A stretch of DNA of 64,000 nucleotides. Origin: Candidatus Vogelbacteria bacterium RIFOXYD1_FULL_44_32 (GTDB taxonomy: Bacteria > Patescibacteriota > Minisyncoccia > Phycocordibacterales > XYD1-FULL-46-19). Where the stretch lies: NCBI GenBank assembly GCA_001823065.1, contig MHTJ01000002.1, positions 53,532 through 117,531 of the forward strand. The letters are read 5' to 3'. The notes under the pieces are model-generated. The model did no database searches, had not been told where the DNA came from, and saw only the letters and a program-made list of their open reading frames with translations. Positions 1 through 64,000 of the stretch are shown here, one piece after another. A program made the translations under genes and the position numbers. The first letter of the stretch is position 1. The number at the start of each line of letters is the position of its first letter.

Positions 1-310
1 TATCATAGTTTGAAGTAAGGTATCTACCCTCTACACAAGGCATTACGCTATACGGCCCGTCTTCGCATATCTGTTTGTATAAATCCACCGCAGACTGTTC
101 AGCCTCATCAACACAAGCTGACTTTTTTAGTGTTACTAAGGTTTTTTTAAATTCTACATCATCTTCAACCCTCTTCCTTTCGTTTAACTCCATTCGCTGC
201 TCAACAACTTGGCTTAAAAAGTAAAATCCTCCGAGCATAAAACTTGCAATCAATATAACAGCAGGTAGAGATAGCTTATTTATATTATCAATGATGTTTT
301 TCATATTCAT
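1..310 (-). CDS. hypothetical membrane-anchored protein; N-terminus in window, C-terminus beyond the window edge
   Basis: Minus-strand ATG at 310 (MNMKNIIDNINKLSLPAVILIASFMLGGFYFL...); an open frame runs to position 1; one N-terminal TM helix. Not in the ORF track because it is truncated. Confidence 0.45.
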   Translation of the reverse strand, partial: MNMKNIIDNINKLSLPAVILIASFMLGGFYFLSQVVEQRMELNERKRVEDDVEFKKTLVTLKKSACVDEAEQSAVDLYKQICEDGPYSVMPCVEGRYLTSNYD

Positions 311-314
311 TTAA

Positions 315-647
315 CTACAAATTTTCACACGCCAGCCCGTCCCTATCCCTATCCAAATCGTGCGGGTCTAGTGCTGGCCCACCTTGTTTAATATAGAAAG
401 CCTGAGCCTCGGCTTGGGTTGAAAAATCGGCACAGTTTTTATCACTAGGAGTGGAAGTCCTGGCAGAGGTTCGAGACACAGTTTTAGCCTCTGTCTTGGC
501 TGTAGTAATTTTAGGGGTATGACAGTGGTACTCCCCTGTCTTACGGTTAGTATGGCAACCGTTCGAATCTGTCCGCCCTGGATGGGCTAAAACCACCCCT
601 GGAGCGGAGATAAGGATCAAACCGAGGATTAAGCTTATCTTTTTCAT
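315..647 (-). CDS. secreted YHYH-motif / Excalibur calcium-binding domain protein
   Basis: Signal peptide [21 protein letters not shown]; GYHCH (YHYH-like) motif; C-terminal DxDxDGxxCE Excalibur motif ([10 protein letters not shown]). Start moved to the internal Met of the 144-aa ORF. Confidence 0.6.
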
Positions 648-649
648 TA

Positions 650-880
650 TTAGGCCATTACCGTTAGGCCTACCACGAGGGCTATACCTATGATGACAGA
701 GGCTAAAATTATAGCCATTCCTAGGTTCCCTTTCTTTATCTCCTCCCACTCGTCTATAGGGGTAATTAGACTGAATATCTTAAGGGCTACACTTAAGGCT
801 ACAGCCATAGAAACGGCCCCGGTTAGGGCCCAGCCAAAGGTAATGAGGTATTGAGTGAAAATCATAGTTTTACCATACAA
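650..880 (-). CDS. DUF350-like small membrane protein
   Basis: 76 aa with two TM segments; [15 protein letters not shown] motif typical of DUF350. Confidence 0.5.
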
Positions 881-902
881 CTTTTATGGATAAAGTAAAG
901 GG

Positions 903-2225
903 TTATTTTACCCCACTTTTATCGGTTTGTTTTGGAGCAATAGCTAATTTAAGAAATTCCTTAACATCAAAAACTCCTATTGTATTAAACATACATTCTT
1001 TCAGTCCTTCCATCGATACTCCATTCATCTTTGCGTTTACCAACTCAAAGATATCAACAGCTGTCACAAGACAGATATCACAACTTCTAGCTTTTTTTAT
1101 TAGATTATCCTCAAAAGCCTTTGGTCTCTCGTTTGGTTTAGCGTCCTTATAGTGATTAATAATAAATATACCTTGGGTTAAATACGGCTCGGATGTTGGG
1201 GTATCTGGGATTCTTGCGATTAATTGATTTAAATCAGTTCCATTTAGTCCTTCCTTATTTTTTCCTCTAATTTCGATGATGATTCTAGATTTGCCTTCCT
1301 GATAATATCTGTCCTCCTCATTATCAACATCTGGAGACAATAAATTAATACCCAGTAATTTAAAGCAGTCAGATAATGACACTTCCAATGGTTTACCTTT
1401 TAGATACAGTACTTTTTTATACTCACAAATTAATGATAACTCAGATATTAGGAGTCCTTTTTCGACTTCTTTCCTATCTATTTCTACTTGTATATCCAAT
1501 ATCCCTTGCTTTTTACTGGCCTCACCAGGAAGTACAATTTCTTCAATCCATACAGGAGCTGGTTCTTTCTCAACCGAAAGTTCTGTTATTAACAATTCTA
1601 TACTATCTTCTGTATTGCCTAGCACAGGCAAGAAAAAAATTGGGCTGCCTTTAATCTTAGTACTTCTAGTACTCGTATCGCCCACGCTCCAAAGAAATCT
1701 AAATGCAATGGCTTTATTTATTTTATTTACAGCAAGCGCTTTGAAGTTAGGCTCAAACACGAGCGAACTATTTGGTGGGAAATGGTAGCAGTTGTTTATG
1801 CAATCTTTGTATAATCTATCCCACTTTTTAATTCTAGTCAGGAATTTTAAGTAATTTTCAGTCTTTGAGTGGTCAACTATGTTGCCTGGTAATTCTTCAA
1901 ACATCGGAATAATTGGGCACCAGCTATAGTTGAACGTGGTCTTACCCTGTGGTGACGAGTAAATAACTGGGCTCGCACAAAAAGAAAAAACTTGAAGTTT
2001 CCTTTTCTCTTGAGCCTCAATAATCATCTTCCTAATATCATCAAAGTAATTTGGATTTTCTATGGATATCTTTTCCATCAAGTCCCGTGTAAGAGAAGCG
2101 GTATCACATATGACGACATCAAAATCAGGCACATAAACAAAATCCCCCCAAGATACAGCTTTGTCCGCCCTGGGGTGATTTTCTGACCCGATAACTAAAA
2201 TACTTGCCCTGGAGTCCTCATTCAT
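903..2225 (-). CDS. hypothetical protein, 440 aa, no recognisable family; possible C-terminal PD-(D/E)xK-like nuclease motif
   Basis: Long clean ORF. C-terminal D..EGKSRIIIEIRG...LNQL segment is weakly reminiscent of a restriction-endonuclease fold. Preceded by a phased repeat array. Confidence 0.6.
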   Translation of the reverse strand: MNEDSRASILVIGSENHPRADKAVSWGDFVYVPDFDVVICDTASLTRDLMEKISIENPNYFDDIRKMIIEAQEKRKLQVFSFCASPVIYSSPQGKTTFNYSWCPIIPMFEELPGNIVDHSKTENYLKFLTRIKKWDRLYKDCINNCYHFPPNSSLVFEPNFKALAVNKINKAIAFRFLWSVGDTSTRSTKIKGSPIFFLPVLGNTEDSIELLITELSVEKEPAPVWIEEIVLPGEASKKQGILDIQVEIDRKEVEKGLLISELSLICEYKKVLYLKGKPLEVSLSDCFKLLGINLLSPDVDNEEDRYYQEGKSRIIIEIRGKNKEGLNGTDLNQLIARIPDTPTSEPYLTQGIFIINHYKDAKPNERPKAFEDNLIKKARSCDICLVTAVDIFELVNAKMNGVSMEGLKECMFNTIGVFDVKEFLKLAIAPKQTDKSGVK

Positions 2226-2414
2226 TTGATACCATAGTAATACTTGAATCTACAAAAGTACAAGGTGCCGAGTTATTAGGACAGCTGATACTAATTTTTT
2301 CTAAAATCTACTATCTTTCAACAGTAAATAACAGAGATTAACAACATTCAACACTGTTAGACTGGCTATCTAATACAAAATAGGTATGCAAGTTATATAA
2401 GTTGTATCACCCCA

Positions 2415-2462
2415 AATTACCTGTAATTACCTGTTTTTACCTGCCCACGACACGATACCTGC
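2415..2462. repeat. TTACCTG heptamer repeated 4x at ~10-bp phase
   Basis: Copies at 2418-2424, 2428-2434, 2438-2444 and 2456-2462 (aTACCTG). Confidence 0.6.
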
Positions 2463-2510
2463 AGAAATAATTTTTTATATTATGAAAGTTAAGAAAGTTA
2501 CATTCCTTAT

Positions 2511-2620
2511 TTTTAACTAATTTTAACCAGGATTAACCATTTTTAACCGCAATTGACCGAAACTAACCGACTTTTACTAATACTTACCAATTTCTACTAA
2601 CATCTACTAACATCCACCAC
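2511..2620. repeat. Eleven tandem degenerate 10-bp repeats (ttTTAACcaa / cTACTAA core), iteron-like
   Basis: ttttaactaa ttttaaccag gattaaccat ttttaaccgc aattgaccga aactaaccga cttttactaa tacttaccaa tttctactaa catctactaa catccaccac, with strict 10-bp periodicity. Confidence 0.7.
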
Positions 2621-2634
2621 TACTTCTGTACTTT

Positions 2635-2835
2635 TTATGATTTTAGCTGTTTCTCCTCGGTCAGACTCCAAATAAGCGCGACCACCCAACCGATGAATGT
2701 CCAACCAAGAAAAAGATTGAGCGCAAAAATAGCCCAAGCGTTATCTTTTTTATCGTAAAATGCCCCGATTGAGGGAGCAAAATATAGCCCAATGACCGCT
2801 ATCGCTATTAGTAAGGCAATAAATGTAGATTCCAT
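2635..2835 (-). CDS. phage T4 Imm-like superinfection immunity protein (Imm_superinfect family), small membrane protein
   Basis: 66 aa; PSIGAF...NLFLGWTFIGWVVALIWSL matches the Imm_superinfect signature (NxFLGWTGxGWxxALIWA). Confidence 0.55.
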   Translation of the reverse strand: MESTFIALLIAIAVIGLYFAPSIGAFYDKKDNAWAIFALNLFLGWTFIGWVVALIWSLTEEKQLKS

Positions 2836-2870
2836 AATGTATTAGATTAACTTATTAATTAACTTAAAAC

Positions 2871-3731
2871 TTAGTTATAACTATCAATCCTTCCATCATT
2901 ATTTTGGTCATAGAAGCAGGACGGCCCATAATCCATCCAGCAATACTGATACTGAGTTCCATAACCATAATTAGAGGGGTTTACTGCATCAGGTCTTCCT
3001 AAGCGGTACACCAGTATGTCGTAAGGCATACCAATCCAAATCTTTCCAGCCGCCAGAAGCTCGCACTCCTCTTTAGTCCACTCAGGGTGCGCCTTACAAG
3101 CACGACCAGCTGGACTACGGTTATAGGCTTCCAAGTCAGCCTTGGCTTTCGCTGTTTTAGCCGCTATTTCAGCCTTACGCTTACGTTCTGCCGCCTCCTC
3201 TGCCTTTTCCTTGTCTACTCGTTCTTCTGGCGTTAAAGTGCGATTTATGACCAACTCAGCTTTCCCCGTCTTATCCTCCCTGGCTGTCTCCAGAAACACT
3301 ATTGTCCTTTCCTTTTTAACTGGTAGTTCAAATTCAAAGTTACCCTTTTTATCGACCTCCACAGCTTTTTTAAGGTGGCTCAGGCTGGAGTCTTTCGGTC
3401 TAACATAGCCTTTAATTGTCACCAATGTTGAAGTCCCAACAGAAAACTCGTTTTCGGGTTCAGTAATTCTTATGGAAGGAGCTCGATGAGAGTAGGCATA
3501 TGAAGACATCGAGAGCATAAATATTCCAAGAATCACGGCTACCGTCTTCTTTTGTTTGAGGTTTATCCTGTCCTCGTATTTATACAAATAGAAAAGCATA
3601 GCCAGGGGTATTCCTAAATACCAATAGGCAATAACAAACGCTATAAAGAAAATCACCAATAACCCTCCCAGGGAAAACTTAGCCAATTTCACCACCCTAC
3701 CAATTAGAGATTTTATTTTGCTTGATTCCAT
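2871..3731 (-). CDS. membrane protein with Ig-like beta domain, coiled coil and Cys-containing C-terminal domain
   Basis: Two N-terminal TM helices; Lys/Glu/Ala-rich coiled coil; C-terminal GMPYDILVYRLGRPD...YQYCW. Confidence 0.55.
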   Translation of the reverse strand: MESSKIKSLIGRVVKLAKFSLGGLLVIFFIAFVIAYWYLGIPLAMLFYLYKYEDRINLKQKKTVAVILGIFMLSMSSYAYSHRAPSIRITEPENEFSVGTSTLVTIKGYVRPKDSSLSHLKKAVEVDKKGNFEFELPVKKERTIVFLETAREDKTGKAELVINRTLTPEERVDKEKAEEAAERKRKAEIAAKTAKAKADLEAYNRSPAGRACKAHPEWTKEECELLAAGKIWIGMPYDILVYRLGRPDAVNPSNYGYGTQYQYCWMDYGPSCFYDQNNDGRIDSYN

Positions 3732-3914
3732 AGCTGGAAATTAAGAACCAAAAAGCCCACCACAAGTGAGGCCAAATGGCCCTACCTAAGTTTCCCTAGG
3801 TAACGTTCCAGACGCCCTTGTGATGGGGTTTTTGTCTGGAACGCTTTGCGACCATACCGTAGAAAAGTAAATTTCTACGGGTTAGGTCTTAATAAATTGT
3901 TATCCTGATATTAA

Positions 3915-3946
3915 CAAAAAACCCCACCAGTGGCTACCCTGGTGAG
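3915..3946 (-). terminator. Rho-independent terminator downstream of the ImmA operon
   Basis: Minus-strand caccagg-gtagcca-ctggtg hairpin followed by a T-run. Confidence 0.5.
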
Positions 3947-3968
3947 ACAGAGGCAAACCCAAGCTATG

Positions 3969-4475
3969 TTATTTTTCTTTTTGGGATTTTTGATTGTTCT
4001 CAGGGAATAAGTGTTTTACAGCAATCAATAACATTATAGTTATCTGCGATATTGTTGCCGTTACTAGCAAACGGAAACTCCAGTCCTCAAGATAAAAGAA
4101 CTTCCCAGGCCTGTTTGTATCTACTCCTTGTAAAAAAGCGAGGATAAAAATGACGGTCGTTTCTATTCCTAAAAAAATAAACAGCCGATTCAGTGTGACC
4201 TTTTTTAAAGAAATATCCTGCTCTAAAGCATCATTGGCTAAGGATTTTGCCCTTTGTTCCTCCTTGTCTTCAATTTTTTCCGCTATCCTCTTTCTGGTTA
4301 CAAATGGGGTATTATATGACTGATTAAATATCCCTGGACGGCTGCCCTTCTGATGATTTAGGAGCCTCTTTTTTATTTCCTCCACCTCATTTTGTGCATC
4401 AGAGTATATCCTACTTGTTATACCTGGCTCTGAGTCGGGAACCACCTTTTTATCAGGAGGTGTCATACTAGTCAT
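3969..4475 (-). CDS. hypothetical membrane protein (soluble N-terminus, 2 C-terminal TM helices), co-operonic with ImmA
   Basis: Overlaps the ImmA gene by 8 bp; TM helices FIFLGIETTVIFILAFL and LLVTATISQITIMLLIAV. Confidence 0.55.
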   Translation of the reverse strand: MTSMTPPDKKVVPDSEPGITSRIYSDAQNEVEEIKKRLLNHQKGSRPGIFNQSYNTPFVTRKRIAEKIEDKEEQRAKSLANDALEQDISLKKVTLNRLFIFLGIETTVIFILAFLQGVDTNRPGKFFYLEDWSFRLLVTATISQITIMLLIAVKHLFPENNQKSQKEK

Positions 4476-5007
4476 TAGCTAAGCCAAGTTTCTCTAATCT
4501 AATTGCCATAGCAACAACGGAAACATTAAATATTTCTGCACATTCTTTAACATCTCCAACTTTACCCCAAGCGTCCCTGACCAAATCTTCTGGCATTATT
4601 AACGACGCCGCAAAATTATTAGCCTCAATTTCTAGCTTTGTCCCTATGGCGTCATCTAAACGAAAAAGGGTTCTACCTCCATCCAAAGTGCCTTCTCCGT
4701 CTATCATTATTTCTTCACTCTTAATAAATTCGGAATGCAGAAAAAGGTGGCCCAACTCGTGAGCTACAGTAAAATACTGCCTGGTTTTAGGTTTACTGCG
4801 GTTTATATAGATAGAAAAGGAGTCATTGTCTTTGTTATAGCTTATTGCCCCAGATATTTTATCTTCCAAGAGATTAGTGTAAATAATCTCCAAATCCTTT
4901 CTCCCTCTTTCTATATTTTCAAATGGAAAGGGGGAGACATTATCAGGATTATATAATTCCCTTTTTTCGTTAGCTTTTTTTATCGCTAAATTTACGTCTG
5001 CTTCCAT
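4468..5007 (-). CDS. ImmA/IrrE family zinc metallopeptidase (DUF955)
   Basis: HEXXH motif in TVAHELGHLFLH; the length and surrounding residues fit the ImmA/IrrE family. Confidence 0.75.
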   Translation of the reverse strand: MEADVNLAIKKANEKRELYNPDNVSPFPFENIERGRKDLEIIYTNLLEDKISGAISYNKDNDSFSIYINRSKPKTRQYFTVAHELGHLFLHSEFIKSEEIMIDGEGTLDGGRTLFRLDDAIGTKLEIEANNFAASLIMPEDLVRDAWGKVGDVKECAEIFNVSVVAMAIRLEKLGLAND

Positions 5008-5313
5008 AGGTATATATTACCACTTTTTCTAAATAACCGTTCTATTTGGGGTCATCTAAAAAGCCCATTTCGGTAAAATTTGCCTAATTTACTGTCATTT
5101 GTCAAAGAAACCTTGAAACCAAGCTGCGGTATTGTGTAGCCTACGTTAAAATAGCATCCCCTTGGCCAATATCAAAAAAGCTTACTTTTAATTTAGACCC
5201 AGTGGTAGACCAAAAAACTAGAAGCCAAATCAGCAGTCCAATGCTGGCCAGTAAAAACAAAAAAGACCACCGCCAGCGCCAACTATCTTGCATCAAGTAA
5301 TTATACCAAAAAA

Positions 5314-5341
5314 CCCCGCCGGCGGAGCCGGCGGGGTTTTT
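5314..5341. terminator. bidirectional Rho-independent terminator
   Basis: ccccgccggc-gga-gccggcgggg hairpin flanked by A- and T-runs. Confidence 0.7.
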
Positions 5342-5347
5342 AAAAAA

Positions 5348-5587
5348 CTATTCAGCTTCACTATCATCAACAACTTTTTTGGTAGTGGCTTGCTCAGCGA
5401 CTGGCGTTGCTCCGGTGGCTTGCTGTAAGAAAGTCGCAATTTGAGCAATATCGGCTCGGTTTTGCAAAGCCAAAGCCCTAGTCTGATAAACCACATAGGC
5501 ATGCGCTACAAAAATCGCAAACAAAACACCAAGAATAAAAGCGATAATGACACTTTTATTTTTAAAAATTGAAACTGCTACAGCCAT
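5348..5587 (-). CDS. small membrane protein, hypothetical
   Basis: 79 aa; TM helix VIIAFILGVLFAIFVAHAYVV. Confidence 0.45.
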   Translation of the reverse strand: MAVAVSIFKNKSVIIAFILGVLFAIFVAHAYVVYQTRALALQNRADIAQIATFLQQATGATPVAEQATTKKVVDDSEAE

Positions 5588-5629
5588 GAGAATATATTTA
5601 ACTTCTAATGTAACTAATTATATAGACAT

Positions 5630-7141
5630 TTAAAATGGTTTCAATTCATTTCCCGTTTCAACTGTTGATAGCTTTTTTTGTTTAGCTGGCCGAGCAAAAA
5701 TAATTAAGGGCAGATATAAAATTATTATTAACCAGATTGACACTGGCGGTACTAAAACCGAAGCCAGCGGTAGATGACTAAATATTTTTACTACTCCTAG
5801 CACATAAGCCAATAAGAAATAAGTTCCACTGCCTGCTATAAACGCTAAACTAGGAGAAACAAAACCCAGTATCCCCGCGATAAAACCAACCAACATCGTC
5901 AGGGGAATAAATGGCACCACTAAAATATTGGCCGGCAAAGCGACCAAACTTATTTCGCCAATTTTATAAAACAACCAAGGCGTCACCGCCAATTGAGCAG
6001 ACAAGGTGGCCGAAACGATTGCTCGTAAACCATATTGGTCCGTGAGCCAAGTCAACTTAGCTTCGAGCGGGGCCGATAAATAGATCAAGCCCAAAGTGGC
6101 CAAAAATGATAATTGAAAGCCGGTATCATTGGCTAAAATAAGAGGATTGTAGAGCACCATTAAAACCCCAGCAATAAACAGCCCTACAGTAGCACTATAT
6201 ATTCGCCCGGTGGCTCGCGCCCAGACGGCAAGTAAGGCCATCAGAGAGGCCCGCACCACGGTCGGTCCCCCGCCAACCATTAGCGCAAATAATATTATAC
6301 TGACCGCTCCTGCCAGTAAGGTTAAATTAAAACTTAAAAAATAGGCCAGAAAAATCATTAGGGCCTCGGCCACAATCGTCATATTGTACCCCGACAAAAC
6401 CACAATATGGACCAACCCCGCCCGCCGAAAATCAGTCGTAATTTCCTCTCCTAACCCCCGCCTCTCTCCCACCAAAAGCCCCGCCAGTAAAGAAGAATGT
6501 GGTTCCGGTAAGGCTAGATTCACCTGCTCAATAAATTTATTTTTGAGGGCCAATAACCAAGTTAAAATATAATTACCCTGCCCTTGGTCAATAATTTCAA
6601 TCTTGGCCAAAGACATTTGATAATGAATATCTCTGACTTTTAAATAGGAAATATAATCAAACTCCCGCCCGCTATCTGTAATAAAGTTTGTTGGTAAAGC
6701 CACCAGACCAGTAATTTTCAAAACATCACCATAATTAATCTTTTTATATGGTGAGGTCGAAACCAAAATCTTTTCCTTTGAGTCTACCAGACGCACTACC
6801 AGACGAGTGGTTGTATCCCGTTCATCGGGACTTTCAACCACCACTCCCATCATTTCCTGTTTCTGCCCCACCTTATCAACTAAAACCGAATTAAAAACTA
6901 TAGATGATTGTAACCGCCATACCCCCAAACCAAAACCGAGGCCGAGGCAGGCCAAATAAATATAGGGCAAAAATTTACGCCCCCGTAAAAAATATAGGGC
7001 TAAAAAAATTGGGGTTAAAATTATTAGGGCCAATAAATCATTGACCTCAAATTCTAGCGCCCCCGCACCCAAAACACCGGCGAGAAAACCTATAGCTAAA
7101 TAAAATAAAACCTGACGAAAAAGTGATAAATTTACTCCCAT
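5630..7141 (-). CDS. comEC: ComEC/Rec2 competence channel protein (short form, no metallo-beta-lactamase domain)
   Basis: GLVHIVVLSGYNMTIVAEA competence-domain motif; polytopic membrane protein of 503 aa. Confidence 0.8.
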   Translation of the reverse strand: MGVNLSLFRQVLFYLAIGFLAGVLGAGALEFEVNDLLALIILTPIFLALYFLRGRKFLPYIYLACLGLGFGLGVWRLQSSIVFNSVLVDKVGQKQEMMGVVVESPDERDTTTRLVVRLVDSKEKILVSTSPYKKINYGDVLKITGLVALPTNFITDSGREFDYISYLKVRDIHYQMSLAKIEIIDQGQGNYILTWLLALKNKFIEQVNLALPEPHSSLLAGLLVGERRGLGEEITTDFRRAGLVHIVVLSGYNMTIVAEALMIFLAYFLSFNLTLLAGAVSIILFALMVGGGPTVVRASLMALLAVWARATGRIYSATVGLFIAGVLMVLYNPLILANDTGFQLSFLATLGLIYLSAPLEAKLTWLTDQYGLRAIVSATLSAQLAVTPWLFYKIGEISLVALPANILVVPFIPLTMLVGFIAGILGFVSPSLAFIAGSGTYFLLAYVLGVVKIFSHLPLASVLVPPVSIWLIIILYLPLIIFARPAKQKKLSTVETGNELKPF

Positions 7142-7277
7142 GTTTCAATCTTACCGCCTAAAGCAAATCTTGCCCACCATATTTTTAGAGACTAGCGAGC
7201 GCGACGGCGCGAGCTCGAGGAATTTTCTAGCAAGAAAATATCCGTACTCTAAAAATATGGTGGGCAAGATTTGCACT

Positions 7278-7700
7278 TCACTTCGCATCCATCGCTTCAT
7301 TGGCGAGCGCATCCGCCTCTTTGTTTTGTTCGCGCCTAATCTCGGTAATTTTAAAATTAGGAAAATCAGTTTTCAAAATTTCTTTAATTTGGGTGTGATA
7401 CACGCGCAATCTATCTTCTTTCACTTTATATTTGCCTGCTAGTTGTCTAGCAATCAGCTCGGAATCAACACGTAGTTCTACTTCTGCCGATTTTATTTGT
7501 TCGGCGCTAAAATTTTTCTTGATTAAATCTAAGCCCAAAAGCACCGCTTGATATTCGGCCTCATTATTGGTGGTTTCGCCTATATATTTTGAAGCTATCG
7601 CTACCACTTTTTTATTTTCATCATAAATTACCGCTCCAACCCCCGCCGGTCCTGGATTTCCCCGCGCGCCTCCATCGGTGTTTAAAATTATTTTTAGCAT
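7278..7700 (-). CDS. rnhA: ribonuclease HI
   Basis: ILNTDGGARGNPGPAGVGAVI...EAEYQAVLLGL...EADALAN, RNase H fold with a DEDD motif. Start set at MLKIILNTDGG. Confidence 0.8.
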   Translation of the reverse strand: MLKIILNTDGGARGNPGPAGVGAVIYDENKKVVAIASKYIGETTNNEAEYQAVLLGLDLIKKNFSAEQIKSAEVELRVDSELIARQLAGKYKVKEDRLRVYHTQIKEILKTDFPNFKITEIRREQNKEADALANEAMDAK

Positions 7701-7927
7701 TAAAAAATTATAACACAAAAAGGGCCCGCTAGACGCAGGCCCCGAAACTTGAATCAGTGCTTGTGCAAGGACCCAAGGCCACCCAACGAATGTTTTGCTT
7801 CCCTGTTATCTCCCAATAAAAAATTCAGAAGAAGGGAAGTAAAAATTAGAAGCCCGACGAGCACCATCGTTGCTAAATCTTGAAGTAATCTCACAGTCAG
7901 TCCTCCTTTCTCTTTTTACAGCATAAC

Positions 7928-9670
7928 TTATGCTTGCCTCAAGTCAACTACGCGCAAGCGCAACTCCGGCCGGTTTTTAAAGGTTGATTTTTCAATATTT
8001 GCGAGCATGTCCACCCGCCGGCCAGGGGCCAGATTTACCCCCGGCCAAATATGACCCGAATCATAAGATAAATCACAACCAGAATCACAAGCAAAAAAGG
8101 CAATGGCCGAGATTTTATTGTCTTCATTATCTTTAAAAACAATTTCCACGTGTCCGCCGGTTTTACCAAAAGCTTTAGCGGAAACAATGGCTAAATTTTC
8201 GAGCCAAAACACTGGCTTGGGAAAATCTAGCCCATACGGCCCAATTTTTTCAATCTCTTTTTGCATTGCCCAGCCAATATCAGCCAGGCTAATTTTCAGA
8301 TCCGCCTCCTCCTCTTCCACCACCACCGTTTTGGTCATTTTTTTGTAGGCCTCTAATAGTTTTTTCTCTAACTTCACCAAATTCTCGGCTGGCAAAGAAA
8401 AACCACCCGCAAAAGCGTGACCGCCAAAATCACGGAAAAATTTTGGTTTGCCCGCCAAAGTCATTAGTTCAACCACATTTACTTTGCCGTCTGACCGGCA
8501 TGAACCTTTTATTTCGCCATTACCATTTTTGGCCCAAACAAAAACTGTCCGCCCATACTTTTCACTAATCCGCGCCGCCGCTAGTCCCAGCACCCCCAAC
8601 CCCCAATCCTCGTTGCCGACAACCAGCACCGCCGGCAAATTCTTGGTTTGATAATGTTTTTCGACAGTATCTAAAATTTCCGTCACTTGGCTACGTCTTT
8701 CTTTATTGCGCCCCTCCAAATCACAAGCAATTTGACGCGCCTCCTCTTCTTTAGTGGTCATCAGTAAATTAAAAGCCTCCAAGGCATGCGACATCCGACC
8801 CGCCGAATTGATACGCGGGCCAATCATAAAACCAATATCCTCTTCATTTATATATTCTCGTTTCAATTTTAAAACCCGGAAAAGCTCGAGGAGCCCCAGT
8901 CGGTGAGTCATTCGCAACACCATCAGGCCAAACTTGGTCATCGTTTTATTTTCGCCCGTCATTGGTACCATATCCGCTACTGTCGCAATCGCCACTAGTT
9001 CTAAGAGCCACTTTTCCCAACCAATTGGTATTGTCTCCAAATTACCGCGTGCTATTAGCGCCTGCACCAACTTAAAAGCCACTCCCGTCCCCGCCAAATG
9101 TTTGTAGGGATAGGCACAATCCGTCCGCTTGGGGTCAATCACCGCCACTGCTTTGGGTAATTTGGCTGGGGGCAAGTGGTGGTCGGTTACTACCACGTCT
9201 ATCCCCAACTCATTGGCTCGCTTTACTTCAACCAAATTAGAAATTCCACAATCAACTGTAATAATTAGTTGTACGCCATCAGCTTTAAATTTTTCTACCG
9301 CTACTACCGATAAGCCGTATTGTTCATTATGGCGATGGGGAATGTAAACACTAAAATTTTCGTAATTAATTTTACGAAAAAACTCGGCCAGCACCGCCGA
9401 AGCCGGCACCCCATCGGCATCATAATCGCCAAAGATTAAAATCTTTTCCTCATTTTCAATTGCCTGCAATATTCTAGCCACCCCTTTTTCCATATCCTTC
9501 AGTAAAAATGGATCGTGTAAATGTCTCACATATTCCGGCAAAAAAATCTCTTCGATTTCTTCTCTGGTTTTCACCCCACGATTTTTTAAAATAGCCGTGG
9601 CCACATCTTTTAGTCCAGCAAAAACATCACCTTTAGTTTTGCTAACCTTTATTTTCCACGCTTTTTGCAT
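7928..9670 (-). CDS. recJ: single-stranded-DNA-specific exonuclease RecJ
   Basis: DHH and DHHA1 motifs (ILIFGDYDADGV, VVVTDHH); 580 aa. Confidence 0.9.
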   Translation of the reverse strand: MQKAWKIKVSKTKGDVFAGLKDVATAILKNRGVKTREEIEEIFLPEYVRHLHDPFLLKDMEKGVARILQAIENEEKILIFGDYDADGVPASAVLAEFFRKINYENFSVYIPHRHNEQYGLSVVAVEKFKADGVQLIITVDCGISNLVEVKRANELGIDVVVTDHHLPPAKLPKAVAVIDPKRTDCAYPYKHLAGTGVAFKLVQALIARGNLETIPIGWEKWLLELVAIATVADMVPMTGENKTMTKFGLMVLRMTHRLGLLELFRVLKLKREYINEEDIGFMIGPRINSAGRMSHALEAFNLLMTTKEEEARQIACDLEGRNKERRSQVTEILDTVEKHYQTKNLPAVLVVGNEDWGLGVLGLAAARISEKYGRTVFVWAKNGNGEIKGSCRSDGKVNVVELMTLAGKPKFFRDFGGHAFAGGFSLPAENLVKLEKKLLEAYKKMTKTVVVEEEEADLKISLADIGWAMQKEIEKIGPYGLDFPKPVFWLENLAIVSAKAFGKTGGHVEIVFKDNEDNKISAIAFFACDSGCDLSYDSGHIWPGVNLAPGRRVDMLANIEKSTFKNRPELRLRVVDLRQA

Positions 9671-9722
9671 CGGGGTATTATAGCACCCCTTTAATTTCTT
9701 TTTTTACCAACATCTTTCTCCT

Positions 9723-9767
9723 GCCCCCAAAAGTATTGGACACTCGGTGTCCAATACTTTTGGGGGC
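9723..9767. promoter_or_regulatory. 45-bp perfect palindrome (21-bp arms, 3-nt centre) in the divergent recJ/HIT intergenic region
   Basis: gcccccaaaagtattggacac tcg gtgtccaatacttttgggggc; it lies between two divergent start codons, so it is not a terminator. Confidence 0.5.
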
Positions 9768-9792
9768 ACCTCATTTTTGCTATAGTGAGTAA

Positions 9793-10152
9793 ATGGCCAA
9801 TTGCATATTTTGTAAAATTGTCGCTGGCGAAATACCCGCCCACAAGGTCTATGAGGACGACCATTTCTTGGCTTTTTTGGATATCAACCCCGTTTCTGCC
9901 GGCCATGTCCAGGTTATACCCAAAACTCACTACCGCTGGGTGTGGGATGTACCCAATGTCGGTGAGTATTTTGAAATAGTAAGGAAAATAGCCCTCGCTC
10001 AGAAAAAAGCTTTCGCCACCGACTTTGTCTTATCTAAAATTGTCGGCGAAGATGTCCCCCACGCTCATATTTGGGTTTACCTCGACCCCGCCCTCTCTGG
10101 TGACAAAAAAGATTTTGAAGGGAATAGAGATAAAATAATCAAAGAAATCTAA
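9793..10152 (+). CDS. HIT family (histidine triad) hydrolase
   Basis: CIFCKI N-terminus; HxHxHxx motif PHAHIWV. Confidence 0.85.
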   Translation: MANCIFCKIVAGEIPAHKVYEDDHFLAFLDINPVSAGHVQVIPKTHYRWVWDVPNVGEYFEIVRKIALAQKKAFATDFVLSKIVGEDVPHAHIWVYLDPALSGDKKDFEGNRDKIIKEI

Positions 10153-10194
10153 AAACCTGCCCGAGCTAATGCTCGGGCAGGTTTTTAGATTAAT

Positions 10195-11325
10195 CTATTT
10201 TTCCAATGCCTTAATCCCCGGCAGTGTTCCCTTAGCAATAAACTCGAGCATCGCTCCACCCGACATAGAAATATAATTTATTCCACTTGAAAGGTGGTGA
10301 CGCTCCAGCGCCGCCACCGTGTCTCCCCCGCCCACCATTGAATACCCTGTCGCCTCGACCAAGGCCACCGCTATCTCCTCGGTCCCCTTACTAAAACCTT
10401 TTTCAAAATTACCCACGGGACCATTCCACAACACAAACTTGGCTTTAATTATTTTTTCCTTAAGTAAATCAATAGTGGCTGGCCCTGCATCCTGAATATT
10501 ATCTTGTTTACGCACCCCCTCTGGCTTTTTCACGACTCGTCCGTCTTTAGTTTTAACCACCACATCGATCGGTAACTGAATTTTTTTATCTTTTAAAACT
10601 TCCACCAAACCCTTGACCCCATCACCTACCAGCGACTTACCTATTTCATAACCCAGTTTGTGCCAGAGTGGATGAGCGAGCGCCCCACCCACAAACACAA
10701 AATCGGCTCGGGGCAACAGCTTCTTAATCACCGGCAACTTGGTTTCAAATTTGGCGCCACCTAAAATTAGCACAAAGGGGTGCCCGGCTTTATTTACCTT
10801 ACTCAATTCAGTATATTCCTTAGCAAAAGCCAGCCCCGCAAAACTAGGCAAATATTTTGGCACACCGACAATAGAAGCGTGAGCGCGATGGGAAGCCGAA
10901 AAAGCATCATTTATATAAATATCAGCGAGGCCAGCCAAGCGCTTAGCAAAAACCTTGTCATTTTTCTCTTCTTCTTCGTGGCGACGAATATTTTCCAACA
11001 ACATTACCGAGCCATTGGGCATCGCCTTAAAACGCGCTTCGTCAAAAACCAGTTTAGAAAAACCAATTTTAAGATGAGGCTCGAGAGCCCGCGCCACTGG
11101 GGCCAAACTTTCTGTTCCTGCTCGTCCCAAATGAGCCACCACTAGCACTTTGGCCCCTCGCTCGGCCAAATATTTTAAAGTCGGTAAAGCCGATAGAAGT
11201 CGGCTGTCATTGAGAACTTTACCTTTGGCGATCGGAACATTAAAATCGGTGCGCACCAACACAAAATTACCCTTTAAATCTTTGGTTTTTAGATCTGTGA
11301 TGGTTTTAAAAGGCAACTTTGACAT
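10195..11325 (-). CDS. pgk: phosphoglycerate kinase
   Basis: RTDFNVP and GGGDT motifs; 376 aa. Confidence 0.95.
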   Translation of the reverse strand: MSKLPFKTITDLKTKDLKGNFVLVRTDFNVPIAKGKVLNDSRLLSALPTLKYLAERGAKVLVVAHLGRAGTESLAPVARALEPHLKIGFSKLVFDEARFKAMPNGSVMLLENIRRHEEEEKNDKVFAKRLAGLADIYINDAFSASHRAHASIVGVPKYLPSFAGLAFAKEYTELSKVNKAGHPFVLILGGAKFETKLPVIKKLLPRADFVFVGGALAHPLWHKLGYEIGKSLVGDGVKGLVEVLKDKKIQLPIDVVVKTKDGRVVKKPEGVRKQDNIQDAGPATIDLLKEKIIKAKFVLWNGPVGNFEKGFSKGTEEIAVALVEATGYSMVGGGDTVAALERHHLSSGINYISMSGGAMLEFIAKGTLPGIKALEK

Positions 11326-11332
11326 AATCTGA

Positions 11333-12097
11333 TTATTTTATTTTATCAGCGATTTGTAAAATCTGTTTAAATTGGTCTGGCACCAGCGACTCTCGCCCCA
11401 CCAACAAACCATCGGCTCGGCCATCTTTCAAAAATCCTTCAGCATTTTTTACATTGACCGACCCACCATACAAAACCGGTAGGGCGAGCGCCAGCTCATT
11501 GCCAGCCAAACCGGCAAATACCTTGCGGATAAACAAGGCGTTGTGTAAAAAATTATCGGGCGTATCAGCCCCATGCGCCTCGGTGCCAATCGCCCAGATT
11601 GGCTCGTAAGCGATCATAATTTCACTATAATAACTTTTTTTCAAATCACCAAGACAAGCGCCAATTTGACCACGTAAAAAACTCAAATAATCACCGTGTG
11701 CATCACGTTTTTCCTCGCCAATGCAAATGATTGGTTTCAGGCCGGCTTTGACCGCCAGTTGGACTTTTTCCCGTACCACTTTGTCGGTTTCTCCCGCCCG
11801 CCTACGCTCCGAGTGACCAACAATCAGATAATCGGCGCCAATATTTTTAATCATTTTGGCGGAAATGGCGCCAGTCTCGGCTTCGTTCACCCCAGCACAG
11901 GCGTCTTGCCCACCCCAAAATATTTTTTTGGTTGGCCGCGGTGGTATCAGCAACGACAAATACAAAGCCGGCGGACAAATAATAGTCCGCGTTTTGGTCA
12001 GCTTTGAAGCAGTTTTTTTTAGAGCTAGAGCTAGAAGTTTAGCTTCCCGCGGTGAAGCCGGATTCATCTTCCAATTGGCCACAATAAATTTTCCCAT
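11333..12097 (-). CDS. tpiA: triosephosphate isomerase
   Basis: ANWKMN, VGHSERR and YEPIWAIGT motifs. Confidence 0.95.
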   Translation of the reverse strand: MGKFIVANWKMNPASPREAKLLALALKKTASKLTKTRTIICPPALYLSLLIPPRPTKKIFWGGQDACAGVNEAETGAISAKMIKNIGADYLIVGHSERRRAGETDKVVREKVQLAVKAGLKPIICIGEEKRDAHGDYLSFLRGQIGACLGDLKKSYYSEIMIAYEPIWAIGTEAHGADTPDNFLHNALFIRKVFAGLAGNELALALPVLYGGSVNVKNAEGFLKDGRADGLLVGRESLVPDQFKQILQIADKIK

Positions 12098-12151
12098 AAG
12101 CTATAGTATAACATCCCCACTAAAATCGGCCTCGACTCTAACTGACTCGCC

Positions 12152-13792
12152 TTAGAGTCGAGAGTGGGCGTGGCGCCGGATAAGAGCAATCGCTTCGTTT
12201 AAATCTATTTTACCAAGAGTAGCCAGCACAAAAATATCTTCATTTAGCTTGAGTGCCCCTTGTTCTCGGCTAAAATTCACAATTTCCTCGGGTTTTTTAC
12301 CATCTTTAATCATTTTTTCGATCGGCAAGGTGACTACTAGCGCTTCCGTGGCATAGATTTTAGTTCGATCAGGTAAAGAAATATCACCGTTTTGTTTTTT
12401 TACTTTAAAATTAGCTGTGGCAATATCAAAAGACACATCAACTAGGCCAGCTAAAACTAAATTATCCTTCATTTTTTCAAAATTGAGATAGCCCTTGAGG
12501 TCTTTCCACTCATTGGGCTGAAGTTGGCCCGCCACAGCCCGACTACCTAGGGTGGAAACAGGTTCAAGGCGCATAAAAATTTTAGTGACTGCTGACAAAA
12601 TATAGCGGTCGGGTAAAAGCTGATCCGTTTGACTCACTAAATCAGCTAAATTTTTTGCAGATAAACCCACAAACACCGCTATACCCCGCCCCGCCGCTCC
12701 CGCCAGTAGGGCCAAAGTTTGCGGTGAGTCAATTTCTTCCACCAAAATAGCATCAAAATCGTGCGGTAAAAGCCGACGCAAAATATCGGCGACGGGTTTA
12801 CCGGCTGTTTCTACCTGCTCCACGTGGAAAAGATAACGCTCTAGTTTTTTTTCAATTGAGAGCACTGGGTGGCCAGTGCGGGCCAACCTTTCAGCCAAGG
12901 CATAAAACAATGGCTTATTGGTCTCAACCATATCTCCCGAAATTACCGCCAACCCTCCTCCAGCGGTGATATTTTCTAGGACCTCTAGGTTTTCCCCCCA
13001 TAAACCAAGCTTGGCCAACTCATTATCACTTTGCCTAGAAAATATGGCGCGTTTGGACAAATCAGTCGTAAATTGTCCGGTGGGTGTAAAGTCATATTTT
13101 TTAAATAAATCAGGAAAACCGGCGGATTCGACTAAGCGCTGGCCAATATGCGGATTGGTAGCCATAGCATCATAAGTTTTTTGCCCAATCCGATAGCGAA
13201 CCAAAGTTTCACTCGGACTGACTTCAATCAAGATCCGGCGCGCCTGAGCTGAGCTCGCATCACGAAAAACCAAGTTAGCAACTCGCCCCAAATCGCGCTC
13301 GCTTTTTTCGTGAGCTAAACTGGCCCCAAGTTCGCGTAAATCACGCCCATAGCGCCCACCGAGCTCGCGTTGGTAAGACAATAAAAGTCGGCGGACCAGC
13401 GCTTCTGGGGCCAACCGCGGTAAAATATGCAACTCATCAGCTAAAATATTTTTCGCTTCTAAAATATCCTCCAAACGCAACCCAATCACTTCCAAGCCAC
13501 TAGCCGTTTCGCGTAGAGCAATCACATTGTGGGCCCGCGCCACTGGTTCGGGGATTTTGGCTAACACTTCATAGGGAATCTGGTCATCAAAACTACTCAT
13601 AAATGGCACCCCCGAGGCCCGCGCCTCGAGGCGGCGCAAATCATCGCCAGAAATTATTCCCTGCACCAAAATTCGTTCGGATAAAGATAGCCCCTTGTCT
13701 TTGGCTTCTTGCTCGAAAACATCCAGCTCGGCGCGAGTCGCCACGCGCGCCGACACTAACAGTTCTTTTAAAATCGAGGAGTCAATAAACAT
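12152..13792 (-). CDS. type II secretion / type IV pilus ATPase (GspE/PilB) homolog with two T2SSE_N domains and degenerate nucleotide-binding motifs (probable pseudo-ATPase)
   Basis: N-terminal GSPII_E_N-like repeats. The ATPase-core alignment is conserved, but Walker A reads GDMVETNKP instead of GPTGSGKT, Walker B reads ILVEEIDS, and the His-box is lost (VFVGLSAKN). Confidence 0.7.
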   Translation of the reverse strand: MFIDSSILKELLVSARVATRAELDVFEQEAKDKGLSLSERILVQGIISGDDLRRLEARASGVPFMSSFDDQIPYEVLAKIPEPVARAHNVIALRETASGLEVIGLRLEDILEAKNILADELHILPRLAPEALVRRLLLSYQRELGGRYGRDLRELGASLAHEKSERDLGRVANLVFRDASSAQARRILIEVSPSETLVRYRIGQKTYDAMATNPHIGQRLVESAGFPDLFKKYDFTPTGQFTTDLSKRAIFSRQSDNELAKLGLWGENLEVLENITAGGGLAVISGDMVETNKPLFYALAERLARTGHPVLSIEKKLERYLFHVEQVETAGKPVADILRRLLPHDFDAILVEEIDSPQTLALLAGAAGRGIAVFVGLSAKNLADLVSQTDQLLPDRYILSAVTKIFMRLEPVSTLGSRAVAGQLQPNEWKDLKGYLNFEKMKDNLVLAGLVDVSFDIATANFKVKKQNGDISLPDRTKIYATEALVVTLPIEKMIKDGKKPEEIVNFSREQGALKLNEDIFVLATLGKIDLNEAIALIRRHAHSRL

Positions 13793-13820
13793 TAGACATA
13801 ATTATACCAAAATTAAAACC

Positions 13821-13850
13821 AAAAATCCCCGCTCATCGCGGGGATTTTTG
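13821..13850. terminator. Rho-independent terminator
   Basis: aaaaatccccgc-tcat-cgcggggattttt. Confidence 0.65.
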
Positions 13851-13868
13851 GTGATAAATTAATTTATT

Positions 13869-16800
13869 TTACCAACCACAATTGTAAGTCGGACGACTAA
13901 CATTATTCACTTCTAGGCTTCCATTCCCCGCAGTGTTACCAATTGCCCCTCCAATAAGAGCACTTACCACATCTCCCCCAACCCTTCCTCCAATTACTAA
14001 ACCAGCACCGCCGCCGAGGGCACTCTTACTCCACACTACTCCAACATTCGAATAGGAGAATCTTTTACCATCACCTTGTGCCTCTTTAAAGATACAGCCC
14101 ACTTGATAACTCTCAATCGCCCCGGTTTGAGCCGCCACGTATTGCTGACAATCTCTAATGGTCCAAGACGAGGGAACTGGTATATTGCTTTCCACTACTC
14201 GAGGCAAAGAATTAAAAGCCTCATCAAGACTAGCTCTCATGTTGGCCCCTATATCGGGTAATATGTACCTATCCATCAGAGAACCAGCTGGTAATATGCC
14301 TCCAGCTTGAAATACTGTTACACAAGCATTGCCAAGACAGATTCTTTTATCGTTTGGTGGCACATTGTTTGCTGGAATATAAACGCGAGAATTATTTCGC
14401 GCTTCTGCATACCTGTCTAACATCGAAAGAAGGAAGGAACTAATTTTAAGCTTGAAATTATAGAAGGCTCCGCCCACCCCAATAGCCGTACACATTTTTT
14501 GCCCCTCGCCAGATGTCGCTGTATCCTTGTACCCAATTTTGCCGTCATTGTCGGCAACTAAAACCCGCGTACTAACATTATCAGCCGCCAAGCTTCTTAG
14601 CCTTACTTTTCCGTCTACATCTAGCTTTGTATTAGAATCAATATCTGCGGTACCAAGAGAAATAGAGCCACCACGGTCAATTCTTACATTATTAGCCGTG
14701 ATTCCTCCTTCAACATCAAGCTTATTACTTGGATCATTAGTCCCAATGCCGACCTTGCCCTCACGCGAGATTCTCATGGCATCCACAAGATGAGCACCAT
14801 CGGTAACAGTAAATTGAAGACCGCCATAATTAACAGCGCCAGTTGATGCTCGCTCGATTACACCACTAATTTGGGCCAGAGTTGCATTATTCGCTGCATT
14901 TCCATTTTTTGCGGCAAAACGTAAGCCAACGCCACTATTAGCGGAATTGGTGTTGTTTGCAATGATGGCAACAGGAAAATTACTCGTTCCCGTAAGGTCG
15001 GAGACTGTTCTGGCAGTTAAGCCCACAGTATAATTGGTGGTGCCATTATCAATATCTAACTTTGTTCCTGGTACATTGGTGCCAATACCCACTTTTCCAG
15101 TGTTAGTATTGTATATGTTATTACCACTCGTTGCCCATTGACCACCAACCGAAGAAGTATCAAAGCAGATTCCAGTTGTGCTACAAATTCGGTTCACTGT
15201 AAGCTTTCCAGCAATATTTACATCGTCAAACAATCTTATCAATCTTGGTTGCATTGGCACACCCTCAGCTACCACCACTCCACCATATACATCTAGAGAT
15301 TGAGGGCTAGTATTTTTGTATCTAATATAACCCACATCCTTGCCTTCTAGATTGAATGCACCAAATTTTAGTCGCCCTAATTCGGCAGCTGAAAAACTAG
15401 TGCCATCAACACCGATTGTTCCCGTTACATGAAGATTAGTACTAGGGCTATTGGTCCCAATACCCACCTTGCCAGTGTTAAAATCCACCACCAAAGGAGT
15501 TGCAAGGGTATTATTGCCGTTTGGATAAGTCACACTCGGGGAACCGACTTTACGAAACGTTAGAAGTGACCCATCCATCTGAATTCTAGCGTTTTTATCT
15601 GTCTCACCAGTTTGATTTAACAAAATACTTGGAGCGGCATTTTCACCAATAATCTGACCACTCGAAAATAGAGTCCCAAACGCAGCCAGGGCTCCATCAA
15701 TACGAGTGGCACCATTTACCTGAAGCTTACTCGTAGGAGCCGGATTACCAATACCTACGTTTCCATTGGAAGCAATCATTAACATTTCTCCGTCTGCTCC
15801 AAACTTATACCGATTAGACAAAAAGGTGAGTGGCGCACTAGAACCACCATCTTTAGTAGCAGCAATTATAGCGTCGGTGCCGTCGGCACCACCATTGCTA
15901 AAGAGAATATTAACAATACCTGTTTTAACGTGGAATTTTGTCTGGGGGTTGGCCGTACCAACACCAACATTGCCAGTCAGATTTTTATTGTAAATATTAT
16001 TGACATTGGCGGTCGATGAAGCCCATTTATCACCGCCGTTATTATTGGTAACCTCGGTACACAAATCCTCATCAGGACCAGAACATTTGTAAATATTAGA
16101 AGCATAAAGATTGGCCCAACGGCGAGTCGGACTACCGAGGTCATACCTATTATCGAGATGGGGTCCAACACTACCGTAAACCTGTAATTTAAACAGTGTT
16201 GGATCAACCACGGTTCCAACACCCACATTGCCAGAATTTAGATTGATTGATAATGGAGTAGCGGCAATATTATTGCTAGAACTTACTCGATTAAAACTAA
16301 GAAGGTTATTTTGAACTTGAATCCGAGCGTTAACACTAGAATTATCAGTGTCAAATAAAACCAAACTTGGTGAATGATTTCGACTCATAAGTAGACCTGT
16401 GGCCGAGATAATACCGTCTACTGTTAATTTATAGTCTGGGGTAGTTGTGCCAATACCTACTCGCCGAGTCAAAACTGATGGAGAGATCGCCGTTCCAGTG
16501 GAATTCAATGTCCACAAGCCATCCCCGCCACCGGTAAATGGACTACAGACGACAGCCCCCTCGGCACTGGTGGTACAAATATTATATTTAAAAGCGTTGA
16601 TAGTGCCACCAACAAACAAGTTGTCAAGCAAGTGCACCATCCTGTTGCCTACCGCGTTCCCACCACCGAAAATTCGCACCGAGATTCCTGGTTTACTGTC
16701 GGTGGAAACTACACCGTTATTGAAATAGAAAATTCGGCCCGCTTTTTCTTCTTTTATAGTAGTCGGAAACTCTTTACCCAATTCCAAAATCGAAGCTTGG

Positions 16801-16988
16801 CGCAAATTAAACCCGCCAGCTTTGGTCTGAGTGGTCGAGCCCACATTTATTGGGGTCGGAGTATTACAACCAGTCGGACCACAAGCTGGGTTTGCCCACT
16901 CCGCATACGCTACCCCCGCCACCAAAAAGACAAACGCAACTGAAACTAAGATAAGTGAGGCCTGCTTAAATGATGACGGGTAGTTCAT
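13869..16988 (-). CDS. large secreted surface protein (1039 aa) with seven tail-fibre-like G(N/K)VGIGTxxPxxKLxVxG repeats
   Basis: Signal peptide or TM helix (LILVSVAFVFLVAGVAYA); repeated motifs NVGVGTANPQTKFHV, GKVGIGTNSPSTNLHVTG, GKVGIGTNVPGTKLDIDNG, GKVGIGTNDPSNKLDVEGG and others; Gly-rich C-terminus. Confidence 0.8.
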   Translation of the reverse strand: MNYPSSFKQASLILVSVAFVFLVAGVAYAEWANPACGPTGCNTPTPINVGSTTQTKAGGFNLRQASILELGKEFPTTIKEEKAGRIFYFNNGVVSTDSKPGISVRIFGGGNAVGNRMVHLLDNLFVGGTINAFKYNICTTSAEGAVVCSPFTGGGDGLWTLNSTGTAISPSVLTRRVGIGTTTPDYKLTVDGIISATGLLMSRNHSPSLVLFDTDNSSVNARIQVQNNLLSFNRVSSSNNIAATPLSINLNSGNVGVGTVVDPTLFKLQVYGSVGPHLDNRYDLGSPTRRWANLYASNIYKCSGPDEDLCTEVTNNNGGDKWASSTANVNNIYNKNLTGNVGVGTANPQTKFHVKTGIVNILFSNGGADGTDAIIAATKDGGSSAPLTFLSNRYKFGADGEMLMIASNGNVGIGNPAPTSKLQVNGATRIDGALAAFGTLFSSGQIIGENAAPSILLNQTGETDKNARIQMDGSLLTFRKVGSPSVTYPNGNNTLATPLVVDFNTGKVGIGTNSPSTNLHVTGTIGVDGTSFSAAELGRLKFGAFNLEGKDVGYIRYKNTSPQSLDVYGGVVVAEGVPMQPRLIRLFDDVNIAGKLTVNRICSTTGICFDTSSVGGQWATSGNNIYNTNTGKVGIGTNVPGTKLDIDNGTTNYTVGLTARTVSDLTGTSNFPVAIIANNTNSANSGVGLRFAAKNGNAANNATLAQISGVIERASTGAVNYGGLQFTVTDGAHLVDAMRISREGKVGIGTNDPSNKLDVEGGITANNVRIDRGGSISLGTADIDSNTKLDVDGKVRLRSLAADNVSTRVLVADNDGKIGYKDTATSGEGQKMCTAIGVGGAFYNFKLKISSFLLSMLDRYAEARNNSRVYIPANNVPPNDKRICLGNACVTVFQAGGILPAGSLMDRYILPDIGANMRASLDEAFNSLPRVVESNIPVPSSWTIRDCQQYVAAQTGAIESYQVGCIFKEAQGDGKRFSYSNVGVVWSKSALGGGAGLVIGGRVGGDVVSALIGGAIGNTAGNGSLEVNNVSRPTYNCGW

Positions 16989-17030
16989 AAATATGATATT
17001 AAATTAATTTTAATTTTTAAATATAATTTG

Positions 17031-17369
17031 CTAATTATTTTGCAACTGTTTAATAATCTGCACTTTCTCCGCTTCCGTCGGCCCACTATCATCGGCTTGA
17101 ATTGACTGCAAAATCTGGACTTTTTCGGCTTCGCTCAATTTGGGCGCCTGGTCGGCTTCGGCCTGCAACTGGCGCATGATTTCGGCCCGGTCACTGGCTG
17201 GCAAATCCTTCGGCTGGCCTAATTTGGAAAAAATCAGGACGGCCAAAAAAATCACAGCCAAAAACACTAAAATTATTACCAAGGTCACCGCCCAAATTTT
17301 ACGCTCGGGAGTAGGAGTGGAACCAGGACTTAAAGGTGAGCCCGGAGTCGGCGTTAAATTATTTTCCAT
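17031..17369 (-). CDS. membrane-anchored hypothetical protein with an internal SEAEKVQI(L/I)QxIQ duplication
   Basis: Pro/Thr-rich N-terminus, one TM helix, duplicated AEKVQI motif. Confidence 0.5.
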   Translation of the reverse strand: MENNLTPTPGSPLSPGSTPTPERKIWAVTLVIILVFLAVIFLAVLIFSKLGQPKDLPASDRAEIMRQLQAEADQAPKLSEAEKVQILQSIQADDSGPTEAEKVQIIKQLQNN

Positions 17370-17501
17370 TGATATTAATTAAATGAGCCCAAAATATTTG
17401 GCCTAAACCTTTGGTCAAATTATAGCAATTACCACAAGCTAGGAGTAGCCAAGATAATATTTTAATGTTGATAACTTAAAATCTGCAGTCGGTCCACCCC
17501 C

Positions 17502-17529
17502 TTGACTAGATTTCTGTATTTGCTACTAT
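17502..17529 (+). promoter_or_regulatory. sigma70-like promoter upstream of nusA
   Basis: TTGACT, 16-nt spacer, TACTAT. Confidence 0.4.
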
Positions 17530-17610
17530 TAGGTGACGATTGTATGACCGCTATTCCGATTTGGGAGGGCGGATTTTTTAAACAAAAAATTATTAAAATA
17601 AAAAAATAAT

Positions 17611-18840
17611 ATGATTGACCTTAAAGCTTTAAATGCCGCCCTCGGCGAGCTCGAAGAAGAACGCAATATCCCCCGGGCTAAAATTATGGAGGCTATTTCC
17701 GATGCACTCGTGGCGGCTTACAAAAAAGACTACGGTAAAAAAGGCCAAATTATCAAGGCCAATTTTGACCTCAATACCGGCACGGCTGAATTTTATCAAG
17801 TAAAAATAGCCGTCGATGAAACCACTGTGCGCCCGGCGGTCGATGATGAAGAAGAAGTGGTAGTGGTGACACCCCCAGCTGTCGCAGGCGAGGATACGCC
17901 CGAGGAGCGCCCCCGTTTTAATGAAGAACACCATATTTGGCTCGCCGACGCTAAAAAGATTAAGCGTGATGTTGTCCTCGGTGAAGAATTGGTTTTTCCC
18001 CTCGAAGCCAAAGACGACTATGGTCGTATTGCCGCCCAAACCGCTAAACAAGTTATTATTCAGCGTATTCGCGAAGCCGAAAAGGTGTCTATTTTAGATG
18101 AATACGAAGGTAAGGAAGGGGAAATTATTAATGGCAAAGTGCAAAAGATTGAACGGGGTAATGTGTTTGTTGACCTCGGTCGCACCACGGCTATTTTACC
18201 CTTTGAAGAACAAATCCAAGGTGAGTTTTACCGCCAGGGCGAGCGGATCCGCGCCTACCTCTATTTAGTGGAAGACACTCCTCGTGGTATTGCCCTAAAA
18301 CTATCTCGCTCCCATCCTAAATTTGTCGAGGGTCTATTTTCTCTCGAAGCGCCCGAGGTCGCCTCGGGCGCCGTGGAAATCAAGGCCGTCGCCCGCGAAG
18401 CTGGCTCACGGACTAAAATCGCTGTCACTTCACACGACCACTCCATCGACCCGGTCGGCTCCATGGTTGGTCAGCGGGGTTCACGAGTGAATACCGTCAT
18501 CGCCGAGCTCGGTGGTGAAAAGCTCGATATTATTGAATGGTCAGACAACCCAGCCACTTTTATTGCCAATGCCCTCTCACCAGCCAAGGTCAACAATGTC
18601 ACCCCTAATGATGAGACCCACCAAGCGCTAGTCGATGTTCCCGCCGACCAATTTTCTCTCGCAGTGGGTAAGGGTGGCCAAAATGTCCGTCTCGCCGCTA
18701 AACTGACTAGCTGGAAAATAGATATCACGACACCAGAAAACTTGGCCCTACCGGAAGAAGATAAAACCGAAATTTCACCAGTTATAACAGATGAAGCGAA
18801 GGAGGAAAAAATTGACACCCCCGCCACTCCTGAAGCTTAA
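17611..18840 (+). CDS. nusA: transcription termination/antitermination factor NusA
   Basis: S1 domain plus two KH domains (GSRTKIAVTSHDHSIDPVGSMVGQRGSRV...). Confidence 0.95.
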   Translation: MIDLKALNAALGELEEERNIPRAKIMEAISDALVAAYKKDYGKKGQIIKANFDLNTGTAEFYQVKIAVDETTVRPAVDDEEEVVVVTPPAVAGEDTPEERPRFNEEHHIWLADAKKIKRDVVLGEELVFPLEAKDDYGRIAAQTAKQVIIQRIREAEKVSILDEYEGKEGEIINGKVQKIERGNVFVDLGRTTAILPFEEQIQGEFYRQGERIRAYLYLVEDTPRGIALKLSRSHPKFVEGLFSLEAPEVASGAVEIKAVAREAGSRTKIAVTSHDHSIDPVGSMVGQRGSRVNTVIAELGGEKLDIIEWSDNPATFIANALSPAKVNNVTPNDETHQALVDVPADQFSLAVGKGGQNVRLAAKLTSWKIDITTPENLALPEEDKTEISPVITDEAKEEKIDTPATPEA

Positions 18841-18875
18841 AATTAAAATTTATTAACTTTTAATTAATACAAAAT

Positions 18876-19403
18876 ATGAATCTTTGGCACGATATTCCCG
18901 CTGGTGACGCTTCGGCCCTCAATGTCATTATTGAAATCCCCAAGCTGTCCCGCATTAAATACGAATTAGATAAAGAAACTGGTCTCATCGGTGTGGACCG
19001 GGTACTTTACTCCCCAATGCACTATCCCGCCAACTACGGCTTTGTCCCCCAGACTTTATGGGACGATGGTGACCCTCTCGATGTTCTCGTGATGAGCCAT
19101 GAGCCATTTGTCCCGGGCTGTTTGGTCAAAGTCCGACCGGTGGGAGTAATGGAAATGACCGACGATGGCGACTCCGACGCCAAAGTGCTCTCGGTACCAG
19201 CTAAGGACCCCCGTTACAACAGTATTCAAAATCTGACCGATATTGACCCTCATACCCTCGAGGAAATCAAGCATTTCTTTAAGGTTTACAAGGATTTACA
19301 GAAAAAAGAGGTGGTGGTCGCCGACTGGCGAGACAAAAGCGAGGCCACCAAAGATATCCAGCACTCGTTTGATTTGTACCAAAAGAAATATCCCAAAAAC
19401 TAG
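18876..19403 (+). CDS. ppa: inorganic pyrophosphatase
   Basis: YPANYGFVPQTLWDDGDPLDVLV motif. Confidence 0.95.
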   Translation: MNLWHDIPAGDASALNVIIEIPKLSRIKYELDKETGLIGVDRVLYSPMHYPANYGFVPQTLWDDGDPLDVLVMSHEPFVPGCLVKVRPVGVMEMTDDGDSDAKVLSVPAKDPRYNSIQNLTDIDPHTLEEIKHFFKVYKDLQKKEVVVADWRDKSEATKDIQHSFDLYQKKYPKN

Positions 19404-19494
19404 CTATCCGCCCTTTGTTGTGGCGAAATTTGCCTAAAAATGCTATACTAGTCAAGTGGCTGGTATAGCATTTTAGCTGACTAGCCCCCAACAT

Positions 19495-20073
19495 ATGAAA
19501 TCAAATATATTTAAAATCGCTATATTTTTAGCCGTATTTGCCTTTGGAACTCCCGCTCTGGCTCAATCTGGGCACTTGGCCACGATTCAGGACCAAGCCC
19601 GTGCCAACCGTGAGTCGTTTTTAAGGTTACAAAAAGAACCCCAAACCCCAGTCCCCGGCAATGCCACCAGCACCGAGGCCCGTCTAAATTCTTTAGATGG
19701 TAGAGTAAGTGAGATTCGGGAACAGACCATTCTGATCAATTATAACCGCATTATTGCCAAACTTGGGGTTTATACCAGTTATCTAGACAATGTAAATGAA
19801 CGTTTAGAAGACAAAGTACTGGAAAATGAAACCGCCGGCTTCGATGTAACAACCGCTGCCGCCTATGTCGCTTCCGCTAATTTGAGTTTAGAGACCGCCA
19901 GCTCAACTATTGCTACCGCCAGAGCTAGCTCGACCGAAGTTTTTCTAAGTGCCAACCCAAGTGGTGAGCTGATCATAATGAAAGAACGTTTGGTCAACAC
20001 TTCCCTCCTGATTCAAAAAGCCCGCGAAGCCATTGTCGCCGGTATTAATAGCTTAAAAACAGAAACCAAATAA
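19495..20073 (+). CDS. secreted hypothetical protein
   Basis: Signal peptide MKSNIFKIAIFLAVFAFGTPALAQ. Confidence 0.6.
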   Translation: MKSNIFKIAIFLAVFAFGTPALAQSGHLATIQDQARANRESFLRLQKEPQTPVPGNATSTEARLNSLDGRVSEIREQTILINYNRIIAKLGVYTSYLDNVNERLEDKVLENETAGFDVTTAAAYVASANLSLETASSTIATARASSTEVFLSANPSGELIIMKERLVNTSLLIQKAREAIVAGINSLKTETK

Positions 20074-20074
20074 T

Positions 20075-20380
20075 TTGACTATGGCTAAAACCCCGATGGA
20101 AGAATTGCGTTCGGTCGATGGTACTAAAGGCCCATTGTTTGCCACCATCGTCATTATTATTGTTTTACTGATCGGTGGGGTCACTGTTTTTTACGGCCAG
20201 TTTAAAAAGAGTCGCGAGTGGCAAAAGGCCTACAACAACGCCACCCTGACCGAGGCCCAAGCCGACAAGATTCCGGCCACCAGCACCTCGACCAACCTAG
20301 ATACTTTAGAGACTGATTTGGAAGTGACCGACTTGTCGACCCTAGACGCTGATATTGATTCCTTGCCTACCACTTATTGA
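20075..20380 (+). CDS. small membrane protein, hypothetical
   Basis: TM helix LFATIVIIIVLLIGGVTVFYG; acidic Thr/Asp-rich tail. Confidence 0.5.
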   Translation: MTMAKTPMEELRSVDGTKGPLFATIVIIIVLLIGGVTVFYGQFKKSREWQKAYNNATLTEAQADKIPATSTSTNLDTLETDLEVTDLSTLDADIDSLPTTY

Positions 20381-20393
20381 GTAAAATTAAGAA

Positions 20394-20425
20394 CCCCCGC
20401 CGCGCTTCGCGCGGCGGGGGTTCTT
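20394..20425 (+). terminator. Rho-independent terminator
   Basis: cccccgccgcgc-ttc-gcgcggcggggg, a 12-bp GC stem followed by a T-run. Confidence 0.75.
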
Positions 20426-20458
20426 TAATTTGGCATTTTAATAATTTTCAGGTAGATT

Positions 20459-21496
20459 ATGGGGGCTATGATCAATGTCACCATCACTAAACTACCCGCG
20501 TCGGAAATAGAAATCACTGGTGAAATACCGGTCGATATTTTTATGGCCGGTTGGAGTGACGCCCTAAAACGGCTGGGGGCCAAGGCCGAAATCCCCGGTT
20601 TTCGGCCCGGCCACGTGCCCGAAAAAATCCTCAATGAGAAAATCGGGGACGACCGGATTTTGTTGGAAATGGCCGAAGAAGCCCTGCAAAAAACTTATCC
20701 CGAAATAATTGTCACCCACAAAATCGAGGCCATCGGCGAACCAGAGATTACTATCACCAAAATTGCCAAAGACAATCCGTTGGGTTTTAAAATAAAAACC
20801 GCCGTCTTGCCAGAATTTACTTTGCCCGACTATCAAAAAATTATTAAAGAAATCGGGGCTAAACACCCTGACGAAAGTGAAGTAGCCGACGAGGAAGTCG
20901 AGAAAGCAGTGGAGGAAATCCGCCAGATTCGCGCCCGCGAAAGCAATGACCCCACCGCTAAGGATTTGCCGGAAGTTAATGAAGACTTTGTCAAAAAACT
21001 TGGTGATTTTTCATCAGTGGCCGATTTTAAAACCAAACTCAAAGCCAATATTAGTGCCGACAAGAAAAACAAAAGTCAGGAAAAAAGGCATCTGGCCATT
21101 ATCGAAGCGATCGGCCTTAAATCTAATCTTGCCATACCAAAACTTCTCATCGACAATGAACTAAACAAAATGTTGGCCGAGATGAGAAGCCAAATCGAAA
21201 GAATGGGTCTAAAATTTGACGACTACCTTATTCATCTCAAAAAAACCACGGACGAATTAAAACAGGGCTGGCAGGAAGACGCTGTAAAAAGAGTCCGCTT
21301 TGGTTTAGTGGTAAGAAAGTTGGCCGAGGCGGAAAAAATAAAACCCGATCACGACACTGTCCACGCTGAAATCAAACACATTTTGGAACACAACCCCGAG
21401 CTAAAAGGTGAAGTGGCCGAGGACCGTATCCACGCCTATGTGGAAAATGTGATGACCTCCGACTTGGTGATGAAGTTTTTGGATGGAGTGAAATAA
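20459..21496 (+). CDS. tig: trigger factor, short form lacking the FKBP PPIase domain
   Basis: N-terminal ribosome-binding domain with GFRPGHVP signature and the C-terminal chaperone domain; only 345 aa. The segment equivalent to the E. coli PPIase domain is absent. Confidence 0.85.
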   Translation: MGAMINVTITKLPASEIEITGEIPVDIFMAGWSDALKRLGAKAEIPGFRPGHVPEKILNEKIGDDRILLEMAEEALQKTYPEIIVTHKIEAIGEPEITITKIAKDNPLGFKIKTAVLPEFTLPDYQKIIKEIGAKHPDESEVADEEVEKAVEEIRQIRARESNDPTAKDLPEVNEDFVKKLGDFSSVADFKTKLKANISADKKNKSQEKRHLAIIEAIGLKSNLAIPKLLIDNELNKMLAEMRSQIERMGLKFDDYLIHLKKTTDELKQGWQEDAVKRVRFGLVVRKLAEAEKIKPDHDTVHAEIKHILEHNPELKGEVAEDRIHAYVENVMTSDLVMKFLDGVK

Positions 21497-21555
21497 TTGC
21501 CTAGGCTATAAAAATCTTTTATACTCCAATTACTAATTAATCTAAAATAATCCTT

Positions 21556-22146
21556 ATGTTAATCCCCACTGTTATCGAAAAGTCCCAATTTGGTGAGCGG
21601 GTCTACGACATTTACTCACGTCTTTTACGCGAGCGCATTATTTTCCTCGGGGGCCATATCGACGACCACGTCGCCAATATCATTATTGCCCAGTTGCTTT
21701 TTCTCGAGTCCGAAGACCCCAAGAAAGATATTAAACTTTATATAAACTCCCCTGGCGGCTCGGTCACCGCGACACTCGCCATGATCGACACTATGGACCA
21801 TGTCGCACCCGATGTCTCGACTATTTGCGTCGGTATGGCCGCTTCTGGTGGTGCACTTATCTTAGGGGCAGGAGCCAAGGGCAAGCGCCTTGCTCTACCA
21901 AACTCGGAAATGATGATCCACCAGCCACTTGGTGGTATTGAGGGCCAAGCTTCTGATATTGAAATTACCGCTCGGAATATTATAAAAACCAAAGACAATC
22001 TAAACAAAATGTTATCGCGCTTTACCGGCAAATCTCTGGCCCAAATAGAAAAAGACGCCGATCGCGACTTCTATATGTCGGCCGACGAAGCCAAGAAGTA
22101 TGGCTTGATTGATGAGGTCATAAAACCAAAAGGGCCTAAAAAATAG
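21556..22146 (+). CDS. clpP: ATP-dependent Clp protease proteolytic subunit
   Basis: ERIIFLGG...[11 protein letters not shown]...MIHQP; Ser-His-Asp triad context. Confidence 0.95.
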
Positions 22147-22170
22147 GTCGCTCGGAAAAATAAACATTAG

Positions 22171-22196
22171 AAAACCACTCCAGTGAGTGGTTTTCT
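22171..22196 (+). terminator. Rho-independent terminator after clpP
   Basis: aaccactc-cagt-gagtggtt hairpin followed by a T-run. Confidence 0.65.
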
Positions 22197-22241
22197 TCTG
22201 CTCAAGCAAGAGCTATTAGACATTTATATAGAATTTATTTC

Positions 22242-23021
22242 TTACTCAATGAACAGCGGTCCTACATTTTCGTTTAATTCAAATGTCCTCATCTTACTTT
22301 CTCCATCAATGCGATACATCATCTTTAAGAATTTTACTGAATAATTACCAGAGGAATATGGTATAAGCCATATAGTTGCTCCTATTTTACTAGTTTTTCC
22401 TGCTTTAATTCTGCAAAAATTTTCTCTCATTAGCCCACAGTTTACATCTGAATCTTGTGTGCCATTAAATTCCTTACCATCAACTGTATAGAAAAAACCT
22501 ATGGTCATATTTTTTGAATTTGATGTCGCCTGTGGCACATATACATCTTTATTGCCGGCAGTAATAGATATATCAATACTATAGGATCCATAAGTCCCGC
22601 CATCTCTCGAATACACATTTGATCCAACCCAGTCAACTTTGATTTCTGGGTCATCTGATAGCGCAGGTTCAACTGATTCAGGTGCAATAATGGAAGCAGA
22701 ATCTGTAATAGCAGGATAATTGACGATCGGGTTTGTTGGTTTAGGTTCATTCGTAATCGCCTTTAATGCTCCAATTTCCTTTTTAAGCCCATTAATTTCT
22801 GATTGTTGGTTTACAGATTTTATATTGGTCTCTGTTTTAATATCTGCAATAGTTTTTTTAACGTCCTTATTTTGATCTGTTGATGTAGCATATTCAGTTA
22901 CCTTTTCTTTATTCCAAGCAAAACTAAACCAAGAAAAAGGGTTCCACCATGCCGCGAAAACAACATTAGGAGCAGTCAACACAATAAACAAAATCACAAT
23001 AAAAATATATTTAATTTTCAT
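22242..23021 (-). CDS. secreted hypothetical protein
   Basis: Signal peptide MKIKYIFIVILFIVLTAPNVVFA. Confidence 0.6.
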   Translation of the reverse strand: MKIKYIFIVILFIVLTAPNVVFAAWWNPFSWFSFAWNKEKVTEYATSTDQNKDVKKTIADIKTETNIKSVNQQSEINGLKKEIGALKAITNEPKPTNPIVNYPAITDSASIIAPESVEPALSDDPEIKVDWVGSNVYSRDGGTYGSYSIDISITAGNKDVYVPQATSNSKNMTIGFFYTVDGKEFNGTQDSDVNCGLMRENFCRIKAGKTSKIGATIWLIPYSSGNYSVKFLKMMYRIDGESKMRTFELNENVGPLFIE

Positions 23022-23321
23022 AACAAATTTATCAGAAAAAGCTATAATATCGTAACTATAATATTTAAAAGATACTTTGTCTACAAGACATCCGAACTAA
23101 TTTTCTCCCACCTCGACAGATTTCAATATCTTTGATATTATAAAAATATCCAATTATTAATTGTTAAATGCTGACACCTGATTGCAGTTTGCCCGAAGAA
23201 GAAATTTGACCAAAAAAAAAGACCCGATGAAACCTTTCCTTTACCGAACTAAGTCTCACCTAGCCTTAATTTAGGCCAGTTTTTTCAACTAAACTGCGGT
23301 CGGGCTAAGCCCTATCGTATT

Positions 23322-24851
23322 ATGAATCTATTAACCGTCATCATCCTCGCCGGCACCGCCGGGATAGGAGGAATTGTCATTGGTTATTTTCTACGCTGGC
23401 TGGTTACCCTTGGTCAAAAGGGCTCCATGGAGCTCACTATTAAGCAAACCCTGCTCGATGCCAAGGACAAAGCCCAGCAGATTATTGCCGATGCGGAAAA
23501 AGACAGTGCTGAAACCCTCGCCGAGGCCCGCAAAAAAGAGAGCGAGAAAGAAGCTAGTTTAAAGAAATTAGAAGACCGTCTGCTGACTAAGGATGAAACC
23601 TTGGACAAACGGCAAAGTGATATTGATACCGAAGCGGAAAATCTTAGGAAAAAAGCCGAAGAAATTCGCCAAATTAAAGAAAAAGTGGAAGCCTTAAAAA
23701 TTACCGAAGAAACAGAATTAGCGCGCATTGCCAATCTGTCGAAGGAAAACGCTCGGGAGGAAATAATAAAGCGGACTGAGAAAGATTACGAAGAAGACCT
23801 GCTGGTGCGCATGCGCAAATTAGAACATAACGCCGAAGAAAGGCTAGAAAATCGGGCCAAGGATATTTTATCTACGACAATCCAACGGTTGGCCAACTCG
23901 ACCGTGCCCGAGGTAATGTCCACCAATGTTGATATTCCATCGGACGATATTAAAGGCAAGATCATCGGCAAAGAAGGCCGAAATATCCGCACTTTTGAGA
24001 AGGAAACAGGGGTAGAAGTTATTATTGATGATACCCCCGGCTCGATTGTCCTCTCGTCTTTTGACCCCATCCGCCGGCAAATTGCCAAGGTGGCACTCGA
24101 AAACCTAATTACTGATGGGCGGATTCAGCCCGCCAAAATTGAGGAACTGGTCGCCAAAGCGAAAGAAGATGTGTCCAAAATTATTAAGGAAAAAGGCGAG
24201 CAAGCCGCTTATGAGGTGGGGGTTTTAAACTTAGACCCGCGCATTTTGCTTATCCTTGGTCGCCTCCACTTCCGGACCAGCTATGGTCAAAATGTTTTGC
24301 AACACTCGATCGAGATGGCCCACTTTGCGGGCATGCTCGCCGAGGAATTGGGCGCCGATATTCAGGTGGCCAAAGCGGGAGCACTCTTGCACGACATTGG
24401 TAAGGCGGTGGACCACGAAGTTTCTGGTACTCATGTGGAAATCGGTCGCCGGATTCTCGAAAAATTTGAGGCTGGCGAAGCAATTATTAAAGCCATGCAA
24501 GCCCACCACGAGGAATACCCCTACGAAACGATTGAATCGATTATTGTTCAAACTGCCGATGCTATTTCTGGTGGCCGCCCAGGGGCCAGACGTGATAGTC
24601 TAGAAAATTATTTGAAACGATTGAAGGATTTGGAGGATATCGCCAATTCATTTACTGGGATCGAAAAAACTTATGCTATCCAAGCGGGGCGAGAAATCCG
24701 GGTTTTTGTTCGTCCCGACCAGCTGGGCGATATTGAAGCCAAAAAACTGGCCCGTGATATTGTGTTAAAAATTGAAAAAGAATTAAAGTACCCAGGCGAA
24801 ATCAAAGTGACAGTCATTCGAGATTCCCGAGTAGTAGAGTACGCGAGATAA
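23322..24851 (+). CDS. rny: ribonuclease Y
   Basis: N-terminal TM helix, KH domain, HD domain (LLHDIGKA). Confidence 0.95.
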   Translation: MNLLTVIILAGTAGIGGIVIGYFLRWLVTLGQKGSMELTIKQTLLDAKDKAQQIIADAEKDSAETLAEARKKESEKEASLKKLEDRLLTKDETLDKRQSDIDTEAENLRKKAEEIRQIKEKVEALKITEETELARIANLSKENAREEIIKRTEKDYEEDLLVRMRKLEHNAEERLENRAKDILSTTIQRLANSTVPEVMSTNVDIPSDDIKGKIIGKEGRNIRTFEKETGVEVIIDDTPGSIVLSSFDPIRRQIAKVALENLITDGRIQPAKIEELVAKAKEDVSKIIKEKGEQAAYEVGVLNLDPRILLILGRLHFRTSYGQNVLQHSIEMAHFAGMLAEELGADIQVAKAGALLHDIGKAVDHEVSGTHVEIGRRILEKFEAGEAIIKAMQAHHEEYPYETIESIIVQTADAISGGRPGARRDSLENYLKRLKDLEDIANSFTGIEKTYAIQAGREIRVFVRPDQLGDIEAKKLARDIVLKIEKELKYPGEIKVTVIRDSRVVEYAR

Positions 24852-24982
24852 AAATAAAGTAGCACCCAAAAATCTCCTCCTCTGGGGGATTTTTAGGGGC
24901 TATTGCACCTCCTGGCCCTAAAATATATACTGTACCCAAGTTTTGAAAGGTCGTGCCATTAGCAAAATAAGTCACACCTGGT

Positions 24983-25255
24983 ATGAACAAGCAAGCAATC
25001 GTCGAAGAAGTATACTCCGCCCTCGGCGGGACCAAAGCGGCCGCCGAAAAAGCAGTTGATATCGTCGTTGATTCGATTGTCACCACCCTCAAAAAGGGCG
25101 ACGAAGTATCTATTGCCGGTCTCGGTATCTTCTCCACCAAACAGCGGGCAGCCCGCACAGCGCGTAACCCACGTACTGGTGAAGCGGTCAAGGTCCAAGC
25201 GATGCGCGTGCCCAAATTTCGCGCCGCCAAGGCCCTCAAAGATGCGGTGAAGTAA
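24983..25255 (+). CDS. hup: DNA-binding protein HU
   Basis: MNKQAIVEEV...GFGIFSTKQRAARTARNPRTGE signature. Confidence 0.9.
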   Translation: MNKQAIVEEVYSALGGTKAAAEKAVDIVVDSIVTTLKKGDEVSIAGLGIFSTKQRAARTARNPRTGEAVKVQAMRVPKFRAAKALKDAVK

Positions 25256-25294
25256 AAACAGAAAACTTTCTCGAGAAAGGTTTCTCACTACACG

Positions 25295-25322
25295 AAAAAA
25301 CCCGTCTGCAAACGGGTTTTTT
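25295..25322. terminator. bidirectional terminator between hup and the aminotransferase gene
   Basis: aaaaacccgt-ctgcaa-acgggttttt. Confidence 0.7.
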
Positions 25323-25327
25323 CGTGC

Positions 25328-26170
25328 CTATTTTTTGTTTTTATAACAGATTTTATCTATTTCCTTTTTAAATTCGGCTAGTAGCCACTTGGTATTTGGT
25401 CCAACTTTACCGTTTCCGATTTTCAAATTATCAATTTTTACAATCGGTACCACATATTTATTGGTGGCTGTGAGAAACGCCTCGTCGGCGTCGGCCAATT
25501 CACTGACCAAAAGTTCTCGCTCTTCAACTTTAAATTTTTTTCGCGCCAATTTTAAAACTATTTTTCTGGTTACTCCCGCCAAAATATCATTTTTTGGAGT
25601 GATTAAAGTATTGCCTTTAAAAATACCAAAATTACTCATGGCACACTCCAAAATTTTACCATTATCGACATACAATATTTCTATCGCTCCCGCTTTTTGT
25701 CTTTTTTCTTGCCATTTCACCGCCACGGCGTAATTGGTATGTTTGGCTTCAGCCAAGGGTCGCGCATGTTGTACAGTAATAAGCTTAGCCCCTTTTGTGA
25801 AAACATCCGGTGAATAGTCGGTCAATTTATCCATTAAAATAAAAAATTGTGACTTACCTAAACTTATACCATCGTCACTTGCCCCACCCGTAAGCACCAA
25901 GCGAACACTGGCATCTTTTAACTTATTTTTTACCAACAAATTAGCCGTCGCTTTTAAAACAGTATTAAGCTCGACGGGCACCTTTAGCCCCAGCAACTTG
26001 GCCGACTGACAAAAACGCACAAAATGGTCCTCTAAATGAAATGGCGTTTTGTTGTATATCCGCGCAAAATCAAACACCCCGTAGCCCCGCAAAACCGCTA
26101 GGTCATTGGCCAGTACTTTGGTTTCAGTTAGTTTTACAATCTTATTATTAGCGTAACAGTAGGGAGACAT
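25328..26170 (-). CDS. class IV (branched-chain / D-amino-acid) aminotransferase
   Basis: PLP fold-type IV; EAFLTATNKYVVPI motif; 280 aa. Confidence 0.85.
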   Translation of the reverse strand: MSPYCYANNKIVKLTETKVLANDLAVLRGYGVFDFARIYNKTPFHLEDHFVRFCQSAKLLGLKVPVELNTVLKATANLLVKNKLKDASVRLVLTGGASDDGISLGKSQFFILMDKLTDYSPDVFTKGAKLITVQHARPLAEAKHTNYAVAVKWQEKRQKAGAIEILYVDNGKILECAMSNFGIFKGNTLITPKNDILAGVTRKIVLKLARKKFKVEERELLVSELADADEAFLTATNKYVVPIVKIDNLKIGNGKVGPNTKWLLAEFKKEIDKICYKNKK

Positions 26171-26266
26171 AATTAAAAAATTAAAAAAGTAATGGAGTAA
26201 TTTTAGCAGGTTTTGCTTTTCGCAACAGACTTGTCCTTAGCTAAATTAGTGTTAGAGTATGAAAAG

Positions 26267-26839
26267 ATGTCTAAACCTCAACTCAAAGGAGAAAGGCCAA
26301 TGGCGACGCAAGCGACTGTTGTCTTTCTCTGTCGAGAGAAAGAGGTGTATATGGGGATGAAAACCGACAAAATCGGTGTCGGTTGTTACACTGGGCCCGG
26401 GGGCAAAATCCACACCAATAAAGAAGGAGTAGCTCTAGAATCCATCCCAGACTGTGCTAGTCGCGAAGTTTTCGAGGAAATTGGGGTCATTGTGATGCCG
26501 AAAAGCCTCGACCAAGTGGCTATTATTTCGTTTGTAAACCAAGGAGAAACTCCAGCTAACACTAGTGTGTTTGAAGTTTATTTTTTTCTCACGCACAAGT
26601 GGCTGGGCGAGCCGATTGACTCGGCCGAGATGAAAGCTGGTCGCTGGTTTCCGATTAGTGACCTAATCGAAAGACCCACAACCACCGCCAAGCTCATGGC
26701 CGCCGACCCACTGTTTCTGCCCTTGATTTTCTCTGGTCAGAAAATCATTGGCGAGTGTATCTACGCCCCCGGTGGCCAGAAAGTGGTGGAAGACTGGCAC
26801 TACGAAGTTGTTGAAGATTTTTCTGAATTTACTGTCTAG
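26267..26839 (+). CDS. NUDIX hydrolase (start uncertain: 26213, 26267 or 26300)
   Basis: Nudix box GGKIHTNKEGVALESIPDCASREVFEEIGV. Confidence 0.75.
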   Translation: MSKPQLKGERPMATQATVVFLCREKEVYMGMKTDKIGVGCYTGPGGKIHTNKEGVALESIPDCASREVFEEIGVIVMPKSLDQVAIISFVNQGETPANTSVFEVYFFLTHKWLGEPIDSAEMKAGRWFPISDLIERPTTTAKLMAADPLFLPLIFSGQKIIGECIYAPGGQKVVEDWHYEVVEDFSEFTV

Positions 26840-26843
26840 CATG

Positions 26844-26873
26844 CTCGCCCCGAAACTAGGGGCGAGTTTTTTT
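26844..26873 (+). terminator. Rho-independent terminator
   Basis: ctcgcccc-gaaacta-ggggcgag followed by ttttttt. Confidence 0.7.
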
Positions 26874-26907
26874 GTGCGGGTAGGGAGAATCGGTCAGGAA
26901 TAATTTC
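26874..26907. repeat. 34-bp repeat A copy 1: the 3'-terminal ~20 nt of tRNA-Gly(UCC) plus 14 nt. Direct repeat of 27073-27092 and of 34970-35003
   Basis: gtgcgggtagggagaatcggtcaggaataatttc versus the tRNA 3' end gtgcgggtagggggaatcg, and versus 34970-35003 with one mismatch. Confidence 0.7.
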
Positions 26908-27072
26908 TCGCCGCCGCTCAAAATTTTCACGACCCTGGCTCATCTGTTTCTCTTGCTAGATAAACATGATTCCGCCTTTCGATTCCCCACGCAAGGTAAG
27001 CAGTTACCTTGCTCATCCCCGCCACTAGAGCCACAAAAATACCAGGCATAAACCTGGTATTTTTGTGGCCAG

Positions 27073-27143
27073 TGCGGGTAGGGGGAATCGAACTCCCGTC
27101 TGCACATTGGAAGTGTGCCATTCTACCACTAAACTATACCCGC
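27073..27143 (-). tRNA. tRNA-Gly(UCC)
   Basis: GCGGGTATAGTTTAGTGGTAGAATGGCACACTTCCAATGTGCAGACGGGAGTTCGATTCCCCCTACCCGCA. Cloverleaf with anticodon loop CTTCCAA; one A:C mismatch in the T-stem. Confidence 0.8.
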
Positions 27144-27147
27144 ATAT

Positions 27148-27813
27148 TTATCTAAGTACATTTTCTATCCAAGCATTAATCCTTCGGGCAAGATACACTC
27201 CAAATCTCTTGTCCCCATTACTCACTATACTAAGATGAGCTGTTCCAAAAGGCAACTTTCCTTTATTGAACTTTTTTTTATCCTTTCTTTGGTCAATTTG
27301 TATTTTTTGAAAATAATCTTTTTTAATTCCAAGCTCTTTTGACCAAAAATTAATCGCATCTACCACTTTATTGTCTGGATAGAGATGTAATCTAACCCTA
27401 AAATTAGAAATTGACAAGCCACATATTTCTTTAAACCATCTTACTGCTAATTTTATAATTTTTGGATCGGAATTAATAATCCTAACAGAATCATTTGTTT
27501 TTGCCCCCTCACCTAGATAAAGTCCAATACCCAACATAAATAAATCCCTTTTATTTAATACCCCAACATCTCTAATCGCCTCCTTTTTAGCAGCACTAAT
27601 AGATTCCAACTTTATTCTACGTTTAGCAAAATTTGAAGCCAGTCTCGCTTTTCCAATTTTATCTATGGTGTATTTATTAGGAGTATATGGAACATCCGAA
27701 AGCCAATAACTCAAAGTTCCCTTGGAAATATTCATTTTTTCATAAATATATCCATATGAGTATCCTTTCTTTCTCAATAAGACAGCTTCACTTTTGATTG
27801 ATTTCGAAATCAC
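27148..27813 (-). CDS. HTH-domain protein with a possible degenerate LAGLIDADG-like motif (LGIGLYLGEG), putative free-standing homing-endonuclease-like protein
   Basis: N-terminal HTH (KKGYSYGYIYEKMNISKGTLSYWL); central LGIGLYLGEGAKTND; starts 5 bp from the tRNA-Gly 5' end. Confidence 0.45.
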   Translation of the reverse strand: MISKSIKSEAVLLRKKGYSYGYIYEKMNISKGTLSYWLSDVPYTPNKYTIDKIGKARLASNFAKRRIKLESISAAKKEAIRDVGVLNKRDLFMLGIGLYLGEGAKTNDSVRIINSDPKIIKLAVRWFKEICGLSISNFRVRLHLYPDNKVVDAINFWSKELGIKKDYFQKIQIDQRKDKKKFNKGKLPFGTAHLSIVSNGDKRFGVYLARRINAWIENVLR

Positions 27814-27927
27814 ATATTAATCATAGCATATATGATATCACAGTTCAATTAAATTATCTTGACCACTTCAACCAAAGAAAAAGTGCCGGTTTATGGCCGG
27901 CACTTGGGAAACCACTATTTGAATTTT

Positions 27928-28341
27928 CTATCTCAATTGATGCGCCCCGAATATATTATGAGGCCCATATATATCATATTGATATACACATTTCAATTTC
28001 ACATTACCAGTCACCATATCACAATTAAATGTTCGAAATACCAACCCAGTATTAGCCGCCGCGACGAGCCACTCTCTTGGAGCCACAACATACACCACCT
28101 TAGACTCTTGAATAAAAACCTCAAGTTTCTTCAGAAAGTCATCAACGGTATCTGCCCAAAAGTTTTTATGGTGCTCAATATCTACTTCACCATCCAACCT
28201 GGCAATTACCAGCTTTTGCTCGGCGCTGAGATCGTGGCGTGAAAGCCATTTGACCTTCGGACCACATAATATTGTGGACCCTTGGTATCTGATTTTGGTT
28301 ATCTTAATTTCATCGGCAACCACAAAAACATCGCTACTCAT
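27928..28341 (-). CDS. hypothetical protein
   Basis: 137-aa ORF with no recognisable motif. Confidence 0.5.
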   Translation of the reverse strand: MSSDVFVVADEIKITKIRYQGSTILCGPKVKWLSRHDLSAEQKLVIARLDGEVDIEHHKNFWADTVDDFLKKLEVFIQESKVVYVVAPREWLVAAANTGLVFRTFNCDMVTGNVKLKCVYQYDIYGPHNIFGAHQLR

Positions 28342-28450
28342 TTATCATTACTCCTTGGGTGTTGGGTTTAGCGCGTTTACTAAACCATAAAAAGAACTTG
28401 GCTAGAAAAGAGTCTAGCAAATAATTCGTAAAAGTCAAAATCTACTTTGT

Positions 28451-28864
28451 TTAAACCGAGATTAGTCCGATAGTGGCAATAAGTATTATCACCGCCGACA
28501 AGGTAGGAATAATACACCAAGTGCAATTGTGTTTGAGAACGTGCAGTTGAATGTAAATAAGATACAGGGCATAAACACCCGCCAAAAGAGCAATAAGTAA
28601 AATTAAAATATTGAGGTAAAAACCACCACCGATAATTATATCAAGCAGGGTCAATAACGTCAGACTAGAAAAGTAAGCCAAGCCAATTTGGTCATTGGGT
28701 ATTCCCCACCACGAGCTGTGGCTACTGGAAATTATCCAGTCACAGTCAGAAGAAATGACGCACTCGATAGCTTGGCCATGTTTACGATGACGATAAACAT
28801 AATATGACGCCACCCAGCCAATAACCGTAACGACTAAAATTACTAACAAAAAAAGAATGGGCAT
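28451..28864 (-). CDS. vitamin K epoxide reductase (VKOR) family membrane protein
   Basis: Four TM helices, loop cysteine pair ECVISSDCDW, CxxC in TM4 (NCTWC). Confidence 0.65.
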   Translation of the reverse strand: MPILFLLVILVVTVIGWVASYYVYRHRKHGQAIECVISSDCDWIISSSHSSWWGIPNDQIGLAYFSSLTLLTLLDIIIGGGFYLNILILLIALLAGVYALYLIYIQLHVLKHNCTWCIIPTLSAVIILIATIGLISV

Positions 28865-28995
28865 CAGTCAATCATACCACGTTGTAAAATATGGTCTATA
28901 TTGCCAGTTGACTCTCCCCACTAAACCACTACAATGAAATTAGCGTAATCTTGGTCTCCCCCATCCCCCAACCTACCCGAAAGGAGGTGAGGTAA

Positions 28996-29286
28996 ATGAA
29001 CATTTCGACGCCAATTGATTTTGCGATTGTGCAAGAAGCAAAAAAGTTGGCCGGAGATTGGCCCCTGGAAGTCTCGCGCCAAGAAGAACTGGGAAATTTG
29101 ATACTCATCTTCACTTTTCCCCCAAACTTCACCAACTTCCAAGGCCAGTCATTGACCGTGGTGATTGAAGGAAACAAACCCCCTTCCTTTCATCCCACCA
29201 AATATTTTGAGCGGATCGCACACAACTTGACCCACAAATTTCACGGGCAGGACAAAACCAAAAAGCACGGCAACGGAAGGAGATAG
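28996..29286 (+). CDS. hypothetical protein
   Basis: Strong SD aaaggaggtgaggtaaATG; upstream TTGACT, 16-nt spacer, TACAAT promoter. Confidence 0.55.
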   Translation: MNISTPIDFAIVQEAKKLAGDWPLEVSRQEELGNLILIFTFPPNFTNFQGQSLTVVIEGNKPPSFHPTKYFERIAHNLTHKFHGQDKTKKHGNGRR

Positions 29287-29368
29287 TCCAATGACCAGGG
29301 GGATCCCAACCAAAAACTCGGTCGGTGTCGCATACGCCACTGCCACACCGCCGAGTTTTTACTTTTGT

Positions 29369-29408
29369 CCCAAACAAAAACCGCTCTTACGAGCGGTTTT
29401 TGTTTGGG
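29369..29408. terminator. bidirectional terminator
   Basis: cccaaacaaaaaccgctc-ttac-gagcggtttttgtttggg, an 18-bp stem. Confidence 0.75.
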
Positions 29409-29425
29409 AAAATCTTTAAAAAAGA

Positions 29426-29692
29426 TTAACGGCGAGGACGCTCTTCCATTGGACGAGCTTCGTTGACAGTCAAGTTGCGACCGCCAAAGTCTTTGCCATT
29501 CCACATTTCGATCGCTTTTTCAGCGTCGGAATCACTTTCGAATTCAACGAAACCAAAACCCTTTGAGCGGCCGGTCATCCGATCCATAATTATGGTTGCA
29601 GATGACACAACGCCAGCTTGTGAAAAAGTCTCTTTGAGTTCGTTGTCGGTAGTCGAGTAAGGTAGACCACCAACATACAATTTCTTAGCCAT
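29426..29692 (-). CDS. RNA-binding protein (RRM domain)
   Basis: RNP-2 LYVGGL and RNP-1 KGFGFVEF motifs. Confidence 0.85.
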   Translation of the reverse strand: MAKKLYVGGLPYSTTDNELKETFSQAGVVSSATIIMDRMTGRSKGFGFVEFESDSDAEKAIEMWNGKDFGGRNLTVNEARPMEERPRR

Positions 29693-29874
29693 GTGTGAAT
29701 ACTAGATTCTAATAACCGGCGAAGTAACGACCTCTCATACTGGTCTCTCTTTTGCTGTTTGTATCGCACACATGGAGAGAATACATTTTGAGGAAACTAC
29801 GCACACTGCCAGTATAGCAAAAATATAAAGAAAAGTCAATTAAAATGAGCGAGGTTTTCCTCGCTCATAGCAAA

Positions 29875-30393
29875 CTACGGCCGAGGTGGCGCCAAGGCAA
29901 GCGAAAGAGACTTGTTTTTAAACCTCTTATCACTTGTTACGTCGACCGCCAGCTTTGCCCAATCTGGCAGGGTAAAGTTATGAGCTTCCTCCTCTGTTTT
30001 GAACTCGCACTCAAGCACCACTAGTCCCGCCAAATAGCCAGTGTACTCGTCGAGCTCTAGCACAAGCTGACCAAATTTGAAAAAATACCGGTTCTTGTTG
30101 ACGGTCCTCCCCACAGCCAGCGGCCGAAGACTGTCGTAAATAACCCTCGGTAGTTCTACTTCAGTCTCTTGCCGAACCAGGCCCTCGCCTTTTTTGACAG
30201 TCAAAAAGTACTTCCGACCAGACCGACGAACCCGCGTCTCCCCCTCTTCTGCAGGTAGGTATGCCTGCTCGATAAAAAGGCACGGAACTTGGTTGTGGTC
30301 GACATAAACCACAAGTGGCGGCATTGTTGGCAACCAAAACTTCCGTTCAATTTCATAGCCGATAGGGTTACTCATCTCTCCCTCCCTTGTCAA
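29875..30393 (-). CDS. CYTH-domain protein (CyaB / thiamine-triphosphatase-like)
   Basis: EIERKF signature near the N-terminus; 172 aa. Confidence 0.8.
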   Translation of the reverse strand: MTREGEMSNPIGYEIERKFWLPTMPPLVVYVDHNQVPCLFIEQAYLPAEEGETRVRRSGRKYFLTVKKGEGLVRQETEVELPRVIYDSLRPLAVGRTVNKNRYFFKFGQLVLELDEYTGYLAGLVVLECEFKTEEEAHNFTLPDWAKLAVDVTSDKRFKNKSLSLALAPPRP

Positions 30394-30400
30394 AGACCCT

Positions 30401-30452
30401 CCGATTTCGCCGTTTTCGGCTCGTCAGCCCAAGCACCCACTTGGGGATCGGG
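30401..30452 (-). ncRNA. hammerhead ribozyme, type III topology (candidate)
   Basis: Minus-strand RNA cccgaUC^CCCAAG-UGGGUG-CUUGGG-CUGACGA-GCCG-AAAA-CGGC-GAAA-UCGG. All core nucleotides C3 U4 G5 A6 N7 G8 A9, G12 A13 A14, A15.1:U16.1, C17 and G10.1:C11.1 are present, with a 6-bp capped stem I, a 4-bp capped stem II and an open stem III. Confidence 0.6.
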
Positions 30453-30485
30453 AGCAGTTTAGTGACTTGCTCAGGTCATCTGCGC

Positions 30486-30596
30486 CTAGGCAGGGGTTCC
30501 TCCTTTCTCGCGAGCCATCGCCTCTTTAATATCCTTCTCGAGGCGCTCGAGGTAGCGGTCCACGTCTTCAGAGGTGCAGTCTTGCTTGCTGTTCAT
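30486..30596 (-). CDS. small ORF (36 aa, MNSKQDCTSEDVDRYLERLEKDIKEAMAREKGGTPA) upstream of the ribozyme
   Basis: ATG is preceded by AGAGGA at -8; ends 33 nt before the hammerhead core. Too short for the ORF track. Confidence 0.3.
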   Translation of the reverse strand: MNSKQDCTSEDVDRYLERLEKDIKEAMAREKGGTPA

Positions 30597-30765
30597 TTTA
30601 TTTCCTCTAGTTAAGGTCCAAGTTACTATCAAGATTCTGCCACTGTTTAAGTAAAGTGTCCTATATTATGACAATTTATATTTTTATATTTAAAAAAACC
30701 TTATTTATAGCCATTTTATACATATATTTGTTGACTTTTTTATCGACAATAGTATTATTTACGAA

Positions 30766-31515
30766 ATGATTATTGAAGATTACCTCCAAAAAATTGGCCT
30801 GACCGAAAAAGAAGCCAAACTCTATATTGCCGGTCTGCAAAATGGCCCCTCCACCATCCAAGAATTAGCCAATGAGTCGGGTTTAAAGAGAACAACAATT
30901 TACGAAATTGTAGACAGCCTAAAAGAGAAAAAACTAATCAATACCAGTCTACGCGAAAAGAAAAAGATTTTTATTATGGAAGAACCAGAAAACGTTGGTC
31001 TTTTTCTCAGACAACGCGAAAACATTTTTAACAAGATTTTGCCCGAGCTTGAAGCTTTGAAAAATATGGATACCAAAAAGCCAATGGCTCGCATTTATGA
31101 AGGTCGGGATGGTCTGGAAAAAATATATGAGGATATGATAAAAAAACCCGGCACAATCTTGGTCCTCGCAGCGCCCAAAGACCTCATCCTCCCTGGTCTT
31201 CTTGATTATCTAAAAAACGACTGGGAATTTCGGCGAATTAAAAACGGTATTGATATGCGCCGAGTAAATATAAATCTGACCGGCAACAAGCATATGGATT
31301 ATAAGATAAAACCAAATCCCGAAGAGTGTGAGAATATTAAATATCTACCGATAGACAACTACCCCTTTACCGTCGGTATTTATATTTATCGTAAAAAAGT
31401 TGCCTTCGTCTCATATCAGCACGAAGAAATGTTTGGCACTATTCTACGCAGTCCTGCCATCTGCCTCACTATGAAAGCTCTATTTGAAAACTTTTGGCAA
31501 ATGGATCGATCATAG
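30766..31515 (+). CDS. TrmB-family transcriptional regulator
   Basis: N-terminal winged HTH (LGLTEKEAKLYIAGLQNGPSTIQELANESGLKRTTIYEIVDSLKEKKLI). Confidence 0.75.
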   Translation: MIIEDYLQKIGLTEKEAKLYIAGLQNGPSTIQELANESGLKRTTIYEIVDSLKEKKLINTSLREKKKIFIMEEPENVGLFLRQRENIFNKILPELEALKNMDTKKPMARIYEGRDGLEKIYEDMIKKPGTILVLAAPKDLILPGLLDYLKNDWEFRRIKNGIDMRRVNINLTGNKHMDYKIKPNPEECENIKYLPIDNYPFTVGIYIYRKKVAFVSYQHEEMFGTILRSPAICLTMKALFENFWQMDRS

Positions 31516-31566
31516 CCTTTCATATAAAAACCGCCACTTCGAAAAATATCGAAGTGGCGGGTATTT

Positions 31567-32538
31567 CTATTTCCCCACGACCGACTGGTAGTAGCGAAAA
31601 TAGTCCATGGCCCGCGCGGTGTTGTGCTCTCTGGACGAACAATACTTCTCCGCATCCCAAGCGAAGTAAGATTGGTGGTAGGCGTCGGTCACATATCGAG
31701 CACATAGCTCAAGGGTAATAAGGGCGACCGCCTCGCGAATTTCGTCCCGCGTATAGGGCGGACGATATTCCGACCGGTAAGCCTCTACCACTTCCTCAAA
31801 CAATCGCGTGTCAAAGACAAAACCATCGCGTCGACACCAGCTCCGCAAGGAATCCCCTAGGTCAAGCAAGACACTGCCTCGCATTAAAGTGTCAAAATCA
31901 ACCAACGCCACCGCCCGTTGTCCGACAAACAAAAAGTTGTCAAACTTGGGATCGCCATGGATTAGCTGGCGGTCATTGGTTCTAGCGACAAGATGAAGCG
32001 AGGCACCGGCTTTGATCTTTTCGGCCAACTCGGCCAAATCGCCAGCAATACGATGAGTGGTGACCAACTCATACATCCGGCCAACAATCCCGGCCGTATC
32101 ATGAAAGCCGGTCAGGGTAAAGCAAGGTTCATAGCGACAATCAGCCATCAAGCGATGAAACCGCCCCATCATCATCGCCGCCGAAGACAAGGTGGCATAA
32201 TTCTTCTCCACCGCCTCATCGTGTTTAATATAACGAGTCGCTCGCCAATGATAGCCACCTAGAGTGAGAGACAAAGCGCCACTAGGAGCTATCATAGGCT
32301 CAGGCACCACGAAACCGCGGGCCGACAACCAACCAAAAAGAAACAGGCTATCAACCGTCACTCGCTCATCAAAAATATTGGCGAGCTTCTGGATAATGAC
32401 CGTCCCTTTTTCGGTCTCCACTTCGTAAGTCTTGTTGACGAACCCTCGGCCATTTATCACTTGCGACCGCACCTCGCCCAGCTTAAAAAAAGCCAGCACT
32501 TCGGCCAAGGTATTTTCCAAGGTCAAATTGTCATTCAT
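31567..32538 (-). CDS. phosphotransferase enzyme family (APH/ChoK-like kinase fold) protein
   Basis: LIHGDPKFDNFLF...LVDFD catalytic loop and DFD motif. Confidence 0.75.
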   Translation of the reverse strand: MNDNLTLENTLAEVLAFFKLGEVRSQVINGRGFVNKTYEVETEKGTVIIQKLANIFDERVTVDSLFLFGWLSARGFVVPEPMIAPSGALSLTLGGYHWRATRYIKHDEAVEKNYATLSSAAMMMGRFHRLMADCRYEPCFTLTGFHDTAGIVGRMYELVTTHRIAGDLAELAEKIKAGASLHLVARTNDRQLIHGDPKFDNFLFVGQRAVALVDFDTLMRGSVLLDLGDSLRSWCRRDGFVFDTRLFEEVVEAYRSEYRPPYTRDEIREAVALITLELCARYVTDAYHQSYFAWDAEKYCSSREHNTARAMDYFRYYQSVVGK

Positions 32539-32683
32539 CTGGTGTCCTCCAATGTTAAGACCAGTTCTACCTAATACAACTGAGTTTTTACTATATTTGT
32601 CCCTTTCTCTGGCTCGTGCTAGAAAGATAGGGCCAGATGCAACAAATGGACGACCTCGGTAGTTATATAAGAAAAGACTAAAT

Positions 32684-33253
32684 ATGTTTGACTTTACCCC
32701 CTACCAAAATCTAAGCGACGAGGAACTGCTAAAGCTATCCCTAAAGCATCCTAGTCTTTTTAATGTTTTGCTTAACCGCTACCAAGACAAGCTGTACCGG
32801 CGCGCTTTTTCGCTTTTACAAGAAGACGAGGAAGCCAAAGACGCCGTTCAAGAAACTTTTGTCAGTATTTACCTTCACGCTGGGCAGTTTCAAGCCAAAT
32901 CAACCGCTTCTTTTTCATCTTGGGCCTATGCCATAACAACCAACAAATGTTTTACTATCTACAAAAAAAAGCGTAATCAAAAGAACCGCACCGTTCCCCT
33001 ATCAACCGAGCTAGAAGCTTTACTCGCCAGCAAAGATGAAATGAGGGAACACAACCTCAAAGACTTGGCTTGCCACCTACTATCAATTATTCCCAAACCA
33101 ATGAGAAGAGTATTAACTCTCGTTAACGACGGCTATTCCTACGAAGAAATTGCCCTGCAAGAGAAAGTTTCTCCCTCAAGCATCCGCAGCCGCGTGCACC
33201 GAGCCCGCAAGATTTTAAACGATGTGGCTAAAGATTTAAAAGTATATATGTAA
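32684..33253 (+). CDS. RNA polymerase sigma-70 family factor (ECF-like)
   Basis: Region 2 (LYRRAFSLL...) and region 4 HTH (YSYEEIALQEKVSPSSIRSRVHRARKIL). Confidence 0.8.
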   Translation: MFDFTPYQNLSDEELLKLSLKHPSLFNVLLNRYQDKLYRRAFSLLQEDEEAKDAVQETFVSIYLHAGQFQAKSTASFSSWAYAITTNKCFTIYKKKRNQKNRTVPLSTELEALLASKDEMREHNLKDLACHLLSIIPKPMRRVLTLVNDGYSYEEIALQEKVSPSSIRSRVHRARKILNDVAKDLKVYM

Positions 33254-33260
33254 AATTATT

Positions 33261-33596
33261 ATGACTACCAACATTAAACTATCAAAAAAAATAATGCGCC
33301 GGATTTATGTTTTACATACCGCTCGTCTTTTATTGTCACCTATAGCAATAAAAATTTATGCCGTATTAATTTTCAGTAGTCTAATTAGCACCAAGGTTTC
33401 TATTTACGACGTGGTCGCTAATATGACCAATATTCATAGTGCTTATGATTTTTTAAATTTTTGGTTGTCCGCTTTAACCAATACCGAGACGATAATTCAA
33501 CTTGGGACAATAATTATAGCAACCACCTTCGTGTTTATATGTCGTGATATTTATCACAATTTACAACAACCAAATTTAGCTTTCCAAAAAAATTAG
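33261..33596 (+). CDS. membrane protein, putative anti-sigma factor
   Basis: Immediately downstream of the sigma factor; three predicted TM helices. Confidence 0.45.
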   Translation: MTTNIKLSKKIMRRIYVLHTARLLLSPIAIKIYAVLIFSSLISTKVSIYDVVANMTNIHSAYDFLNFWLSALTNTETIIQLGTIIIATTFVFICRDIYHNLQQPNLAFQKN

Positions 33597-33804
33597 ACCT
33601 CGACGCTTGGCACCGAGAATCGGTCACGAGTTACTAACTAAATTCATCACTACGTTCTTCATTTATATTTATTAAGTACTCTTGACCCCGCCTCGGCTGT
33701 CTCGCTACACTCGACATGCCTGCGGCCTTCGATTCCGGCCACAAGCCAAGTCCTAAAGCCGTCCGGCTCGAAGTAGGCCAGTTGACTTGCTCACACCTCC
33801 ATTC

Positions 33805-33820
33805 TGTCGGGGCGCCGAGA
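33805..33820. repeat. 16-bp direct repeat of the tRNA-Pro 3' end (tgtcggggcgccgaga); the second copy at 33950-33965 lies inside the tRNA
   Basis: Exact 16-nt match, 145 bp apart. Confidence 0.7.
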
Positions 33821-33829
33821 CGCTTCGCT

Positions 33830-33883
33830 ATCTCACACCTCGGAAACCCACGGTTTTCCGACGGGCTTCGCCCTGCCTTCCTC
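33830..33883. repeat. 54-bp repeat B copy 1 (atctcacacctcggaaacccacggttttccgacgggcttcgccctgccttcctc); copy 2 at 35019-35072
   Basis: 51/54 identical. Contains two small hairpins (ggaaaac-ccacg-gttttcc and gggc-ttc-gccc). Confidence 0.7.
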
Positions 33884-33951
33884 TGCGGAGAACTCCCGTT
33901 CCCCGACCCCCTCCCGTCCGATTCTTGGCTTCCTCAATTTACTTCGTAATG

Positions 33952-34022
33952 TCGGGGCGCCGAGAATCGAACTCGGACCGCTCGGTCCCAAACCGAGTAC
34001 ACTACCACTATGCTACGCCCCG
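33952..34022 (-). tRNA. tRNA-Pro(UGG)
   Basis: CGGGGCGTAGCATAGTGGTAGTGTACTCGGTTTGGGACCGAGCGGTCCGAGTTCGATTCTCGGCGCCCCGA; C1:G72 pair; anticodon loop TTTGGGA; the D-stem has G:U pairs. Confidence 0.8.
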
Positions 34023-34122
34023 CTGCCGTGGCCATAGCCACTCCAGCGTGGCAAAGGCCCGTTTCCAACTCCCCTATCCTAACAAAAAAACTAATCACTG
34101 TCATCATTTAGAAACTAGCTAG

Positions 34123-34506
34123 TCAAGAAATATCCTCGATGTATTCAATTTTAAGTAATTTTTGATTTTTATCCAGATATACTGCCACCGCATCTAATTG
34201 CCAATCCAGCTCTTCATATTGTTCATTGTTTAGTAAAAATGTCTCGATTGTCCGGTACAACCGCTTTAGCTTCCACGGGTGAATATTATCCTCTGGTTCA
34301 TAAGTGTCCCCTGTTTCATGTAAAACACCTGCCCTAGTAACTGTTTTTACCTCAACAAAGTGTACCACCTCCCCTTTTTGGGTAATAATATCAATTTCAC
34401 CCCATGGTTTACGATAATTGCGAGCAATAATAGCAAAACCCTTGGTTTTTAGGTGCTTTACCGCTAGATCCTCCCCTATTTGACCAACCTTATGTTTGAG
34501 TAACAT
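34123..34506 (-). CDS. YraN/UPF0102 family PD-(D/E)xK endonuclease
   Basis: GEIDIITQKGEVVHFVEVKT signature; 127 aa. Confidence 0.8.
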   Translation of the reverse strand: MLLKHKVGQIGEDLAVKHLKTKGFAIIARNYRKPWGEIDIITQKGEVVHFVEVKTVTRAGVLHETGDTYEPEDNIHPWKLKRLYRTIETFLLNNEQYEELDWQLDAVAVYLDKNQKLLKIEYIEDIS

Positions 34507-34577
34507 TTTATTAAATTACAATAGTTCGAAGGCCAAATATAACAAAATTCTAGCAAATTTGACTCAAACACCCAAAA

Positions 34578-34706
34578 TTGTTTCCCGTGAAATGCTTTTT
34601 ATGTTTTTTAAGTCTAAAACCCTATAATTACCTCTCCTTTCATAACTACCCATTTCACGGGAAACACCCCCTACCTAACGTTACTTAAGTAACGTTAGGT
34701 AGGGGG
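34578..34706. promoter_or_regulatory. structured non-coding element: 15-bp inverted repeat gtttcccgtgaaat (34580-34594 and 34651-34665 inverted; third direct copy at 34933-34946) immediately followed by a 40-bp perfect palindrome (34667-34706)
   Basis: ccccctacctaacgttac ttaa gtaacgttaggtaggggg, 18-bp arms with no T-tract after; gccatttatt direct repeats at 34778-34830. Confidence 0.5.
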
Positions 34707-34969
34707 AAGAGATAGTTTTTAAGGATTAAAGCCATTTTTAGCCAAAAACCCTTTATTTAGGCCATTTATTCGGACATACTTATATTTATAGCCATTTATT
34801 TGGGACTGAAAAGGTCGTCTTTTATCCCCACCGTCCCCAACTTTATCCCCGTTTTTGACCAAAAATGGCCTAAAATATAACAATTTATGAGACCAGGTAT
34901 TGACTGGCCTTGTCTGTCGTTTTACTAAATCTGTTTCCCGTGAAATAGGGGATTGATCGAACTTAATTT

Positions 34970-35003
34970 GTGCGGATAGGGAGAATCGGTCAGGAATAAT
35001 TTC
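34970..35003. repeat. 34-bp repeat A copy 2
   Basis: gtgcggatagggagaatcggtcaggaataatttc, 33/34 identical to 26874-26907. Confidence 0.7.
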
Positions 35004-35018
35004 AAAGAGCAAGGAGAG

Positions 35019-35072
35019 ATCTCACTCCTCGAAAACCCACGGTTTTCCGACGGGCTTCGCCCTGCCTTCCTC
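35019..35072. repeat. 54-bp repeat B copy 2
   Basis: See copy 1 at 33830-33883. Confidence 0.7.
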
Positions 35073-35175
35073 CACGGAAACCTACCGGTTTCCGACCCTT
35101 CCCCGTTCTATTCTCCTTGCCCGCACGCCAAACAAAAACGCACCCCAAGGTGCGTTTTTGTTTGGCCAAATTCTG

Positions 35176-35246
35176 TGCGGGCAAGGAGAATCGAACTCCT
35201 GTCTCGTCCTTGGCAAGGACGTGTTCTACCACTAAACCATGCCCGC
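35176..35246 (-). tRNA. tRNA-Gly(GCC)
   Basis: GCGGGCATGGTTTAGTGGTAGAACACGTCCTTGCCAAGGACGAGACAGGAGTTCGATTCTCCTTGCCCGCA, a good cloverleaf. Followed by a gccaaacaaaaacgcacc-ccaa-ggtgcgtttttgtttggc terminator hairpin and an inverted copy of its own 3' end (35108-35123). Confidence 0.85.
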
Positions 35247-35331
35247 AAACAGTTTCAAGTATATATTGATTTCAAATTATAGTAAATATTCCCTTGGTTT
35301 TTAGCTTATAACATTGTATTGTTAAGCTATT

Positions 35332-35403
35332 GCTCTCGTGGTGAAATGGATATCACGACGGTCTTCGGAACCGTTGTTCCAGGTTCGAGTCCTGGCGGGA
35401 GCA
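35332..35403 (+). tRNA. tRNA-Arg(UCG)
   Basis: GCTCTCGTGGTGAAATGGATATCACGACGGTCTTCGGAACCGTTGTTCCAGGTTCGAGTCCTGGCGGGAGCA; anticodon loop CTTCGGA. Confidence 0.8.
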
Positions 35404-35410
35404 CAAAAAC

Positions 35411-36880
35411 ATGAAAATCGAACTAGTGGTGCCCAAGGAAGTTTCCCTAATAACCGACACTTTAGAGAAAGCCGGTTTTTCGGCGTATGTGGTGGGGGGG
35501 TCGGTCCGGGACTTGATTATGAATCGGGAACCGAAGGATTGGGACATCACGACCAGCGCCACTCCAGAAGAGATAATGGCCCTTTTTCCTAAAACTGTCT
35601 ATGAAAACCGCTTTGGTACGGTCATGGTGATAGACGAAGAGGGAATTGACCCAATTTTAAAAAATATTGAAGTCACTCCATACCGCCTCGAGTCTGACTA
35701 TAGTGATAACCGCCACCCCAATGAAGTGATTTTTGCCAAAAACATTGAGGACGATTTGGCCCGACGTGATTTTACTATCAATGCTTTAGCTTATAACCCA
35801 ACCAGTAACGAACTGATTGACCTATACGGCGGTATAAGCGACATAAAAGACAAAGTAGTACGCACAGTCGGAGAAGCTGACAAACGCTTTACAGAAGACG
35901 CTTTACGGCTTATGCGGGCCATTCGTTTGGCAACCGAGCTTGGTTTCACGTGCAACCAAGAAACCCTAGCCTCAATCACCAAAAACGCCGAGTTATTAAA
36001 AAATATTTCAGCCGAACGGGTGCGGGAAGAGTTTAATAAAATAATTATGTCCCCAAACCCAATGCGGGGAATTGAAACGATTAAGGATAGTGGTCTTTTA
36101 CCCTATGTTTTACCAGAATTAATACCAGCGATCGGTAATGAACAAGGGCGTTCCCATATTTATGATGTTTGGGAGCATTTACTACGCGCCCTGCAACACG
36201 CGGCCGATAAAAATTACCCGTTACACCTACGGTTATCCGCCTTGTTTCATGATATCGGCAAACCAGCTACCCGGCGCTTCGACAGCCAAGCCAAAATCTG
36301 GACTTTTTATGGTCACGAGGTAGTGGGAGCCAGAATAGTGGCCAAAGTTATGGCTAATTTGAAGTATCCCAAGAAAATTAGCGATGACGTGGAACGTTTG
36401 GTGCGTTATCATATGTTTTTTATGGATACCGAGCAACTCACCCTCTCGGCGGTGCGCCGGGTCGTGGCCAAAGTCGGGCCAGAAAACATTTGGGACCTAA
36501 TGAAACTACGAATGTCGGACCGGATTGGTATGGGTCGGCCCAAGGAAGACCCCTATCGACTAAGAAAATACGAGTCAATGATTGATGAGGCCCTCCGTAG
36601 TCCAACCTCGGTCACGATGCTTAAAATCGACGGCGCAGATTTGATAAAAGAGCTGGGTTTGAAACCCGGGCCCAAATTTAGCCATATTTTACATGCTCTT
36701 TTAGAGGAAGCCTTAGATAAACCGGAAATAAATACTAAAGAATACCTCCTAAAACGGGCCGAGGAGTTGAACAAATTGGATGAAAAAACCTTAAAAAAGC
36801 TTGGAGATAAGGGAAAGGAAAAGAAGGGGGAAGTAGAAGAAAAAGAATTAAGAGAAATTAGAAAAAAACATAAGGTTTAA
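35411..36880 (+). CDS. cca: CCA-adding enzyme / tRNA nucleotidyltransferase with HD domain
   Basis: YVVGGSVRDLIM head-domain motif, RDFTINALA, HD motif (FHDIGK). Confidence 0.9.
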   Translation: MKIELVVPKEVSLITDTLEKAGFSAYVVGGSVRDLIMNREPKDWDITTSATPEEIMALFPKTVYENRFGTVMVIDEEGIDPILKNIEVTPYRLESDYSDNRHPNEVIFAKNIEDDLARRDFTINALAYNPTSNELIDLYGGISDIKDKVVRTVGEADKRFTEDALRLMRAIRLATELGFTCNQETLASITKNAELLKNISAERVREEFNKIIMSPNPMRGIETIKDSGLLPYVLPELIPAIGNEQGRSHIYDVWEHLLRALQHAADKNYPLHLRLSALFHDIGKPATRRFDSQAKIWTFYGHEVVGARIVAKVMANLKYPKKISDDVERLVRYHMFFMDTEQLTLSAVRRVVAKVGPENIWDLMKLRMSDRIGMGRPKEDPYRLRKYESMIDEALRSPTSVTMLKIDGADLIKELGLKPGPKFSHILHALLEEALDKPEINTKEYLLKRAEELNKLDEKTLKKLGDKGKEKKGEVEEKELREIRKKHKV

Positions 36881-36885
36881 GATTT

Positions 36886-36920
36886 AATCCCTCCGCCGGC
36901 TTCGCCGGCGGAGGGATTTT
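36886..36920 (+). terminator. Rho-independent terminator after cca
   Basis: aatccctccgccggc-ttcg-ccggcggagggatttt. Confidence 0.75.
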
Positions 36921-37236
36921 AGAAACAAACAACCCGCTCACTATAGGTTGGAGCGGGGGAGCGGTGTCGAATTTACGAGAAGCCGAGGGCTTCACTGGGC
37001 TCTGTCAAGAGAATAAATAGACAGGGCAATAATTTAAAAAATGAGGAGAACTAAACATAGAAGCTCTCCAAGCATTCGTAAAGGACACAAGCTAGAAAGG
37101 ACCTGATCATCGTCTGACACTATTGTACTATCGGACAAAATAAAGGACAAACATATTCCTGTGGATAAGTCCGCTCTCCCTCACTTTTTTAAGCGGGCCC
37201 CGCTACGTCGGTTAGAAATCATAGTCACCTCACAAC

Positions 37237-37277
37237 GAAAAACTCATAACTCGCTTCGCTCAGACAGATGAGTTTTT
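37237..37277. terminator. second terminator-like hairpin inside the ORF-free cca-xerC spacer
   Basis: aaaaactcat-(19 nt)-atgagttttt. Confidence 0.4.
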
Positions 37278-37400
37278 CTGCTTGGTTCCTTGATTTCCAA
37301 ACCAACTTTCGCAAAAGCTTAAAAAAGCGAGGGTTCGCTCAATATAGGGAAGCAAGGCTCGGCGAAAAACATTTTCTCGCTCTTATTAAATAATACTTCC

Positions 37401-38309
37401 TCAAGTATTTTTCTTCCCATGGAATTTTTTATGGATGTCGCGAAGCTGGCGGTCAGTAATATGGGTATAGATTTGGGTCGTGGCAATATTGGAGTGGCCG
37501 AGCATTACTTGGACCGAGCGAATATCGGCCCCATTTTGTAAAAGGTCGGTAGCAAAGCTGTGGCGAATCACATGCGGGGTGACTTTGCCCGTAATACCGG
37601 CCTTCACCGCATACTGTTTTACAATTCTTTCAATACTACGAGTGGTGAGCCGAGTTGGGGCGTCGCCTTTTTTAGCCAGACTAACAAACAGCGCTTCCTC
37701 GACATCACCACGTTTGTGTAAATAAGCCTTTAGCGCATCTTTGGCATCATCCGACAAAAAAACTAGTCGCACTTTTTCTCCTTTACCACGAACAGTAAAC
37801 TCATCGCGGGCCAAATCAAATGAATCACGGTTTAGACCGGCGAGCTCCGACACCCGCAGACCAGTAGAAAAGAATAACTCGAGAAAAGCCCGATCCCGTA
37901 AAGACATTTCGCTACCACCCTCGGGGGCCTGCAACAGGCGAGTGAGCTCGGCGCTGGAAATAAGCTCGAGCTCGCGACCACCAGTTTTGGCCAGTTCTAT
38001 CCGCTCGGGGGCCAAGGATTTGACTCCCCGTCGGGCTAAATATTTGAGGAAAGTCCGCAAGGCAATAAGATAGTAGTTTTGCGTATTTTTCTTGAGGGTA
38101 CCAGCAGGGGAGGGTTGGCGGTTTAGCCAGAGGCGAAATTCACGCAAAACCTCGTCGGTAATACCCGAAGCGGTCGTGACCTTGGTTTGTTTTAAAAAAC
38201 GGGTTAAATAGCGGTCGTAGTTTTCAACCGTTTTTAGACTGCGACCTTTTTCAATCTCGATATATTCGAGAAATTGGCGTTTTAAAGTGTCGATTTCGGT
38301 GGTGGACAT
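37401..38309 (-). CDS. xerC: tyrosine recombinase XerC/XerD family
   Basis: N-terminal core-binding domain; C-terminal R...HxxR...Y catalytic motifs (HVIRHSFATDLLQNGADIRSVQVMLGHSNIATTQIYTHI). Confidence 0.85.
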   Translation of the reverse strand: MSTTEIDTLKRQFLEYIEIEKGRSLKTVENYDRYLTRFLKQTKVTTASGITDEVLREFRLWLNRQPSPAGTLKKNTQNYYLIALRTFLKYLARRGVKSLAPERIELAKTGGRELELISSAELTRLLQAPEGGSEMSLRDRAFLELFFSTGLRVSELAGLNRDSFDLARDEFTVRGKGEKVRLVFLSDDAKDALKAYLHKRGDVEEALFVSLAKKGDAPTRLTTRSIERIVKQYAVKAGITGKVTPHVIRHSFATDLLQNGADIRSVQVMLGHSNIATTQIYTHITDRQLRDIHKKFHGKKNT

Positions 38310-38548
38310 AAAAGTTTAGAGTCGCACAATAATTATATGTTTATTTGACACAAATAACAAAAAGCTTAGACTAAATAGTATCGGGGAGCACATTTCTCCC
38401 TGTTTCCTCATAGGGGCACCACTGCCCCCACCTCCTCCACTGGACCGGCCTCGCTTACCCCACAAAGGTAATCCGGCCCAGTGGTTTTTATTTGTTTAAA
38501 ACTAGGGGAGAGCTTGCAAAATTAGGCCACATATGCTACTATTCGGCC

Positions 38549-38800
38549 ATGCTTACAACCAAGAAAAAAGCGGTGGTTATCAAAAAAACTGGCAAACACG
38601 AGAAGGATACCGGCTCGTCTGAAGTGCAAATTGCCCTGTTGTCGGAAAGAATCGAAGAGCTTTCCTCTCATTTGAAGATACACAAAAAAGATAATCACTC
38701 TCGGCGTGGTCTGTTGAAACTCGTCGCCAAGCGTCGCTCCCATCAAAAGTATTTGGAAACTACGGCTAAAAAAGCCGAAGCCAAGAAAGAGGCCGTCTAG
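38549..38800 (+). CDS. rpsO: 30S ribosomal protein S15
   Basis: [44 protein letters not shown]. The start was moved from the long ORF to the internal Met. Confidence 0.9.
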
Positions 38801-38878
38801 GTCTCTTTTGGTTTAGGGTGTATAATTTCTTAAGTTGTTGAGATAAATAAGTATTTTTAATAATCTGTTTTAATTTTC

Positions 38879-39448
38879 ATGCAAGTAATAAAACATAAAA
38901 GCCAGCGGGTCGGCGTTTTTATAGACACGCAAAATCTTTATCATTCAGCTAAAAACCTCTATGGGGCTCGCGTCAACTTTGGTGCCATCCTGAAAGATGC
39001 AGTGGACGACCGCCAACTTATCCGCGCCCGCGCCTACGTGGTCACCACCGAAGCTGGCGACGAAAAAAACTTTTTTGAAGCGCTTCATAAAATTGGGATT
39101 GAGGTAAAAACCAAAGACCTGCAAATATTTATGGGGGGCGCCAAAAAAGCCGATTGGGATGTGGGGCTCGCGGTAGATGCGATTTCCATGGCCCCCAAGC
39201 TCGACGCGGTCATTATTGTTTCTGGTGATGGTGACTTTGTGCCACTCGTCGAATATTTGCGGACCAATATGGGTTGCCAAGTGGAAGCGGTATCTTTTGG
39301 TCGCAGTACTAGTTTGCGCCTCAAGGAAGCCGTCGATGAGTTTTTAGACCTTGACCAAGATTCCCGAAAATATCTAATTGGCTCAGTTAAACCAACCAAT
39401 ATCCGCCGGCGCCGACCACCAGTAAAAGGGGAGGAAGGAAAAGAATAG
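38879..39448 (+). CDS. NYN-domain (LabA-like) protein
   Basis: VFIDTQNLY...DWDVGLAVDA...IVSGDGDF motifs. Confidence 0.8.
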   Translation: MQVIKHKSQRVGVFIDTQNLYHSAKNLYGARVNFGAILKDAVDDRQLIRARAYVVTTEAGDEKNFFEALHKIGIEVKTKDLQIFMGGAKKADWDVGLAVDAISMAPKLDAVIIVSGDGDFVPLVEYLRTNMGCQVEAVSFGRSTSLRLKEAVDEFLDLDQDSRKYLIGSVKPTNIRRRRPPVKGEEGKE

Positions 39449-39465
39449 AAAAAAATAAAGGAAAA

Positions 39466-39492
39466 CAAAAAACCAGCTAGGCTGGTTTTTTT
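39466..39492 (+). terminator. Rho-independent terminator
   Basis: aaaaaaccagc-tag-gctggttttttt. Confidence 0.7.
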
Positions 39493-39614
39493 GTTTTCTT
39501 TAGATTTGTGATAACTTTAAGACAATTATCACTAATCTGGTTTCTAGATAGACAGATTTGAACCGATAAATTACCAGTTCAAACCTGAAATCTGGGAACC
39601 AGCCGATATATCTT

Positions 39615-41765
39615 ATGATCGAAAAAAAGTTTGAAACGGAAATTGGCGGAGCTAAACTCTCGGCCACTTTTTCGGACCTTGTGGACCAAGCCAGTGGCGC
39701 CGTGATGATGCAACTAGGGGAAACCGTCGTCCTGGTCACGGCGGTAATGTCTAAAGACCGTCGCGAGGGCATAGATTTCTTTCCGTTGGTTGTGGACTAT
39801 GAGGAAAAATTTTATGCCGCCGGACGCATCTTGGGTAGTCGCTTTATGAAGCGAGAAGGCAAGCCCAGTGATGAAGCGGTGCTGACCGGACGAATGATCG
39901 ACCGCACTATTCGCCCAATGTTTGACCAAAGAATGCGTAATGAGGTGCAAGTGGTAGCCACTGTCTTATCATTAGATGACAAAAATGACCCCTCGGTGCC
40001 AGCGATAATCGGGGCGTCACTCGCCCTCTCGATTTCTGATATCCCGTGGGCTGGGCCAGCCAGCGCGATTAGAATTGCTCTCGCTAAAGACCAAACGGAA
40101 TATTTAGTAAATCCCGCCAATGGCGAGACGGCCAATCTCCGTCTTGATACTTTAGTTTGTGGTCAAGATGGCAAAATTAATATGATTGAAGCCAAAGCGC
40201 AAGAGGTGAATGAAGAAGAACTAGGGTTAGCTCTGGCAAAAGCGGTAGCCGAAATAGCTAAACTAGAAGTGTGGCAAAAAGGAATTATTAGTGAAATTGG
40301 CAAAGAAAAAACTAGAGTTGACCTACCGGAAACCCCAGCCAAAGTAAAAGAACTTTTTGACCAACACTTAAACCCAGTATTAGCCGAGTATGTTTTTGCT
40401 GGTTTGCCTGGTAAAGGCAAAATGAGCGAACTCACCACTAAATGGGTAGAAATTCTAAAAGCTGAGACCGACGACCTAGTGGAACCAGGACTACGATTTT
40501 TAGATGAAAAAATAGACGAGGCACTCCACACCGAGGCGATTAATAACAACCGGCGCGCTGATGGTCGCCAAATGACTGAATTACGCCCGATCTATGCCAA
40601 AGCTGGTGGCTTGACCGAGATTGTTCACGGTACCGGTATTTTCTACCGTGGCGGGACCCATATTTTGTCGGTTTTGACTCTCGCTGGGCCAAAAGACTCA
40701 CAAATTATCGAGGGGATGGAAGTGCAAGGGAAAAAACATTTTATGCATCATTACAATTTCCCCCCTTTTTCCACTGGCGAGACTGGTCGGCTTGGTGGGA
40801 TGAACCGGCGCGCCATTGGTCACGGCGCGCTCGCCGAAAAATCGCTCGAGGCAGTCTTGCCACCGCGGGCAGTTTTTCCTTATACTATCCGCCTCGTGTC
40901 TGAAGCCATGGCCTCCAATGGCTCGACCTCGATGGGTTCTGTTTGTGCTTCCACTCTCGCTCTAATGGATGGCGGAGTGCCTATAACCAGGCCGGTCGCC
41001 GGCATTGCCATGGGTCTAATGTATGAGTCGGCGGAAAAATATAAAATTCTCACTGATATTCAAGGTCCCGAAGACCACCACGGTGATATGGACTTTAAAG
41101 TAGCCGGCACCACCGCCGGTATTACCGGCATTCAATTGGACATAAAAATGGCGGGAATTCCACCAAAAATTCTCACCGAAGCTTTAGTGGGTGCCAAAGT
41201 TGCCCGCCTTCAGATTATTGAAAAAATTATTTTGGCCATACCGACGCCCAGAGCCACATTGAAACCAACTGCCCCTCAGATTGAGATGCTGACAATTCCA
41301 GTCGGCAAAATCGGCGCCGTGATTGGTCCGGGAGGAAAAATGATCCAAAAAATAAGTGCCGACACTGGAGCTGAGATTGAAATTGAAGACGATGGTTCGG
41401 TTTTTGTGACTGGCCGAGGCGATGGTGCCAAACGGGCGCGCCAAATTATTGAAGAAATTACCCATGAATACAAAGTCGGGGAAAGATTTACAGGTATAGT
41501 CACTCGTCTAATGGACTTTGGGGCGTTTGTAAAAATTGGTCGTGATACCGAAGGTCTAGTCCATATTTCTGAATTAGCAGATTTCCGCGTCAATAAAGTA
41601 AGTGACATAGTGCAAGTCGGGGCTGAAGTCCCAGTGGTCATTAAAGAAATTGATGATCAACATCGGGTCAACCTCTCGATCAAACGAGCCGACCCAAATT
41701 TTGGCCACGAACACAAACCAGTAATTGAAACCAACCCAAGCCCTGAAACTAAAAGCGAAAATTAA
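39615..41765 (+). CDS. pnp: polyribonucleotide nucleotidyltransferase (PNPase)
   Basis: Two RNase PH domains plus KH and S1 domains; 716 aa. Confidence 0.95.
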
Positions 41766-41837
41766 AATTTCTCGCAATTCACAAAATAGCGCGAAAAATA
41801 CTGGTAAGTATGGCCCGCGCTATCTATAATATAAGTA

Positions 41838-43166
41838 ATGGCTGAAGAACCGATCGTAAATAATCTGGCGACAAGCAATGACGCCCCGGCAACAGTGGCG
41901 CCAACCGAAATTAAAGTGCCCCCCGTCGCTGTTACCAACAATGTGCCGACTCAAGCGGTGAGTCCAACCGCCCCACTGGCCCCCAAAGAAAATTCGGCCC
42001 AGTCTTTTCGAGACCGTCTGGAAACAGCCAAGCTAGCGATGGAGGGCCCCACCAGAACTTTGAAAAGAGAGGAAGATGAAACTGAAGCCAAAGTTAAAAC
42101 TGAAACAGCAGACATTGAAAAGCAAATTGCCCTGATAAATCATAAAAAAGAAAAACTAGAAATAAATTGGGTGGTCTTAGATACCAAAGCCAATGAATTA
42201 AAAACTTTGCTGGCCCCCGTCAAACAGGAGGAAGAGGATATTGAATTGGCTGAGGACCAACTAGAAGGGGAGGAACACACCACCACCGATGTTGTGGCCC
42301 GCCAAGATATTGAAAAGAAGCGTTGGGCCACCCAAGATAAACGGAAAGACCTAGAAAAACGAAAATGGGAACTGGAGACAAAAGTTTTAGATATTGAAAA
42401 TGAACTCAAAAAAAATACGACTGAATATCAATCCCTCTTGGATGAAGAAGAAGTATTGAAAAAGAAGCTGGAAACTTTAGAATACGAAATCCAGGCCGCT
42501 AAAGAACGAGTCCGCCAAGAGGAAGACAAGCGACGGCAAGAAGAGGAAATAAAAATTATTGCCGTCGAAGAAAAACGACGAGCGGAAGCCACTAAAAAAT
42601 TAGCAGAGGAAGAAATAAGAAAAAAAGAACAACTATTGGCCCAAAAGAAAGCGGAAGAAGAAGCGCACGTCCAGGCGGAAATGGTCAAGAAAAAATTGGC
42701 TGAGGAAAAACGTCAGCAAGATGATGCGGACCGTCTCAAGAAAATTGAAGCTGAACAAAAACAACGAGCGGAATTAGAAACTCATCGCCAGGAAGTGGCT
42801 CGCCAAGCCAAAGCAGTCGCCACTACACAGAGCCCCGACCCCGAAATAGTGCCGACCGATTTAAAAACCGACGACCAAAAACGAGCCGAGCTTCTAGAAA
42901 AAGCCCGTCAGGCAGCTTCGGGTACAGTAGCTCAGCCCATTCCACCCGCTTCACTAGTAGAAACGGCTGACCTCACCGATCCCCAGGTTGAAGGTAATAT
43001 TACCCCAGCCGAAAATAATCTAACCGATGATGAGGGTGTCCCGTCTTTCACGCCCGGTGAAACTTCAGCCTTACCCCAAATGAGAACCTTTCGCTCCGAT
43101 GCGGAAGAGATGTTGACCCCCGAACAAATCAAGGAGGCCAAGAAAAAATTCCCGTGGTTAAAATAA
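41838..43166 (+). CDS. hypothetical Glu/Lys-rich coiled-coil protein
   Basis: Low-complexity E/K/A repeats; no TM helix. Confidence 0.55.
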   Translation: MAEEPIVNNLATSNDAPATVAPTEIKVPPVAVTNNVPTQAVSPTAPLAPKENSAQSFRDRLETAKLAMEGPTRTLKREEDETEAKVKTETADIEKQIALINHKKEKLEINWVVLDTKANELKTLLAPVKQEEEDIELAEDQLEGEEHTTTDVVARQDIEKKRWATQDKRKDLEKRKWELETKVLDIENELKKNTTEYQSLLDEEEVLKKKLETLEYEIQAAKERVRQEEDKRRQEEEIKIIAVEEKRRAEATKKLAEEEIRKKEQLLAQKKAEEEAHVQAEMVKKKLAEEKRQQDDADRLKKIEAEQKQRAELETHRQEVARQAKAVATTQSPDPEIVPTDLKTDDQKRAELLEKARQAASGTVAQPIPPASLVETADLTDPQVEGNITPAENNLTDDEGVPSFTPGETSALPQMRTFRSDAEEMLTPEQIKEAKKKFPWLK

Positions 43167-43198
43167 AAACAGGTTTGAATTAATTTAATACTCCACCA

Positions 43199-44497
43199 AT
43201 GGAGGAAAATGATATAGCTAAAAAACGTGAAGCCGCTAAATTGGCGATGTCTGCTGGACGTCAGCCTCTGAATGGTTTTTCTGGTGGTCCAACTATCACC
43301 CCCGCGAGCTCACTCGAAACCGAGAACAAAATAATCGACGCCGAAAATGAAATCAACCAAAAAAGAGAAGAGGCGCGCAAAGCGATGGAAGGAATAGAAC
43401 GACGTAAAAAAAGAGAAGACGAAGAAAAAATTAATTTACAAAGTGCCGCTCGGGCCCAAGAAATTGAACTAATAAAAAAGAAACGAATATTAATTGAACA
43501 AAAACTAGAACAAGAAAAAATAGCCGCCCAAAAAACCGCGCAAACCAATGAGGCTAAAGAAGAGGAAACTTATCGCGAAAAGGTGGCAGAGTCTAAAGTA
43601 GAAATCGACCGGCTTAAAAACGACCTCGAACATATCACCCCTTTTCACAGTCTAAATACCGATATTACCGATTCCCATGATGAAAAAATAATTAGCCAAA
43701 CTGCACTGGCAATTGCCGAGAGAGAACAAAAATTAAATAAAGAACAACATATTCAAAAAAAAGCCACAAAAAATGTTATCCTCCAGGGTTTGGCTTGGGT
43801 GGTAGCTTTTGTGTTTGTGGGTAGTAGCCTCGGGGTATTGTATTACGTCTCCAATCTAAACAAAAAACAACAAGCTGGGGTAGATTTAAATATTCACAAA
43901 TCAATTATTTTTGTGGAACAGGAAAAAGAAATCCGGATTGATGGTAAAACTCCCAGTCAGATCAAGGCAACCATGGTGGCCACCGGCCAAACTGTAGCCG
44001 AGCACGATAGTTTGACTGATATTTATTTCAGTCGCACTAAAAAAGTAGAAGAAAAAGTAGTCAGTGAAAATTTGGGTGCCGGCGATTTTTTGGCGGTCAC
44101 CAATGCCGCCTTCTCACCTGATTTTACTCATTTTTTAAACCAAGAATTTGTGGCTGGTGTTTATACCAAAACCCTAAGCGAACAATCTTATATCTATCTG
44201 TTCAAAACTCGTAGTTTTGAACATGCTCTCGATACTCTGTTGCAAGATGATAAAAATATGACCATTGCCCTATACGACGGGCTAATCAATGAGCCCACTA
44301 AGAAAGCTATCGCAATGAGCACCTTTAAGGACGAAATGATTAATAACATTGATAGTCATGTTTTGCGCGACGCCGAAGGTAAAATTATTATGTTATATGC
44401 CTTTTTTGACCGCACCACCCTTATTTTTGCCCAAAATGAAGCCGCGATGCAAAAAGTACTCACCGCATTAGCCCGACCAACCACTTCGACCAAGTAG
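43199..44497 (+). CDS. hypothetical protein with coiled-coil N-terminus, central TM helix and C-terminal domain
   Basis: TM helix VILQGLAWVVAFVFVGSSLGVLYYV. Confidence 0.55.
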   Translation: MEENDIAKKREAAKLAMSAGRQPLNGFSGGPTITPASSLETENKIIDAENEINQKREEARKAMEGIERRKKREDEEKINLQSAARAQEIELIKKKRILIEQKLEQEKIAAQKTAQTNEAKEEETYREKVAESKVEIDRLKNDLEHITPFHSLNTDITDSHDEKIISQTALAIAEREQKLNKEQHIQKKATKNVILQGLAWVVAFVFVGSSLGVLYYVSNLNKKQQAGVDLNIHKSIIFVEQEKEIRIDGKTPSQIKATMVATGQTVAEHDSLTDIYFSRTKKVEEKVVSENLGAGDFLAVTNAAFSPDFTHFLNQEFVAGVYTKTLSEQSYIYLFKTRSFEHALDTLLQDDKNMTIALYDGLINEPTKKAIAMSTFKDEMINNIDSHVLRDAEGKIIMLYAFFDRTTLIFAQNEAAMQKVLTALARPTTSTK

Positions 44498-44532
44498 CCA
44501 ACTCTTGCCCTCCCAAACTACTGTGATAATAT

Positions 44533-44904
44533 GTGTTTATGATTGATACCAATAAATACCAAACTAAGCTCCTAGAGCTAAAAGCCCAAATTGAGACTGA
44601 TTTGGCCCAAGTGGCTACCACCAAACTAAACTCCGATGGTGAAAGGTGGAGTGCCGTGCCGACCGACCGAGACCAAGAAATGGAAATGCGTGACGAAGTG
44701 GCCGATCGTTTTGAAGACCTGACCGAGCGCGAAAGCGCCGAGCGGACTTTTGAAGCGCGCTTGAAGCAGGTCACCGAGGCCTTGCAAATGATTGCCGATG
44801 GTACCTATGGTATCTGTAAAATCGGGGGTGAAGAAATAGAAAGTGAAAGACTAGAGGCCAACCCCGCTGCCTCGACCTGCAAAGCTCATATCGATGCGGA
44901 ATAG
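44533..44904 (+). CDS. DksA/TraR/YteA-family protein with degenerate zinc finger (2 of 4 Cys)
   Basis: YGICKIGGEEIESERLEANPAASTCKAH aligns to the YteA finger YGICEVCG...ERLEA...MCVEH, with the second Cys of each pair lost. Confidence 0.55.
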   Translation: MFMIDTNKYQTKLLELKAQIETDLAQVATTKLNSDGERWSAVPTDRDQEMEMRDEVADRFEDLTERESAERTFEARLKQVTEALQMIADGTYGICKIGGEEIESERLEANPAASTCKAHIDAE

Positions 44905-44918
44905 CTAGTCAACTTTGT

Positions 44919-46460
44919 ATGTTTGCTACAACCAAATCTGCCCAACTCATCGGCCTTACGGCCGATGTTATTGGTATAGAAGTGGATATCGGCAAGGGCT
45001 TACATTCTTTTTCGATTGTCGGTCTCGCCGACAAAGCTATTGATGAAGCCAAAGACCGAATCAATGCCGCGATTAAAAATTCCGGTTTCAAAGCCCCCGC
45101 CAAAGGCAACAAGAAAATTGTGGTGTCACTGGCGCCAGCGGATATTAAAAAGACTGGCACCCACTTTGATGTTGGTATTGCCTTAGGCTTTCTCCTTGCT
45201 AATGGTGATATTAAATTTGATCCGACCAATAAACTTTTTTTAGGTGAGCTTGCCCTCGATGGGCGCATCCGCCCCATTCGCGGGACGTTATTCCTTGCCC
45301 AAAAAGCGCGCGACGCCGGTTTCACTGAAATTTATGTTCCCAAAGAAAACACCAAAGAAGCTGCTCTGATTGATGGCCTCGTCGTCTACGGTGCCGAGAC
45401 ATTGCGTGAGCTAGTCGACCATCTCTTTCCCTCAATCGACCCTGATGCCAAAAGGGTTTCATCTAACCTTGTCCCCGCCAAACGGACCGTAGTGAAAGCA
45501 AAAACCAGCGAACCAGAAATAGATATGGCCGATGTTAAAGGTCAAGCTGGTGCGAAGCGGGGACTTCTTATTGCCGCCGCTGGTGGACACAACGTGGCCA
45601 TGTTTGGTCCACCCGGTACCGGCAAGACCATGCTTGCTCGCGCTTTTGCCGGCATCTTGCCCCCACTTAATTTTGCGGAAATATTGGAAGCCACTGGCAT
45701 TCACTCGGCCGCGGGTGTTACTCGCACCCTAGTGGTACACCCACCCTATCGAGCCCCGCATCACACCGGCAGTTATGTGGCACTAGTGGGCGGGGGAACA
45801 AACCCTAGACCGGGCGAAATAACTCTCGCCCACACCGGTGTTTTGTTTCTCGATGAATTTCCTGAGTTTGATAAAAAAGTTTTAGAAGCCTTGCGCCAAC
45901 CACTGGAAGACCGGCGGGTGACCGTGGCTCGTGCCAAACACACCATCGACTTTCCCGCTCGATTTATTTTGGTCGCCGCTATGAACCCTTGCCCTTGTGG
46001 CTTCCGCGGGGCGAAAGCCAGAAACTGTGTTTGTGCCCCGCGCGACATTGCCCGCTACGAGAGAAAGTTGTCGGGCCCAATTGTGGACCGGATTGATGTG
46101 TGGCTTCAGGTGGCCGAAGTTAAACACGCCGACCTGTCGGCCGAGACCAAGGAAAAAACTTCCGCCGAGCTAAGTGAGAAGGTAAAAAAAGCGAGAGAAA
46201 TACAAGAAAAAAGATTTGCTGATACTAATATAAATTTAAACGCCGAAATGTCGGCCAAGCAATTGACTCAGTTTGTAAAACTATCCAAAGAATTAACTAA
46301 CCTTTTAAATACTTCCGCCGAGCGCCTCGGCCTGTCCGCCCGCGCCTACCACCGGGTTATCAAACTAGCGCGCACCATCGCCGACCTTGAAGCTTCGGCT
46401 GATATTAAAGAAAATCATCTTTTAGAAGCTTTGCAATATCGACCGAAAATTCAGAATTAG
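44919..46460 (+). CDS. comM: YifB/ComM family Mg-chelatase-like AAA+ ATPase
   Basis: Lon-like N-terminal domain, AAA core (GPPGTGKT), C-terminal ChlI-like domain. Confidence 0.9.
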   Translation: MFATTKSAQLIGLTADVIGIEVDIGKGLHSFSIVGLADKAIDEAKDRINAAIKNSGFKAPAKGNKKIVVSLAPADIKKTGTHFDVGIALGFLLANGDIKFDPTNKLFLGELALDGRIRPIRGTLFLAQKARDAGFTEIYVPKENTKEAALIDGLVVYGAETLRELVDHLFPSIDPDAKRVSSNLVPAKRTVVKAKTSEPEIDMADVKGQAGAKRGLLIAAAGGHNVAMFGPPGTGKTMLARAFAGILPPLNFAEILEATGIHSAAGVTRTLVVHPPYRAPHHTGSYVALVGGGTNPRPGEITLAHTGVLFLDEFPEFDKKVLEALRQPLEDRRVTVARAKHTIDFPARFILVAAMNPCPCGFRGAKARNCVCAPRDIARYERKLSGPIVDRIDVWLQVAEVKHADLSAETKEKTSAELSEKVKKAREIQEKRFADTNINLNAEMSAKQLTQFVKLSKELTNLLNTSAERLGLSARAYHRVIKLARTIADLEASADIKENHLLEALQYRPKIQN

Positions 46461-46609
46461 ATTTGATTGACTTTTTTATAATTTATTGTAGTTTATCTGA
46501 GGATAAGCTGTTTCCGGCGGTGCCAGAAATGAAGTGTTTAAATTTGGTCTAAAACCAAGTTCAAACGGGGACTAACCCCCCATTTCAATACCGGAAAGGA
46601 GATAGGACA

Positions 46610-47257
46610 ATGACAAAACTCGAACGGACCCTGTTGAGAAAAGGGGTTCTGGTGTTGATGCAATGCTGGGAAGATAAAATAATGGCACCAGGATTTGTTT
46701 CCTGGGACATCAAGCAGGCAAGAAAACTCTTTGCTTGCACAATCTTCCAAGCGTCATGTTCCTGCTTGGGAATATTAGCGAGGGCACTTGAAAGCCCAAG
46801 GATGGCCGGATCCTGTGTCGTACTTATCATAATGTGCGCACTTTGGGTATATTTGACCACCAAAACATTTCACCAAGAATTTCCTGAGGCCGACTCTATA
46901 CGTAACATAAGAAAGGCCCATGGCTATTCCCAATTTTCTTCGGCTCTGACTTGGTTTCTGAAAGACAAGCAGTCCTTAGAGTTACAATTGGGTTTTAACA
47001 CTGGCACCCTCTCTGACAATTCACTCAACCTACTAAAAAGCGGCGCGACCGAGCGTATGGTGATTTTGGCTTATGCGGTCCTTGTCGCCCAAGACAAGAG
47101 TGGCGTCGGCAGCCCAGAAGCCCTAGGAAGAATGGATTTTCTCAGGGAATCACAAAAAATACTCCTGAGATTTAATCTCATCGGAGAAGACTGGACCCCG
47201 TACTTTGACACCGCCAAAGAAAGGTATGGGCGGGAAAAAAAGTCTGCCACAACATAA
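46610..47257 (+). CDS. hypothetical Cys-rich protein
   Basis: Good SD (ggaaaggaga, 7 nt upstream); 215 aa. Confidence 0.55.
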   Translation: MTKLERTLLRKGVLVLMQCWEDKIMAPGFVSWDIKQARKLFACTIFQASCSCLGILARALESPRMAGSCVVLIIMCALWVYLTTKTFHQEFPEADSIRNIRKAHGYSQFSSALTWFLKDKQSLELQLGFNTGTLSDNSLNLLKSGATERMVILAYAVLVAQDKSGVGSPEALGRMDFLRESQKILLRFNLIGEDWTPYFDTAKERYGREKKSATT

Positions 47258-47288
47258 GACCGAGTCTTAAATTCTTCTCAAGTTTTTT

Positions 47289-47328
47289 GCCCGCCCGCGG
47301 ACCACACGGTTCCGCGGGCGGTTTTTAT
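47289..47328 (+). terminator. Rho-independent terminator
   Basis: gcccgcccgcgga-ccacacggt-tccgcgggcgg followed by ttttt. Confidence 0.7.
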
Positions 47329-47636
47329 TTCCCAACCCAGCGAACCCTCCTTTTTTTTGATTGTTGTGAAAGAAGTGACCTGTTTCCGCAACCGAGCGAG
47401 CCTAGTTCTGTTCCAAAACCTTGCGGAGGTGTCGGCCCGCCCGCCATCGCAAGCTCAGGCGTTGCGGGCGGGCCGGCAGGGTTTTGGCCTTGGGTATTTA
47501 CTCCAGCAGGAGCTAGGAAATGTTTTTCGCCGAGCCTTGCGCAAGGGCGACGGCCCGAGCAGAGCAAATTTTCAGCAGAAAATTATGTGTGCTCGCCGAA
47601 AAACATTTCCGAGCGACCTTATCCACAGGTAGATTG

Positions 47637-47666
47637 TTGACTAGTGAACGCTTGTTCACCTATACT
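47637..47666 (+). promoter_or_regulatory. SOS promoter: TTGACT, 18-nt spacer containing a LexA box GAAC-GCTT-GTTC (47646-47657; full palindrome gtgaacgcttgttcac), TATACT
   Basis: Cheo-type GAAC-N4-GTTC operator embedded in the spacer of a sigma70-like promoter directly upstream of the lexA operon. Confidence 0.7.
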
Positions 47667-47709
47667 ATAAACAAGCCAAACGGCCCTTATAAAAATAATT
47701 TAAATAAAT

Positions 47710-47904
47710 ATGACCTACCAACAATACACCAAATCTATTCAACGCGAACTGTCAGACATTAACCAAATCATTGACCGTAAAATAATCCACGGGCTGTCTT
47801 ACCGCCGGGAATCGCTCCGGCACAAGCGCCTAATTAGCGAGCTACGCCGGCGCCGCTCGACCAGTGGCTGGCGGTCCCTAATGTCTTTCGTTTCACTCTT
47901 CTAA
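47710..47904 (+). CDS. small Arg-rich protein (64 aa), first gene of the putative SOS operon
   Basis: MTYQQYTKSIQRELSDINQIIDRKIIHGLSYRRESLRHKRLISELRRRRSTSGWRSLMSFVSLF; lies between the LexA box and lexA. Confidence 0.4.
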   Translation: MTYQQYTKSIQRELSDINQIIDRKIIHGLSYRRESLRHKRLISELRRRRSTSGWRSLMSFVSLF

Positions 47905-47936
47905 TAAATAGCCGAGAAAATGTTAAAATCTATCTA

Positions 47937-48503
47937 ATGGTAAACAACCACAAACAAAAATTAGTTTCGTTTTATGAAAGACATAAACGCATGCCAACCT
48001 ATACCGAGATGATGAAACTGTTTGGCTATCGTTCCAAAAATGCAGTTTTCAAATTGGTAGCCAAACTAGAAGAAGCGGGGATAGTAGCCAAGGACCACTT
48101 GGGTAGGTTGCTACCCACCAACAGTTTTAATGAAGTGCCACTACTGGGCCTAGTCAAAGCTGGCTTTCCTTCGATGGTCGAAGAAGAACAAAATGACACC
48201 ATGAGTCTAGATGACTTTCTAATCCAGAAAAAAGAATCGACTTATATTTTAGAAGTTGATGGCGACTCGATGATCGACGCTCATATTAAACCCGGAGACC
48301 TAGTAATAGCCGAGCGCACCGAACAAGCCAAAGACGGCCAGATAGTGATAGCCGAAGTGGACGGCGAATTTACCATGAAATATTTCCGCCAAACCGGAAA
48401 CAAAACTTGGTTGGAACCCGCCAACAAAAAATACAAACCAATCTACCCAGAAAATGATTTGAAGATAACCGCTATAGTCAAAGGCGTCATTAGAAAATAT
48501 TAA
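47937..48503 (+). CDS. lexA: LexA repressor
   Basis: N-terminal wHTH; S24 peptidase domain with GDSM and VAEVDGEFTMKYF motifs. Confidence 0.9.
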   Translation: MVNNHKQKLVSFYERHKRMPTYTEMMKLFGYRSKNAVFKLVAKLEEAGIVAKDHLGRLLPTNSFNEVPLLGLVKAGFPSMVEEEQNDTMSLDDFLIQKKESTYILEVDGDSMIDAHIKPGDLVIAERTEQAKDGQIVIAEVDGEFTMKYFRQTGNKTWLEPANKKYKPIYPENDLKITAIVKGVIRKY

Positions 48504-48515
48504 TCACTAAATCCC

Positions 48516-49793
48516 ATGCCAAACTCTTGGCCCCGCGCTATTGTCCATATCGACGGCGACTGCTTTTTTGTTGCCTGCGAGGTGGCAAAAAATCCCAAAC
48601 TAAAGGGCCGCCCAGTGGTGGTGGGCGCCGACCGGGGTATTGCTTGTGCGATGAGCTACGAGGCAAAAGCCCTCGGTGTTACACGAGGTATGCCGGTGGG
48701 TTGGATTAGGAAAATTTGTCCTAGCACAATTATCCTCCCCGAGGACCCTGCCAGCTACACCTTGTACTCTCGTCGAATGTACGAGATTGTGCGTCGTTAC
48801 ACACCAGAAGTAGAGGAATATAGTATCGACGAATGCTTTGCCGACATTACTGGTATGCACCGTGTTCTACATAAACCTTATATCGAAATTGCCAAAGAGA
48901 TTCAACAAACCCTAAAAAGCGAACTCGGTTTAGACTTTTCGGTCGGCCTGTCGGTAAACAAAGTCCTTGCCAAGATTGCCTCCAAGAAACGAAAGCCGAA
49001 TGGTTTTACGGTTATTGACTGGCCTAGTATTGGCGACTATTTAAAAACAACATCTATCCAAAACCTGTGGGGTGTGGGTGGCCAAACAGCCAGACAGTTG
49101 TACAAACTAGGAATAAAAACTGCTTCTGATTTTGCTACCACCGCGGGCACTGAGATAGCCAAAAACTTTTCCAAACCGTACCAGGAAATATGGCATGAAT
49201 TGCAGGGCAAATTTATTTTTCTATTAAATACCAAAAGTCAGCCCAACAAAACATCAATCTCAAAAACCAAAACCTTTGGCACCACCTCTAGCGACCAACA
49301 CTTTGTCTATTCGGCCTTGTCGGCCAATATTGAAGGGGCATGTTCCAAACTGAGAAAGTCTAAATTGTTGACCGATAAAGTATCTATTTTTTTGAAGACC
49401 CAGCAGTTTGAGTATTACCACTTAGATTTTGTCTTACCATGGCCGACGGCCAACCCTAAAGATATTTTGGATATCTGCCACCAAAGATTTGCAGAAGTTT
49501 TTTCTAAAGACAAAAAATACCGCGCTACCGGTGTGACTTTGTCTGGCTTAAAACCAGCAAACACCGAAACCCTAAACCTGTTTGGCGAAGCCATAAGAAA
49601 AGAAAACAATAAAATTATTTATCACCATATTGACCTGTTAGACCATCGCTTTGGGGCCAATACTATTTTTCTTGCTTCATCTTTGTCGGCACTAAAATAT
49701 CAAAAAATAAAAGATGAGGGTTCATCTTCAAAAATATTTTCACTAAACAAAAAGAGGCACTTAGGCCTCTTGTCGTTGGGTAAGGTTACCTAA
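48516..49793 (+). CDS. dinB: Y-family DNA polymerase IV
   Basis: IVHIDGDCFFVACE catalytic motif; 425 aa. Confidence 0.9.
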   Translation: MPNSWPRAIVHIDGDCFFVACEVAKNPKLKGRPVVVGADRGIACAMSYEAKALGVTRGMPVGWIRKICPSTIILPEDPASYTLYSRRMYEIVRRYTPEVEEYSIDECFADITGMHRVLHKPYIEIAKEIQQTLKSELGLDFSVGLSVNKVLAKIASKKRKPNGFTVIDWPSIGDYLKTTSIQNLWGVGGQTARQLYKLGIKTASDFATTAGTEIAKNFSKPYQEIWHELQGKFIFLLNTKSQPNKTSISKTKTFGTTSSDQHFVYSALSANIEGACSKLRKSKLLTDKVSIFLKTQQFEYYHLDFVLPWPTANPKDILDICHQRFAEVFSKDKKYRATGVTLSGLKPANTETLNLFGEAIRKENNKIIYHHIDLLDHRFGANTIFLASSLSALKYQKIKDEGSSSKIFSLNKKRHLGLLSLGKVT

Positions 49794-49800
49794 AATTTAA

Positions 49801-50541
49801 TCACGCCCGAACTGGCACTTCTTTAATCAAATCCACCACCATCTGTTCATCATCAAACAGGTGATAGAGATCGGTATCCTCGGCATCAATCGTGTGGAAG
49901 CGACTGCGTAGCTCGGTATCAATCCAAGTGGTAAGTGGTTTCCAAAAATCGATACCAACTAAAATAATCGGTACCCACGGAATTTTTTTCGTCTGAACCA
50001 AAGTTAATATTTCAAACAATTCATCGAGCGTCCCAAACCCACCCGGAAAATAAACAAAAGCCTCCGACGAATAAGTCATGCAAACTTTACGGGTAAAGAA
50101 ATAATAAAAATCCTCGTGAGCGGTAACATAGGGGTTGGTCGATTGCTCCATTGGTAACTCAATCGTGAGACCAAGTGAATCGCCTCCGGCTTCCTTAGCG
50201 CCCCGATTGCCGGCCTCCATAATCCCCGGACCACCACCAGTAATAATCGCGTAACCTTCCTTAGCGAGCAGATTACCAAGGCGCCGAGCTTGCTCATAAT
50301 GCGGGTCAGTTTCCGGCAAGCGGGCCGAACCAAAAAAAGTTACTGATTTGGGATAAGATTTTACAAAATTAAAACCATCACTAAATTCTTTTTGAATAAC
50401 ACTAATCCTATGTTTAATATCCTGGTCAACATCATCGACAGTCAGGGTGTCAATCGGTAAATCTTTAGCTGGCAAGTTAATAATCTTTTTCTGGACCAAT
50501 TTGTCATCTATTTTTGCCGACTGACCGAAAAAATTAAACAT
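49801..50541 (-). CDS. LOG family protein (TIGR00730, cytokinin riboside 5'-monophosphate phosphoribohydrolase-like)
   Basis: VTFFGSAR...GGGPGIMEAGNRGA...PGGFGTLDELFE motifs. Start chosen at MFNFFGQ because a TATAAT box lies inside the longer ORF extension. Confidence 0.75.
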   Translation of the reverse strand: MFNFFGQSAKIDDKLVQKKIINLPAKDLPIDTLTVDDVDQDIKHRISVIQKEFSDGFNFVKSYPKSVTFFGSARLPETDPHYEQARRLGNLLAKEGYAIITGGGPGIMEAGNRGAKEAGGDSLGLTIELPMEQSTNPYVTAHEDFYYFFTRKVCMTYSSEAFVYFPGGFGTLDELFEILTLVQTKKIPWVPIILVGIDFWKPLTTWIDTELRSRFHTIDAEDTDLYHLFDDEQMVVDLIKEVPVRA

Positions 50542-50624
50542 AAAATTTTTGATTATAATTAAGTGTTTATATTTTAGCATAAAAGAAGCTGGGGCATTAT
50601 CCAGCCTTAAACACAAACAAACCA

Positions 50625-50797
50625 GAGCACTTGGCTCGGGTAAGTCGGGGCCAAGTGCTCTGTCGACAATAAAGGCCCGCTGGCGCGGGCTTTTATTGTC
50701 GACCTTGGGTTATTATCTAGATCCGCACACCAAGTTGTGCATTGTCGAGCCCCTACTCGACGTAACCTTGTTGCAATGTGCAACTTGGTGTGCGGAT
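50625..50797. terminator. three consecutive long hairpins: 50625-50660 (11-bp stem), 50662-50703 (19-bp stem) and 50721-50797 (77-nt imperfect palindrome)
   Basis: gagcacttggc...gccaagtgctc; gtcgacaataaaggcccgc-tggc-gcgggcttttattgtcgac; atccgcacaccaagttgtgcattg...caatgtgcaacttggtgtgcggat. Confidence 0.6.
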
Positions 50798-50859
50798 AGA
50801 TCACAAATGTAAATTGCCACTCGGCGCTAAAAGGGATTTCAGGCCCCGCCCTACAAATC

Positions 50860-51852
50860 TTAAAATGGATTTCGGGCACCGCGGATTTCGAAGTGGATAT
50901 GCGGACCAGTCGAGTTGCCAGACGAACCAAGCCGACCAATAGTCTGACCTTGAACTACCACCTGCCCAGGGGCCACCGCCACATCCAACATATGGCCGTA
51001 CAAAGTCTGGGTACCATTGTCATGACTAATCACCACATAGTTGCCATAACCACCATTCCAACCACCGGTCCGCGCCACAATCACAGTCCCAGCGGCGGCA
51101 GCGTAAAGCTCGGCCCCAGTTGTATTGGCTAGGTCTACCCCATTGTTGCCATGAATCCCTTGGGTTTTTAGACCACCAACCATCGGACGAATAAAATAAC
51201 CAGCGTAGGTCGGTAAAGTGGCGTATTTATTGGCCGTGGAAGGCGACGACCCATCTTTCTTGCCAGGGGTAGTGGGATTTTTCTTTAGTAATGGCAATTC
51301 ACCATGGGGCACAATAATTTCTTCACCAATCTTGAGCGAAGCATTTTGTTCTAACCCGTTGTAACTACCGATTTCTTCCGCATCGGCACCATAGAGTTTG
51401 GCAATTTTGGCAATAGTGTCACCACTTTTTACCATATGACGAACACCCGAGATTGGGAGAATAACCAACACATCACCCTCGGCAATCGCACTGGTTTTTT
51501 TGATATTGTTGGCCCACATTATGGTGTTCACCGACACCCCATACATATCAGCGATTTCGGACAAAGTATCACCGCTTTTAACTGTATAAGTACTAATTTG
51601 GTCGTTTTTAGGGATGAAAATAGTAGCACCGGCGGTACCAGCTGGACCGACATTGGGCACTAAAGCTGAGCCATCTTCTACCAACAGTGGCCCACCCCGA
51701 CCAAAGAAGGGACTAGGGGAATGGACTGGTTCCAAAAGAGCCATTTTTTGCGAATTTAAAACTGTCGCCGACTGTAAAGCGACCAAGCTAGGGTTTTGAC
51801 TGGAGCCAAAACCAAAAAAACCAGCATAAGCTGTCCTGTAGACTAAAACCAT
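50860..51852 (-). CDS. M23 family metallopeptidase with two LysM domains
   Basis: LysM repeats (YTVKSGDTLSEIA..., VKSGDTIAKIA...); M23 HxxxD...HxH motifs (GIHGNNGVDL...GPHIHFEI). Confidence 0.85.
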   Translation of the reverse strand: MVLVYRTAYAGFFGFGSSQNPSLVALQSATVLNSQKMALLEPVHSPSPFFGRGGPLLVEDGSALVPNVGPAGTAGATIFIPKNDQISTYTVKSGDTLSEIADMYGVSVNTIMWANNIKKTSAIAEGDVLVILPISGVRHMVKSGDTIAKIAKLYGADAEEIGSYNGLEQNASLKIGEEIIVPHGELPLLKKNPTTPGKKDGSSPSTANKYATLPTYAGYFIRPMVGGLKTQGIHGNNGVDLANTTGAELYAAAAGTVIVARTGGWNGGYGNYVVISHDNGTQTLYGHMLDVAVAPGQVVVQGQTIGRLGSSGNSTGPHIHFEIRGARNPF

Positions 51853-52127
51853 TAGGATTAAAACTACCCAAACAAAAACAAGCTTTTCCCGAAAAGCCTT
51901 GAAAATAAACGATATTTTACCGAAACGGCCACTTTTTGGCCTCGGTTTTGTAAATTTTCCTAAAATAAGCCTTGTTTTATATGGTAATTTCCGGGTATTC
52001 GGCCAGAATATGTTGGAAAATAACGATTTTCCCGGATATTAACCCTAGTGTCTCCCAACCTCTAAATGGTACCAAACCTATAAGAAATGACAACTAAAAA
52101 CGTAAGCCATGTGGAAAACTACTTTCA

Positions 52128-52156
52128 TTGACTTTTTTATATATAAATGCTATTAT
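52128..52156 (+). promoter_or_regulatory. near-consensus sigma70 promoter for the GC-rich islet
   Basis: TTGACT, 17-nt spacer, TATTAT; GGAGGAGAAA SD before the ATG at 52239. Confidence 0.55.
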
Positions 52157-52238
52157 ATTAAGTAGGCACAATATGGCATAGTGGGAATAATATCCCCGCT
52201 ACTACTTATTCAACCGCACCCTGACAACGGAGGAGAAA

Positions 52239-52685
52239 ATGAATACGTACGACCTGAAGAAAAAGCATCGTGTATCGGTGTGGATGAGTGATGATCAGTT
52301 CGACTTTTTCCTTGAACTCTGGTTTGCCAAAAAGCAGACCATTGCGGAAATTGTCGGGATGATTGAGCGAGTCGCGGACCTGTCGGCCCACGGTCTCGCT
52401 CCAACCTTCACCAATGTTCAGAAATTCTGCCGGTTTATGGACCTGCAATTTCCTGAACTTAGTGACAGGGAGGCGGTCCATTCACGACGACTCCAGCGTT
52501 ACATTGAGGACGACCGGTGTGTTTCTGCGAGTGAGTATTCAGGCTTTGAAGGGCGGCGGAATTTCCTGTCGGCCATTCTGACTGAAATCAAGGAGGTGCT
52601 AGAGAAGGATGAGGACAATGGCCCGCGTTTCGCGGACAGCTACTGGTTCAACCAGTACCGCCGGGCACTGAAAGAGAAACTTTAA
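52239..52685 (+). CDS. hypothetical protein, paralog 1 of a tandem pair (GC-rich, atypical codon usage)
   Basis: C-terminal DSYWFNQYRRALKEKL matches GAYWYKQYQGALELRRE of the next gene; local GC is clearly above the flanks. Confidence 0.65.
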   Translation: MNTYDLKKKHRVSVWMSDDQFDFFLELWFAKKQTIAEIVGMIERVADLSAHGLAPTFTNVQKFCRFMDLQFPELSDREAVHSRRLQRYIEDDRCVSASEYSGFEGRRNFLSAILTEIKEVLEKDEDNGPRFADSYWFNQYRRALKEKL

Positions 52686-52703
52686 AGAAGGGAAGGAAAC
52701 CGT

Positions 52704-53030
52704 ATGTTGAAGTCAGAAGTGAGCAGCTGTCTGAGTGAACTCCAGACGCTTGTCCGAGGGTTTGCCTTCGCTGTGTACTCGGGCGTGTTTGAACATCCGG
52801 AATCAGTAGAAGAGTTCGCCCTCAGCCTCCAGACCTTTTCCGAGTTCTTCTACGGATTGAAGCACTCGGACGACCCGACCTATGTGTCCGGGGAGTACGG
52901 GGACTATATCGGCTTACTTGTCGATCTCAAGTACCAACTTGAGCTCCTCGAGGATGACGAACGGCTCAGTGGTGCCTACTGGTATAAGCAATACCAGGGA
53001 GCACTTGAACTTCGTCGAGAAGCTGACTGA
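52704..53030 (+). CDS. hypothetical protein, paralog 2 of the tandem pair
   Basis: Shared C-terminal YW(F/Y)xQYxxAL motif; SD gaagggaagg. Confidence 0.65.
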   Translation: MLKSEVSSCLSELQTLVRGFAFAVYSGVFEHPESVEEFALSLQTFSEFFYGLKHSDDPTYVSGEYGDYIGLLVDLKYQLELLEDDERLSGAYWYKQYQGALELRREAD

Positions 53031-53240
53031 ACGTATTTTTGTCCAACATTGTTTGTTCGCAACCATCACCCGAACTTAGGGAGGTGGTTTTATTTTACCT
53101 AAAAATTATTTTAGTAATTAAATTTCTTTCTCCAACACAACATCCATTATTTTATAACCTTCTTTTTTGTATACATTTAAGGCTCTCTCATTTAAAGATG
53201 AGCCCACCAGTCTCAATCTTTTTACACCTTGGAGCAGAAG

Positions 53241-53265
53241 AAAAAGCCCGCTGGGGCTTTTTCTG
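53241..53265. terminator. Rho-independent terminator
   Basis: aaaaagccc-gctg-gggcttttt. Confidence 0.6.
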
Positions 53266-53401
53266 TGTTTGGAAAGGGAAGCTAGACGAGCCGAGCACCA
53301 CTTCAGAATATTATATAAAGTTACCTTTAAAGTTTTGGGGTTCAAATACCGTGATTCTACCTCTTACCTTTTTGTCTGAAGTGGGGCTTCGGCGAGCGTC
53401 C

Positions 53402-55762
53402 TTATTGTCTCAAGCGGAAAAGAATTTCTTGTTCCACCTGACCTAAATCTCGCCCGTAGGTAAGGCGCGACAGCTCTTTGAGTTGTTCCGCCAGCTCGCG
53501 GGAGCCACCATCGACCCGAGGCACTTTAATATTGAAAGGTTTGGCTGGCTCACCATTTATTAAAATTTTTAAATAAGCATTTTGATTTTCAATGGAAATT
53601 AAATCATTTTCCGTAAAGGTCTGGCCGAAATGTTTGACTAAATGTTCAGCATCAGTGGTACCCACCCGAAAAGCGGCTAGCGAACCAACGTTGCCAAAAA
53701 CTGCCTCACGAATTTCATCGGTGAGTTGAGCAATAAATTGGTGCGCTAAAATTAAATTTAACCGATACTTCCGCGCTTCGGACAAAATAACCGAAATAGA
53801 GTCGGTGGTGAAATTTTGAAATTCATCAATGTATAAATAAAAATCTTTACGGTCATTTTCCGGAATATCAGTCCGCGACAAAGCCGCCAGTAGTAACCGC
53901 CCCGTACAAATCATCCCCAACAACCCGGCATTAATATCACCAATTTTACCTTTAGCAAGGTTCACCAACAAAATCTTCCGTCCATCCATTACTTCGCGGA
54001 AATTAAAGGCCGACTTAGGCTGGCCAATAATCGGTCGCATATAATCGTTGGCAATAAAATTACCAAACTTGGAGGTAATATAGGGCGTCATATTGGCCAG
54101 GCCCTGCTCACCGGTCGTTTTAGACGCTTCTTTTTCCCAAAAATCAATCACAGTTGGATTACTAATCCGCCCCAACTTTTTATTACGAAAAGCCGGGTCG
54201 GTAAATATCCGGGGTACCTCCATTAGGGTCGCCGGTTCATATTTGGCGTCTTCCATCAACAAAAGGAGGGAATTCCTCATATATTGCTCAAACATTGGCC
54301 CCATCGTCTCTTTATCAAACAACCGGTTGAAGATAGATTGAATTTCGTTGACAATAAAAGTTTTTTCCTCGGGGCGGTCAAAGTTATATTCCAGCATATT
54401 TAGCCCCAAAGGCCGACCCACATCGCCCGGGTTGAAAACAATCACATCTTCGAGACGCGAAGCGGGGACTCGTTCCAAAACTTTGTCCACCAACTCACCG
54501 TGGGGGTCGATAACACACAGACCCTTGCCCGCCTCCATATCTTGAGCAATGGTATTTAACATAAAATACGATTTACCGGTACCAGTCTGACCAATACAAT
54601 AAAAATGGCGCCGGCGGTCATTGTCGGCCATCCGCACCGGCTTCATATCCCCCCGAAACAAACTTTCACCCACCACCACTCCAGCTGGAGGTAAATTTTG
54701 GGGTGGGGGGGCTTCCCGACTCTTTAGCCACTTGATCCGTGGAATATCCGTGGTCACAGTCGGAAAGTGAAAGATGCTAGCAATTTCCTCGGTATTTAAA
54801 ACTATAAACTCTTTTGGCTCTGACTCACGGAAAATATATTGATGCACCAATTTTTTTATTTTTTTACCCTTGGGCAAAACCAGCTTAAAGCCATTGCGCC
54901 GGGGTGAAGAAAATTGGCTAAAAGCCCCCCCGATGGCGAGCATAATATCACCAGCTTCATTGTCGGTATCACCAGCAGCTACCACCCGGACATTGACATT
55001 GAACAATGGTTTGCGAATCTTGGCTTCAATTGATTCAATCACTTCATTGTCAATCGGCGCTGAGTCTAATTTTTTATCATCATCTTTTTTAGATGAAGAA
55101 AACAATTCGCCGGCAATTTCTGACACGGGAGCAAAAGTTTTATAACTTTTTAATATTTTTTTTAGTTTTTCACCTTTCCTTAATTTGGCCACAATATCTA
55201 AAGCGGTTTTTTTAAATGACGTCCCAGCTGGTGAAATCACTAGTTGAAGGGCCGCCCCATCACCCTCTTCCCGTAGGCGTGATAAGGTCGAGACAATCGG
55301 GGCAAAAGAATCTACTTCCGCCTCTCGATAAGTACGAATCGGAACAAAAGGAGCTTCTTCCAGTGCCAAATAACCAGCTCGCACTCCATGCTCGTTGGCA
55401 AAAATAGTATAATCGGCCACTTCATCTACCTGGGAATCGGGGAAAAAACCTTGGATTTGGCGAGCAACAAACTCGAGCTGGTTCCGAGGCGCACCAACAT
55501 AAAAATAGATATCGCCCCCAGAGCTATGGACCGCTGTCTCTAAAACAAATGGTTCTTTAATAGCAGTTAAAGCTGACAAAAATTGCTCAAGTAAATTAAT
55601 ATCAAATAAAAAATCCTTCTGGTCCTTGGCTTCGCGCCGAGCAATTTTGACCAATAATATTTTAAGATTTAGTGAATCAAACCGTTGGCGGTGCCATAAA
55701 ATATAAACACCACCAGCCATTAGGCCTAAAATAATAATTAGTAAAATAAAATATACGGTCAT
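53402..55762 (-). CDS. membrane-anchored FtsK/HerA/VirD4-superfamily P-loop ATPase (T4SS coupling-protein-like or DUF87-like)
   Basis: N-terminal TM helix; Walker A GQTGTGKS; Walker B LYIDEFQNF; C-terminal ARKYRLNLILAHQFIAQL (the RKxGxxxxxAxQxxxQL motif of TrwB/VirD4 and HerA). Confidence 0.75.
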   Translation of the reverse strand: MTVYFILLIIILGLMAGGVYILWHRQRFDSLNLKILLVKIARREAKDQKDFLFDINLLEQFLSALTAIKEPFVLETAVHSSGGDIYFYVGAPRNQLEFVARQIQGFFPDSQVDEVADYTIFANEHGVRAGYLALEEAPFVPIRTYREAEVDSFAPIVSTLSRLREEGDGAALQLVISPAGTSFKKTALDIVAKLRKGEKLKKILKSYKTFAPVSEIAGELFSSSKKDDDKKLDSAPIDNEVIESIEAKIRKPLFNVNVRVVAAGDTDNEAGDIMLAIGGAFSQFSSPRRNGFKLVLPKGKKIKKLVHQYIFRESEPKEFIVLNTEEIASIFHFPTVTTDIPRIKWLKSREAPPPQNLPPAGVVVGESLFRGDMKPVRMADNDRRRHFYCIGQTGTGKSYFMLNTIAQDMEAGKGLCVIDPHGELVDKVLERVPASRLEDVIVFNPGDVGRPLGLNMLEYNFDRPEEKTFIVNEIQSIFNRLFDKETMGPMFEQYMRNSLLLLMEDAKYEPATLMEVPRIFTDPAFRNKKLGRISNPTVIDFWEKEASKTTGEQGLANMTPYITSKFGNFIANDYMRPIIGQPKSAFNFREVMDGRKILLVNLAKGKIGDINAGLLGMICTGRLLLAALSRTDIPENDRKDFYLYIDEFQNFTTDSISVILSEARKYRLNLILAHQFIAQLTDEIREAVFGNVGSLAAFRVGTTDAEHLVKHFGQTFTENDLISIENQNAYLKILINGEPAKPFNIKVPRVDGGSRELAEQLKELSRLTYGRDLGQVEQEILFRLRQ

Positions 55763-55765
55763 AGA

Positions 55766-56146
55766 CTAATTGACTAAACCTCGTTTTTTTAGTTCAGCGT
55801 GAACCTTGTCGGTTAGGGTATCGTGAAAAGCATCTTCGTCTAAAAAGGAAAGTTTTTTGGCTTCAGCGATGGTTTTAGCTAAACCCTTGGTAAACACGCG
55901 GTCCACCAAATAAGCTACAGTTTGTTCAACTTCCTCCGGCAAAGTTTCTAAATAAGAACTTTCACTGCCTTCGGCGACAGGTGGGACGACCCGGGGGGTA
56001 GCGCTAAAATCAGTTATAGCTTCACTAACCAAGTCTTTATCAGATATGATTTTGTTTTCTGTTTCCAAATTTCGTCGTTTTTCCGCAATCCGCTCCTCTA
56101 GTTCAGCAATTTCTGCTTCGATATGTTGTGCTATTTTTTGCTCCAT
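55766..56146 (-). CDS. hypothetical coiled-coil protein, co-operonic with the ATPase
   Basis: 4-bp intergenic gap; 126 aa. Confidence 0.5.
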   Translation of the reverse strand: MEQKIAQHIEAEIAELEERIAEKRRNLETENKIISDKDLVSEAITDFSATPRVVPPVAEGSESSYLETLPEEVEQTVAYLVDRVFTKGLAKTIAEAKKLSFLDEDAFHDTLTDKVHAELKKRGLVN

Positions 56147-56214
56147 AATTATGAGCTAATTATACCTCAATAAAATCCAAACCGAAAAGAAAACTAGTGT
56201 GATATAGTAGGGCA

Positions 56215-58131
56215 GTGGAATATTTAAGTGACTTAAACAACAAGCAAAAAGAAGCAGCGCTAGCTATTAGCGGGCCGGTTTTAATTGTGGCCGGTGCGGG
56301 CGCTGGTAAAACCAAGACGATTATTAGCCGAATTACTCACTTGATTAAAAATGGGGTGGCGCCGGAACATATTTTAGCGGTTACTTTTACCAATAAGGCC
56401 GCTAAGGAAATGACCAACCGCTTAGTGGTCGCTCTCGGGGGTGATAAAAGTTTACAAGGGGAAAAACTACCTTTTGCCAGCACTTTTCACTCACTCGGGG
56501 TCCATATTTTACGCGGTCATGCTCAAATTATTGGCCTCAATCGCTTTTTTACTATTTTAGACCGCGACGAATCTTTGGCTCTCGTCAAAACTGCCATGGA
56601 CCAAGCGGGGGTGGACAAAAAACAGTACGAAGCCCGCAAAATCCTCGGCGCCATCTCGCGCGAAAAAGGTAAGGGGGTGCGCGTGGCCGAATACCGACTA
56701 AAAGTTGAGGGCTGGTGGCAAGAAATCGTGGCTAGTGTGTGGGAAAAATATGATAAGTTGGCCCACGAAGCCAACGCTCTCGACTTTGATGACCTACTAC
56801 TTTCAACCGTTCTATTACTCGCTGGCCATGAAAATATTCGACAGCTTTACCAAGACCGCTTTCGCTATATTCATATTGACGAATATCAAGATACCAACAA
56901 TGTGCAATATTCACTAGCCAAACTTTTGGTTGGGCCCGCTAAAAATATTTGTGTGGTCGGGGATGTGGACCAGTCTATTTATAGCTGGCGCGGGGCCGAC
57001 TTTACCAACATGCTACGGTTTGAGGAAGATTATCCAGAAGCCAAGGTAATACTTCTCGAGCAAAACTATCGTTCGACTAAAACAATTCTCTCGGCCGCCA
57101 ATGAAGTAATAAAGAAAAACCGCGAGCGGGTGGAAAAAAATTTGTTTACGGAAAATAGCGACGGTGAAAAAATAAATCTCACTGCCAATTTATCCGAAGG
57201 AGAGGAAGCGAGAAATATTGTTGATAAAGCCAAGGTTTTAATTGCTGCCAAAACCCCAGCCGAAGAAATTGCTATTTTGTATCGAGCCAACTTTCAGTCG
57301 CGCGTTTTGGAAGAAGCCTTTCTCAAAGCCAATGTGCCATATCAGGTATTGGGCGTCCGCTTTTTTGAACGCAAAGAAGTGAAAGATATTTTAACTTACT
57401 TCCGCGCCGCCCTTAATCCGAGTGATTTTGAAGCACTGAACCGGATTATTAATGTGCCAAAGCGGGGAATAGGCAAAGCGACACTGGCTAAAGTGAGTGC
57501 GGGCCAAGAAGAATTTTTACCGCCGAAAATGATTGAGAAATTAGCCAGCTTCCGTGCCCTTCTTACCAGCTTGCGCCACAAGATTGAGCGGGAAAAAATA
57601 AGTGACAATATTAAATATGTTTTAACCGCTTCGGGTTTAGACAAAGAACTACTGCAAGAAGGGGAAGAGGGGTTGGAGCGCCTGGAAAACATTCGTGAGC
57701 TGGTAACTTTAGCCCAAAAATATGACGACCTACCAGGTGAAGAAGCAATTTTAGCCCTGCTCACCGAGGCGGCGCTGGTGTCTGATCAAGACACCTTACA
57801 AGAAGAAAAAAATGGGGTCCGACTAATGACGGTGCACGCTTCCAAGGGCCTAGAGTTTGATGTGGTATTTGTCGCCGGCTTGGAGCAAGGGCTTTTTCCT
57901 CATAAAGGTTTTGGCGAAAGTGACCGCGATGAAGAAGAGGAACGCCGACTATTTTATGTAGCGATTACCCGCGCTCGGAAAAAACTTTTCCTGTCTTATG
58001 CCCAGCTCCGCACTATTTTTGGTTCGCAACAAGTAAACACCCCATCCGAGTTTATTTTAGACATTCCCGACGAGCTAATCGAGGGTGCCGACCCCGCTGC
58101 CCCGCAGTATGAGTTTTTGTTGGATTTTTAA
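56215..58131 (+). CDS. pcrA: ATP-dependent DNA helicase PcrA/UvrD
   Basis: Walker A AGAGAGKT, UvrD helicase motifs, C-terminal domain; 638 aa. Confidence 0.9.
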   Translation: MEYLSDLNNKQKEAALAISGPVLIVAGAGAGKTKTIISRITHLIKNGVAPEHILAVTFTNKAAKEMTNRLVVALGGDKSLQGEKLPFASTFHSLGVHILRGHAQIIGLNRFFTILDRDESLALVKTAMDQAGVDKKQYEARKILGAISREKGKGVRVAEYRLKVEGWWQEIVASVWEKYDKLAHEANALDFDDLLLSTVLLLAGHENIRQLYQDRFRYIHIDEYQDTNNVQYSLAKLLVGPAKNICVVGDVDQSIYSWRGADFTNMLRFEEDYPEAKVILLEQNYRSTKTILSAANEVIKKNRERVEKNLFTENSDGEKINLTANLSEGEEARNIVDKAKVLIAAKTPAEEIAILYRANFQSRVLEEAFLKANVPYQVLGVRFFERKEVKDILTYFRAALNPSDFEALNRIINVPKRGIGKATLAKVSAGQEEFLPPKMIEKLASFRALLTSLRHKIEREKISDNIKYVLTASGLDKELLQEGEEGLERLENIRELVTLAQKYDDLPGEEAILALLTEAALVSDQDTLQEEKNGVRLMTVHASKGLEFDVVFVAGLEQGLFPHKGFGESDRDEEEERRLFYVAITRARKKLFLSYAQLRTIFGSQQVNTPSEFILDIPDELIEGADPAAPQYEFLLDF

Positions 58132-58169
58132 TACTCGCTTAAAGGATTGCAATGTAATAGGATAAACTT

Positions 58170-58952
58170 ATGGAATTTATTCACGCGAAAAAATCATTAG
58201 GACAAAACTGGCTGGTGTCACAGTCGGCCTTAGCTAAAATAGTAGACGCGGCGGGAATACAAAGAGGTGAGCGGGTACTGGAGATTGGCCCAGGCAAAGG
58301 AGTGCTGACCGAAAAACTACTAGCCGTGGGTGCGGAAGTGACAGCCATTGAAAAAGATCGACGACTAACTTTGCCCCTGCAGGAAAAATTTGCGCCAGAA
58401 ATAAAAAACGAACAACTGGTTTTACTCGAAGCCGACGCTTTAAAACTGCCTGAAAGTTTGCTGGCTGACCTCACCCCCTACAAATTAGTGGCCAATATCC
58501 CATATTATATTACCGGTGAAATCATCCGTAATTTTTTAGAGTCAGATTTTCAACCACTTAAAGCGGTGATAATGGTGCAAAAAGAAGTGGCCCAAAGAAT
58601 AGTAGCGAGTGACAACAAGCAAAGCATTCTCTCAATCAGTGTTAAGGCCTATGGCGAGCCCAGTATCGCTGGTATTGTACCTCGGGGTGCTTTTCGACCA
58701 GTACCCAATGTTGATTCGGCAATTTTGGTAATTTCCAATATTAATAAAAACTTTTTCGGTCAAATCGATGAAAAAAAATTCTTCAGTATTATTAAAAAGG
58801 GTTTTGCCCAGAAACGAAAACTACTAAAATCAAATTTGAAAATAACAACTGATGCACTAAAAAGTTGTGGGTTAGACGAAAAAGTACGCGCCGAAGACCT
58901 AACCCTTGCCGAGTGGCGATGTCTAGCGGAAAAAATAGAATACCGAACCTGA
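58170..58952 (+). CDS. rsmA: 16S rRNA (adenine1518/1519-N6)-dimethyltransferase
   Basis: LGQNWL motif, SAM-binding VLEIGPGKG. Confidence 0.9.
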   Translation: MEFIHAKKSLGQNWLVSQSALAKIVDAAGIQRGERVLEIGPGKGVLTEKLLAVGAEVTAIEKDRRLTLPLQEKFAPEIKNEQLVLLEADALKLPESLLADLTPYKLVANIPYYITGEIIRNFLESDFQPLKAVIMVQKEVAQRIVASDNKQSILSISVKAYGEPSIAGIVPRGAFRPVPNVDSAILVISNINKNFFGQIDEKKFFSIIKKGFAQKRKLLKSNLKITTDALKSCGLDEKVRAEDLTLAEWRCLAEKIEYRT

Positions 58953-58956
58953 CTAA

Positions 58957-58999
58957 AACCCAAACCCCCGCGCCGTAGGCGCGGGGGTTTGGGTTTTGG
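58957..58999. terminator. bidirectional terminator
   Basis: aaacccaaacccccgcgcc-gtag-ggcgcgggggtttgggtttt. Confidence 0.75.
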
Positions 59000-59003
59000 T
59001 TAA

Positions 59004-60650
59004 TTAAGCTCCACAATCGTATTCTTTAGCTTCCCTTACATTATTGACATGATTTTGGGCCACATCGGTTGTACCCTCTCTCATCATTTGTTCATTGCGA
59101 ACCGCCCGACCGCCAGTGTCATCGGCATAACCACCGGGTGCTGTGTCAGTCACCTCGTAGGCCGCCCGTTCCCAATTCTCATCTTTAATCGCCCCCCACA
59201 TTTCATGAAAACCACCCAAACCACTACTGCCTTGCGCCCCCATATTATAAGCCATATCAATTAGCACAATCTGCCGGCCTTCGGTCAGTGATTCAAAGTG
59301 TACCCCATTAGCCGCGGCCGCATTTCTAGCTTGGTGTTCATAACCTGGGTAATCCCGTTCAAATAAATCACCGACTTCATCATTGGTTAAAGTTGCATTC
59401 GGATCAACTCCATCGCCAGGCACAATAAAGTGTCCAACACCCACCGAACGCCCCCCAGCATCGGGATAAGAAGTGGTGTGCCACCCCTCGTTGGCAATAA
59501 TATACTGCTTAGCCAGACATTTATTTAGGTTTTGGGGCTCACGAGCGCCGTCAAAAATAACATGCCAGTGGCGAGTCACCCCATCCCGCTGTTCGTCCAC
59601 AAAGCGGGTCCGCCCCACATCTAAAGCTAAAACATACTGTGTACCATAACCGACATTTTCCGGTGCACTAATCGTGTTTTCCTTAATATAGTCGTCTAAA
59701 CAGGCGGTTCCTAAACGCAAATCTACCACCGCCTTACACTGAGCATGGCTCGAGTGGCCCGGCTCGGTCCCTCCCGTAATCACCACTGGGCAACTGGCCC
59801 CCACCTTACCTTTTAGCTCAATTAGGCCATCAATGGCAATTTGAGGTAGACAGCGAAGGTCAGTACAGGAATAGAGAGGCTTACCATTACTATCAGTACC
59901 AGTCTTGGTCGACTGGCACTGATCATTAGGGTTTTCGCGCGGACAAGGACCTTTATTGATCTGAATTCCCCCCGCCGTCAGCTCGGAGCGAGTTTCTTCT
60001 TCGCTTTTGCCATCGCGACAGCTACAAGAACATGGCTCAATCGTTTCTGAGTTGTCTTCACGGTCAGTACAGCCATCGTCATCGGGATAATCAACCTTGC
60101 CATCACCGTCGTTGTCACGACCGTCGGAACATTGGGCATCAGCCTCACTGTTGTCTCTGGCCGAAGTACAACCGGTGTCATTGGGGTAGTCGGTCCGACC
60201 ATCACCGTCGTTGTCACGACCGTCGGAACATTGGCTTTGGGTCTCCTCGGGAGGGGGGTTGGTATTTAGCTGACCTCCTGAAGTACCAACCATAAAAATT
60301 CGCGGGAAAGCTATCCGATTATTTACCACTTTTGGCCGACAACCATGAGACGTAATCACCAAACACTGGGCCGCTCCTTCCCATGTTCCTAAAATTTGTT
60401 CTCCAATTTTCATTTTATAAAACTGGTACAAAATACTGCCGAAATCGAAAGAAAGGACCCGGGGTAAGTCATCTTTAGGTGGCCTGACTGTAATAATCCA
60501 ATTGACTGAACAATTGCAAAAAAACTTATCAACAATCAAACCACCAAATGGATTATTTTCAGCTAAAGCGGCCAAGGCCGGCACTGGCAGCAAAAAATTG
60601 ACCACAAAAATAGCGAGTAAAAGCGATTTTAACCAGTGGCGACTAAACAT
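59004..60650 (-). CDS. secreted protein: MopE-like Cys/Asp-rich metal-binding repeats plus a C-terminal T4-type (GH24) lysozyme domain
   Basis: Signal peptide; two QCSDGRDNDGDG(R/K)xDYPxDxGC repeats; lysozyme signature NEGWHTTSYPDAGGRSVGVGH (EG...YxDxxGxxTxGxGH) and IDMAYNMG. Confidence 0.8.
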   Translation of the reverse strand: MFSRHWLKSLLLAIFVVNFLLPVPALAALAENNPFGGLIVDKFFCNCSVNWIITVRPPKDDLPRVLSFDFGSILYQFYKMKIGEQILGTWEGAAQCLVITSHGCRPKVVNNRIAFPRIFMVGTSGGQLNTNPPPEETQSQCSDGRDNDGDGRTDYPNDTGCTSARDNSEADAQCSDGRDNDGDGKVDYPDDDGCTDREDNSETIEPCSCSCRDGKSEEETRSELTAGGIQINKGPCPRENPNDQCQSTKTGTDSNGKPLYSCTDLRCLPQIAIDGLIELKGKVGASCPVVITGGTEPGHSSHAQCKAVVDLRLGTACLDDYIKENTISAPENVGYGTQYVLALDVGRTRFVDEQRDGVTRHWHVIFDGAREPQNLNKCLAKQYIIANEGWHTTSYPDAGGRSVGVGHFIVPGDGVDPNATLTNDEVGDLFERDYPGYEHQARNAAAANGVHFESLTEGRQIVLIDMAYNMGAQGSSGLGGFHEMWGAIKDENWERAAYEVTDTAPGGYADDTGGRAVRNEQMMREGTTDVAQNHVNNVREAKEYDCGA

Positions 60651-60758
60651 ATTGGTATTAGTTTAGCAAATCTTGGCTCTTTACTCTACTGATATCCCCG
60701 TTTAGCGCTTAAAACAAATGCAAAACTATACTTCTCATACTATAATATAAACAATAAC

Positions 60759-61499
60759 GTGAAGAAAAAATTGGGGCATAAAAAAATAATTGTTGGAGCG
60801 GTGATTGGGCTTACACTGGTTGGTCTTTTTCTGTGGTGGCTGGGTAACAAGGTAGAGGAGATTGCGCGCGCCACCGACCTAAACGCCACTTCCACTGAAA
60901 CTATCACCAAACCAGCCAGCTTTTGGTCTAATCTGTTTGGAGATAAAGACAATGAAGAAACCACCACCCGACCAGCTTCCACCAAAAAAGATGGGGTCCG
61001 CCCGCTGGGTGCCCCCACCGTCACTTTGGCTGATTTGAAAATCACCAAAAACGAAACCACTAGCTCAATTGAAATCTACGGTCGCCAGTTGGCCACCACC
61101 CTAAAGCCCCTTGGCACCCCCCGGCCCAATGAGGCGGAACTTTTGCTTAGCCTACTAGAAACCAAAGACGAGACGACTGCCAACAAAATATATCAAGCGG
61201 GCAAAGTTCACTTAAAAATTTTCAACAACCTCAAGACAATGACTGTGCCAGAAACAGCTTCGGCTCTACACCTAAAGGTAGTCCAGAACATCGCTAAAAC
61301 TATGGTGGCTCTGGCCAATATGAGCGAGGCCCTAGAAGACCCCACTATGGCTATTTCTGACGGCCTCAAATACCAAGTTGAAGCCCTAGAACTTTTTGAT
61401 TCGATTGCTGCCTTAAATGATTATTTTGTCACCAAGGGCATAGTATTTACCCCCGACGACAAGATAGTGATTTATGTTAATGTCGACGACCAAATATGA
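60759..61499 (+). CDS. membrane-anchored or secreted hypothetical protein
   Basis: N-terminal TM helix or signal anchor IIVGAVIGLTLVGLFLWWL. Confidence 0.55.
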   Translation: MKKKLGHKKIIVGAVIGLTLVGLFLWWLGNKVEEIARATDLNATSTETITKPASFWSNLFGDKDNEETTTRPASTKKDGVRPLGAPTVTLADLKITKNETTSSIEIYGRQLATTLKPLGTPRPNEAELLLSLLETKDETTANKIYQAGKVHLKIFNNLKTMTVPETASALHLKVVQNIAKTMVALANMSEALEDPTMAISDGLKYQVEALELFDSIAALNDYFVTKGIVFTPDDKIVIYVNVDDQI

Positions 61500-63706
61500 A
61501 ATCCTTTCCGTCCCGAGACATTTTTATATTTAGCCTAGTGGCCCTGGTTTTAGTGGTAATTTTAGCCAACCACCATGTGCTAGCCCAAACTGAAGAAACT
61601 GATTTGGGGCCCCTACAACAAGTACCCCCGGACACCGGTGGCACCGAAGAAACCGACCCCAGCCCTTTTGATATTGAACCATTACCCGGCGAGACCCCGA
61701 GCCCCAACCCCAGTGACGACGGTTTTGAATCCGACCTTACCGATATTTTTAACGGCGAAATAGGCGACAATGGCAATACCTCTAATCCTAGTGACGATGC
61801 CTCAGCCGCCGCCGATGAAGCCAATAAAACCGCTCGTGAAGCAATTGTGGCAGAGCGCAAAGAAGATGAAAACCTTAACGGAAATGGCGAGAGCGAGGTA
61901 GATGACTGCGAACAAGAATATGAAGTCCGCGAGCGTGACCGCGCTGGGCGCTTTGTGCCGGTAAAAGAAGTCGAGGGCATGCTAATGCAGTTTGCTCGCG
62001 ACACCAACCAGCAGGTCGGCAAAATAAACCTAGTCAACCAGCAAATGTGTTTACATTTAAAAGCCCTAAAGCGAGTCGCTTATAAATTTGAAATTGCTGA
62101 ATTTTTAGAGAAGCCTCAGTTGCGCACGGTGGCTGGCCAAGCGATCAATGAATATAAAAAGCAGTTGTTTAATTTTGTGAACACTGGTTATCAAAGCGAC
62201 TTCCGCGAAAACTCACCCCAGTTTGTGGATGATCAAGAGGAAAATTTTGCCGAAGGAGCCGCCGAAGCTACCGTGAGAGTAATAGACGCTGTGGAAAAAA
62301 CCAGCTCACCCTATAAAGATGTAGCTAGAGAAACTATTCAAAAACAAACAGCTAATAATCTTGAGACTGAACTGTCTTGTCCATTGAGCGCCGAGGATAT
62401 TCAAAAAGCTAACAACCCAAAATCAGATATGAAAGCCTCACAAAGGTTGGACACCCTTCTAATAGTAAAATCACAACCTGGTTGTAGTACGCGAGGGACA
62501 TATCTCAAAACTATGAATTTATTATCAGCAGAGATTGCGGACGAAAACGCCAACCGTAGATTGTCATACATAGCCTCTGGAGGATACAAACCAATTAGGG
62601 AATGTATGGAACAAAATGCCAATGGTGAATGTCTAAAATATCGCACCACTGTGCCCGTCTCGGCTATTAAAGACACCGTCGGCAGTGCCCTAACCGCCAA
62701 CTTAGAAAGATATTTGGTCGCCCAACCAGGCGATATAGACAAAGAAAATGCCAACGGACCTCAACTACCAGAACTTCTTACTCTTACCCCTTCTTATAGT
62801 GGAAATATTGCTATGCCCACCGGAGATGAAACCAACCTAAACAGTGGCCTAACCCCTCCCACCGGCGGAGACCCGGACCCAGGTAGTGGTGGGGGGACAG
62901 GCGGTGGGGGTAGTGGCGGAGGCACGGGCGATATTGGCGACAATTTCGACCTAGTCGACTTTTTGCAGGACTATCTAGATTTTAGTCTACCGACAGAACC
63001 AGCTATCCCCGACGAAGCCACCTTGCGCAATCCCGAGCTACCACCCCTTATTTTTACCTATTACCGCACCCCCAGCGAAGCCGATCTAAACAATGACCCC
63101 AATCTGGTCAACTATATTCGCCTCGGCTGGATGTCGCTAAACGCCCAAAAATGTAAAGTGGGCAACAATTGGATCGGAGGCACCTTTATGGAAGACTCGG
63201 TCGAGGCTATATATGATGCCGAAGACAATATCGAGATAGCCAACACTAAAGTGATTGATATGCCCCTTACTTTTTATGCCTATCTAACCCGCGAAAGAGA
63301 AGTGGTGACCGATAATAATATTTTACGCCCCGACGAAACCAGTATCGATATCGACAACTTTGCGCTACCAACCTCGGTTTATAAAAAGCTCCTCCAAGTT
63401 ACGGCAATAAATTTTCACGCCTTCGATGTTAAAGAGGGTGACATTTTTACTCTGCACATAAAAACTGCGCGTGGGGGATTTGAAGATATTTATCTCGAGA
63501 TTTCAAACCAGACTAGTATTCCCCAAGTTATCAGCCAATTTCAAACCGCTATCACAAGCGCCGGCAGTAGCGAACTGGCTAACTTTAAGATTGTCTATAA
63601 CACTACCGATGGCATAATTTCTATTGTGACCGAACCAAAATATGTAATTGTATGTGAAAACAATAAGGGGGTATCGTCAAAGACAATAACGGTAGAAAGA
63701 CGTTAA
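61496..63706 (+). CDS. large secreted hypothetical protein with acidic N-terminus and Gly-rich linker
   Basis: Signal peptide IFIFSLVALVLVVILANHHVLAQ; GGDPDPGSGGGTGGGGSGGGTGD linker; start overlaps the previous stop by 4 bp. Confidence 0.65.
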   Translation: MKSFPSRDIFIFSLVALVLVVILANHHVLAQTEETDLGPLQQVPPDTGGTEETDPSPFDIEPLPGETPSPNPSDDGFESDLTDIFNGEIGDNGNTSNPSDDASAAADEANKTAREAIVAERKEDENLNGNGESEVDDCEQEYEVRERDRAGRFVPVKEVEGMLMQFARDTNQQVGKINLVNQQMCLHLKALKRVAYKFEIAEFLEKPQLRTVAGQAINEYKKQLFNFVNTGYQSDFRENSPQFVDDQEENFAEGAAEATVRVIDAVEKTSSPYKDVARETIQKQTANNLETELSCPLSAEDIQKANNPKSDMKASQRLDTLLIVKSQPGCSTRGTYLKTMNLLSAEIADENANRRLSYIASGGYKPIRECMEQNANGECLKYRTTVPVSAIKDTVGSALTANLERYLVAQPGDIDKENANGPQLPELLTLTPSYSGNIAMPTGDETNLNSGLTPPTGGDPDPGSGGGTGGGGSGGGTGDIGDNFDLVDFLQDYLDFSLPTEPAIPDEATLRNPELPPLIFTYYRTPSEADLNNDPNLVNYIRLGWMSLNAQKCKVGNNWIGGTFMEDSVEAIYDAEDNIEIANTKVIDMPLTFYAYLTREREVVTDNNILRPDETSIDIDNFALPTSVYKKLLQVTAINFHAFDVKEGDIFTLHIKTARGGFEDIYLEISNQTSIPQVISQFQTAITSAGSSELANFKIVYNTTDGIISIVTEPKYVIVCENNKGVSSKTITVERR

Positions 63707-63711
63707 AGATA

Positions 63712-64000
63712 TGACAATTTTAAAACCCAACAAGGATAAAAATATTTGGAGAGAAATTTCGTTACTTTTAGTGACAATAACCTTAGCAACGACTTTTATT
63801 ATCCCCACTACCGCCTTAGCTTTAGGACCAAACCCTGGCAGTAGTCCAACCACTCCTACAACACCAACCACCCCCACTACTCCTACCCCCGCCCCCGCTG
63901 TGGGTGGTCATGCGGGCCGAACTATGACCCCTGAAGCCCAAGCTGAATATGCCAAGAGAGTTCAAAAACAAGTTGAGGCTGCCAATGAGCCCAGTTTCTT
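63712..64000 (+). CDS. secreted Pro/Thr-rich protein; N-terminus in window, C-terminus beyond the window edge
   Basis: MTILKPNKDKNIWREISLLLVTITLATTFIIPTTALA then (PTT)n; runs off the window end. Confidence 0.45.

Follow-up and report, generated by a model that had tools for sequence, protein, structure and literature searches.

A predicted type III hammerhead ribozyme ahead of a CYTH-domain gene in Candidatus Vogelbacteria, and its relatives in operons of other Patescibacteria

Hammerheads are the commonest self-cleaving ribozymes. In the RiboJ-type insulators an engineered sTRSV hammerhead and a hairpin are placed before a gene, and cleavage just upstream of the ribosome-binding site strips the upstream RNA context and leaves a 5'-OH, hairpin-capped mRNA. 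Among the natural examples, the type III hammerheads of viroids, satellites, and plants (RF00008; sTRSV, CChMVd, and PLMVd) have their open ends in stem III. From a structural perspective, the loop-loop contact common to most natural hammerheads joins a UNmYN loop 1 to an RNnA loop 2, the former being most often a UN3YN hexaloop and the latter a GNRA or AAAA tetraloop, and a base pair forms between the U at the 5' end of loop 1 and the A at the 3' end of loop 2 (Dufour et al., 2009; PMC2632901). In bacteria and prophages, hammerheads are intergenic, lie on the coding strand, often beside small open reading frames (ORFs), and sometimes occur several to an operon (PMC3088659; PMC6155905), and their presumed role is the cutting of long transcripts into gene-length mRNAs. 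Tandem bacterial hammerheads cleave polycistronic transcripts of ~2 kb both in vitro and in E. coli (Perreault et al., 2011; PMC3088659). Most published copies are located within or close to prophage or integrase regions, and their flanking genes are not conserved (PMC3088659; PMC6155905). The role of the bacterial hammerhead has been described as still an open question, and most known copies reside in phage-like DNA beside genes that lack conservation (PMC6155905).

The DNA analyzed here, a stretch of 64,000 nucleotides that will be called the window, encodes a CYTH-domain protein that shares 100% identity with one from Candidatus Vogelbacteria bacterium RIFOXYD1_FULL_44_32, an organism of the Parcubacteria group of the Patescibacteria (CPR). 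Between a 36-codon ORF and the CYTH gene, the minus strand carries a 51-nt element (30401..30451) which almost certainly is a type III hammerhead ribozyme, as judged from its sequence, a structural descriptor, shuffling controls, a covariance model (R2), and the co-variation of its relatives. Read directly on the minus strand from 30454 to 30398, the transcript opens with cuc and continues with the 5' strand of stem III (CCGAU, 30451-30447), the cleavage nucleotide C17 (30446), a 6-bp stem I (CCCAAG, 30445-30440, and CUUGGG, 30433-30428) closed by loop 1 (UGGGUG, 30439-30434), the core strand CUGACGA (30427-30421), a 4-bp stem II (GCCG, 30420-30417, and CGGC, 30412-30409) that opens with the G10.1:C11.1 pair and is closed by loop 2 (AAAA, 30416-30413), the GAA formed by G12 A13 A14 (30408-30406), and the 3' strand of stem III (AUCGG, 30405-30401), followed by agg. 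The predicted scissile bond lies after C17, between 30446 and 30445. The letters are those of the transcript on which a previous sequence-only reading had based its hammerhead proposal, and the two structural claims of that reading also stand: every invariant position is present (the core C3 U4 G5 A6 N7 G8 A9 with G12 A13 A14, G10.1:C11.1, A15.1:U16.1, and C17), and a 6-bp stem I with a 6-nt loop and a 4-bp stem II with an AAAA loop accompany an open stem III, which measures 5 bp. In particular, A 30405 pairs with U 30447 to form A15.1:U16.1, the nucleotide at position 17 is a C, in agreement with the H17 rule (not G), and helices of 6 (or 7), 4, and 5 bp surround the core, stem III being the one that contains both ends of the RNA. 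Beyond its 5 bp, stem III could be extended by a G.U and a G-C pair past an A.C mismatch, in competition with a hairpin lying immediately upstream. The three-helix hammerhead shape is both the minimum free energy and the centroid structure of the isolated 64-nt segment.

The chemistry, the architecture, and the bacterial intergenic placement of such a ribozyme are already known (PMC3088659; PMC6155905). With the viroid, satellite, and plant hammerheads the window copy shares the topology, an identical catalytic core, the G10.1:C11.1 and A15.1:U16.1 pairs, and C17, and its 6-bp stem I with a UN3YN loop and 4-bp stem II with an AAAA loop represent the commonest loop pair (PMC2632901). At the level of sequence, UGGGUG fits the UN3YN hexaloop and AAAA the RNnA (RN2A) tetraloop, a combination characteristic of hammerheads that cleave fast at cellular Mg2+. 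Unlike the viroid and satellite hammerheads, the window copy lies in a bacterial chromosome within a predicted mRNA and does not belong to a circular RNA replicon, is single and of one polarity, and scores low against RF00008 (17.2 bits versus a cut-off of 48.5). The viroid-like circles of metatranscriptomes carry a second hammerhead of opposite polarity and terminal repeats, implying rolling-circle processing, and neither is found in the window. With the hammerheads of bacteria and prophages the window copy has in common the intergenic position, the coding strand, the neighboring small ORF, and the presumed role in transcript cutting. Several features set it apart from these published cases: its host belongs to the Patescibacteria (CPR), its neighborhood is of the housekeeping type and not a prophage or integrase region, and one operon, consisting of a small ORF, an AAA_28 gene, and a CYTH gene divergent from a TrmB-family gene, is kept around it across lineages, with fixed spacers and an upstream hairpin.

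The CYTH gene (29875..30375, minus strand) encodes a protein of 166 aa of the triphosphate tunnel metalloenzyme type (Pfam CYTH, E = 1.3e-5), homologous to PDB 2FBL/3TYP (E ~6e-24), that is protein NE1496, which we take to be an inorganic triphosphatase. Because the homologues begin with M-x(1-5)-EIERKF, the start codon is placed at an ATG (30375) that follows the Shine-Dalgarno run GGGAGGGAGAG (30386-30376, minus strand), and not at the TTG at 30393 given in the mechanical ORF list. With the start so corrected, the predicted cleavage site (30446|30445) is 70 nt from the start codon, and not the ~50 nt that the sequence-only reading had estimated, and the 3' end of the ribozyme is 25 nt from it. 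The intervening leader (30376..30400, minus strand), delimited from the sequence and from a comparison of leaders, contains the motif UCUUUGACAA at 30396-30387, whose family consensus, approximately YCUUWRAMAA, is conserved downstream of the ribozymes. Two possible roles for this region were considered and rejected. A TTGACA downstream of the ribozyme, taken as a promoter -35 box, lacks a usable -10 box ahead of the start codon, and CCUUAA or CUUACA stands in its place in the relatives; pairing of the YCUU motif with the 3' strand of stem II or with the loop of the upstream hairpin fits some relatives by eye, but neither the window nor locus L146.

On the other side of the ribozyme, the ORF map places the 36-codon ORF (MNSKQDCTSEDVDRYLERLEKDIKEAMAREKGGTPA) at 30486..30596 on the minus strand, with GAGGAAATAAA ahead of its ATG. 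Its stop codon (30488..30486) is 34 nt ahead of the ribozyme, a refinement of the earlier statement that cleavage would fall just 3' of this ORF. No match to the encoded peptide was found in Pfam or NCBIfam, and it is doubtful, on sequence grounds, that the ORF is a conserved gene. Within the spacer, an alignment of related cassettes delineates a hairpin, P0 (GAGCA/UGCUC with an 11-nt loop; 30452..30472, minus strand), which abuts the 5' strand of stem III and falls inside the conserved block GACCUGAGCAAGUC-N-AAACUGCUC; in the window itself P0 is weak (5 bp; z = -0.3). Further upstream, a consensus scan detects a promoter-like site, TTTAAA-18-CATAAT with TG (30694..30665, minus strand), which is likely to be the start of a transcript comprising the small ORF, the ribozyme, and the CYTH gene. 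Directly after the CYTH stop codon, a pattern scan detects a terminator-like hairpin with a 10-bp stem and a T-rich tail (29845..29868, minus strand), which would end this two-gene unit. The idea that the ribozyme splits a bicistronic message, advanced in the sequence-only reading, fits this succession of promoter-like site, 36-aa ORF, ribozyme, CYTH gene, and terminator-like hairpin, the splitting itself being a prediction. Outside the ribozyme, a gene for a TrmB-family regulator (30766..31515, plus strand; Pfam TrmB, E = 2e-14) is divergently oriented and is a conserved neighbor; the wider surroundings in the window include, besides this regulator, an APH kinase, a sigma factor, VKOR, an RRM protein, and tRNAs, and PADLOC returned no defense matches.

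Relatives of the element were found independently of its own sequence by fetching contigs that encode CYTH homologues (48-59% identity) and checking them for hammerheads. In L001 (59% identity), a type III hammerhead follows a 62-aa ORF and precedes an AAA_28 gene, and a second one, scoring 63.9 bits, lies between AAA_28 and the following gene. A hammerhead precedes AAA_28-CYTH in L009 (50% identity), and in L002-L004 (48% identity) one is located 122 nt ahead of CYTH, with a 33-nt insertion in stem I and a U at position 17. The stem sequences of the protein-retrieved L001, L009, and L002 differ from one another. No hammerheads were found beside more distant CYTH genes located in other operon types (L005-8, L011, L012/13). 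Searches with an RNA pattern added L016 (two copies), L057, L143, L145, and L146, all with AAA_28/CYTH genes, and hammerheads thus placed on the coding strand beside homologous CYTH or P-loop (AAA_28) genes are present in eight other loci.

From ORF maps and tblastn comparisons, a recurring Parcubacteria locus can be recognized in which a divergent TrmB-family regulator stands beside an operon of a small ORF, a P-loop AAA_28 gene, and a CYTH gene, in variable order. With HH denoting the hammerhead, the arrangement is small ORF - HH - AAA_28 - HH - CYTH in L016; small ORF - HH - AAA_28 - HH - 172-aa protein - CYTH in L001; small ORF - HH - CYTH - AAA_28 in L146; AAA_28 - small ORF - HH - CYTH in both L057 and L145; CYTH - HH - radical SAM in L143; and small ORF - HH - CYTH in the window. 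Several ribozymes can therefore punctuate a single operon, with two each in L001 and L016 and three in L139. TrmB orthologues with 51-56% identity occupy the equivalent divergent position in L001, L016, L057, and L146. Where the window has its 36-aa ORF, L146, L016, and L001 have a conserved Cys-rich small ORF of 62-79 aa; homology between the two was considered and found unconvincing (17-19% identity). The AAA_28 protein bears a weak resemblance to uridine kinase, and no assignment to a defense system or to a named family was found for the CYTH and AAA_28 proteins.

Not only the genes but also the spacers recur. The cassette is ordered as stop codon, ~34 nt with a hairpin, ribozyme, leader of 25-38 nt, and next start codon; the distance from the upstream stop codon to the ribozyme is 34-37 nt in 8 loci, and that from the ribozyme to the next start codon is 25-38 nt. 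In the CYTH loci, the P0 block has the form GACCUGRGCAAGUC...CUGCYC and includes a compensatory change from A-U to G-C, the pairs over 9 aligned CYTH-locus cassettes being AU:5/GC:4, GC:9, CG:8, and AU:8. Of 32 related ribozymes, roughly two thirds are preceded by a hairpin whose end lies 0-2 nt away, and the 40 nt upstream of all 32 have a mean z of -2.9 relative to shuffles and are more stable than nearby segments (Wilcoxon P = 0.0009). In this respect the cassette departs from RiboJ: there the accessory hairpin follows the ribozyme, and here the conserved one precedes it and would stay on the 5' product. By sequence comparison, then, the cassette is common to the homologous small-ORF/AAA_28/CYTH operons of other Parcubacteria, and related copies, some without every flanking part, appear in other operons across the Patescibacteria.

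The extent of this wider distribution was explored with a pattern derived from the window (CCGATH ... CTGANGAG ... CGAAATCGG) run on contigs from one genome per species. Among the at least 120 matches listed, stems I and II are present in 7 loci (10 ribozymes), and all seven helix-supported loci among these matches are Patescibacteria, assigned to Buchananbacteria, Paceibacterota, Paceibacteria, Parcubacteria group bacterium, Patescibacteria group bacterium, Saccharibacteria, and Gottesmanbacteria; the ~113 others among the matches listed come from many phyla, lack the helices, and act as an internal control. A tighter pattern gave 33 matches in metagenome contigs, 24 of them with helices. Since most family members were retrieved by pattern and then filtered for helices, the percentage of paired positions and the conservation of stem III are partly built in; independent support comes from the protein-retrieved loci, from the co-variation of stems I and II, and from the proportion of matches that pass the helix filter in both searches (24/33 in metagenomes, 7 of at least 120 in genomes).

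Some of these relatives bear on the possibility that the element is a selfish or relic mobile cassette, either duplicated or derived from a viroid-like or retro-element, which self-cleaves and has no host function for the CYTH operon. Module duplication is suggested by the two copies of L016, whose flanks are near-identical over 26 nt upstream and 14 nt downstream. The 51-nt architecture is also found in unrelated operons (e.g., with helicase, radical SAM, or ruvA genes), and it recurs, even with an identical stem III sequence, on viroid-like contigs of ~1.1 kb with terminal repeats (L134, L138, L140, L152, and L154), which resemble small circular RNAs and on which both polarities occur; moreover, reviews describe a persistent link of prokaryotic hammerheads to mobile and phage DNA (PMC6155905). 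Against this origin, the position of the ribozyme is kept in the syntenic TrmB/small-ORF/AAA_28/CYTH locus while the proteins diverge down to 40-59% identity, the stems co-vary around an intact core, the spacing to stop and start codons is fixed, and the surrounding genes are of the housekeeping type, with no phage genes among them. A phage origin in particular was rejected, given that 2.9 million viral contigs (IMG/VR) yielded a single pattern match, and that one without helices. A cassette without function for its operon is regarded as improbable.

A different question is whether the RNA cleaves at all. It might instead be a non-cleaving structured leader that resembles a hammerhead, acting as a protein-binding or ligand-sensing regulator of CYTH, or a hammerhead switched by alternative pairing. 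The observations that could be adduced for this are that RNAalifold prefers a pairing of the core CUGAU with AUCGG over stem III, which makes an inactive alternative fold possible, that the conserved motif downstream of the ribozyme has an unexplained role, and that, once flanks are added, the local fold around the ribozyme is no more stable than shuffles. The first of these appears trivial, as the alternative pairing follows from the similarity of CCGAU to CUGAU. In an alignment of 21 distinct copies of 51 nt, N7 is the sole core position that varies, and the U of loop 1 and the 3' A of loop 2 are invariant; position 17 is C, A, or U among the relatives. All 13 positions of the catalytic core, together with G10.1:C11.1, A15.1:U16.1, and H17, are kept while the helices vary freely. 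Both-sided changes are seen in 12/16 pairs, and the co-variation score of these copies is 0.66; shuffling the columns gives 0.20 +/- 0.02, and sliding the partners never more than 0.11. The search pattern fixes stem III, but the diversity of pairs seen in stems I and II is not imposed by the selection. An invariant core combined with freely changing helices is the signature of catalytic constraint, and the loops, for their part, fit the docking motif on which fast cleavage depends. The probability left to a non-cleaving or switched leader is accordingly very small, and the conserved features favor a self-cleaving hammerhead.

The notion that the motif arose by chance in an unexceptional intergenic spacer could draw on the Rfam score and on the unremarkable folding energy of the 64-nt segment (z = -1.2). 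A type III descriptor requiring H17, U16.1/A15.1, CUGANGA, G10.1/C11.1, GAA, and three helices has a single match on both strands of the 64 kb, at 30451..30401 on the minus strand, and 0/400 dinucleotide-preserving shuffles of the whole window contain a match, even with the helices relaxed to I>=4, II>=3, and III>=4. With a properly constrained descriptor, 0/2000 resampled 25-kb sets give chance matches versus 3 observed in the protein-retrieved relatives; it replaced a first, very loose version (helices of 3/2/3, no closing-pair rules) which yielded ~0.5 chance matches per 25 kb. Furthermore, more than 8 related loci conserve the element and show co-variation. A covariance model, R2, built from 14 copies outside the CYTH loci, gives 68.9 bits to the window copy and 12.5 bits to the runner-up in the window, although the R1 and R2 scores are partly circular, their members having been pattern-retrieved from the core and stem III of the window copy and then filtered for helices. 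The comparative data have already refuted the chance explanation, which the relatives and the shuffles leave with next to no probability.

The behavior of Rfam calls for a separate comment. A match above the gathering score had been put forward as a check by the sequence-only reading, and at that threshold no hammerhead is reported in the window; the outcome is uninformative, since at the same threshold the ~25 related hammerheads, drawn from 18 loci, all fall short of the cut-off as well. RF00008 (Hammerhead_3) is the best family in a sensitive search of 171 nt, with the 17.2 bits mentioned above (E = 0.26), the match being local and covering model positions 9-47. When 8 loci were searched with an E-value threshold, the relatives reported by RF00008 scored 19-46 bits, the L138 copy matched Hammerhead_1 instead, and L143 and L145 had no RF00008 report. 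The relatives below the threshold include the paired hammerheads of opposite polarity on the viroid-like ~1.1 kb contigs, and, because clearly genuine relatives miss the same cut-off, the miss in the window does not refute the ribozyme. The RF00008 gathering score is too strict for this group of hammerheads, which is a matter of curation threshold and not a biological property. Finally, that the plus-strand ORF 30387-30614 (75 aa) is the conserved gene and the RNA motif incidental, a condition under which the sequence-only reading would have abandoned the hammerhead, can be dismissed as having hardly any probability, for, although the frame is open, it starts with TTG, has no Pfam match, overlaps the small ORF and its ribosome-binding site on the opposite strand, and shows tblastn similarity confined to residues ~1-30, a stretch that corresponds to the ribozyme read in antisense and that turns up in varying contexts.

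The window very probably carries a genuine, canonical type III hammerhead between the 36-codon ORF and the CYTH gene, with operon punctuation as its proposed role. In the mechanism we propose, one RNA would be transcribed from a promoter upstream of the small ORF, and the 51-nt ribozyme would fold as soon as transcription has completed the 3' strand of stem III, with loop 1 docking on loop 2. By sequence identity with characterized hammerheads, the 2'-OH of C17 would attack its own 3' phosphate, and the cut would fall co-transcriptionally after C17, between 30446 and 30445. The upstream product would carry the small ORF and end with the P0 hairpin and CCGAUC bearing a 2',3'-cyclic phosphate; the downstream product would have its 5'-OH end at the stem I hairpin itself and run on through the leader and the Shine-Dalgarno site into the CYTH cistron. 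Such a cut most likely serves to uncouple the cistrons, each of which would be left with a defined, structured end, so that the stability and the translation of the two would become mutually independent. An alternative benefit, the unmasking of the Shine-Dalgarno site by cleavage, was rejected: predicted accessibility, computed from the base-pairing probabilities of uncleaved and cleaved RNAs, goes up in 6/10 cassettes and down in 4/10, with no consistent change, and in the window the predicted CUCCC:SD pairing has a low ensemble weight in a fold no better than shuffles.

In the searchable literature, no paper was found that links hammerheads to CPR, Parcubacteria, or Patescibacteria, or to CYTH genes. 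The occurrence in CPR, the link to TrmB, small ORF, AAA_28, and CYTH, and the fixed cassette with its upstream hairpin appear to be undescribed there. A bolder interpretation would see in these cassettes a punctuation system of the Patescibacteria that replaces protein RNases, with the AAA_28 and CYTH proteins acting on the 5'-OH and 2',3'-cyclic phosphate ends made by the ribozyme; if this were true, the tight association of the cassette with the small-ORF/AAA_28/CYTH operon might be more than an accident, and the hairpin-hammerhead-leader cassette and AAA_28/CYTH would constitute a self-referential RNA end-processing module under TrmB control, an idea that we consider highly improbable.

Nothing changes in what is known of hammerhead chemistry or architecture. 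With regard to genome annotation, the Hammerhead_3 cut-off misses the whole group, so that its ribozymes go unannotated in CPR genomes. From the perspective of the organisms, a canonical hammerhead appears tied to one conserved chromosomal operon in several lineages of uncultured bacteria with very small genomes, and the fixed spacing and the recurrent upstream hairpin would make this operon a concrete, testable case for ribozymes as operon punctuation.

The hammerheads related to the window's predicted type III ribozyme, collected from loci and contigs (L-numbers) found through CYTH homologues or through the RNA pattern itself, share features that lie outside the catalytic core. In about two thirds of them a hairpin ends 0-2 nt 5' of the 5' strand of stem III, with a mean z of -2.9 (P = 0.0009 vs nearby segments). 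This hairpin, whose placement is constant and whose sequence varies from locus to locus, is found in the window at 30452-30472 (-), as well as at L001:1640-1665, L016:2730-2753, L084:80-114, and in L139, L156 and others; after cleavage, the upstream product would retain it as its 3' end. On the other side, 3-10 nt 3' of the ribozyme, a conserved motif of the approximate form YCUUWRAMAA (for example UCUUUGACAA, ACCUUAAAAAC and ACCUUACAAC) occurs at 30387-30396 (-) in the window and at the same position in L001, L009, L016, L057, L128, L143, L146, L044, L139 and L165, and it is kept even between loci with unlike upstream hairpins. Possible pairing partners for the CCUU of this motif are the AAGG within the Shine-Dalgarno site and, at certain loci, the stem II 3' strand; no explanation of the motif proved consistent.

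When the alignment of CYTH-locus cassettes (A1) was folded with RNAalifold, a pairing of the core, CUGAU:AUCGG (columns 74-78 with 109-113, corresponding to window 30427-30423 with 30405-30401), was favoured over the true stem III. In terms of this predicted structure, the pairing could represent an alternative, inactive fold, or it may be a mere side effect of the likeness between CCGAU and CUGAU.

Some hammerheads depart from this arrangement in structure or position. Upstream of a CYTH homologue at L002:2799-2878 (also in L003 and L004) lies a variant with a 33-nt insertion in stem I, a U at position 17 and a stem III made only of A and U, which was detected by the rule-based descriptor alone and missed by both covariance models, R1 and R2. 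In a Patescibacteria MAG, the hammerhead at L095:5192-5250 (-) is directly followed, within 40 nt, by a hairpin resembling an intrinsic terminator (CGACCC-UGACG-GGGUCG with a run of U), and ruvA comes only after that. At this site the ribozyme would serve to trim the upstream transcript at its 3' end rather than to split two cistrons. A further structured RNA in the window, unrelated to the hammerhead finding, is a match to LOOT RNA (RF03000), of unknown function, at 3769-3888 (-) (71.8 bits vs the Rfam gathering score of 46.4).

Several copies of the hammerhead (three in L139, two each in L044 and L084) punctuate an operon with genes for an XPD/DinG-like helicase (Helicase_C_2) and for a protein of 124 aa that faintly matches a DDE transposase; the operon is possibly a module of mobile or defence-like character. 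The same 51-nt hammerhead is also present on small metagenome or metatranscriptome contigs, L134 and L140 (~1.2 kb) and L138, L152 and L154 (~1.1 kb), each carrying a second hammerhead of opposite polarity. In L134, L138 and L154 there is, in addition, a terminal repeat of a ribozyme. The contigs have the appearance of circular RNAs of a viroid-like or satellite-like kind; L134 contains a 204-aa ORF.

As for the neighbouring genes, a conserved small protein of 62-79 aa precedes the ribozyme in three loci (L146:2876-3115, L016:2526-2720 and L001:1444-1632); it combines the motif C-x-C ... C-P-A-C-Y with a helical tail after it and has no match in Pfam or NCBIfam. The 36-aa ORF of the window may have arisen from this protein by decay. 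Distant TrmB-like regulators, 23-25% identical to that of the window, are encoded divergently beside hammerhead-containing operons at L128:2806-3540 (-) and L165:1053-1772 (-). Since the other genes of these two operons are unrelated, the pairing of regulator and ribozyme may extend beyond the CYTH locus.

Follow-up and report, generated by a model that had tools for sequence, protein, structure and literature searches.

Genomic islands and prophages that encode tyrosine integrases use the 3' portion of tRNA and tmRNA genes as their insertion site, some of them with a crossover in the T-loop, and tRNA 3'-end direct repeats together with stacked gene fragments are the classic scars of such islands. 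Non-autonomous integrative elements are also known, among them cis-mobilizable derivatives of integrative conjugative elements and the tycheposon satellites at Prochlorococcus tRNA genes. Integron attC sites and the attP hairpin of CTX phage (XerCD) are attachment sites made of folded single-stranded DNA; attC is an imperfect palindrome bearing R and L boxes, which the IntI integrase recombines at G/TT. MITEs carry terminal repeats that belong to the element and make target duplications of 2-10 bp, and the bridge RNAs of the IS110 family lie inside an element that encodes a DEDD/serine recombinase and guide it through internal-loop segments of 4-7 nt. The genomes of Patescibacteria are tiny, and the group is thought to be poor in mobile elements. 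Here we describe two families of very small units, T1 and T2, which sit at gene ends in a 64,000-nt stretch of contig MHTJ01000002.1 from Candidatus Vogelbacteria bacterium RIFOXYD1_FULL_44_32 (the window) and in other Patescibacteria. We put the chance at roughly 60% that they are miniature, protein-less integrative cassettes that enter gene ends by reciprocal crossover and supply the gene with a replacement end.

Four units lie in the window: one T2 at tRNA-Gly(UCC), T2 and then T1 at tRNA-Pro, and a T2 remnant plus T1 at tRNA-Gly(GCC). Their parts are:

26874..26892, minus strand: displaced tRNA-Gly 3'-end fragment (X), with the host's native terminator and T-run; left junction GAATCG/GTCA of T2 (the stroke marks the junction)
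26893..27030, plus strand: T2 body at tRNA-Gly(UCC), with start GTCAGGAAT, a variable hairpin and motif CACGACCCTGG
within 26893..27030, plus strand: latter part of the same T2 body, with inverted T-loop/T-stem copy TTTCGATTCCCC and a second hairpin
27031..27068, unstranded: T2-borne terminator hairpin, then 3-nt trailer and replacement tRNA end
27072..27143, minus strand: tRNA-Gly(UCC), target of the T2 unit
33606..33622, minus strand: degenerate displaced tRNA-Pro 3' fragment cttGGCaCCGAGAATCG, outermost in the tRNA-Pro array
33623..33804, plus strand: T2 unit at tRNA-Pro, GTCACGAGTTACTAA ... CACCTCCATTC, with inverted T-loop copy and hairpin spacer
33805..33820, minus strand: exact 16-nt tRNA-Pro 3'-end copy, the T2/T1 boundary
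33821..33915, plus strand: T1 left extension CGCTTCGCTATCTCAC (mini-hairpin P1) and core P2, P3, P4 with pyrimidine tail; holds repeat B
33916..33949, plus strand: decayed inverted tRNA-Pro T-loop/3'-end copy, GTCCGATTCTTGGC..., and terminator-less spacer
33951..34022, minus strand: tRNA-Pro(UGG), target of the stacked T2 and T1
34967..35003, minus strand: repeat A, comprising an older tRNA-Gly 3' end, host trailer (taattt) and the first 15 nt of T2, the rest deleted
35009..35104, plus strand: remnant of the current tRNA-Gly(GCC) end, GCAAGGAGAG, and T1 core of the TATCTCAC subtype; holds the second repeat B
35105..35126, plus strand: inverted tRNA-Gly(GCC) copy (T-loop, T-stem, acceptor 3' strand), 21/22 positions
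35128..35165, unstranded: two-way terminator hairpin, the palindrome centre between inverted copy and tRNA
35175..35246, minus strand: tRNA-Gly(GCC), target of the T2 remnant and the T1 unit

A preliminary description of this DNA had reported a 54-bp element, repeat B, beside tRNA-Pro and tRNA-Gly(GCC), and its tRNA coordinates and anticodons hold, as does its exact 16-nt duplicate of the end of tRNA-Pro (33805-33820, identical to 33950-33965). Repeat B does recur at 33830-33883 and 35019-35072, although the identity is 52 rather than the reported 51 of 54 positions; such a match arose in 0 of 100 shuffles, with 2 of the 54 positions differing, and the likeness runs on to 96 nt at 84% identity. 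The second repeat, A, had been read as the 3' end of tRNA-Gly(UCC), which holds for part of it (17 of 19 positions) but not for the whole, which is a displaced tRNA end joined to the left end of T2. The true twin of repeat A (34967-35003) lies at 26871-26907, 36 of 37 positions identical and about 165 nt downstream of tRNA-Gly(UCC), and so reveals a third locus with the same architecture, beyond the coordinates then considered. A short recurring motif, ATCGGTCA(C/G)GA, is indeed present three times (at 26889, 33619 and 34985), against an expectation of 0.06. That account lacked the two element families, the inverted target copy and own replacement tRNA end of each unit, and the inverted copy of the tRNA-Gly(GCC) 3' end at 35105-35126. 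The latter, the terminator and the tRNA-Gly(GCC) end form a palindrome of 92 nt with a predicted single-stranded DNA fold of -46 kcal/mol (z = -14).

Repeat B is the centre of T1, a conserved, GC-rich core of three hairpins and about 83 nt that we found in approximately 30 loci from Saccharibacteria, Parcubacteria/Paceibacteria, Yonathbacteria and Minisyncoccia. The genomes come from groundwater in several cases: Rifle for the window, Hainich for L021, L025 and L035. All copies follow one plan: first the end of the adjoining conserved gene, directly repeated; then the core; then target sequence spanning the breakpoint, in inverted orientation; then a spacer that is often a two-way terminator; and last the intact target. 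The 3' ends targeted belong to at least nine tRNA species (those listed are for Gly, Pro, Arg, Leu, Met, Ala, His and Glu), to tmRNA, which is used five times, and to rpmG, while 5' ends are targeted in murD-like and GTPase genes. In nearly every locus the span from fragment to target is within 130-250 bp and the layout is uniform. Of the 14 tRNA and tmRNA targets examined, 12 have their left breakpoint where T-stem and T-loop meet, with exact repeats of 15-20 nt; overall, the direct repeats flanking units measure 15-55 nt, the longest being in L026. Comparative data support the preliminary proposal of a family of tRNA-targeting mini-elements with a common arm, the arm being a structured core beside many tRNAs, tmRNA and some protein genes; its alternative wording, att remnants, needs correction: the units are complete small elements and not leftovers of large islands.

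Setting the variable parts of P4 aside, the T1 core is 94% identical across classes, and its GC content is 58%, against 44% for the window. The folding suggested earlier for the repeat B region is backed by compensatory changes in the hairpins: five pairs of P4 show them, with the observed covariation score reached in 0 of 500 shuffles, P2 covaries in divergent copies and P3 covaries in L020. Covariance model R1 gives the tRNA-Pro copy 91 bits and the tRNA-Gly(GCC) copy 94.5 bits. There is also mirror-repeat covariation between the purine strand of P4 and the tail. A coding role was rejected on the ground that the loops differ by indels that are not multiples of three, among them a 31-nt insertion in L019 and L035. 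We dropped an assignment of strand by G-U pairs in P2, for which an alternative bulged register is strand-neutral. Variants without P3, which share one internal deletion, occur at different tRNAs, and one contig end carries a tandem array of units.

The GAATCG/GTCA motif is the mark of T2, whose layout is that of T1. Homologues stand at Gly tRNAs in L033 and L037/L038, and at the level of the motif only, a T2 junction is found downstream of tRNA-Gly(GCC) in L048. The T2 terminator is kept at different Gly tRNAs and across genomes, and hence moves with the unit. In L028, T2 and T1 units have an identical spacer.

Relatives differ in the units that they carry. Among nine relatives that share synteny their distribution is patchy, with empty sites in L035 for tRNA-Gly(GCC) and in both L035 and L036 for tRNA-Gly(UCC). 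At these empty sites, the sequence that flanks the outermost fragment in the window, including the terminator, directly abuts the intact tRNA. The outermost fragment has retained the host's trailer and terminator. The unit thus lies within the tRNA gene, interrupting it at the T-loop, and supplies a replacement 3' end. Order varies too: in the window T2 precedes T1, and the reverse holds for tRNA-Pro as well as tRNA-Gly(GCC) in L033 and L036; in these two relatives the T2 homologue lies beside tRNA-Pro. The spacer between T1 and tRNA-Pro is common to the window, L033 and L035, truncated and decayed copies are present, and the gene content of the stretch from tRNA-Gly(UCC) to tRNA-Pro differs between relatives. 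At protein genes, the displaced and working 5' ends in L016 differ by synonymous changes only, six in nine codons, and in L026 the displaced 5' end encodes an N-terminus unlike that of the working copy; either pattern indicates that the two ends come from different orthologues. A mismatch (A-C) in the T-stem of tRNA-Gly(UCC), once considered proof of a foreign 3' end, also occurs at the empty site in L036 and was withdrawn as such, and L017 and L029, considered as a filled and empty pair at tRNA-Tyr, proved to be an ambiguous rearrangement.

No protein is common to the flanks of the units in the loci compared, which share only spurious frames across the GC-rich core and the synteny of close relatives. 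Near the elements there is no integrase other than a syntenic housekeeping XerD-like gene (37401-38309); considered as the mobilising enzyme, it was rejected as uninformative because it is conserved in synteny with or without units. Rfam scans run with the gathering threshold, and again with E <= 10, left the cores without a match, and microRNA matches in these scans are due to the long palindrome. Neither phages nor plasmids yielded a BLAST match to the T1 unit. In viral contigs two core patterns had no match, and the eight matches to a third are not the element: all that they have in common with it is a P2-like hairpin, and they score 16-20 bits. The literature that we searched by sequence string and keyword holds no description of the element. 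These cassettes are apparently small, gene-less, mobile, not described before and widespread in Patescibacteria.

The closest likeness in architecture can be weighed system by system. Like the integrase-type islands, the units lie towards the 3' end within tRNA and tmRNA genes, which would put the crossover at or in the T-loop, and the displaced gene end stands beyond them as a direct repeat; the comparison of empty and filled sites shows that the replacement end is brought in and the host end displaced with its native flank, and arrays would arise by repeated events. Unlike those islands, units of 130-250 bp encode neither an integrase nor any other protein, the one nearby recombinase being the XerD-like gene, and a single core serves many targets, protein gene ends included, with an extra inverted copy of the target. 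Cis-mobilizable elements and tycheposon satellites share with our units the att repeats at tRNA genes, the lack of their own recombinase, the tandem arrays and, presumably, the dependence on a helper, but they are kilobases long and derive from a known autonomous parent in the same genomes. For the present units we found no such parent, and what is conserved in them is a structured core of about 83 nt. To judge from inspection of the sequences only, the small recombinase-less units in arrays, with conserved structure and variable loops, are reminiscent of attC and CTX attP sites: inverted copy, spacer and gene end make a palindrome, this imperfect inverted repeat could fold one strand into a duplex copy of the recombination site, and by eye six of the seven positions of the T-loop sequence GTTCGAT agree with the integron core site (R box) GTTRRRY. 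No IntI gene was seen in any locus examined, nor any dif-type system, and the stem sequence copies the target gene. With MITEs, REP and Correia elements and the palindrome-associated derivatives of IS200/IS605 the units have in common that they are small, non-coding, structured, multi-copy and prone to break assemblies. They differ from MITEs in that shared terminal inverted repeats are lacking, the inverted repeats varying by locus and copying the local target; in that the flanking direct repeats also copy the target gene and measure 15-55 nt instead of a fixed 2-10 bp, with a working copy that may be another allele; and in that an essential gene is preserved. The units recall IS110 bridge RNAs in that a structured non-coding segment appears to match both target strands around the crossover, with targeting that appears re-programmable, but they are known from DNA sequence alone, and with no protein gene inside or consistently beside them there is no such enzyme here.

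A cassette, as we read it, has four parts. The structured core is followed by a short stretch of inverted target sequence from around the breakpoint, then by a spacer and finally by a replacement gene end. The spacer is usually a terminator, with a new start region in its place at 5'-end targets, and at tRNAs the replacement end comprises the last 15-20 nt, from the 3' strand of the T-stem to the discriminator, with a few trailer bases. We propose that entry occurs by a reciprocal (Campbell-type) crossover, at the T-stem/T-loop boundary for T1 and within the T-loop for T2. The working gene would then join a host 5' part to a cassette 3' part, while the native gene end would be displaced outward together with its terminator and lose its function. 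Stacked units and arrays would follow from repeated insertion. The recombination activity would have to come from elsewhere in the cell, either from a site-specific recombinase or from homologous recombination acting on DNA that has been taken up. Several observations sit uneasily with this cassette model: neither a recombinase nor an excised circle or empty-site read was seen, a plain integrase or Campbell scheme does not require the inverted target copy, ordinary integrases do not pair one core with many unrelated targets, and the shared spacer in L028 could mean local duplication of the spacer. In L020/L030 two cores abut tRNA 3' ends on the same strand with no repeats whatever, an arrangement that misfits. 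Finally, L005 and L021 come from strains that are 99% identical and differ only in the spacer between core and tmRNA, which suggests homologous exchange and not site-specific insertion.

That last exchange is what one might expect if the units spread by DNA uptake and homologous recombination alone, with the duplicated gene end as the left arm, the gene as the right arm and no dedicated recombinase. We consider this unlikely. The targets are among the most conserved DNA available (tRNA, tmRNA, rpmG, the G1 region of GTPases and the Rossmann motif of murD), long direct repeats exist, such as the 55 nt of L026, and displaced and working gene ends resemble different orthologues, all in keeping with uptake. 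But the left arms at tRNAs are just 15-20 nt, short for RecA-mediated recombination, and the breakpoint lies at one T-stem/T-loop position in all but two of the 14 tRNA and tmRNA targets examined, which argues for a position-specific event each time a new target is acquired; the inverted target copy and the origin of new targets would also go unexplained.

Two other explanations were weighed. If the units were decayed att leftovers of large integrase islands, the shared arm being the part of attP nearest the integration site, then the tRNA 3'-end direct repeats and stacked fragments would be ordinary island scars, and the variable gene content between tRNA-Gly(UCC) and tRNA-Pro, as well as the defence-like genes downstream of the core in L001, would fit. 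We think this very improbable, given one layout within 130-250 bp in nearly every locus, no integrase or other common protein nearby, and a core identity across classes that neutral decay would not keep; the same P3 deletion at different tRNAs further implies that the short form itself spreads. About as improbable is the idea that repeat B, instead of being mobile, descends vertically as a functional small RNA or serves tRNA transcription units in processing or termination. The GC-rich core, the compensatory changes in its hairpins, the two-way terminators between core and tRNA, and the L020 core directly 3' of a tRNA on the same strand would suit such a role, which we rank last. An invariant 3' trailer in all relatives, the finding that the preliminary description had set against its own proposal, is not what is seen: close relatives differ in presence, absence and order, and several copies are decayed. 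Some targets are faced by the element at their 3' end and others at their 5' end, so that its orientation with respect to transcription of the target flips, which also counts against a signal of the tRNA unit. An RNA product may exist, but as part of a mobile unit.

Returning to the cassette model, two features suggest that the cassettes may pass through a single-stranded folded form: the inverted repeat matches the target, and the mirror-repeat covariation would be compatible with a triple helix within one molecule. We speculate, with considerable doubt, that the folded single-stranded core (RNA or DNA) is itself a recombination module, re-programmable to whichever conserved gene end and served by an enzyme acting in trans, with the flanks (direct copy on the left, inverted on the right) setting the site. 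Within such a module, the mirror covariation of P4 purine strand and tail would reflect an intramolecular triple helix. By triplex base rules at the most variable position, the antiparallel purine type, read on the tRNA-sense strand, fits somewhat better (22/25 vs 18/25). To our knowledge this type is known for DNA and not for RNA, and it would therefore point to a single-stranded DNA intermediate.

Why do these units matter for genomes so small? In practical terms they break assemblies: a unit lies no more than ~200 nt from the end of contigs L014, L016, L021, L024, L027, L028 and L032. Artefactual tRNA fragments also result from them, and gene flux is concentrated where they lie. Should the mirror-repeat signal prove genuine, bacteria would offer one of the rare natural cases of an intramolecular triplex. 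More broadly, a protein-less cassette that leaves the ends of essential genes unbroken, is ~94% identical across classes and builds arrays points to an unrecognised recombination route in Patescibacteria. Its conserved core offers a handle for finding the responsible enzyme by co-occurrence, and that enzyme might be re-targetable.

The four tRNA genes of the window lie where the preliminary description placed them, and the 16-nt 3' end of tRNA-Pro is exactly duplicated at 33805-33820, as it had reported. The copies of repeat B, the 54-bp element near tRNA-Pro and tRNA-Gly(GCC) (33830-33883 and 35019-35072), are indeed similar, with 2 mismatches in 54 rather than the 51/54 identity stated; a match of this kind has zero occurrences in shuffles, and the similarity extends to 96 nt. 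Repeat A (34967-35003), described as the 3' end of tRNA-Gly(UCC), is linked to that gene, but its best partner is a fragment at 26871-26907 (36/37), not the tRNA end itself. This fragment sits ~165 nt downstream of tRNA-Gly(UCC), and a third tRNA therefore has the same architecture. The recurrence of ATCGGTCA(C/G)GA also holds (3 occurrences, 0.06 expected). Absent from that description was an inverted copy of the tRNA-Gly(GCC) end (35105-35126), which together with the terminator and the tRNA-Gly(GCC) end makes a long palindrome. The repeats belong to two families of gene-less units of ~130-250 bp: T1, with a core of ~83 nt that contains repeat B, and T2.

Units in the window
tRNA-Gly(UCC): T2
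tRNA-Pro: T2 outer, T1 inner
tRNA-Gly(GCC): left 37 nt of T2, then a tRNA-end remnant and a T1 core of the TATCTCAC subtype

Beside repeat A, the non-coding stretch 34507-34966, upstream of a YraN/UPF0102 gene, holds GTTTCCCGTGAAAT three times (34580 +, 34652 -, 34933 +). It also holds a 40-nt palindrome (34667-34706), seen as an opposite-strand self-match at 100% identity in the identical contig L032. In L020, a locus from another genome, the YraN gene is surrounded by related TTTCACGTGAAAC repeats.

Homologues of the CCA-adding enzyme encoded nearby were used to retrieve syntenic loci. Among them are empty sites at tRNA-Gly(GCC) in L035 and at tRNA-Gly(UCC) in L035 and L036, where the intact tRNA adjoins the host flank, terminator and trailer. 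At filled sites it is the outermost fragment, instead of the tRNA, that adjoins that flank, and the breakpoint therefore lies within the gene. By this comparison the T1 breakpoint falls after the T-stem 3' strand and that of T2 within the T-loop, and the unit supplies the working 3' end and a new terminator. The T1-Pro spacer is common to the window, L033 and L035. At two protein targets, the displaced and working 5' ends differ by synonymous changes only (L016), or the displaced 5' end encodes a different N-terminus (L026).

The 26-nt repeat B pattern has matches in 14 species-representative genomes (Saccharibacteria, Parcubacteria, Yonathbacteria, Minisyncoccia and other Patescibacteria), and a related T1 pattern in 17 metagenome contigs. 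At nearly all loci the T1 pattern follows a tRNA or tmRNA gene, 35-80 nt downstream and on the opposite strand. Targeted at their 3' ends are tRNAs (Gly, Pro, Arg, Leu, Met, Ala, His, Glu), tmRNA (five lineages) and rpmG (two lineages); targeted at their 5' ends are a typA/lepA-like GTPase gene and, in three lineages, a murD-like gene. Comparing the flanks of the collected loci, we found no protein common to them. The order of elements is uniform across all copies.

Layout of T1, read on the pattern strand
1: direct copy of the adjacent gene's end
2: in tRNA/tmRNA copies, a short left extension made of GACGC, the variable hairpin P1, then TATCTCAC
3: core, with hairpins P2, P3 and P4, pyrimidine-rich linkers and the 3' end ACCCC(T/C)TTCC
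4: inverted target copy across the breakpoint
5: non-conserved spacer, usually with a terminator (A-tract/stem/T-tract)
6: target gene, intact

In L001, two ORFs resembling defence genes (719-2110) lie downstream of a T1 core without an adjacent tRNA; they could be cargo separating core from target.

Mean identity of the T1 core is 94%, the variable part of P4 left out, and its G+C is 58% against 44% for the window. Five pairs of P4 carry compensatory changes, with 96.6% of cells paired; its covariation score was reached by 0 of 500 shuffles and collapses in shifted registers. Divergent copies have compensatory variants in P2 and P3 too, and hairpin insertions are tolerated in P1 and the P2 loop (L018, L019, L035). 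The purine strand of P4 and the 3' tail also co-vary in a parallel, mirror register, with mutual information of 0.48 and 0.68 at the two most variable positions and an independent example in L049 (GGGAGGA with CCCACCT). A single strand can form an intramolecular triple helix from a purine strand, a loop, a pyrimidine strand, a short turn and a mirror pyrimidine strand. The mirror matches (132/175) were equalled in 0 of 20,000 column shuffles, but because kinship among the sequences could inflate this statistic, the fit of P4 and its tail to such a helix is suggestive only. Mirror covariation and palindrome together hint at a folded single-stranded intermediate.

The hallmark of T2 is a junction of GAATCG to GTCA(C/G)GA. 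Both body and terminator are the family's own, the terminator being kept across different tRNAs and genomes; a T-loop copy lies inverted inside the unit, and the hairpins covary. T2 sits at tRNA-Gly and tRNA-Pro genes in Vogelbacteria relatives, and L004 and L028 contain the junction motif as well. Two 97% identical contigs, L017 (reverse strand, ~440-470) and L029 (9100-9120), split exactly at the tRNA-Tyr 3' end; L017 is without this tRNA and carries the T2 junction motif, as GAATCGGTCA, at its break.

In nine synteny-sharing relatives, some of the same tRNAs have a unit, others a decayed copy or a stub, and others none; L047 and L049 have units at other Pro isoacceptors. At two different tRNAs, homologous units follow the order T2 then T1 in the window and the reverse in L033 and L036. 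A P3-less subtype occurs at tRNA-Pro of L033 and L047 and at tRNA-Gly of L036. Both Gly tRNAs of L037 carry near-identical T2 units, each bordered by its own tRNA's end sequence. A tandem array ends the L028 contig, and a unit is the stop point of many contigs, including one in a second assembly of the window genome.

The simplest reading is that a very small unit integrates in Campbell fashion, bringing a replacement gene end, with the integrating enzyme supplied in trans. Elements integrating into tRNA genes likewise carry a replacement gene end, but for T1 and T2 the enzyme would act in trans. Such integration does not account for several features: the inverted target copy, near-perfect in young units but decayed in its acceptor part where the unit is old; the use of a single core for a range of unrelated targets; the two cores of L020/L030, which lie directly 3' of tRNAs, on the same strand and without repeats; and the mirror covariation. 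A serious alternative for spread of the unit between strains is DNA uptake followed by homologous exchange, but it leaves both the fixed breakpoint and the inverted target copy unaccounted for. Elsewhere in the window, several inverted repeats (29-34 nt, 76-94% complementary, ~10 kb apart, 37306-37382 against 47339-47540) flank a XerD-like gene region.

The units insert with the geometry that defines tRNA/tmRNA-integrating islands, but they lack the integrase by which these islands are recognised, and also both defining features of MITEs. They match no Rfam family and nothing in phage, plasmid and viral collections, and we found no description of them in the searchable literature. Elsewhere in the window, a LOOT RNA (Rfam RF03000) at 3769-3888 (-) scores 71.8 bits, well over the gathering score of 46.4. 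There is a modest chance that the units are something more unusual than a variant of tRNA-integrating elements.

Gene content between tRNA-Gly(UCC) and tRNA-Pro (27144-33605) is different in every relative (L033, L035-L037, L047-L050): the window encodes an ECF sigma factor, an APH-type kinase, TrmB and CYTH, L035 a DNA methyltransferase, and L033 and L036 CorA. Here too, a 221-aa ORF (27148-27813, -) stops 5 nt short of the tRNA-Gly(UCC) 5' end. It carries a helix-turn-helix at its N-terminus and matches the LAGLIDADG region of I-DmoI weakly (E = 0.07). Its homologue in L035 (6499-7185, -; 32% identity) overlaps the tRNA-Gly(GCC) 5' end, and the ORF may be a free-standing homing-endonuclease-type gene that settles at tRNA 5' ends. 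Judged from gene content, the stretch between the two tRNAs is a gene-flux hotspot bounded by the tRNA arrays.

Follow-up and report, generated by a model that had tools for sequence, protein, structure and literature searches.

We found that the analysed stretch of DNA (64,000 nucleotides, in the following the window) almost certainly contains an autoregulated lexA (SOS) operon of a Paceibacteria-type Patescibacteria genome, a reading that includes the operator and the conserved genes and is based on sequence comparison. Our overall explanation, to which we assign a probability of roughly 0.5, is that this operon additionally receives an input from the replication initiator DnaA and that its first gene, a small ORF, encodes a membrane-associated checkpoint effector. 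The SOS operator, LexA and the Y-family polymerase are ordinary in themselves. What sets the locus apart is the small protein, which is unnamed and has neither a family model nor a known relative. The features are listed in Table 1.

Table 1. Features of the lexA operon and its promoter, with positions in the window.
Feature	Position	Strand	Remark
DnaA box (perfect 9-mer TTATCCACA)	47619-47627	+	9 nt upstream of the -35 hexamer; putative DnaA-binding site
-35 hexamer TTGACT	47637-47642	+	10/12 match; consensus of the relatives TTGACA
LexA operator (predicted), 16-bp palindrome GTGAACGCTTGTTCAC	47644-47659	.	fills the -35/-10 spacer; core GAAC-N4-GTTC
Core of the LexA palindrome GAACGCTTGTTC	47646-47657		within the spacer; extends to the 16-mer GTGAACGCTTGTTCAC
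-10 hexamer TATACT	47661-47666	+	nearly invariant among 78 aligned promoters
Small ORF, 64 aa	47710-47904	+	unannotated Patescibacteria family; predicted helical hairpin, basic linker and Phe-rich amphipathic C-terminus
lexA, 188 aa	47937-48503	+	probable N-terminal winged-helix DNA-binding domain and S24 autopeptidase domain
Y-family translesion DNA polymerase, 425 aa, DinB/Pol IV-like	48516-49793	+	lineage-specific third operon gene

The promoter is the top sigma-70-like match within 47200-50000 (10/12). A sequence-only reading of this DNA had placed a GAAC-N4-GTTC palindrome between TTGACT and TATACT; the palindrome is present there, inside a spacer of 18 nt. In the 64-kb window GAAC-N4-GTTC occurs three times where 0.97 matches are expected, 6 of 100 shuffled sequences reach the same number, and the other two matches are located in or beside tRNA genes. 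The count in the window alone is therefore without significance for the LexA box, and the question is settled by conservation across orthologous loci. 80/80 related Patescibacteria loci carry the box between the -35 and -10 hexamers in front of the small ORF, with a perfect core in 79 and a single mismatch in one. The consensus among the relatives is GTGAACG-NN-CGTTCAC and the N4 positions vary freely. The box also precedes the small ORF in two distant members of its family (P0004 and P0142). Mis-called N-terminal extensions reading “ERSFTYT” are nothing other than the LexA box and the -10 hexamer in translation. The proposal of an SOS-type operon with a LexA box inside a sigma70-like promoter is thus supported by all 80 related loci.

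Other SOS-type genes carry the box as well: L021 and 10 metagenome loci have dinB behind a LexA box of its own, and the L088 operon includes the gene of a Cho-like nuclease. In a metagenome scan the LexA-boxed promoters included 37 small-ORF, 10 dinB-first and 50 lexA-first promoters. As is typical of a Cheo-type box, the GAAC-N4-GTTC palindrome overlaps the promoter of the lexA operon and is found at dinB. We conclude from these comparisons that the promoter is of the sigma-70 type with its entire -35/-10 spacer taken by a predicted Cheo-type (Gram-positive-type) LexA operator. A LexA dimer sitting on the spacer would block RNA polymerase, and DNA damage would lead, through RecA-stimulated self-cleavage of LexA, to derepression of all three genes. 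No recA gene was found in the window or among the 210 loci examined, which did not include a dnaA or oriC locus either, and the 1.2-kb gap upstream of the promoter contained no credible non-coding RNA in an Rfam search.

That the second gene encodes LexA was borne out. The protein passes the LexA equivalog model TIGR00498 with 131.1 bits against a cutoff of 110.95 (residues 11-187), matches Peptidase_S24 at 1e-28, and can be aligned to the LexA structures of Thermotoga (residues 11-187) and E. coli (residues 19-186). With the Pfam model LexA_DNA_bind it scores 13.6 bits, below the cutoff of 23.7; in the structure alignments residues 11-66 fall on the DNA-binding domains of both proteins. The cleavage site and the catalytic dyad align with A84-G85, S119 and K156 of E. 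coli LexA (VKAGFP with VAAGEP, GDSM with GMSM, FTMKYF with VTVKRL). On these alignments we consider the identification sound. A reading of the S24 protein and the Y-family polymerase as umuDC was rejected, since the S24 protein exceeds the LexA cutoff and carries a probable DNA-binding domain of the LexA type, and since Pol IV models fit the polymerase better than the UmuC model does.

For the third gene, taken earlier for DNA polymerase IV, the assignment stands as far as a Y-family, DinB-like enzyme is concerned: the IMS and IMS_C domains match at 1.4e-46 and 5.9e-17, and the best solved relatives are all Pol IV. However, the protein stays below every curated NCBIfam cutoff (best Pol IV model 222 versus 256 bits; UmuC 161.6 versus 431 bits), so that “DinB-like Y-family polymerase” is the limit of identification. 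Its position is not conserved either. The polymerase gene adjoins lexA in 5 of the 72 loci with room for it, while in other relatives dinB has its own boxed promoter, which is often leaderless. In the window, the gaps between small ORF and lexA and between lexA and the polymerase gene are short, as had been claimed, but amount to 32 and 12 nt instead of 33 and 13 bp, a trivial off-by-one. No terminator was found on the + strand among the three genes. Judged by these loci, the conserved unit is the small ORF plus lexA, and the polymerase gene is an addition of the window's lineage outside this unit.

The small ORF had been described as a basic protein with a hydrophobic tail, and the window copy indeed has a net charge of +9 and a hydrophobic C-terminus. 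A homologue of 62-84 aa is located between the LexA box and lexA in 80/80 related loci. The same order of small ORF and lexA was found in all 29 metagenome loci with enough downstream sequence, and P0004 and P0142 are followed by a 189-aa S24 LexA. In 52 of 78 loci the stop codon of the small ORF overlaps lexA or lies at most 10 nt from its start. The ORF evolves as a coding gene: dN/dS is 0.14, and column entropy is 1.44 at the third codon position versus 0.55 at the second. The conservation of frame and synteny for which the earlier reading had asked is therefore given. In contrast, the idea of a gene unique to this lineage has to be abandoned, as the 141 representatives hit in an exhaustive search, of which one is spurious, amount to a Patescibacteria-wide family of about 140 clusters at 50% identity. 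The size of the family becomes visible only through such an exhaustive search: word-indexed protein searches returned the query alone for the single sequence and 27 “hypothetical” proteins for the profile. Every source names the members “hypothetical protein”. The window copy has no match to a Pfam, NCBIfam or PHROGs family, nothing consistent was obtained for 97 family members in Pfam or for three others in PADLOC and PHROGs, and a profile search of the PDB sequences with the family gave no relative. The family was never found elsewhere than beside lexA and never fused to another domain. On this comparative evidence the small ORF is a real, widely conserved and unnamed gene that is always located just upstream of lexA.

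The AF2 model of the small protein (pLDDT 85) contains helices at residues 3-27, 32-49 and 54-61. About 50 of the ~65 residues are predicted to form a conserved soluble hairpin. The fold appears to be a generic helical hairpin, and a Foldseek search of the PDB with the model gave no match at E≤0.001. Residues N18, I21, D22 and H38 are invariant across the family, and the location of the three polar ones, N18, D22 and H38, on the hairpin points to a specific protein interface. The hydrophobic tail is not transmembrane. None of 189 family members contains a 19-residue window at transmembrane level (the highest Kyte-Doolittle mean is 1.27 for the family and -0.12 for the window copy), and a transmembrane tail anchor was rejected on this ground. 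Instead, the tails consist of 22% Phe and only 1.5% D+E and follow a linker with a mean net charge of +3.2. Their hydrophobic moment is 0.376 versus 0.273 in shuffled tails, an amphipathicity that is moderate, with 35% of the tails above the shuffled mean plus 1 sd. A core of hydrophobic pair, basic residue and hydrophobic pair occurs in 100 of 225 tails versus 19.7 ± 4.2 after shuffling. The prediction for the small protein is thus a helical hairpin joined by a basic linker to an amphipathic tail rich in Phe, without a transmembrane helix.

These properties bear on the possibility that the small ORF encodes an SOS-induced membrane-damaging peptide analogous to the TisB, DinQ or Hok type, which would lower the membrane potential and promote dormancy. 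Small size, basic character, LexA control and an aromatic and hydrophobic C-terminus would agree with such a toxin. However, the membrane-spanning hydrophobicity by which TisB/DinQ-type peptides are recognised is reached by 0/189 members, most of the protein is the predicted soluble hairpin, and co-transcription with lexA would mean expression at basal levels. An antisense or antitoxin feature is not evident. A “HicA-like” PADLOC match (E=2e-4) was rejected, as it is found in the window copy and not in three other members, and as the model is all-helical. HicA is not all-helical, having an alpha/beta dsRBD-like fold. Altogether we regard a toxin as very improbable.

The sequence-only reading had missed a DnaA box just upstream of the -35 hexamer, at roughly -54 to -46 as counted from the inferred start of transcription. 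It matches the near-universal DnaA consensus, which may not be the lineage's own, in 9/9 positions. In 73/80 related loci the box is perfect, in the same orientation and promoter-proximal, and most of the others have variants with one mismatch. From its end to the LexA box the distance is 9-27 nt across the 73 loci and 15-18 nt in 65 of them. Among the promoters of the metagenome scan the DnaA box was present in 32/37 small-ORF promoters versus 0/10 of dinB and 1/50 of lexA-only promoters. Since the 9-mer is kept perfect in 73/80 loci while its flanks and the N4 of the LexA box vary, purifying selection acts on exactly this 9-mer. By these counts the DnaA box is specifically conserved at small-ORF/lexA promoters. 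An origin of replication was rejected as the reason for the box, because the 64-kb window contains only two perfect DnaA boxes, including this one, and no GC-skew switch near 47 kb. The second perfect box of the window has the same orientation and lies 8 nt ahead of a -35-like hexamer.

We consider a functional DnaA input at the promoter of the lexA operon probable from this pattern of conservation. DnaA bound at about -50 would add an input of replication status. Alternatively, the 9-mer could be bound by a different regulator, or it could have been inherited passively within a promoter cassette, leaving LexA as the sole regulator of the operon. There is a single box per promoter where several are often found at DnaA-regulated promoters, its distance to the -35 hexamer varies from about 1 to 12 nt among the relatives, and the consensus used may not be that of the lineage's origin. 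In addition, in four metagenome loci a promoter with DnaA box and LexA box drives restriction-modification genes, and near-identical segments from DnaA box to -35 hexamer occur at unrelated genes of this kind (e.g. L140 versus L111). This occurrence of the same promoter type shows that the DnaA box is not exclusive to the small ORF; it may move together with the rest of a promoter cassette. A site without DnaA is nevertheless the less likely of the two, as it has to account for a 9/9 match retained beside freely varying positions and for the second perfect box of the window, which is placed likewise in front of a -35-like hexamer.

Small SOS division inhibitors of monoderm bacteria are typically encoded beside lexA, and P. 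aeruginosa co-transcribes lexA with sulA. By analogy the small protein may be an effector of a DNA-damage or replication-stress checkpoint, and thereby the Patescibacteria counterpart of the lexA-adjacent inhibitors YneA, SosA, DivS and ChiZ. Its expression is probably controlled by LexA, as it is the first gene behind the conserved operator. The basic linker and the Phe-rich amphipathic C-terminal helix with its MinD-like FF-x-R-LF core would attach the protein peripherally to the membrane, and the conserved hairpin could bind a component of the divisome so that cell division is delayed. The likeness to SulA or YneA proposed earlier is one of analogy only, as no homology to any known inhibitor exists: neither a SulA domain (E≤1) nor LysM was matched by the window protein or 97 family members. 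Division inhibition in particular is a tentative assignment that we would sooner doubt than accept. Co-transcription with lexA and the frequent translational coupling imply that the small protein is also made at basal LexA levels, which is awkward for a division inhibitor and a better fit to a partner of LexA.

A partner of LexA or of DnaA is the main rival to the guess of a division inhibitor. In the first case the protein would modulate the SOS switch itself, binding LexA like the co-repressor gp7 of phage GIL01, or RecA like DinI and RecX, and tuning operator binding or self-cleavage instead of the cell cycle. The linkage to lexA, which is absolute at 80/80 genome loci, at 29/29 metagenome loci and in 2/2 distant members, the lack of family members elsewhere or in fusions, the coupled or nearly coupled reading frames and the invariant polar residues of the hairpin would all be expected of such a partner. 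On the other hand, many similar LexA genes (188-193 aa proteins; e.g. L127, L136, L164, L200) are located directly behind a LexA box without the small ORF, so LexA does not need the small protein. Furthermore, the basic linker and the amphipathic tail have no obvious use in a cytoplasmic modulator, and neither fold nor sequence resembles gp7, DinI or RecX. We therefore regard an SOS modulator as rather unlikely.

The link to the DnaA box suggests a replication-related role as readily as a role in division. The small protein could inhibit or regulate replication initiation through DnaA or DnaN, with the DnaA box providing feedback, so that DNA damage and DnaA status would jointly block new rounds. 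That the DnaA box tracks the small ORF and not the LexA box in the metagenome scan, and that it keeps a fixed geometry upstream of the -35 hexamer, would be in line with this role. In B. subtilis, moreover, the DnaA-box-controlled gene sda encodes a small helical-hairpin checkpoint protein, and DnaA associates with membranes. The same promoter type at restriction-modification genes in four metagenome loci speaks against it, however, as does the lack of similarity to the DnaA regulators SirA, YabA, Hda and DiaA. The association itself may be confounded by phylogeny, most lexA-only promoters being from other lineages. We consider this role to be improbable, more so than modulation of the SOS switch.

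The checkpoint effector remains our preferred reading of the small protein. In a wider and more speculative form, the family might represent an unrecognised class of Patescibacteria/CPR checkpoint factors. Its promoter would integrate DNA damage through LexA with DnaA status, and a membrane-tethered hairpin would halt division or initiation, or else act as a gp7-like co-regulator of LexA. The promoter cassette would be reusable and also captured by restriction-modification systems. We regard this generalisation as doubtful.

Patescibacteria (CPR) account for a very large share of bacterial diversity and have tiny genomes. To our knowledge, experiments have hardly addressed the control of their cell cycle or of their stress responses. 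As the small protein is kept in reduced genomes, always beside lexA and under strong purifying selection, this genomic evidence makes an important role in their DNA-damage response very likely. The conserved DnaA box beside the LexA operator suggests that in this radiation the master SOS operon responds to the replication initiator as well.

In comparison with known systems, the small protein shares with YneA of B. subtilis, SosA of S. aureus, DivS of C. glutamicum and ChiZ (Rv2719c) of M. tuberculosis the small size, the restriction to a lineage, the position beside lexA, a GAAC-N4-GTTC-type box and the lack of an enzymatic domain. These inhibitors are membrane-associated, which is what we propose for the small protein by analogy. 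However, their genes are divergent from lexA, whereas the small ORF is the first cistron of the lexA operon. They possess an N-terminal transmembrane helix and an extracytoplasmic part, with LysM in YneA and ChiZ, while the small protein has neither and its hairpin is predicted to be cytoplasmic; sequence similarity is absent. In Pseudomonas lexA-sulA, too, a checkpoint effector (here a proposed role) is co-transcribed with lexA from a LexA-repressed promoter. SulA differs in being a protein of ~160 aa with a RecA-like fold that binds FtsZ and is encoded downstream of lexA, in contrast to 64 aa, an upstream position and no SulA match here. Sda of B. subtilis resembles the small protein as a helical-hairpin checkpoint protein of ~46 aa whose promoter is controlled through DnaA boxes under replication stress. 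It differs in that its target is the sporulation kinase KinA, which it inhibits, in lacking a membrane tail and in not being under LexA control, and no sequence similarity was detected between the two. The tails recall the C-terminal amphipathic helices of MinD (KKGFLKRLFGG) and FtsA, in which a hydrophobic pair, a basic residue and a hydrophobic pair follow basic residues. Many tails, such as RKGFFGRLFAR and GFLGRLFSF, share this pattern, which is a resemblance only. They are longer, contain far more Phe and Ser, and in many cases terminate in F-x-F.

The operator has the GAAC-N4-GTTC core in common with the Cheo box or DinR operator CGAACRNRYGTTYC, which likewise overlaps the promoter and serves lexA autoregulation. 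Its flanks are GT...AC (GTGAACG-NN-CGTTCAC) instead of CGAAC...GTTCG, and it fills a spacer of 17-18 nt exactly. As in lexA1-dinB1 of Geobacter sulfurreducens, lexA and a Pol IV-type polymerase gene are co-transcribed under LexA. Unlike there, their adjacency is a minority state (5/72 loci), and dinB of the relatives is boxed separately. Of the literature on the group, the only dedicated study of the SOS response in Patescibacteria, by Sanchez-Osuna, Barbe & Erill (2017, Environ Microbiol 19:3465), is cited elsewhere as an example of direct-repeat LexA motifs, and the papers citing it give no detail on the window's lineage. A close parallel to the promoter is the uvrB promoter region of E. coli, which is under dual control of LexA and DnaA (PMC6015884) and, like the promoter described here, is an SOS promoter that combines LexA operator(s) with a consensus DnaA box. 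The uvrB region contains three promoters and several boxes, whereas the promoter described here has a single DnaA box at about -50 and a single operator, which occupies the spacer. Unlike at uvrB, it is the lexA operon itself that has this arrangement, and a large radiation has conserved it; if the DnaA input is real, LexA and DnaA would here share control in an unusually clean natural case.

The operon promoter is the top sigma-70-like site of 47200-50000 with 10 of 12 positions matching, and the palindrome was found between TTGACT and TATACT, followed on the + strand by the small ORF, lexA and the polymerase gene, as the sequence-only reading had described. The intergenic gaps, put there at 33 and 13 bp, are 32 nt (small ORF/lexA) and 12 nt (lexA/polymerase) according to the ORF coordinates. 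No terminator-like site was found on the + strand between the three genes, and a convergent LOG-family gene ends the unit. Behind the hairpin within the 3' end of the polymerase gene, a T-run is present on the - strand and absent on the + strand; the hairpin therefore looks like the terminator of the LOG-family gene, and the operon's own terminator is not evident. The same operon is also present on several metagenome contigs.

Features of the window located in this analysis
Feature	Position	Strand	Remark
LOOT RNA (RF03000)	3769-3888	-	71.8 bits vs gathering score 46.4; unrelated to the operon
ORF-free stretch	36885-37130		about 230 nt, ending in strong hairpin CCCTCCGCCGGC-gaa-GCCGGCGGAGGG
Second perfect DnaA box cTTATCCACAGg	37160-37168	-	8 nt upstream of TTGTCC-17 nt-TACAAT on the same strand
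Further copy of inverted-repeat arm	37352-37382
Stretch from comM to operon promoter	46461-47636		1.18 kb
GC-rich hairpins	47291-47321 and 47430-47478		within the comM-promoter stretch
Inverted repeat, 24 nt	47512-47535 / 47591-47614
DnaA-box 9-mer TTATCCACA	47619-47627	+	9 nt before -35
-35 TTGACT	47637-47642	+	promoter of the small ORF-lexA operon
16-mer palindrome GTGAACGCTTGTTCAC	47644-47659		inside the 18-nt spacer, -35 to -10
-10 TATACT	47661-47666	+	promoter of the small ORF-lexA operon
Small ORF	47710-47904	+	64 aa
lexA ORF	47937-48503	+	188 aa
Y-family polymerase ORF	48516-49793	+	425 aa
Hairpin AAGAGGCACTTAGGCCTCTT	49752-49771		within 3' end of the polymerase gene
LOG-family gene	49801-50616	-	convergent

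GAAC-N4-GTTC occurs three times in the window against 0.97 expected, the other two matches lying in or beside tRNA genes, and nothing else in the window matches the extended 16-mer well. Within the window alone the LexA box is not above chance. At the level of sequence, the comparison of loci was decisive for its significance. A scan of one genome per species yielded 80 Patescibacteria loci (LexA identity 66-95%), of which 78 carry a single perfect copy of GAAC-N4-GTTC, located 240-400 bp upstream of lexA; one has a perfect copy at -514 and one a copy with a single mismatch. An alignment of the promoters on the box yields the consensus TTGACA-GTGAACG-NN-CGTTCAC-t-TATACT, in which the 16-bp palindrome occupies the whole spacer and the N positions are free to vary. 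The flanking sequence, about 600 kb in all, has only 8 extra core matches, approximately chance level. Among these are full 16-mers right upstream of dinB and of a secreted-protein gene at one locus, L021, both in the spacer and with the geometry of the lexA operon. The box before dinB, a further SOS gene, was found in L021 and in 10 metagenome loci. Within 4 kb of L021 (1-4600) three box-in-spacer promoters precede a 369-aa secreted protein, dinB and the small ORF/lexA; a DnaA box with one mismatch, TTTTCCACA, lies upstream of the -35 of the secreted-protein gene.

At 131.1 bits the 188-aa protein exceeds the cutoff of the NCBIfam LexA equivalog (110.95), and it contains an S24 peptidase domain (1e-28). 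Both of its domains align to the Thermotoga and E. coli LexA structures, in register at the Ala-Gly cleavage site and at the catalytic Ser and Lys motifs. The 425-aa protein, which had been called DNA polymerase IV, has the IMS and IMS_C domains of Y-family polymerases and its nearest solved relatives are all Pol IV. Its NCBIfam scores reach none of the curated Pol IV cutoffs and fall far short of the UmuC cutoff, so that only the broader label "DinB-like" is defensible. The polymerase follows lexA immediately in only 5 of the 72 loci having room for it and is missing in a close relative of the window (L007, LexA identity 84%). Other downstream neighbours are diverse, including a convergent HU gene, a Pif1-like helicase, EngB and methyltransferases, and comM is located upstream in 40/80 loci. 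Since the flanking genes vary, the conserved unit consists of the promoter, the small ORF and lexA. At the locus of a distant family member (L088, 2592-4022) the gene after lexA combines an RNase_T exonuclease with GIY-YIG, UvrC_M and Cho_C domains, a Cho-like nuclease that apparently belongs to the lexA operon.

The end of comM adjoins the operon promoter in most relatives. The stretch separating the two in the window looks like variable or inserted DNA: its sole ORF (215 aa) is unconserved, with no match in Pfam or by tblastn in related loci, and it contains GC-rich hairpins. One arm of a 24-nt inverted repeat recurs elsewhere in the window, and three metagenome contigs (L002-L004) break near 47523 and 47586.

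An ORF of 62-84 aa lies between box and lexA in 80/80 loci. Common to these ORFs is the pattern M-S/T-x-x-Q-Y...E-I/L..L/I-N..I-D.K-I..G..Y..E-A..H-K.L-L, after which come a basic stretch and an aromatic tail. The reading frame evolves as a coding sequence, with a median dN/dS of 0.14 over 43 conserved codons and a column entropy of 1.44 at third against 0.55 at second codon positions. An exhaustive HMMER search of 1.84 billion representatives gave 141 hits at E<=1e-3, all of 33-147 aa except one spurious repeat protein; longer members carry an N-terminal read-through containing "ERSFTYT", which is the LexA box plus -10 in translation. Both distant members whose contigs were checked (P0004 and P0142) have a LexA box before them and a 189-aa S24 protein directly after. 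No relatives were found in Pfam, NCBIfam, PHROG or the PDB, and all source records, including that of the window copy, name the proteins "hypothetical". With many clusters of relatives and no named model, the family is conserved and unannotated, and the earlier view that the gene is unique to this lineage does not hold. Judged by this conservation, the small ORF is a real, widespread gene. Its stop codon overlaps lexA or lies <=10 nt from the lexA start in 52/78 loci. Shine-Dalgarno-like motifs are rare (3/78 loci), and in several promoters the ATG is placed 6 nt past the -10, which implies leaderless mRNAs.

A further element found conserved in the promoter alignment, gTTATCCACAg, lies immediately before the -35 and matches the DnaA-box consensus at 9/9 positions. 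In 73/80 loci the element is perfect and its orientation unchanged, its end usually 15-18 nt before the LexA box, and most other loci have variants with one mismatch. Altogether the 80 loci contain 82 perfect DnaA boxes against about 4.6 expected, 73 of them at the promoter position. We also scanned metagenomes for GTGAAC-N4-GTTCAC-N-TATAAT and sorted the resulting 120 loci by the first gene after the promoter. A perfect DnaA box was present in 32/37 loci starting with the small ORF (3 more matched at 8/9), compared to 1/50 starting directly with lexA and 0/10 starting directly with dinB. Presence of the DnaA box thus goes with the small-ORF/lexA promoter rather than with LexA boxes in general; lexA comes next in 29/29 of the small-ORF loci whose downstream sequence is long enough. 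The match to the consensus and this selective conservation lead us to infer that DnaA binds here, and we consider it perhaps rather doubtful that the operon-promoter 9-mer is not a DnaA site. Joint control by LexA and DnaA has a precedent in E. coli uvrB (PMC6015884).

In about 50 metagenome loci (L091-L210) a different LexA of about 197 aa stands directly behind the same box, without the small ORF. The DnaA box is absent there but for two exceptions (one perfect, one 8/9). Their ATG lies 6 nt after the -10, implying a leaderless mRNA, and by the same criterion many dinB-first promoters are leaderless too. As an exception to the association with lexA, in four loci a near-identical DnaA-box and LexA-box promoter immediately precedes DNA methyltransferase genes, and behind each of these stands a probable gene for a restriction enzyme; neither the small ORF nor lexA is nearby. 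These loci are L140 (promoter at 1497), L195 (4594), L197 (- strand, 437) and L206 (- strand, 704). In L140 the spacer between DnaA box and -35 is identical to that of a small-ORF locus (L111). SOS/DnaA control may extend to these restriction-modification systems, or they may have acquired the promoter by capture.

An origin of replication at the operon was rejected, the window having only two perfect DnaA boxes and no skew inversion. The sole second copy lies before a pair of promoter-like hexamers, in the geometry of the lexA operon but without a LexA box. The ORF-free stretch behind it, for which Rfam gave nothing at gathering threshold, could be a DnaA-controlled small RNA or antisense transcript.

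AlphaFold2 modelled the small protein (alignment of 97 sequences) with a mean pLDDT of 85, helices 3-27 and 32-49 both exceeding 90 and a helix 54-61 of lower confidence. N18, I21, D22 and H38 are invariant in the family; I25, G28, Y31 and L41 nearly so. Fold searches with the model returned nothing but generic helical hairpins. A transmembrane segment was rejected for the "hydrophobic tail" noticed earlier: over 189 members the maximum 19-residue Kyte-Doolittle window is 1.27, with about 1.6 expected for a membrane span. Family tails contain 22% Phe and 1.5% D+E, and the linker before them has a mean net charge of +3.2. Their helical hydrophobic moment is 0.376 vs 0.273 when shuffled, and a core of hydrophobic pair-basic-hydrophobic pair (e.g. 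FFGRLF, WFGRSM) occurs in 100/225 members vs 19.7 +/- 4.2 shuffled tails.

Direct observations cover the architecture of the promoter, the conserved coding gene, the features of LexA, and the co-orientation and tight spacing of the genes. In the inferred mechanism, LexA on the spacer palindrome would block RNA polymerase, and DnaA at about -50 would modulate the promoter. Upon damage, LexA self-cleavage would derepress the small protein and LexA, along with the polymerase in this lineage. We tentatively take the small protein for a checkpoint effector associated with the membrane, most likely an inhibitor of division (probability roughly 0.35-0.4). It could instead modulate LexA or RecA, as its obligate linkage to and translational coupling with lexA might suggest; however, closely similar LexA genes occur without the small ORF and the tail would be left unexplained, and we think this unlikely. 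Regulation of DnaA or replication initiation, to which the DnaA-box association points, seems quite improbable to us, and a TisB-like toxin highly improbable.

LexA, its Cheo-type operator and autoregulation are textbook knowledge, as is SOS control of a Y-family polymerase. Sanchez-Osuna, Barbe and Erill devoted a comparative study (2017) to the SOS network of Patescibacteria, which one citing paper places among direct-repeat LexA motif cases. What appears to be new is an unannotated family of small proteins in obligate linkage with lexA across Patescibacteria, together with a conserved DnaA box at its promoter. In principle the finding holds no surprise, yet it is concrete and readily testable, in a radiation where almost nothing is known of cell-cycle control.

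The division-inhibitor reading draws on the targeting-like tail and the conserved binding-type hairpin, and on known systems. In monoderm bacteria with this box type, small, lineage-specific, membrane-associated SOS inhibitors are typically located beside lexA, and Pseudomonas co-transcribes lexA with sulA. As a lead only, the tails resemble the membrane-targeting helices of MinD and FtsA.

Follow-up and report, generated by a model that had tools for sequence, protein, structure and literature searches.

Positions 52109–53097 (+ strand) of the 64,000 nt stretch of DNA analysed here, referred to below as the window, carry a self-contained bicistronic cassette that encodes two cytoplasmic helical proteins of an undescribed orphan family. 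The sequence of the window matches that of the CPR/Parcubacteria MAG Candidatus Vogelbacteria bacterium RIFOXYD1_FULL_44_32. The cassette consists of a strong promoter, a conserved leader, two genes (ORF-A and ORF-B) and, at its end, an intrinsic terminator. In exhaustive searches the pair turned up in three lineages only, all of them CPR: that of the window, that of its close relative L001 (GCA_964539475.1, about 80% DNA identity to the window), and a distant lineage represented by L005–L010. It is very probable that the cassette is a real, autonomous and mobile two-gene unit. Overall it is best explained, tentatively, as a selfish or conflict module resembling toxin-antitoxin (TA) systems, the two proteins of which would act as a complex.

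The initial annotation had reported two adjacent ORFs of 148 and 108 aa under a near-perfect TTGACT-17-TATTAT promoter and a strong SD, and each of these elements was found as described. ORF-A (nt 52239–52685, + strand; 148 aa; OHA58874.1, A2571_00635) is separated by 18 nt from ORF-B (nt 52704–53030, + strand; 108 aa; A2571_00640), so that the two form a closely spaced operon of small proteins. An SD-like sequence, GGGAAGGAAA, can be read ahead of ORF-B at 52690–52699 (+ strand). The promoter (nt 52128–52156, + strand) is of the sigma-70 type, with a −35 box TTGACT at 52128–52133 and, after 17 nt, a −10 box TATTAT at 52151–52156 that is preceded by a TG extension (TGc). It matches the consensus at 10 of 12 positions and is 100% identical in L001 and L002. 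The spacer between the two boxes includes a 12-nt palindrome, TTTATATATAAA, at 52136–52147. Just 5′ of the −35 box, alignment with L001 and L002 revealed a conserved block, ATGTGGAAAACTACTTTCA (nt 52109–52127, + strand), that forms the left edge of the conserved cassette and is a perfect palindrome, GGAAAA-CTA-TTTTCC, in both of those sequences. The block is a candidate operator.

Transcription is predicted, from the position of the −10 box, to produce a 5′ leader of about 75 nt (nt 52163–52238, + strand), containing a 7-bp hairpin (52179–52201) and the SD, GGAGGAG, which is read directly at 52229–52235. The leader differs from that of L001 by three substitutions, and the single change within the stem (A-U to G-U) still allows pairing. 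Considered as a riboswitch or sRNA, it had no match in Rfam and its fold was no better than those of shuffled sequences (z = −0.92). Identity with L001 is 96% over 52109–52238 versus 71% over the adjoining spacer at 51853–52108 (P = 2e-13). At the other end of the cassette, folding located an intrinsic terminator, ACCAUCACCC-GAACUUA-GGGAGGUGGU followed by UUUUAUUUU (nt 53062–53097, + strand; hairpin 53062–53088). Its stem carries one A-A mismatch, which is why a simple terminator scan missed it, and the stem is kept in L001, where substitutions are confined to the loop. The terminator had initially been described as bidirectional. A terminator is indeed present, but it is unidirectional, and the only bidirectional-looking hairpin is a perfect 11-bp one at 53239–53264, about 200 nt further 3′ and beyond the islet as it was first delimited. 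Searches of the flanks for direct or inverted repeats that might represent insertion scars gave only short, weak matches.

The GC and codon profile across the window bears out the view that both ORFs are atypical. Their GC contents are 0.508 (ORF-A) and 0.526 (ORF-B), compared to 0.441 for the window, and their GC3 values (0.611 and 0.624) are the top two among 54 ORFs (mean 0.444, sd 0.080), although at z of about 2.1–2.2 this excess makes them moderate outliers. Codon choice is a stronger signal than GC3. In a leave-one-out host codon model the pair scored z = −5.65 and −5.60, ranking 4 and 5 of 52, with strong preferences for TTC (58% vs 15%; Fisher p = 3e-5), AAG (64% vs 26%), CAG (73% vs 32%) and TAC (71% vs 30%). 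The shift towards CTG, GAG and CGG that had first been pointed out is in the right direction but is weaker, GAG alone falling short of significance (p = 0.09). Housekeeping genes (NusA, pyrophosphatase, trigger factor and ClpP) make up the other high-GC3 ORFs of the window, and translational selection was considered as a cause of the high GC3 of the pair. It was rejected because the preferred codons of the pair differ from those of this housekeeping set: TTC 58% vs 10%, AAG 64% vs 27% and CAG 73% vs 40%, with GCG and GGG also raised. When the ORFs of the window are scored under both the host codon model and that of the other CPR lineage, ORF-A and ORF-B show the strongest preference for the latter. 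The copies of the pair in L005/L006 are themselves codon-atypical in their own host (z = −3.5 and −4.8) and represent an insertion there, so that this lineage was rejected as the donor, and no donor was identified.

Comparison with L001 indicates that ORF-A and ORF-B are real genes under purifying selection. Their dN/dS ratios are 0.31 (ORF-A; dS 0.52) and 0.19 (ORF-B; dS 0.32), the first 15 codons of ORF-A show only synonymous changes, and the distant orthologues are again found as a pair. Within ORF-A, the N-terminal 43 codons are the most constrained (dS 0.25, dN 0.029, omega 0.12), followed by a fast-evolving middle part (dS 0.88, omega 0.47) and a conserved C-terminal region of 52 codons, or about 50 aa (dS 0.45, omega 0.18). 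Silent sites in the cassette are far less diverged between the two Vogelbacteria-like lineages than those of the flanks, by a factor of 3–6; the corresponding dS values are 1.2 for the LysM-M23 gene, 1.9 for LexA, 2.1 for the ATPase and 2.9 for LOG. Among conserved residues, the codons differ at 15–21% of positions in the pair vs 42–48% in the flanks. Although silent sites in the flanks have reached saturation (dS 1.2–2.9), the cassette has held a GC3 of 0.62–0.64 in both lineages, indicating that it has not ameliorated. The low dS of the cassette may reflect either exchange between the lineages after their split or selection on silent sites. A sharp left boundary at about 52105, together with patchy conservation within the genes, is an imperfect fit to either simple model.

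The neighbours of the cassette include genes for LexA, DinB, LOG, UvrD, KsgA, ComM and PNPase, as well as a LysM + Peptidase_M23 gene that is transcribed divergently from the pair. In L001 the order is LexA, LOG, LysM/M23, ORF-A, ORF-B, a GNAT acetyltransferase on the minus strand, an ORF with a cysteine cluster, and the ATPase. The homology between window and L001 stops at 53229 and restarts at 53392, the window lacking about 1.26 kb. The deletion is marked by a 3′ remnant of the GNAT gene (nt 53118–53234, − strand), outside the cassette, consisting of its last 38 codons, with 84% aa identity to residues 122–159 of the intact GNAT of L001 (E = 8e-20). In L001 the GNAT and cysteine-cluster genes stand between the pair and the ATPase; it is this deletion that made the two neighbours in the window, and their adjacency is therefore secondary.

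That adjacency had been the basis for tying the pair to a membrane-anchored T4SS/HerA-like ATPase and for regarding it as possible cargo of an element involved in conjugation or defence, and neither proposal is supported. An anti-restriction role is conceivable, but nothing in the results speaks for it. The ATPase is membrane-anchored and TraD/TrwB/HerA/DUF87-like (weak PADLOC matches to mad8 and HerA, strong matches to phrog_5156), but its codons are host-typical (z = +2.75), and over the aligned C-terminal 273 residues it is 94% identical to the L001 protein with a dN/dS of 0.02. No integrase, relaxase, other T4SS, phage or defence genes were found near the pair, and no relatives of the two proteins were found in phage or plasmid collections, IMG/VR or PADLOC. 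Nor does a TraD/HerA-like ATPase lie beside the pair at its other genomic site, between ftsA and ftsZ.

This second site is found in the distant CPR lineage (L005–L010), where genes for the proteins P0007 (A′) and P0006 (B′) are adjacent, in A-then-B order, between ftsA and ftsZ. The two genes overlap by 4 nt (ATGA) in L005–L010, which indicates coupled translation. The L006 cassette has its own promoter, TTGACA-17-TGcTAGGAT, and ends in a strong terminator (z = −4.5). Contigs L018–L020, from a relative with an FtsA in the same 90% cluster as that of the L006 lineage, show 85% DNA identity to L006 on both sides of the site, and there ftsA and ftsZ are separated by 71 nt without the pair. The cassette corresponds to an 822-bp segment (L006 6135–6956) in place of 31 bp of the empty site. 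This clean pair of filled and empty sites shows that the unit gained or lost comprises the promoter, both genes and the terminator, and the absence of the pair from so close a relative shows that it is dispensable.

Its occurrence in three lineages and at two unrelated sites, along with the filled and empty versions of one of them, shows on comparative grounds that the cassette is evolutionarily mobile while carrying no mobility genes of its own. The initial view of a horizontally acquired islet is upheld by the atypical codons, the two unrelated contexts within CPR lineages and the presence/absence polymorphism at 85% identity. With regard to close relatives of the window, that view needs qualifying: the only one available, L001, has homologues at the same site, and it is in the distant lineage that a close relative (contigs L018–L020) lacks the pair. 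The acquisition is thus not unique to this genome, and was either common to two Vogelbacteria-like lineages or exchanged between them. Foreign composition, purifying selection and clear limits of 0.8–1 kb, together with one site known both with and without the cassette, are unusually clean evolutionary evidence. They mark the cassette as functional and transferable, and not as noise in the annotation. CPR genomes carry very many unannotated orphan small genes.

No family had been recognisable from the sequence, and systematic searches led to the same result. Pfam, NCBIfam, PHROGs and PADLOC produced no match better than E = 0.04 for any of the six family members, and such weak matches as appeared were mutually unrelated. 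Profile sequence searches of the PDB gave chance-level matches only (LytH at E = 0.098, TIM8, capsid proteins), and fold searches with the ORF-A and ORF-B family, including those against BFVD, found no match. A word-indexed search of 5.8 billion clusters returned two clusters per ORF, one containing the ORF itself and the other a single close relative: P0002 for ORF-A (about 74–75% aa identity) and P0004 for ORF-B (91%). An HMM search of all 1.84 billion representatives added the two distant proteins, namely P0007 (119 aa; ORF-A-like, 37% over 107 aa) and P0006 (101 aa; ORF-B-like, 44% over 96 aa). A further candidate, P0005 (1646 aa), is a repeat protein that matched via 13 weak stretches and was rejected as spurious. 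GTDB genomes, JGI metagenomes, IMG/VR, phage records and plasmids yielded no further relatives, and the 90% clusters of the flanking proteins, used to look for more Vogelbacteria relatives, were all singletons. A literature search on genes between ftsA and ftsZ, or on CPR division genes, found nothing relevant.

The two proteins have related C-termini. The motif YW(F/Y)xQYxxAL noted at the outset as common to both (YWFNQYRRAL at residues 135–144 of ORF-A, YWYKQYQGAL at 92–101 of ORF-B) lies inside a homologous region that is detected by BLASTP (33% identity over 55 C-terminal aa, E = 3e-6) and by hhalign of the two three-member families (Prob 82%, E = 1.1e-5, 47 columns). Homology between ORF-A and ORF-B is established by these alignments for the C-terminal ~50 residues only. 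The common module consists of a loop, E-Y-x-G-x-x-G, then a helix, and then YW[FY]xQ[YF]xxxL. As read from the sequences, a long hydrophobic segment is absent from both proteins. ORF-A is near neutral (pI 6.0) and predicted to be all-helical, and ORF-B is strongly acidic, with a pI of 4.4 and a net charge of −12.

An AF2 model of ORF-A from a two-sequence alignment was unusable (pLDDT 44). That of ORF-B, built from six sequences, is confident and has four helices (residues 2–25, 35–53, 72–79 and 90–107; pLDDT 80, pTM 0.74). ORF-B contains a conserved loop, SDDPTYVSGEYGDYIG, and the C-terminal YWYKQY helix, which includes its only Trp (residue 93). The family signature is likewise a loop, SDD-x-x-Y-V-x-GEYG-x-[YF]-IG, modelled less confidently, plus the aromatic C-terminal helix. 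Among the invariant columns of the family, no conserved His/Arg/Lys set of a catalytic type is evident, which, along with the acidity of ORF-B, favours a binding role for this protein over that of an enzyme toxin. The N-terminus of ORF-A, KHRVSVWMSDDQFDFFLELWFAKKQTIAEIV, has a beta-alpha-alpha pattern resembling that of ribbon-helix-helix (RHH) proteins. Against an RHH profile that had been validated against the PDB, it aligned by hhalign in the correct register but with a weak score (Prob 17%, P = 0.0014). The distant orthologue P0007 lacks this segment, and sequence searches of Pfam and PDB matched it to no DNA-binding domain. An RHH-like DNA-binding N-terminus of ORF-A is therefore putative and unconfirmed.

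In the tentatively favoured explanation, a mobile TA-like module, ORF-A and ORF-B would form a heteromer through their common C-terminal helix, YW[FY]xQ[YF]; their partnership is based on the C-terminal paralogy and on constant adjacency and order in all contexts. ORF-A, upstream, with its conserved N-terminus and fast-evolving middle, would act as the regulator or neutraliser, and the better conserved, well-folded ORF-B encoded downstream of it would serve as effector. ORF-A might also autoregulate the operon via the ultra-conserved promoter region and its palindromes, as suggested by the strict conservation of both the promoter/leader and the ORF-A N-terminus. Such a selfish module could persist and spread without mobility genes of its own. 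Type II TA systems (for example families with RHH antitoxins such as ParDE, RelBE and CcdAB) resemble the cassette in having two small, adjacent, coupled genes with their own sigma-70 promoter and palindromes, in their patchy distribution, with presence or absence in close relatives, and in their foreign composition and lack of mobility genes. The conservation pattern is alike as well: the downstream protein is the more conserved, and in the upstream one a variable middle follows an N-terminus that is conserved.

Several features weaken the TA reading. Neither by sequence nor by fold does the pair match a TA family, and it has no match to an immunity or defence family either; its partners are homologous in their C-termini, and homology between partners is atypical of TA pairs; and the downstream protein is acidic and without evident catalytic residues. 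Of the known kinds of system, a type II TA-like module is the closest fit to the anatomy and population behaviour of the cassette, but such a mechanism is doubtful. To our knowledge, almost nothing is characterised about conflict systems in CPR. If the cassette does prove TA-like or directed at division, it would represent a new protein family and a paralogous-partner architecture among conflict systems; if it is an orphan regulator only, its interest would be local.

A regulator is what a comparison with SinR/SinI would suggest: ORF-A would be a DNA-binding protein, and ORF-B, copying its oligomerisation module, would titrate it by forming heterodimers. The two would make up a small switch, bistable or self-regulating, that acts on its own promoter and possibly on others. 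This would account for the homology of ORF-B to the C-terminal part of ORF-A only, for the extra, strongly conserved and putatively RHH-like N-terminus of ORF-A, and for the ultra-conserved promoter/leader with its palindromes. As in SinR/SinI, the genes are adjacent and the shorter protein is paralogous to the interaction domain of the longer, but neither an HTH nor any other known DNA-binding domain was detected in ORF-A, and the order, sizes and fold are unrelated. Given that the RHH match is not significant and its segment is missing from P0007, and that a regulator without targets, moving alone into the ftsA-ftsZ interval, is hard to rationalise, this explanation is unlikely. The contexts of the pair have prompted a different reading, in which the proteins are accessory division or wall factors that modulate FtsZ/FtsA or septal peptidoglycan hydrolysis. 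Both the ftsA-ftsZ interval, a single specific site in that genome, and the LysM-M23 (NlpD/EnvC-like) peptidase gene are related to division or the wall. The pair is dispensable at the former, however, has its own promoter and terminator in both lineages and so stands outside the division operon, shows foreign codon usage, and is not similar to ZapA, SepF, MciZ, SulA, YneA or others in Pfam/NCBIfam. There is also no sign of SOS control, the only promoter-associated LexA box being at 47646, upstream of lexA, with none near the pair. A host division function is quite improbable. A further reading, which we consider very unlikely, is a new class of selfish, CPR-specific module with a new fold, an addiction or regulatory cassette directed at division, its paralogous effector and neutraliser being aimed at the division or septal-wall machinery. 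It would account for the nature of the two insertion contexts known, ftsA|ftsZ and the LysM-M23 promoter region.

Equally little weight falls on the opposite view, that the genes are native and very highly expressed, owing their high GC3 and low dS to translational selection and not to transfer. The housekeeping nature of the other high-GC3 ORFs, the strong promoter and SD, and the reduced dS would all be expected of such genes, but the codon preferences differ from those of the housekeeping set, virtually no other bacteria have the family, and in the other lineage the pair is an indel by which close relatives differ. Hardly any credence is given to an anti-restriction or anti-defence role as cargo of an element linked to the TraD/HerA-like ATPase. 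ORF-B is small and very acidic, in the manner of DNA-mimic anti-restriction proteins, and the type of the neighbouring ATPase, with its PADLOC and PHROGs matches, would suit such an element; the adjacency is nevertheless deletion-derived and not conserved, the ATPase is native and strongly conserved, other mobile-element genes are lacking, and the pair has no relatives in phages, plasmids, IMG/VR, BFVD, PHROGs or PADLOC. The analysis therefore corrects a tempting link between the pair and the adjacent ATPase.

Two further systems invite comparison. Like WXG100 proteins (EsxA/EsxB), ORF-A and ORF-B are an adjacent, paralogous and co-transcribed pair of helical proteins of about 100 aa, with an ATPase of the FtsK/HerA/TraD superclass nearby in the window. 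Unlike them, they have neither a W-x-G motif nor a match to PF06013, the ORF-B model is four-helical and not a helical hairpin, and the ATPase, which is TraD/DUF87-like and not of the EssC/EccC kind, shows no linkage with the pair in the other lineages. The small size and high acidity of ORF-B recall the DNA mimics ArdA and Ocr, the acidity being restricted to this protein of the pair, but there is no homology or fold similarity to them and the pair does not lie on a phage, plasmid or ICE. ORF-B also differs from these mimics in being obligately paired with a paralogue that is near neutral.

The public gene calls (53028-53102; loci L003 and L004) assign ORF-B, the second gene of the cassette, a length of 132 aa, which comes from reading through a TGA codon (a genetic code 4/25 call). 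The codon matching this TGA in the close relative L001 (GCA_964539475.1) is TAA, so the standard code and the 108 aa product of ORF-B both hold. A 262 aa call in L001 is of the same kind, with four stops inside it under code 11.

The 3′ tail of the cassette (window 53083-53112, GGTGGTTTTATTTTACCTAAAAATTATTTT) can be aligned with that of the distantly related cassette of the CPR lineage L006 (6919-6949, GGTTGTTTTGTTTTTAAAAACAATTATTTT), with a score matched by 2 of 500 shuffles. This likeness represents either a common cassette end or terminator tails that have converged. At the other end, a minus-strand promoter-like site (ATGCCA-16-TATAAT, 10/12 matches) at 52152-52179 overlaps the −10 of the cassette and is directed at the LysM-M23 gene. 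Overlap between divergent promoters at this position may be part of the reason why nt 52109-52238 are so extremely conserved.

Downstream of the pair, on the minus strand, lies a truncated GNAT acetyltransferase gene (53118-53234), of which the last 38 codons are retained, with 84% identity to the intact gene of L001. This remnant marks a deletion of about 1.26 kb relative to L001 (at 53229-53392 in the window), where the corresponding interval also carries a 167 aa ORF with a Cys cluster (CxxCxxCC-like). A perfect 11 bp hairpin at 53239-53264 (AGAAAAAGCCC-GCTG-GGGCTTTTTCT), its stem built from A and T runs (fold z = −4.1), resembles a bidirectional terminator, probably one used by the convergent ATPase gene. 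The hairpin sits within window-specific sequence and has no counterpart in L001. The ATPase itself (53402-55762, minus strand) is a membrane-anchored, TraD/TrwB/DUF87-type protein, given as DUF8128 in the public record. Despite matches to phrog_5156 (2e-71) and PADLOC mad8 (2.6e-13), this core CPR gene has native codon usage and shows 94% conservation against L001 in its C-terminal part.

Scored against a leave-one-out host codon model, ORFs 2871-3731 (z = −5.9) and 3969-4475 (z = −5.7) equal ORF-A and ORF-B in atypicality. A LOOT RNA (RF03000, 71.8 bits) at 3769-3888 adjoins a 168 aa ORF, which overlaps an IrrE/ImmA-type M78 peptidase ORF (4468-5007), and the whole region (2871-5007) is possibly a second acquired islet. 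Two further ORFs, 29875-30393 (z = −6.7) and 46610-47257 (z = −5.1), are strongly atypical and have no Pfam match; the ORF-A/ORF-B pair is therefore not the sole compositionally foreign spot in the window.

Some 280 nt upstream of lexA, in the region 47628-47936, a Gram-positive type LexA box (GAACGCTTGTTC, 47646-47657) is flanked by the hexamers TTGACT and TATACT; a 64 aa ORF (47710-47904) separates the box from the gene. This ORF, lexA and dinB look like a single SOS-controlled operon; dinB is missing from L001.
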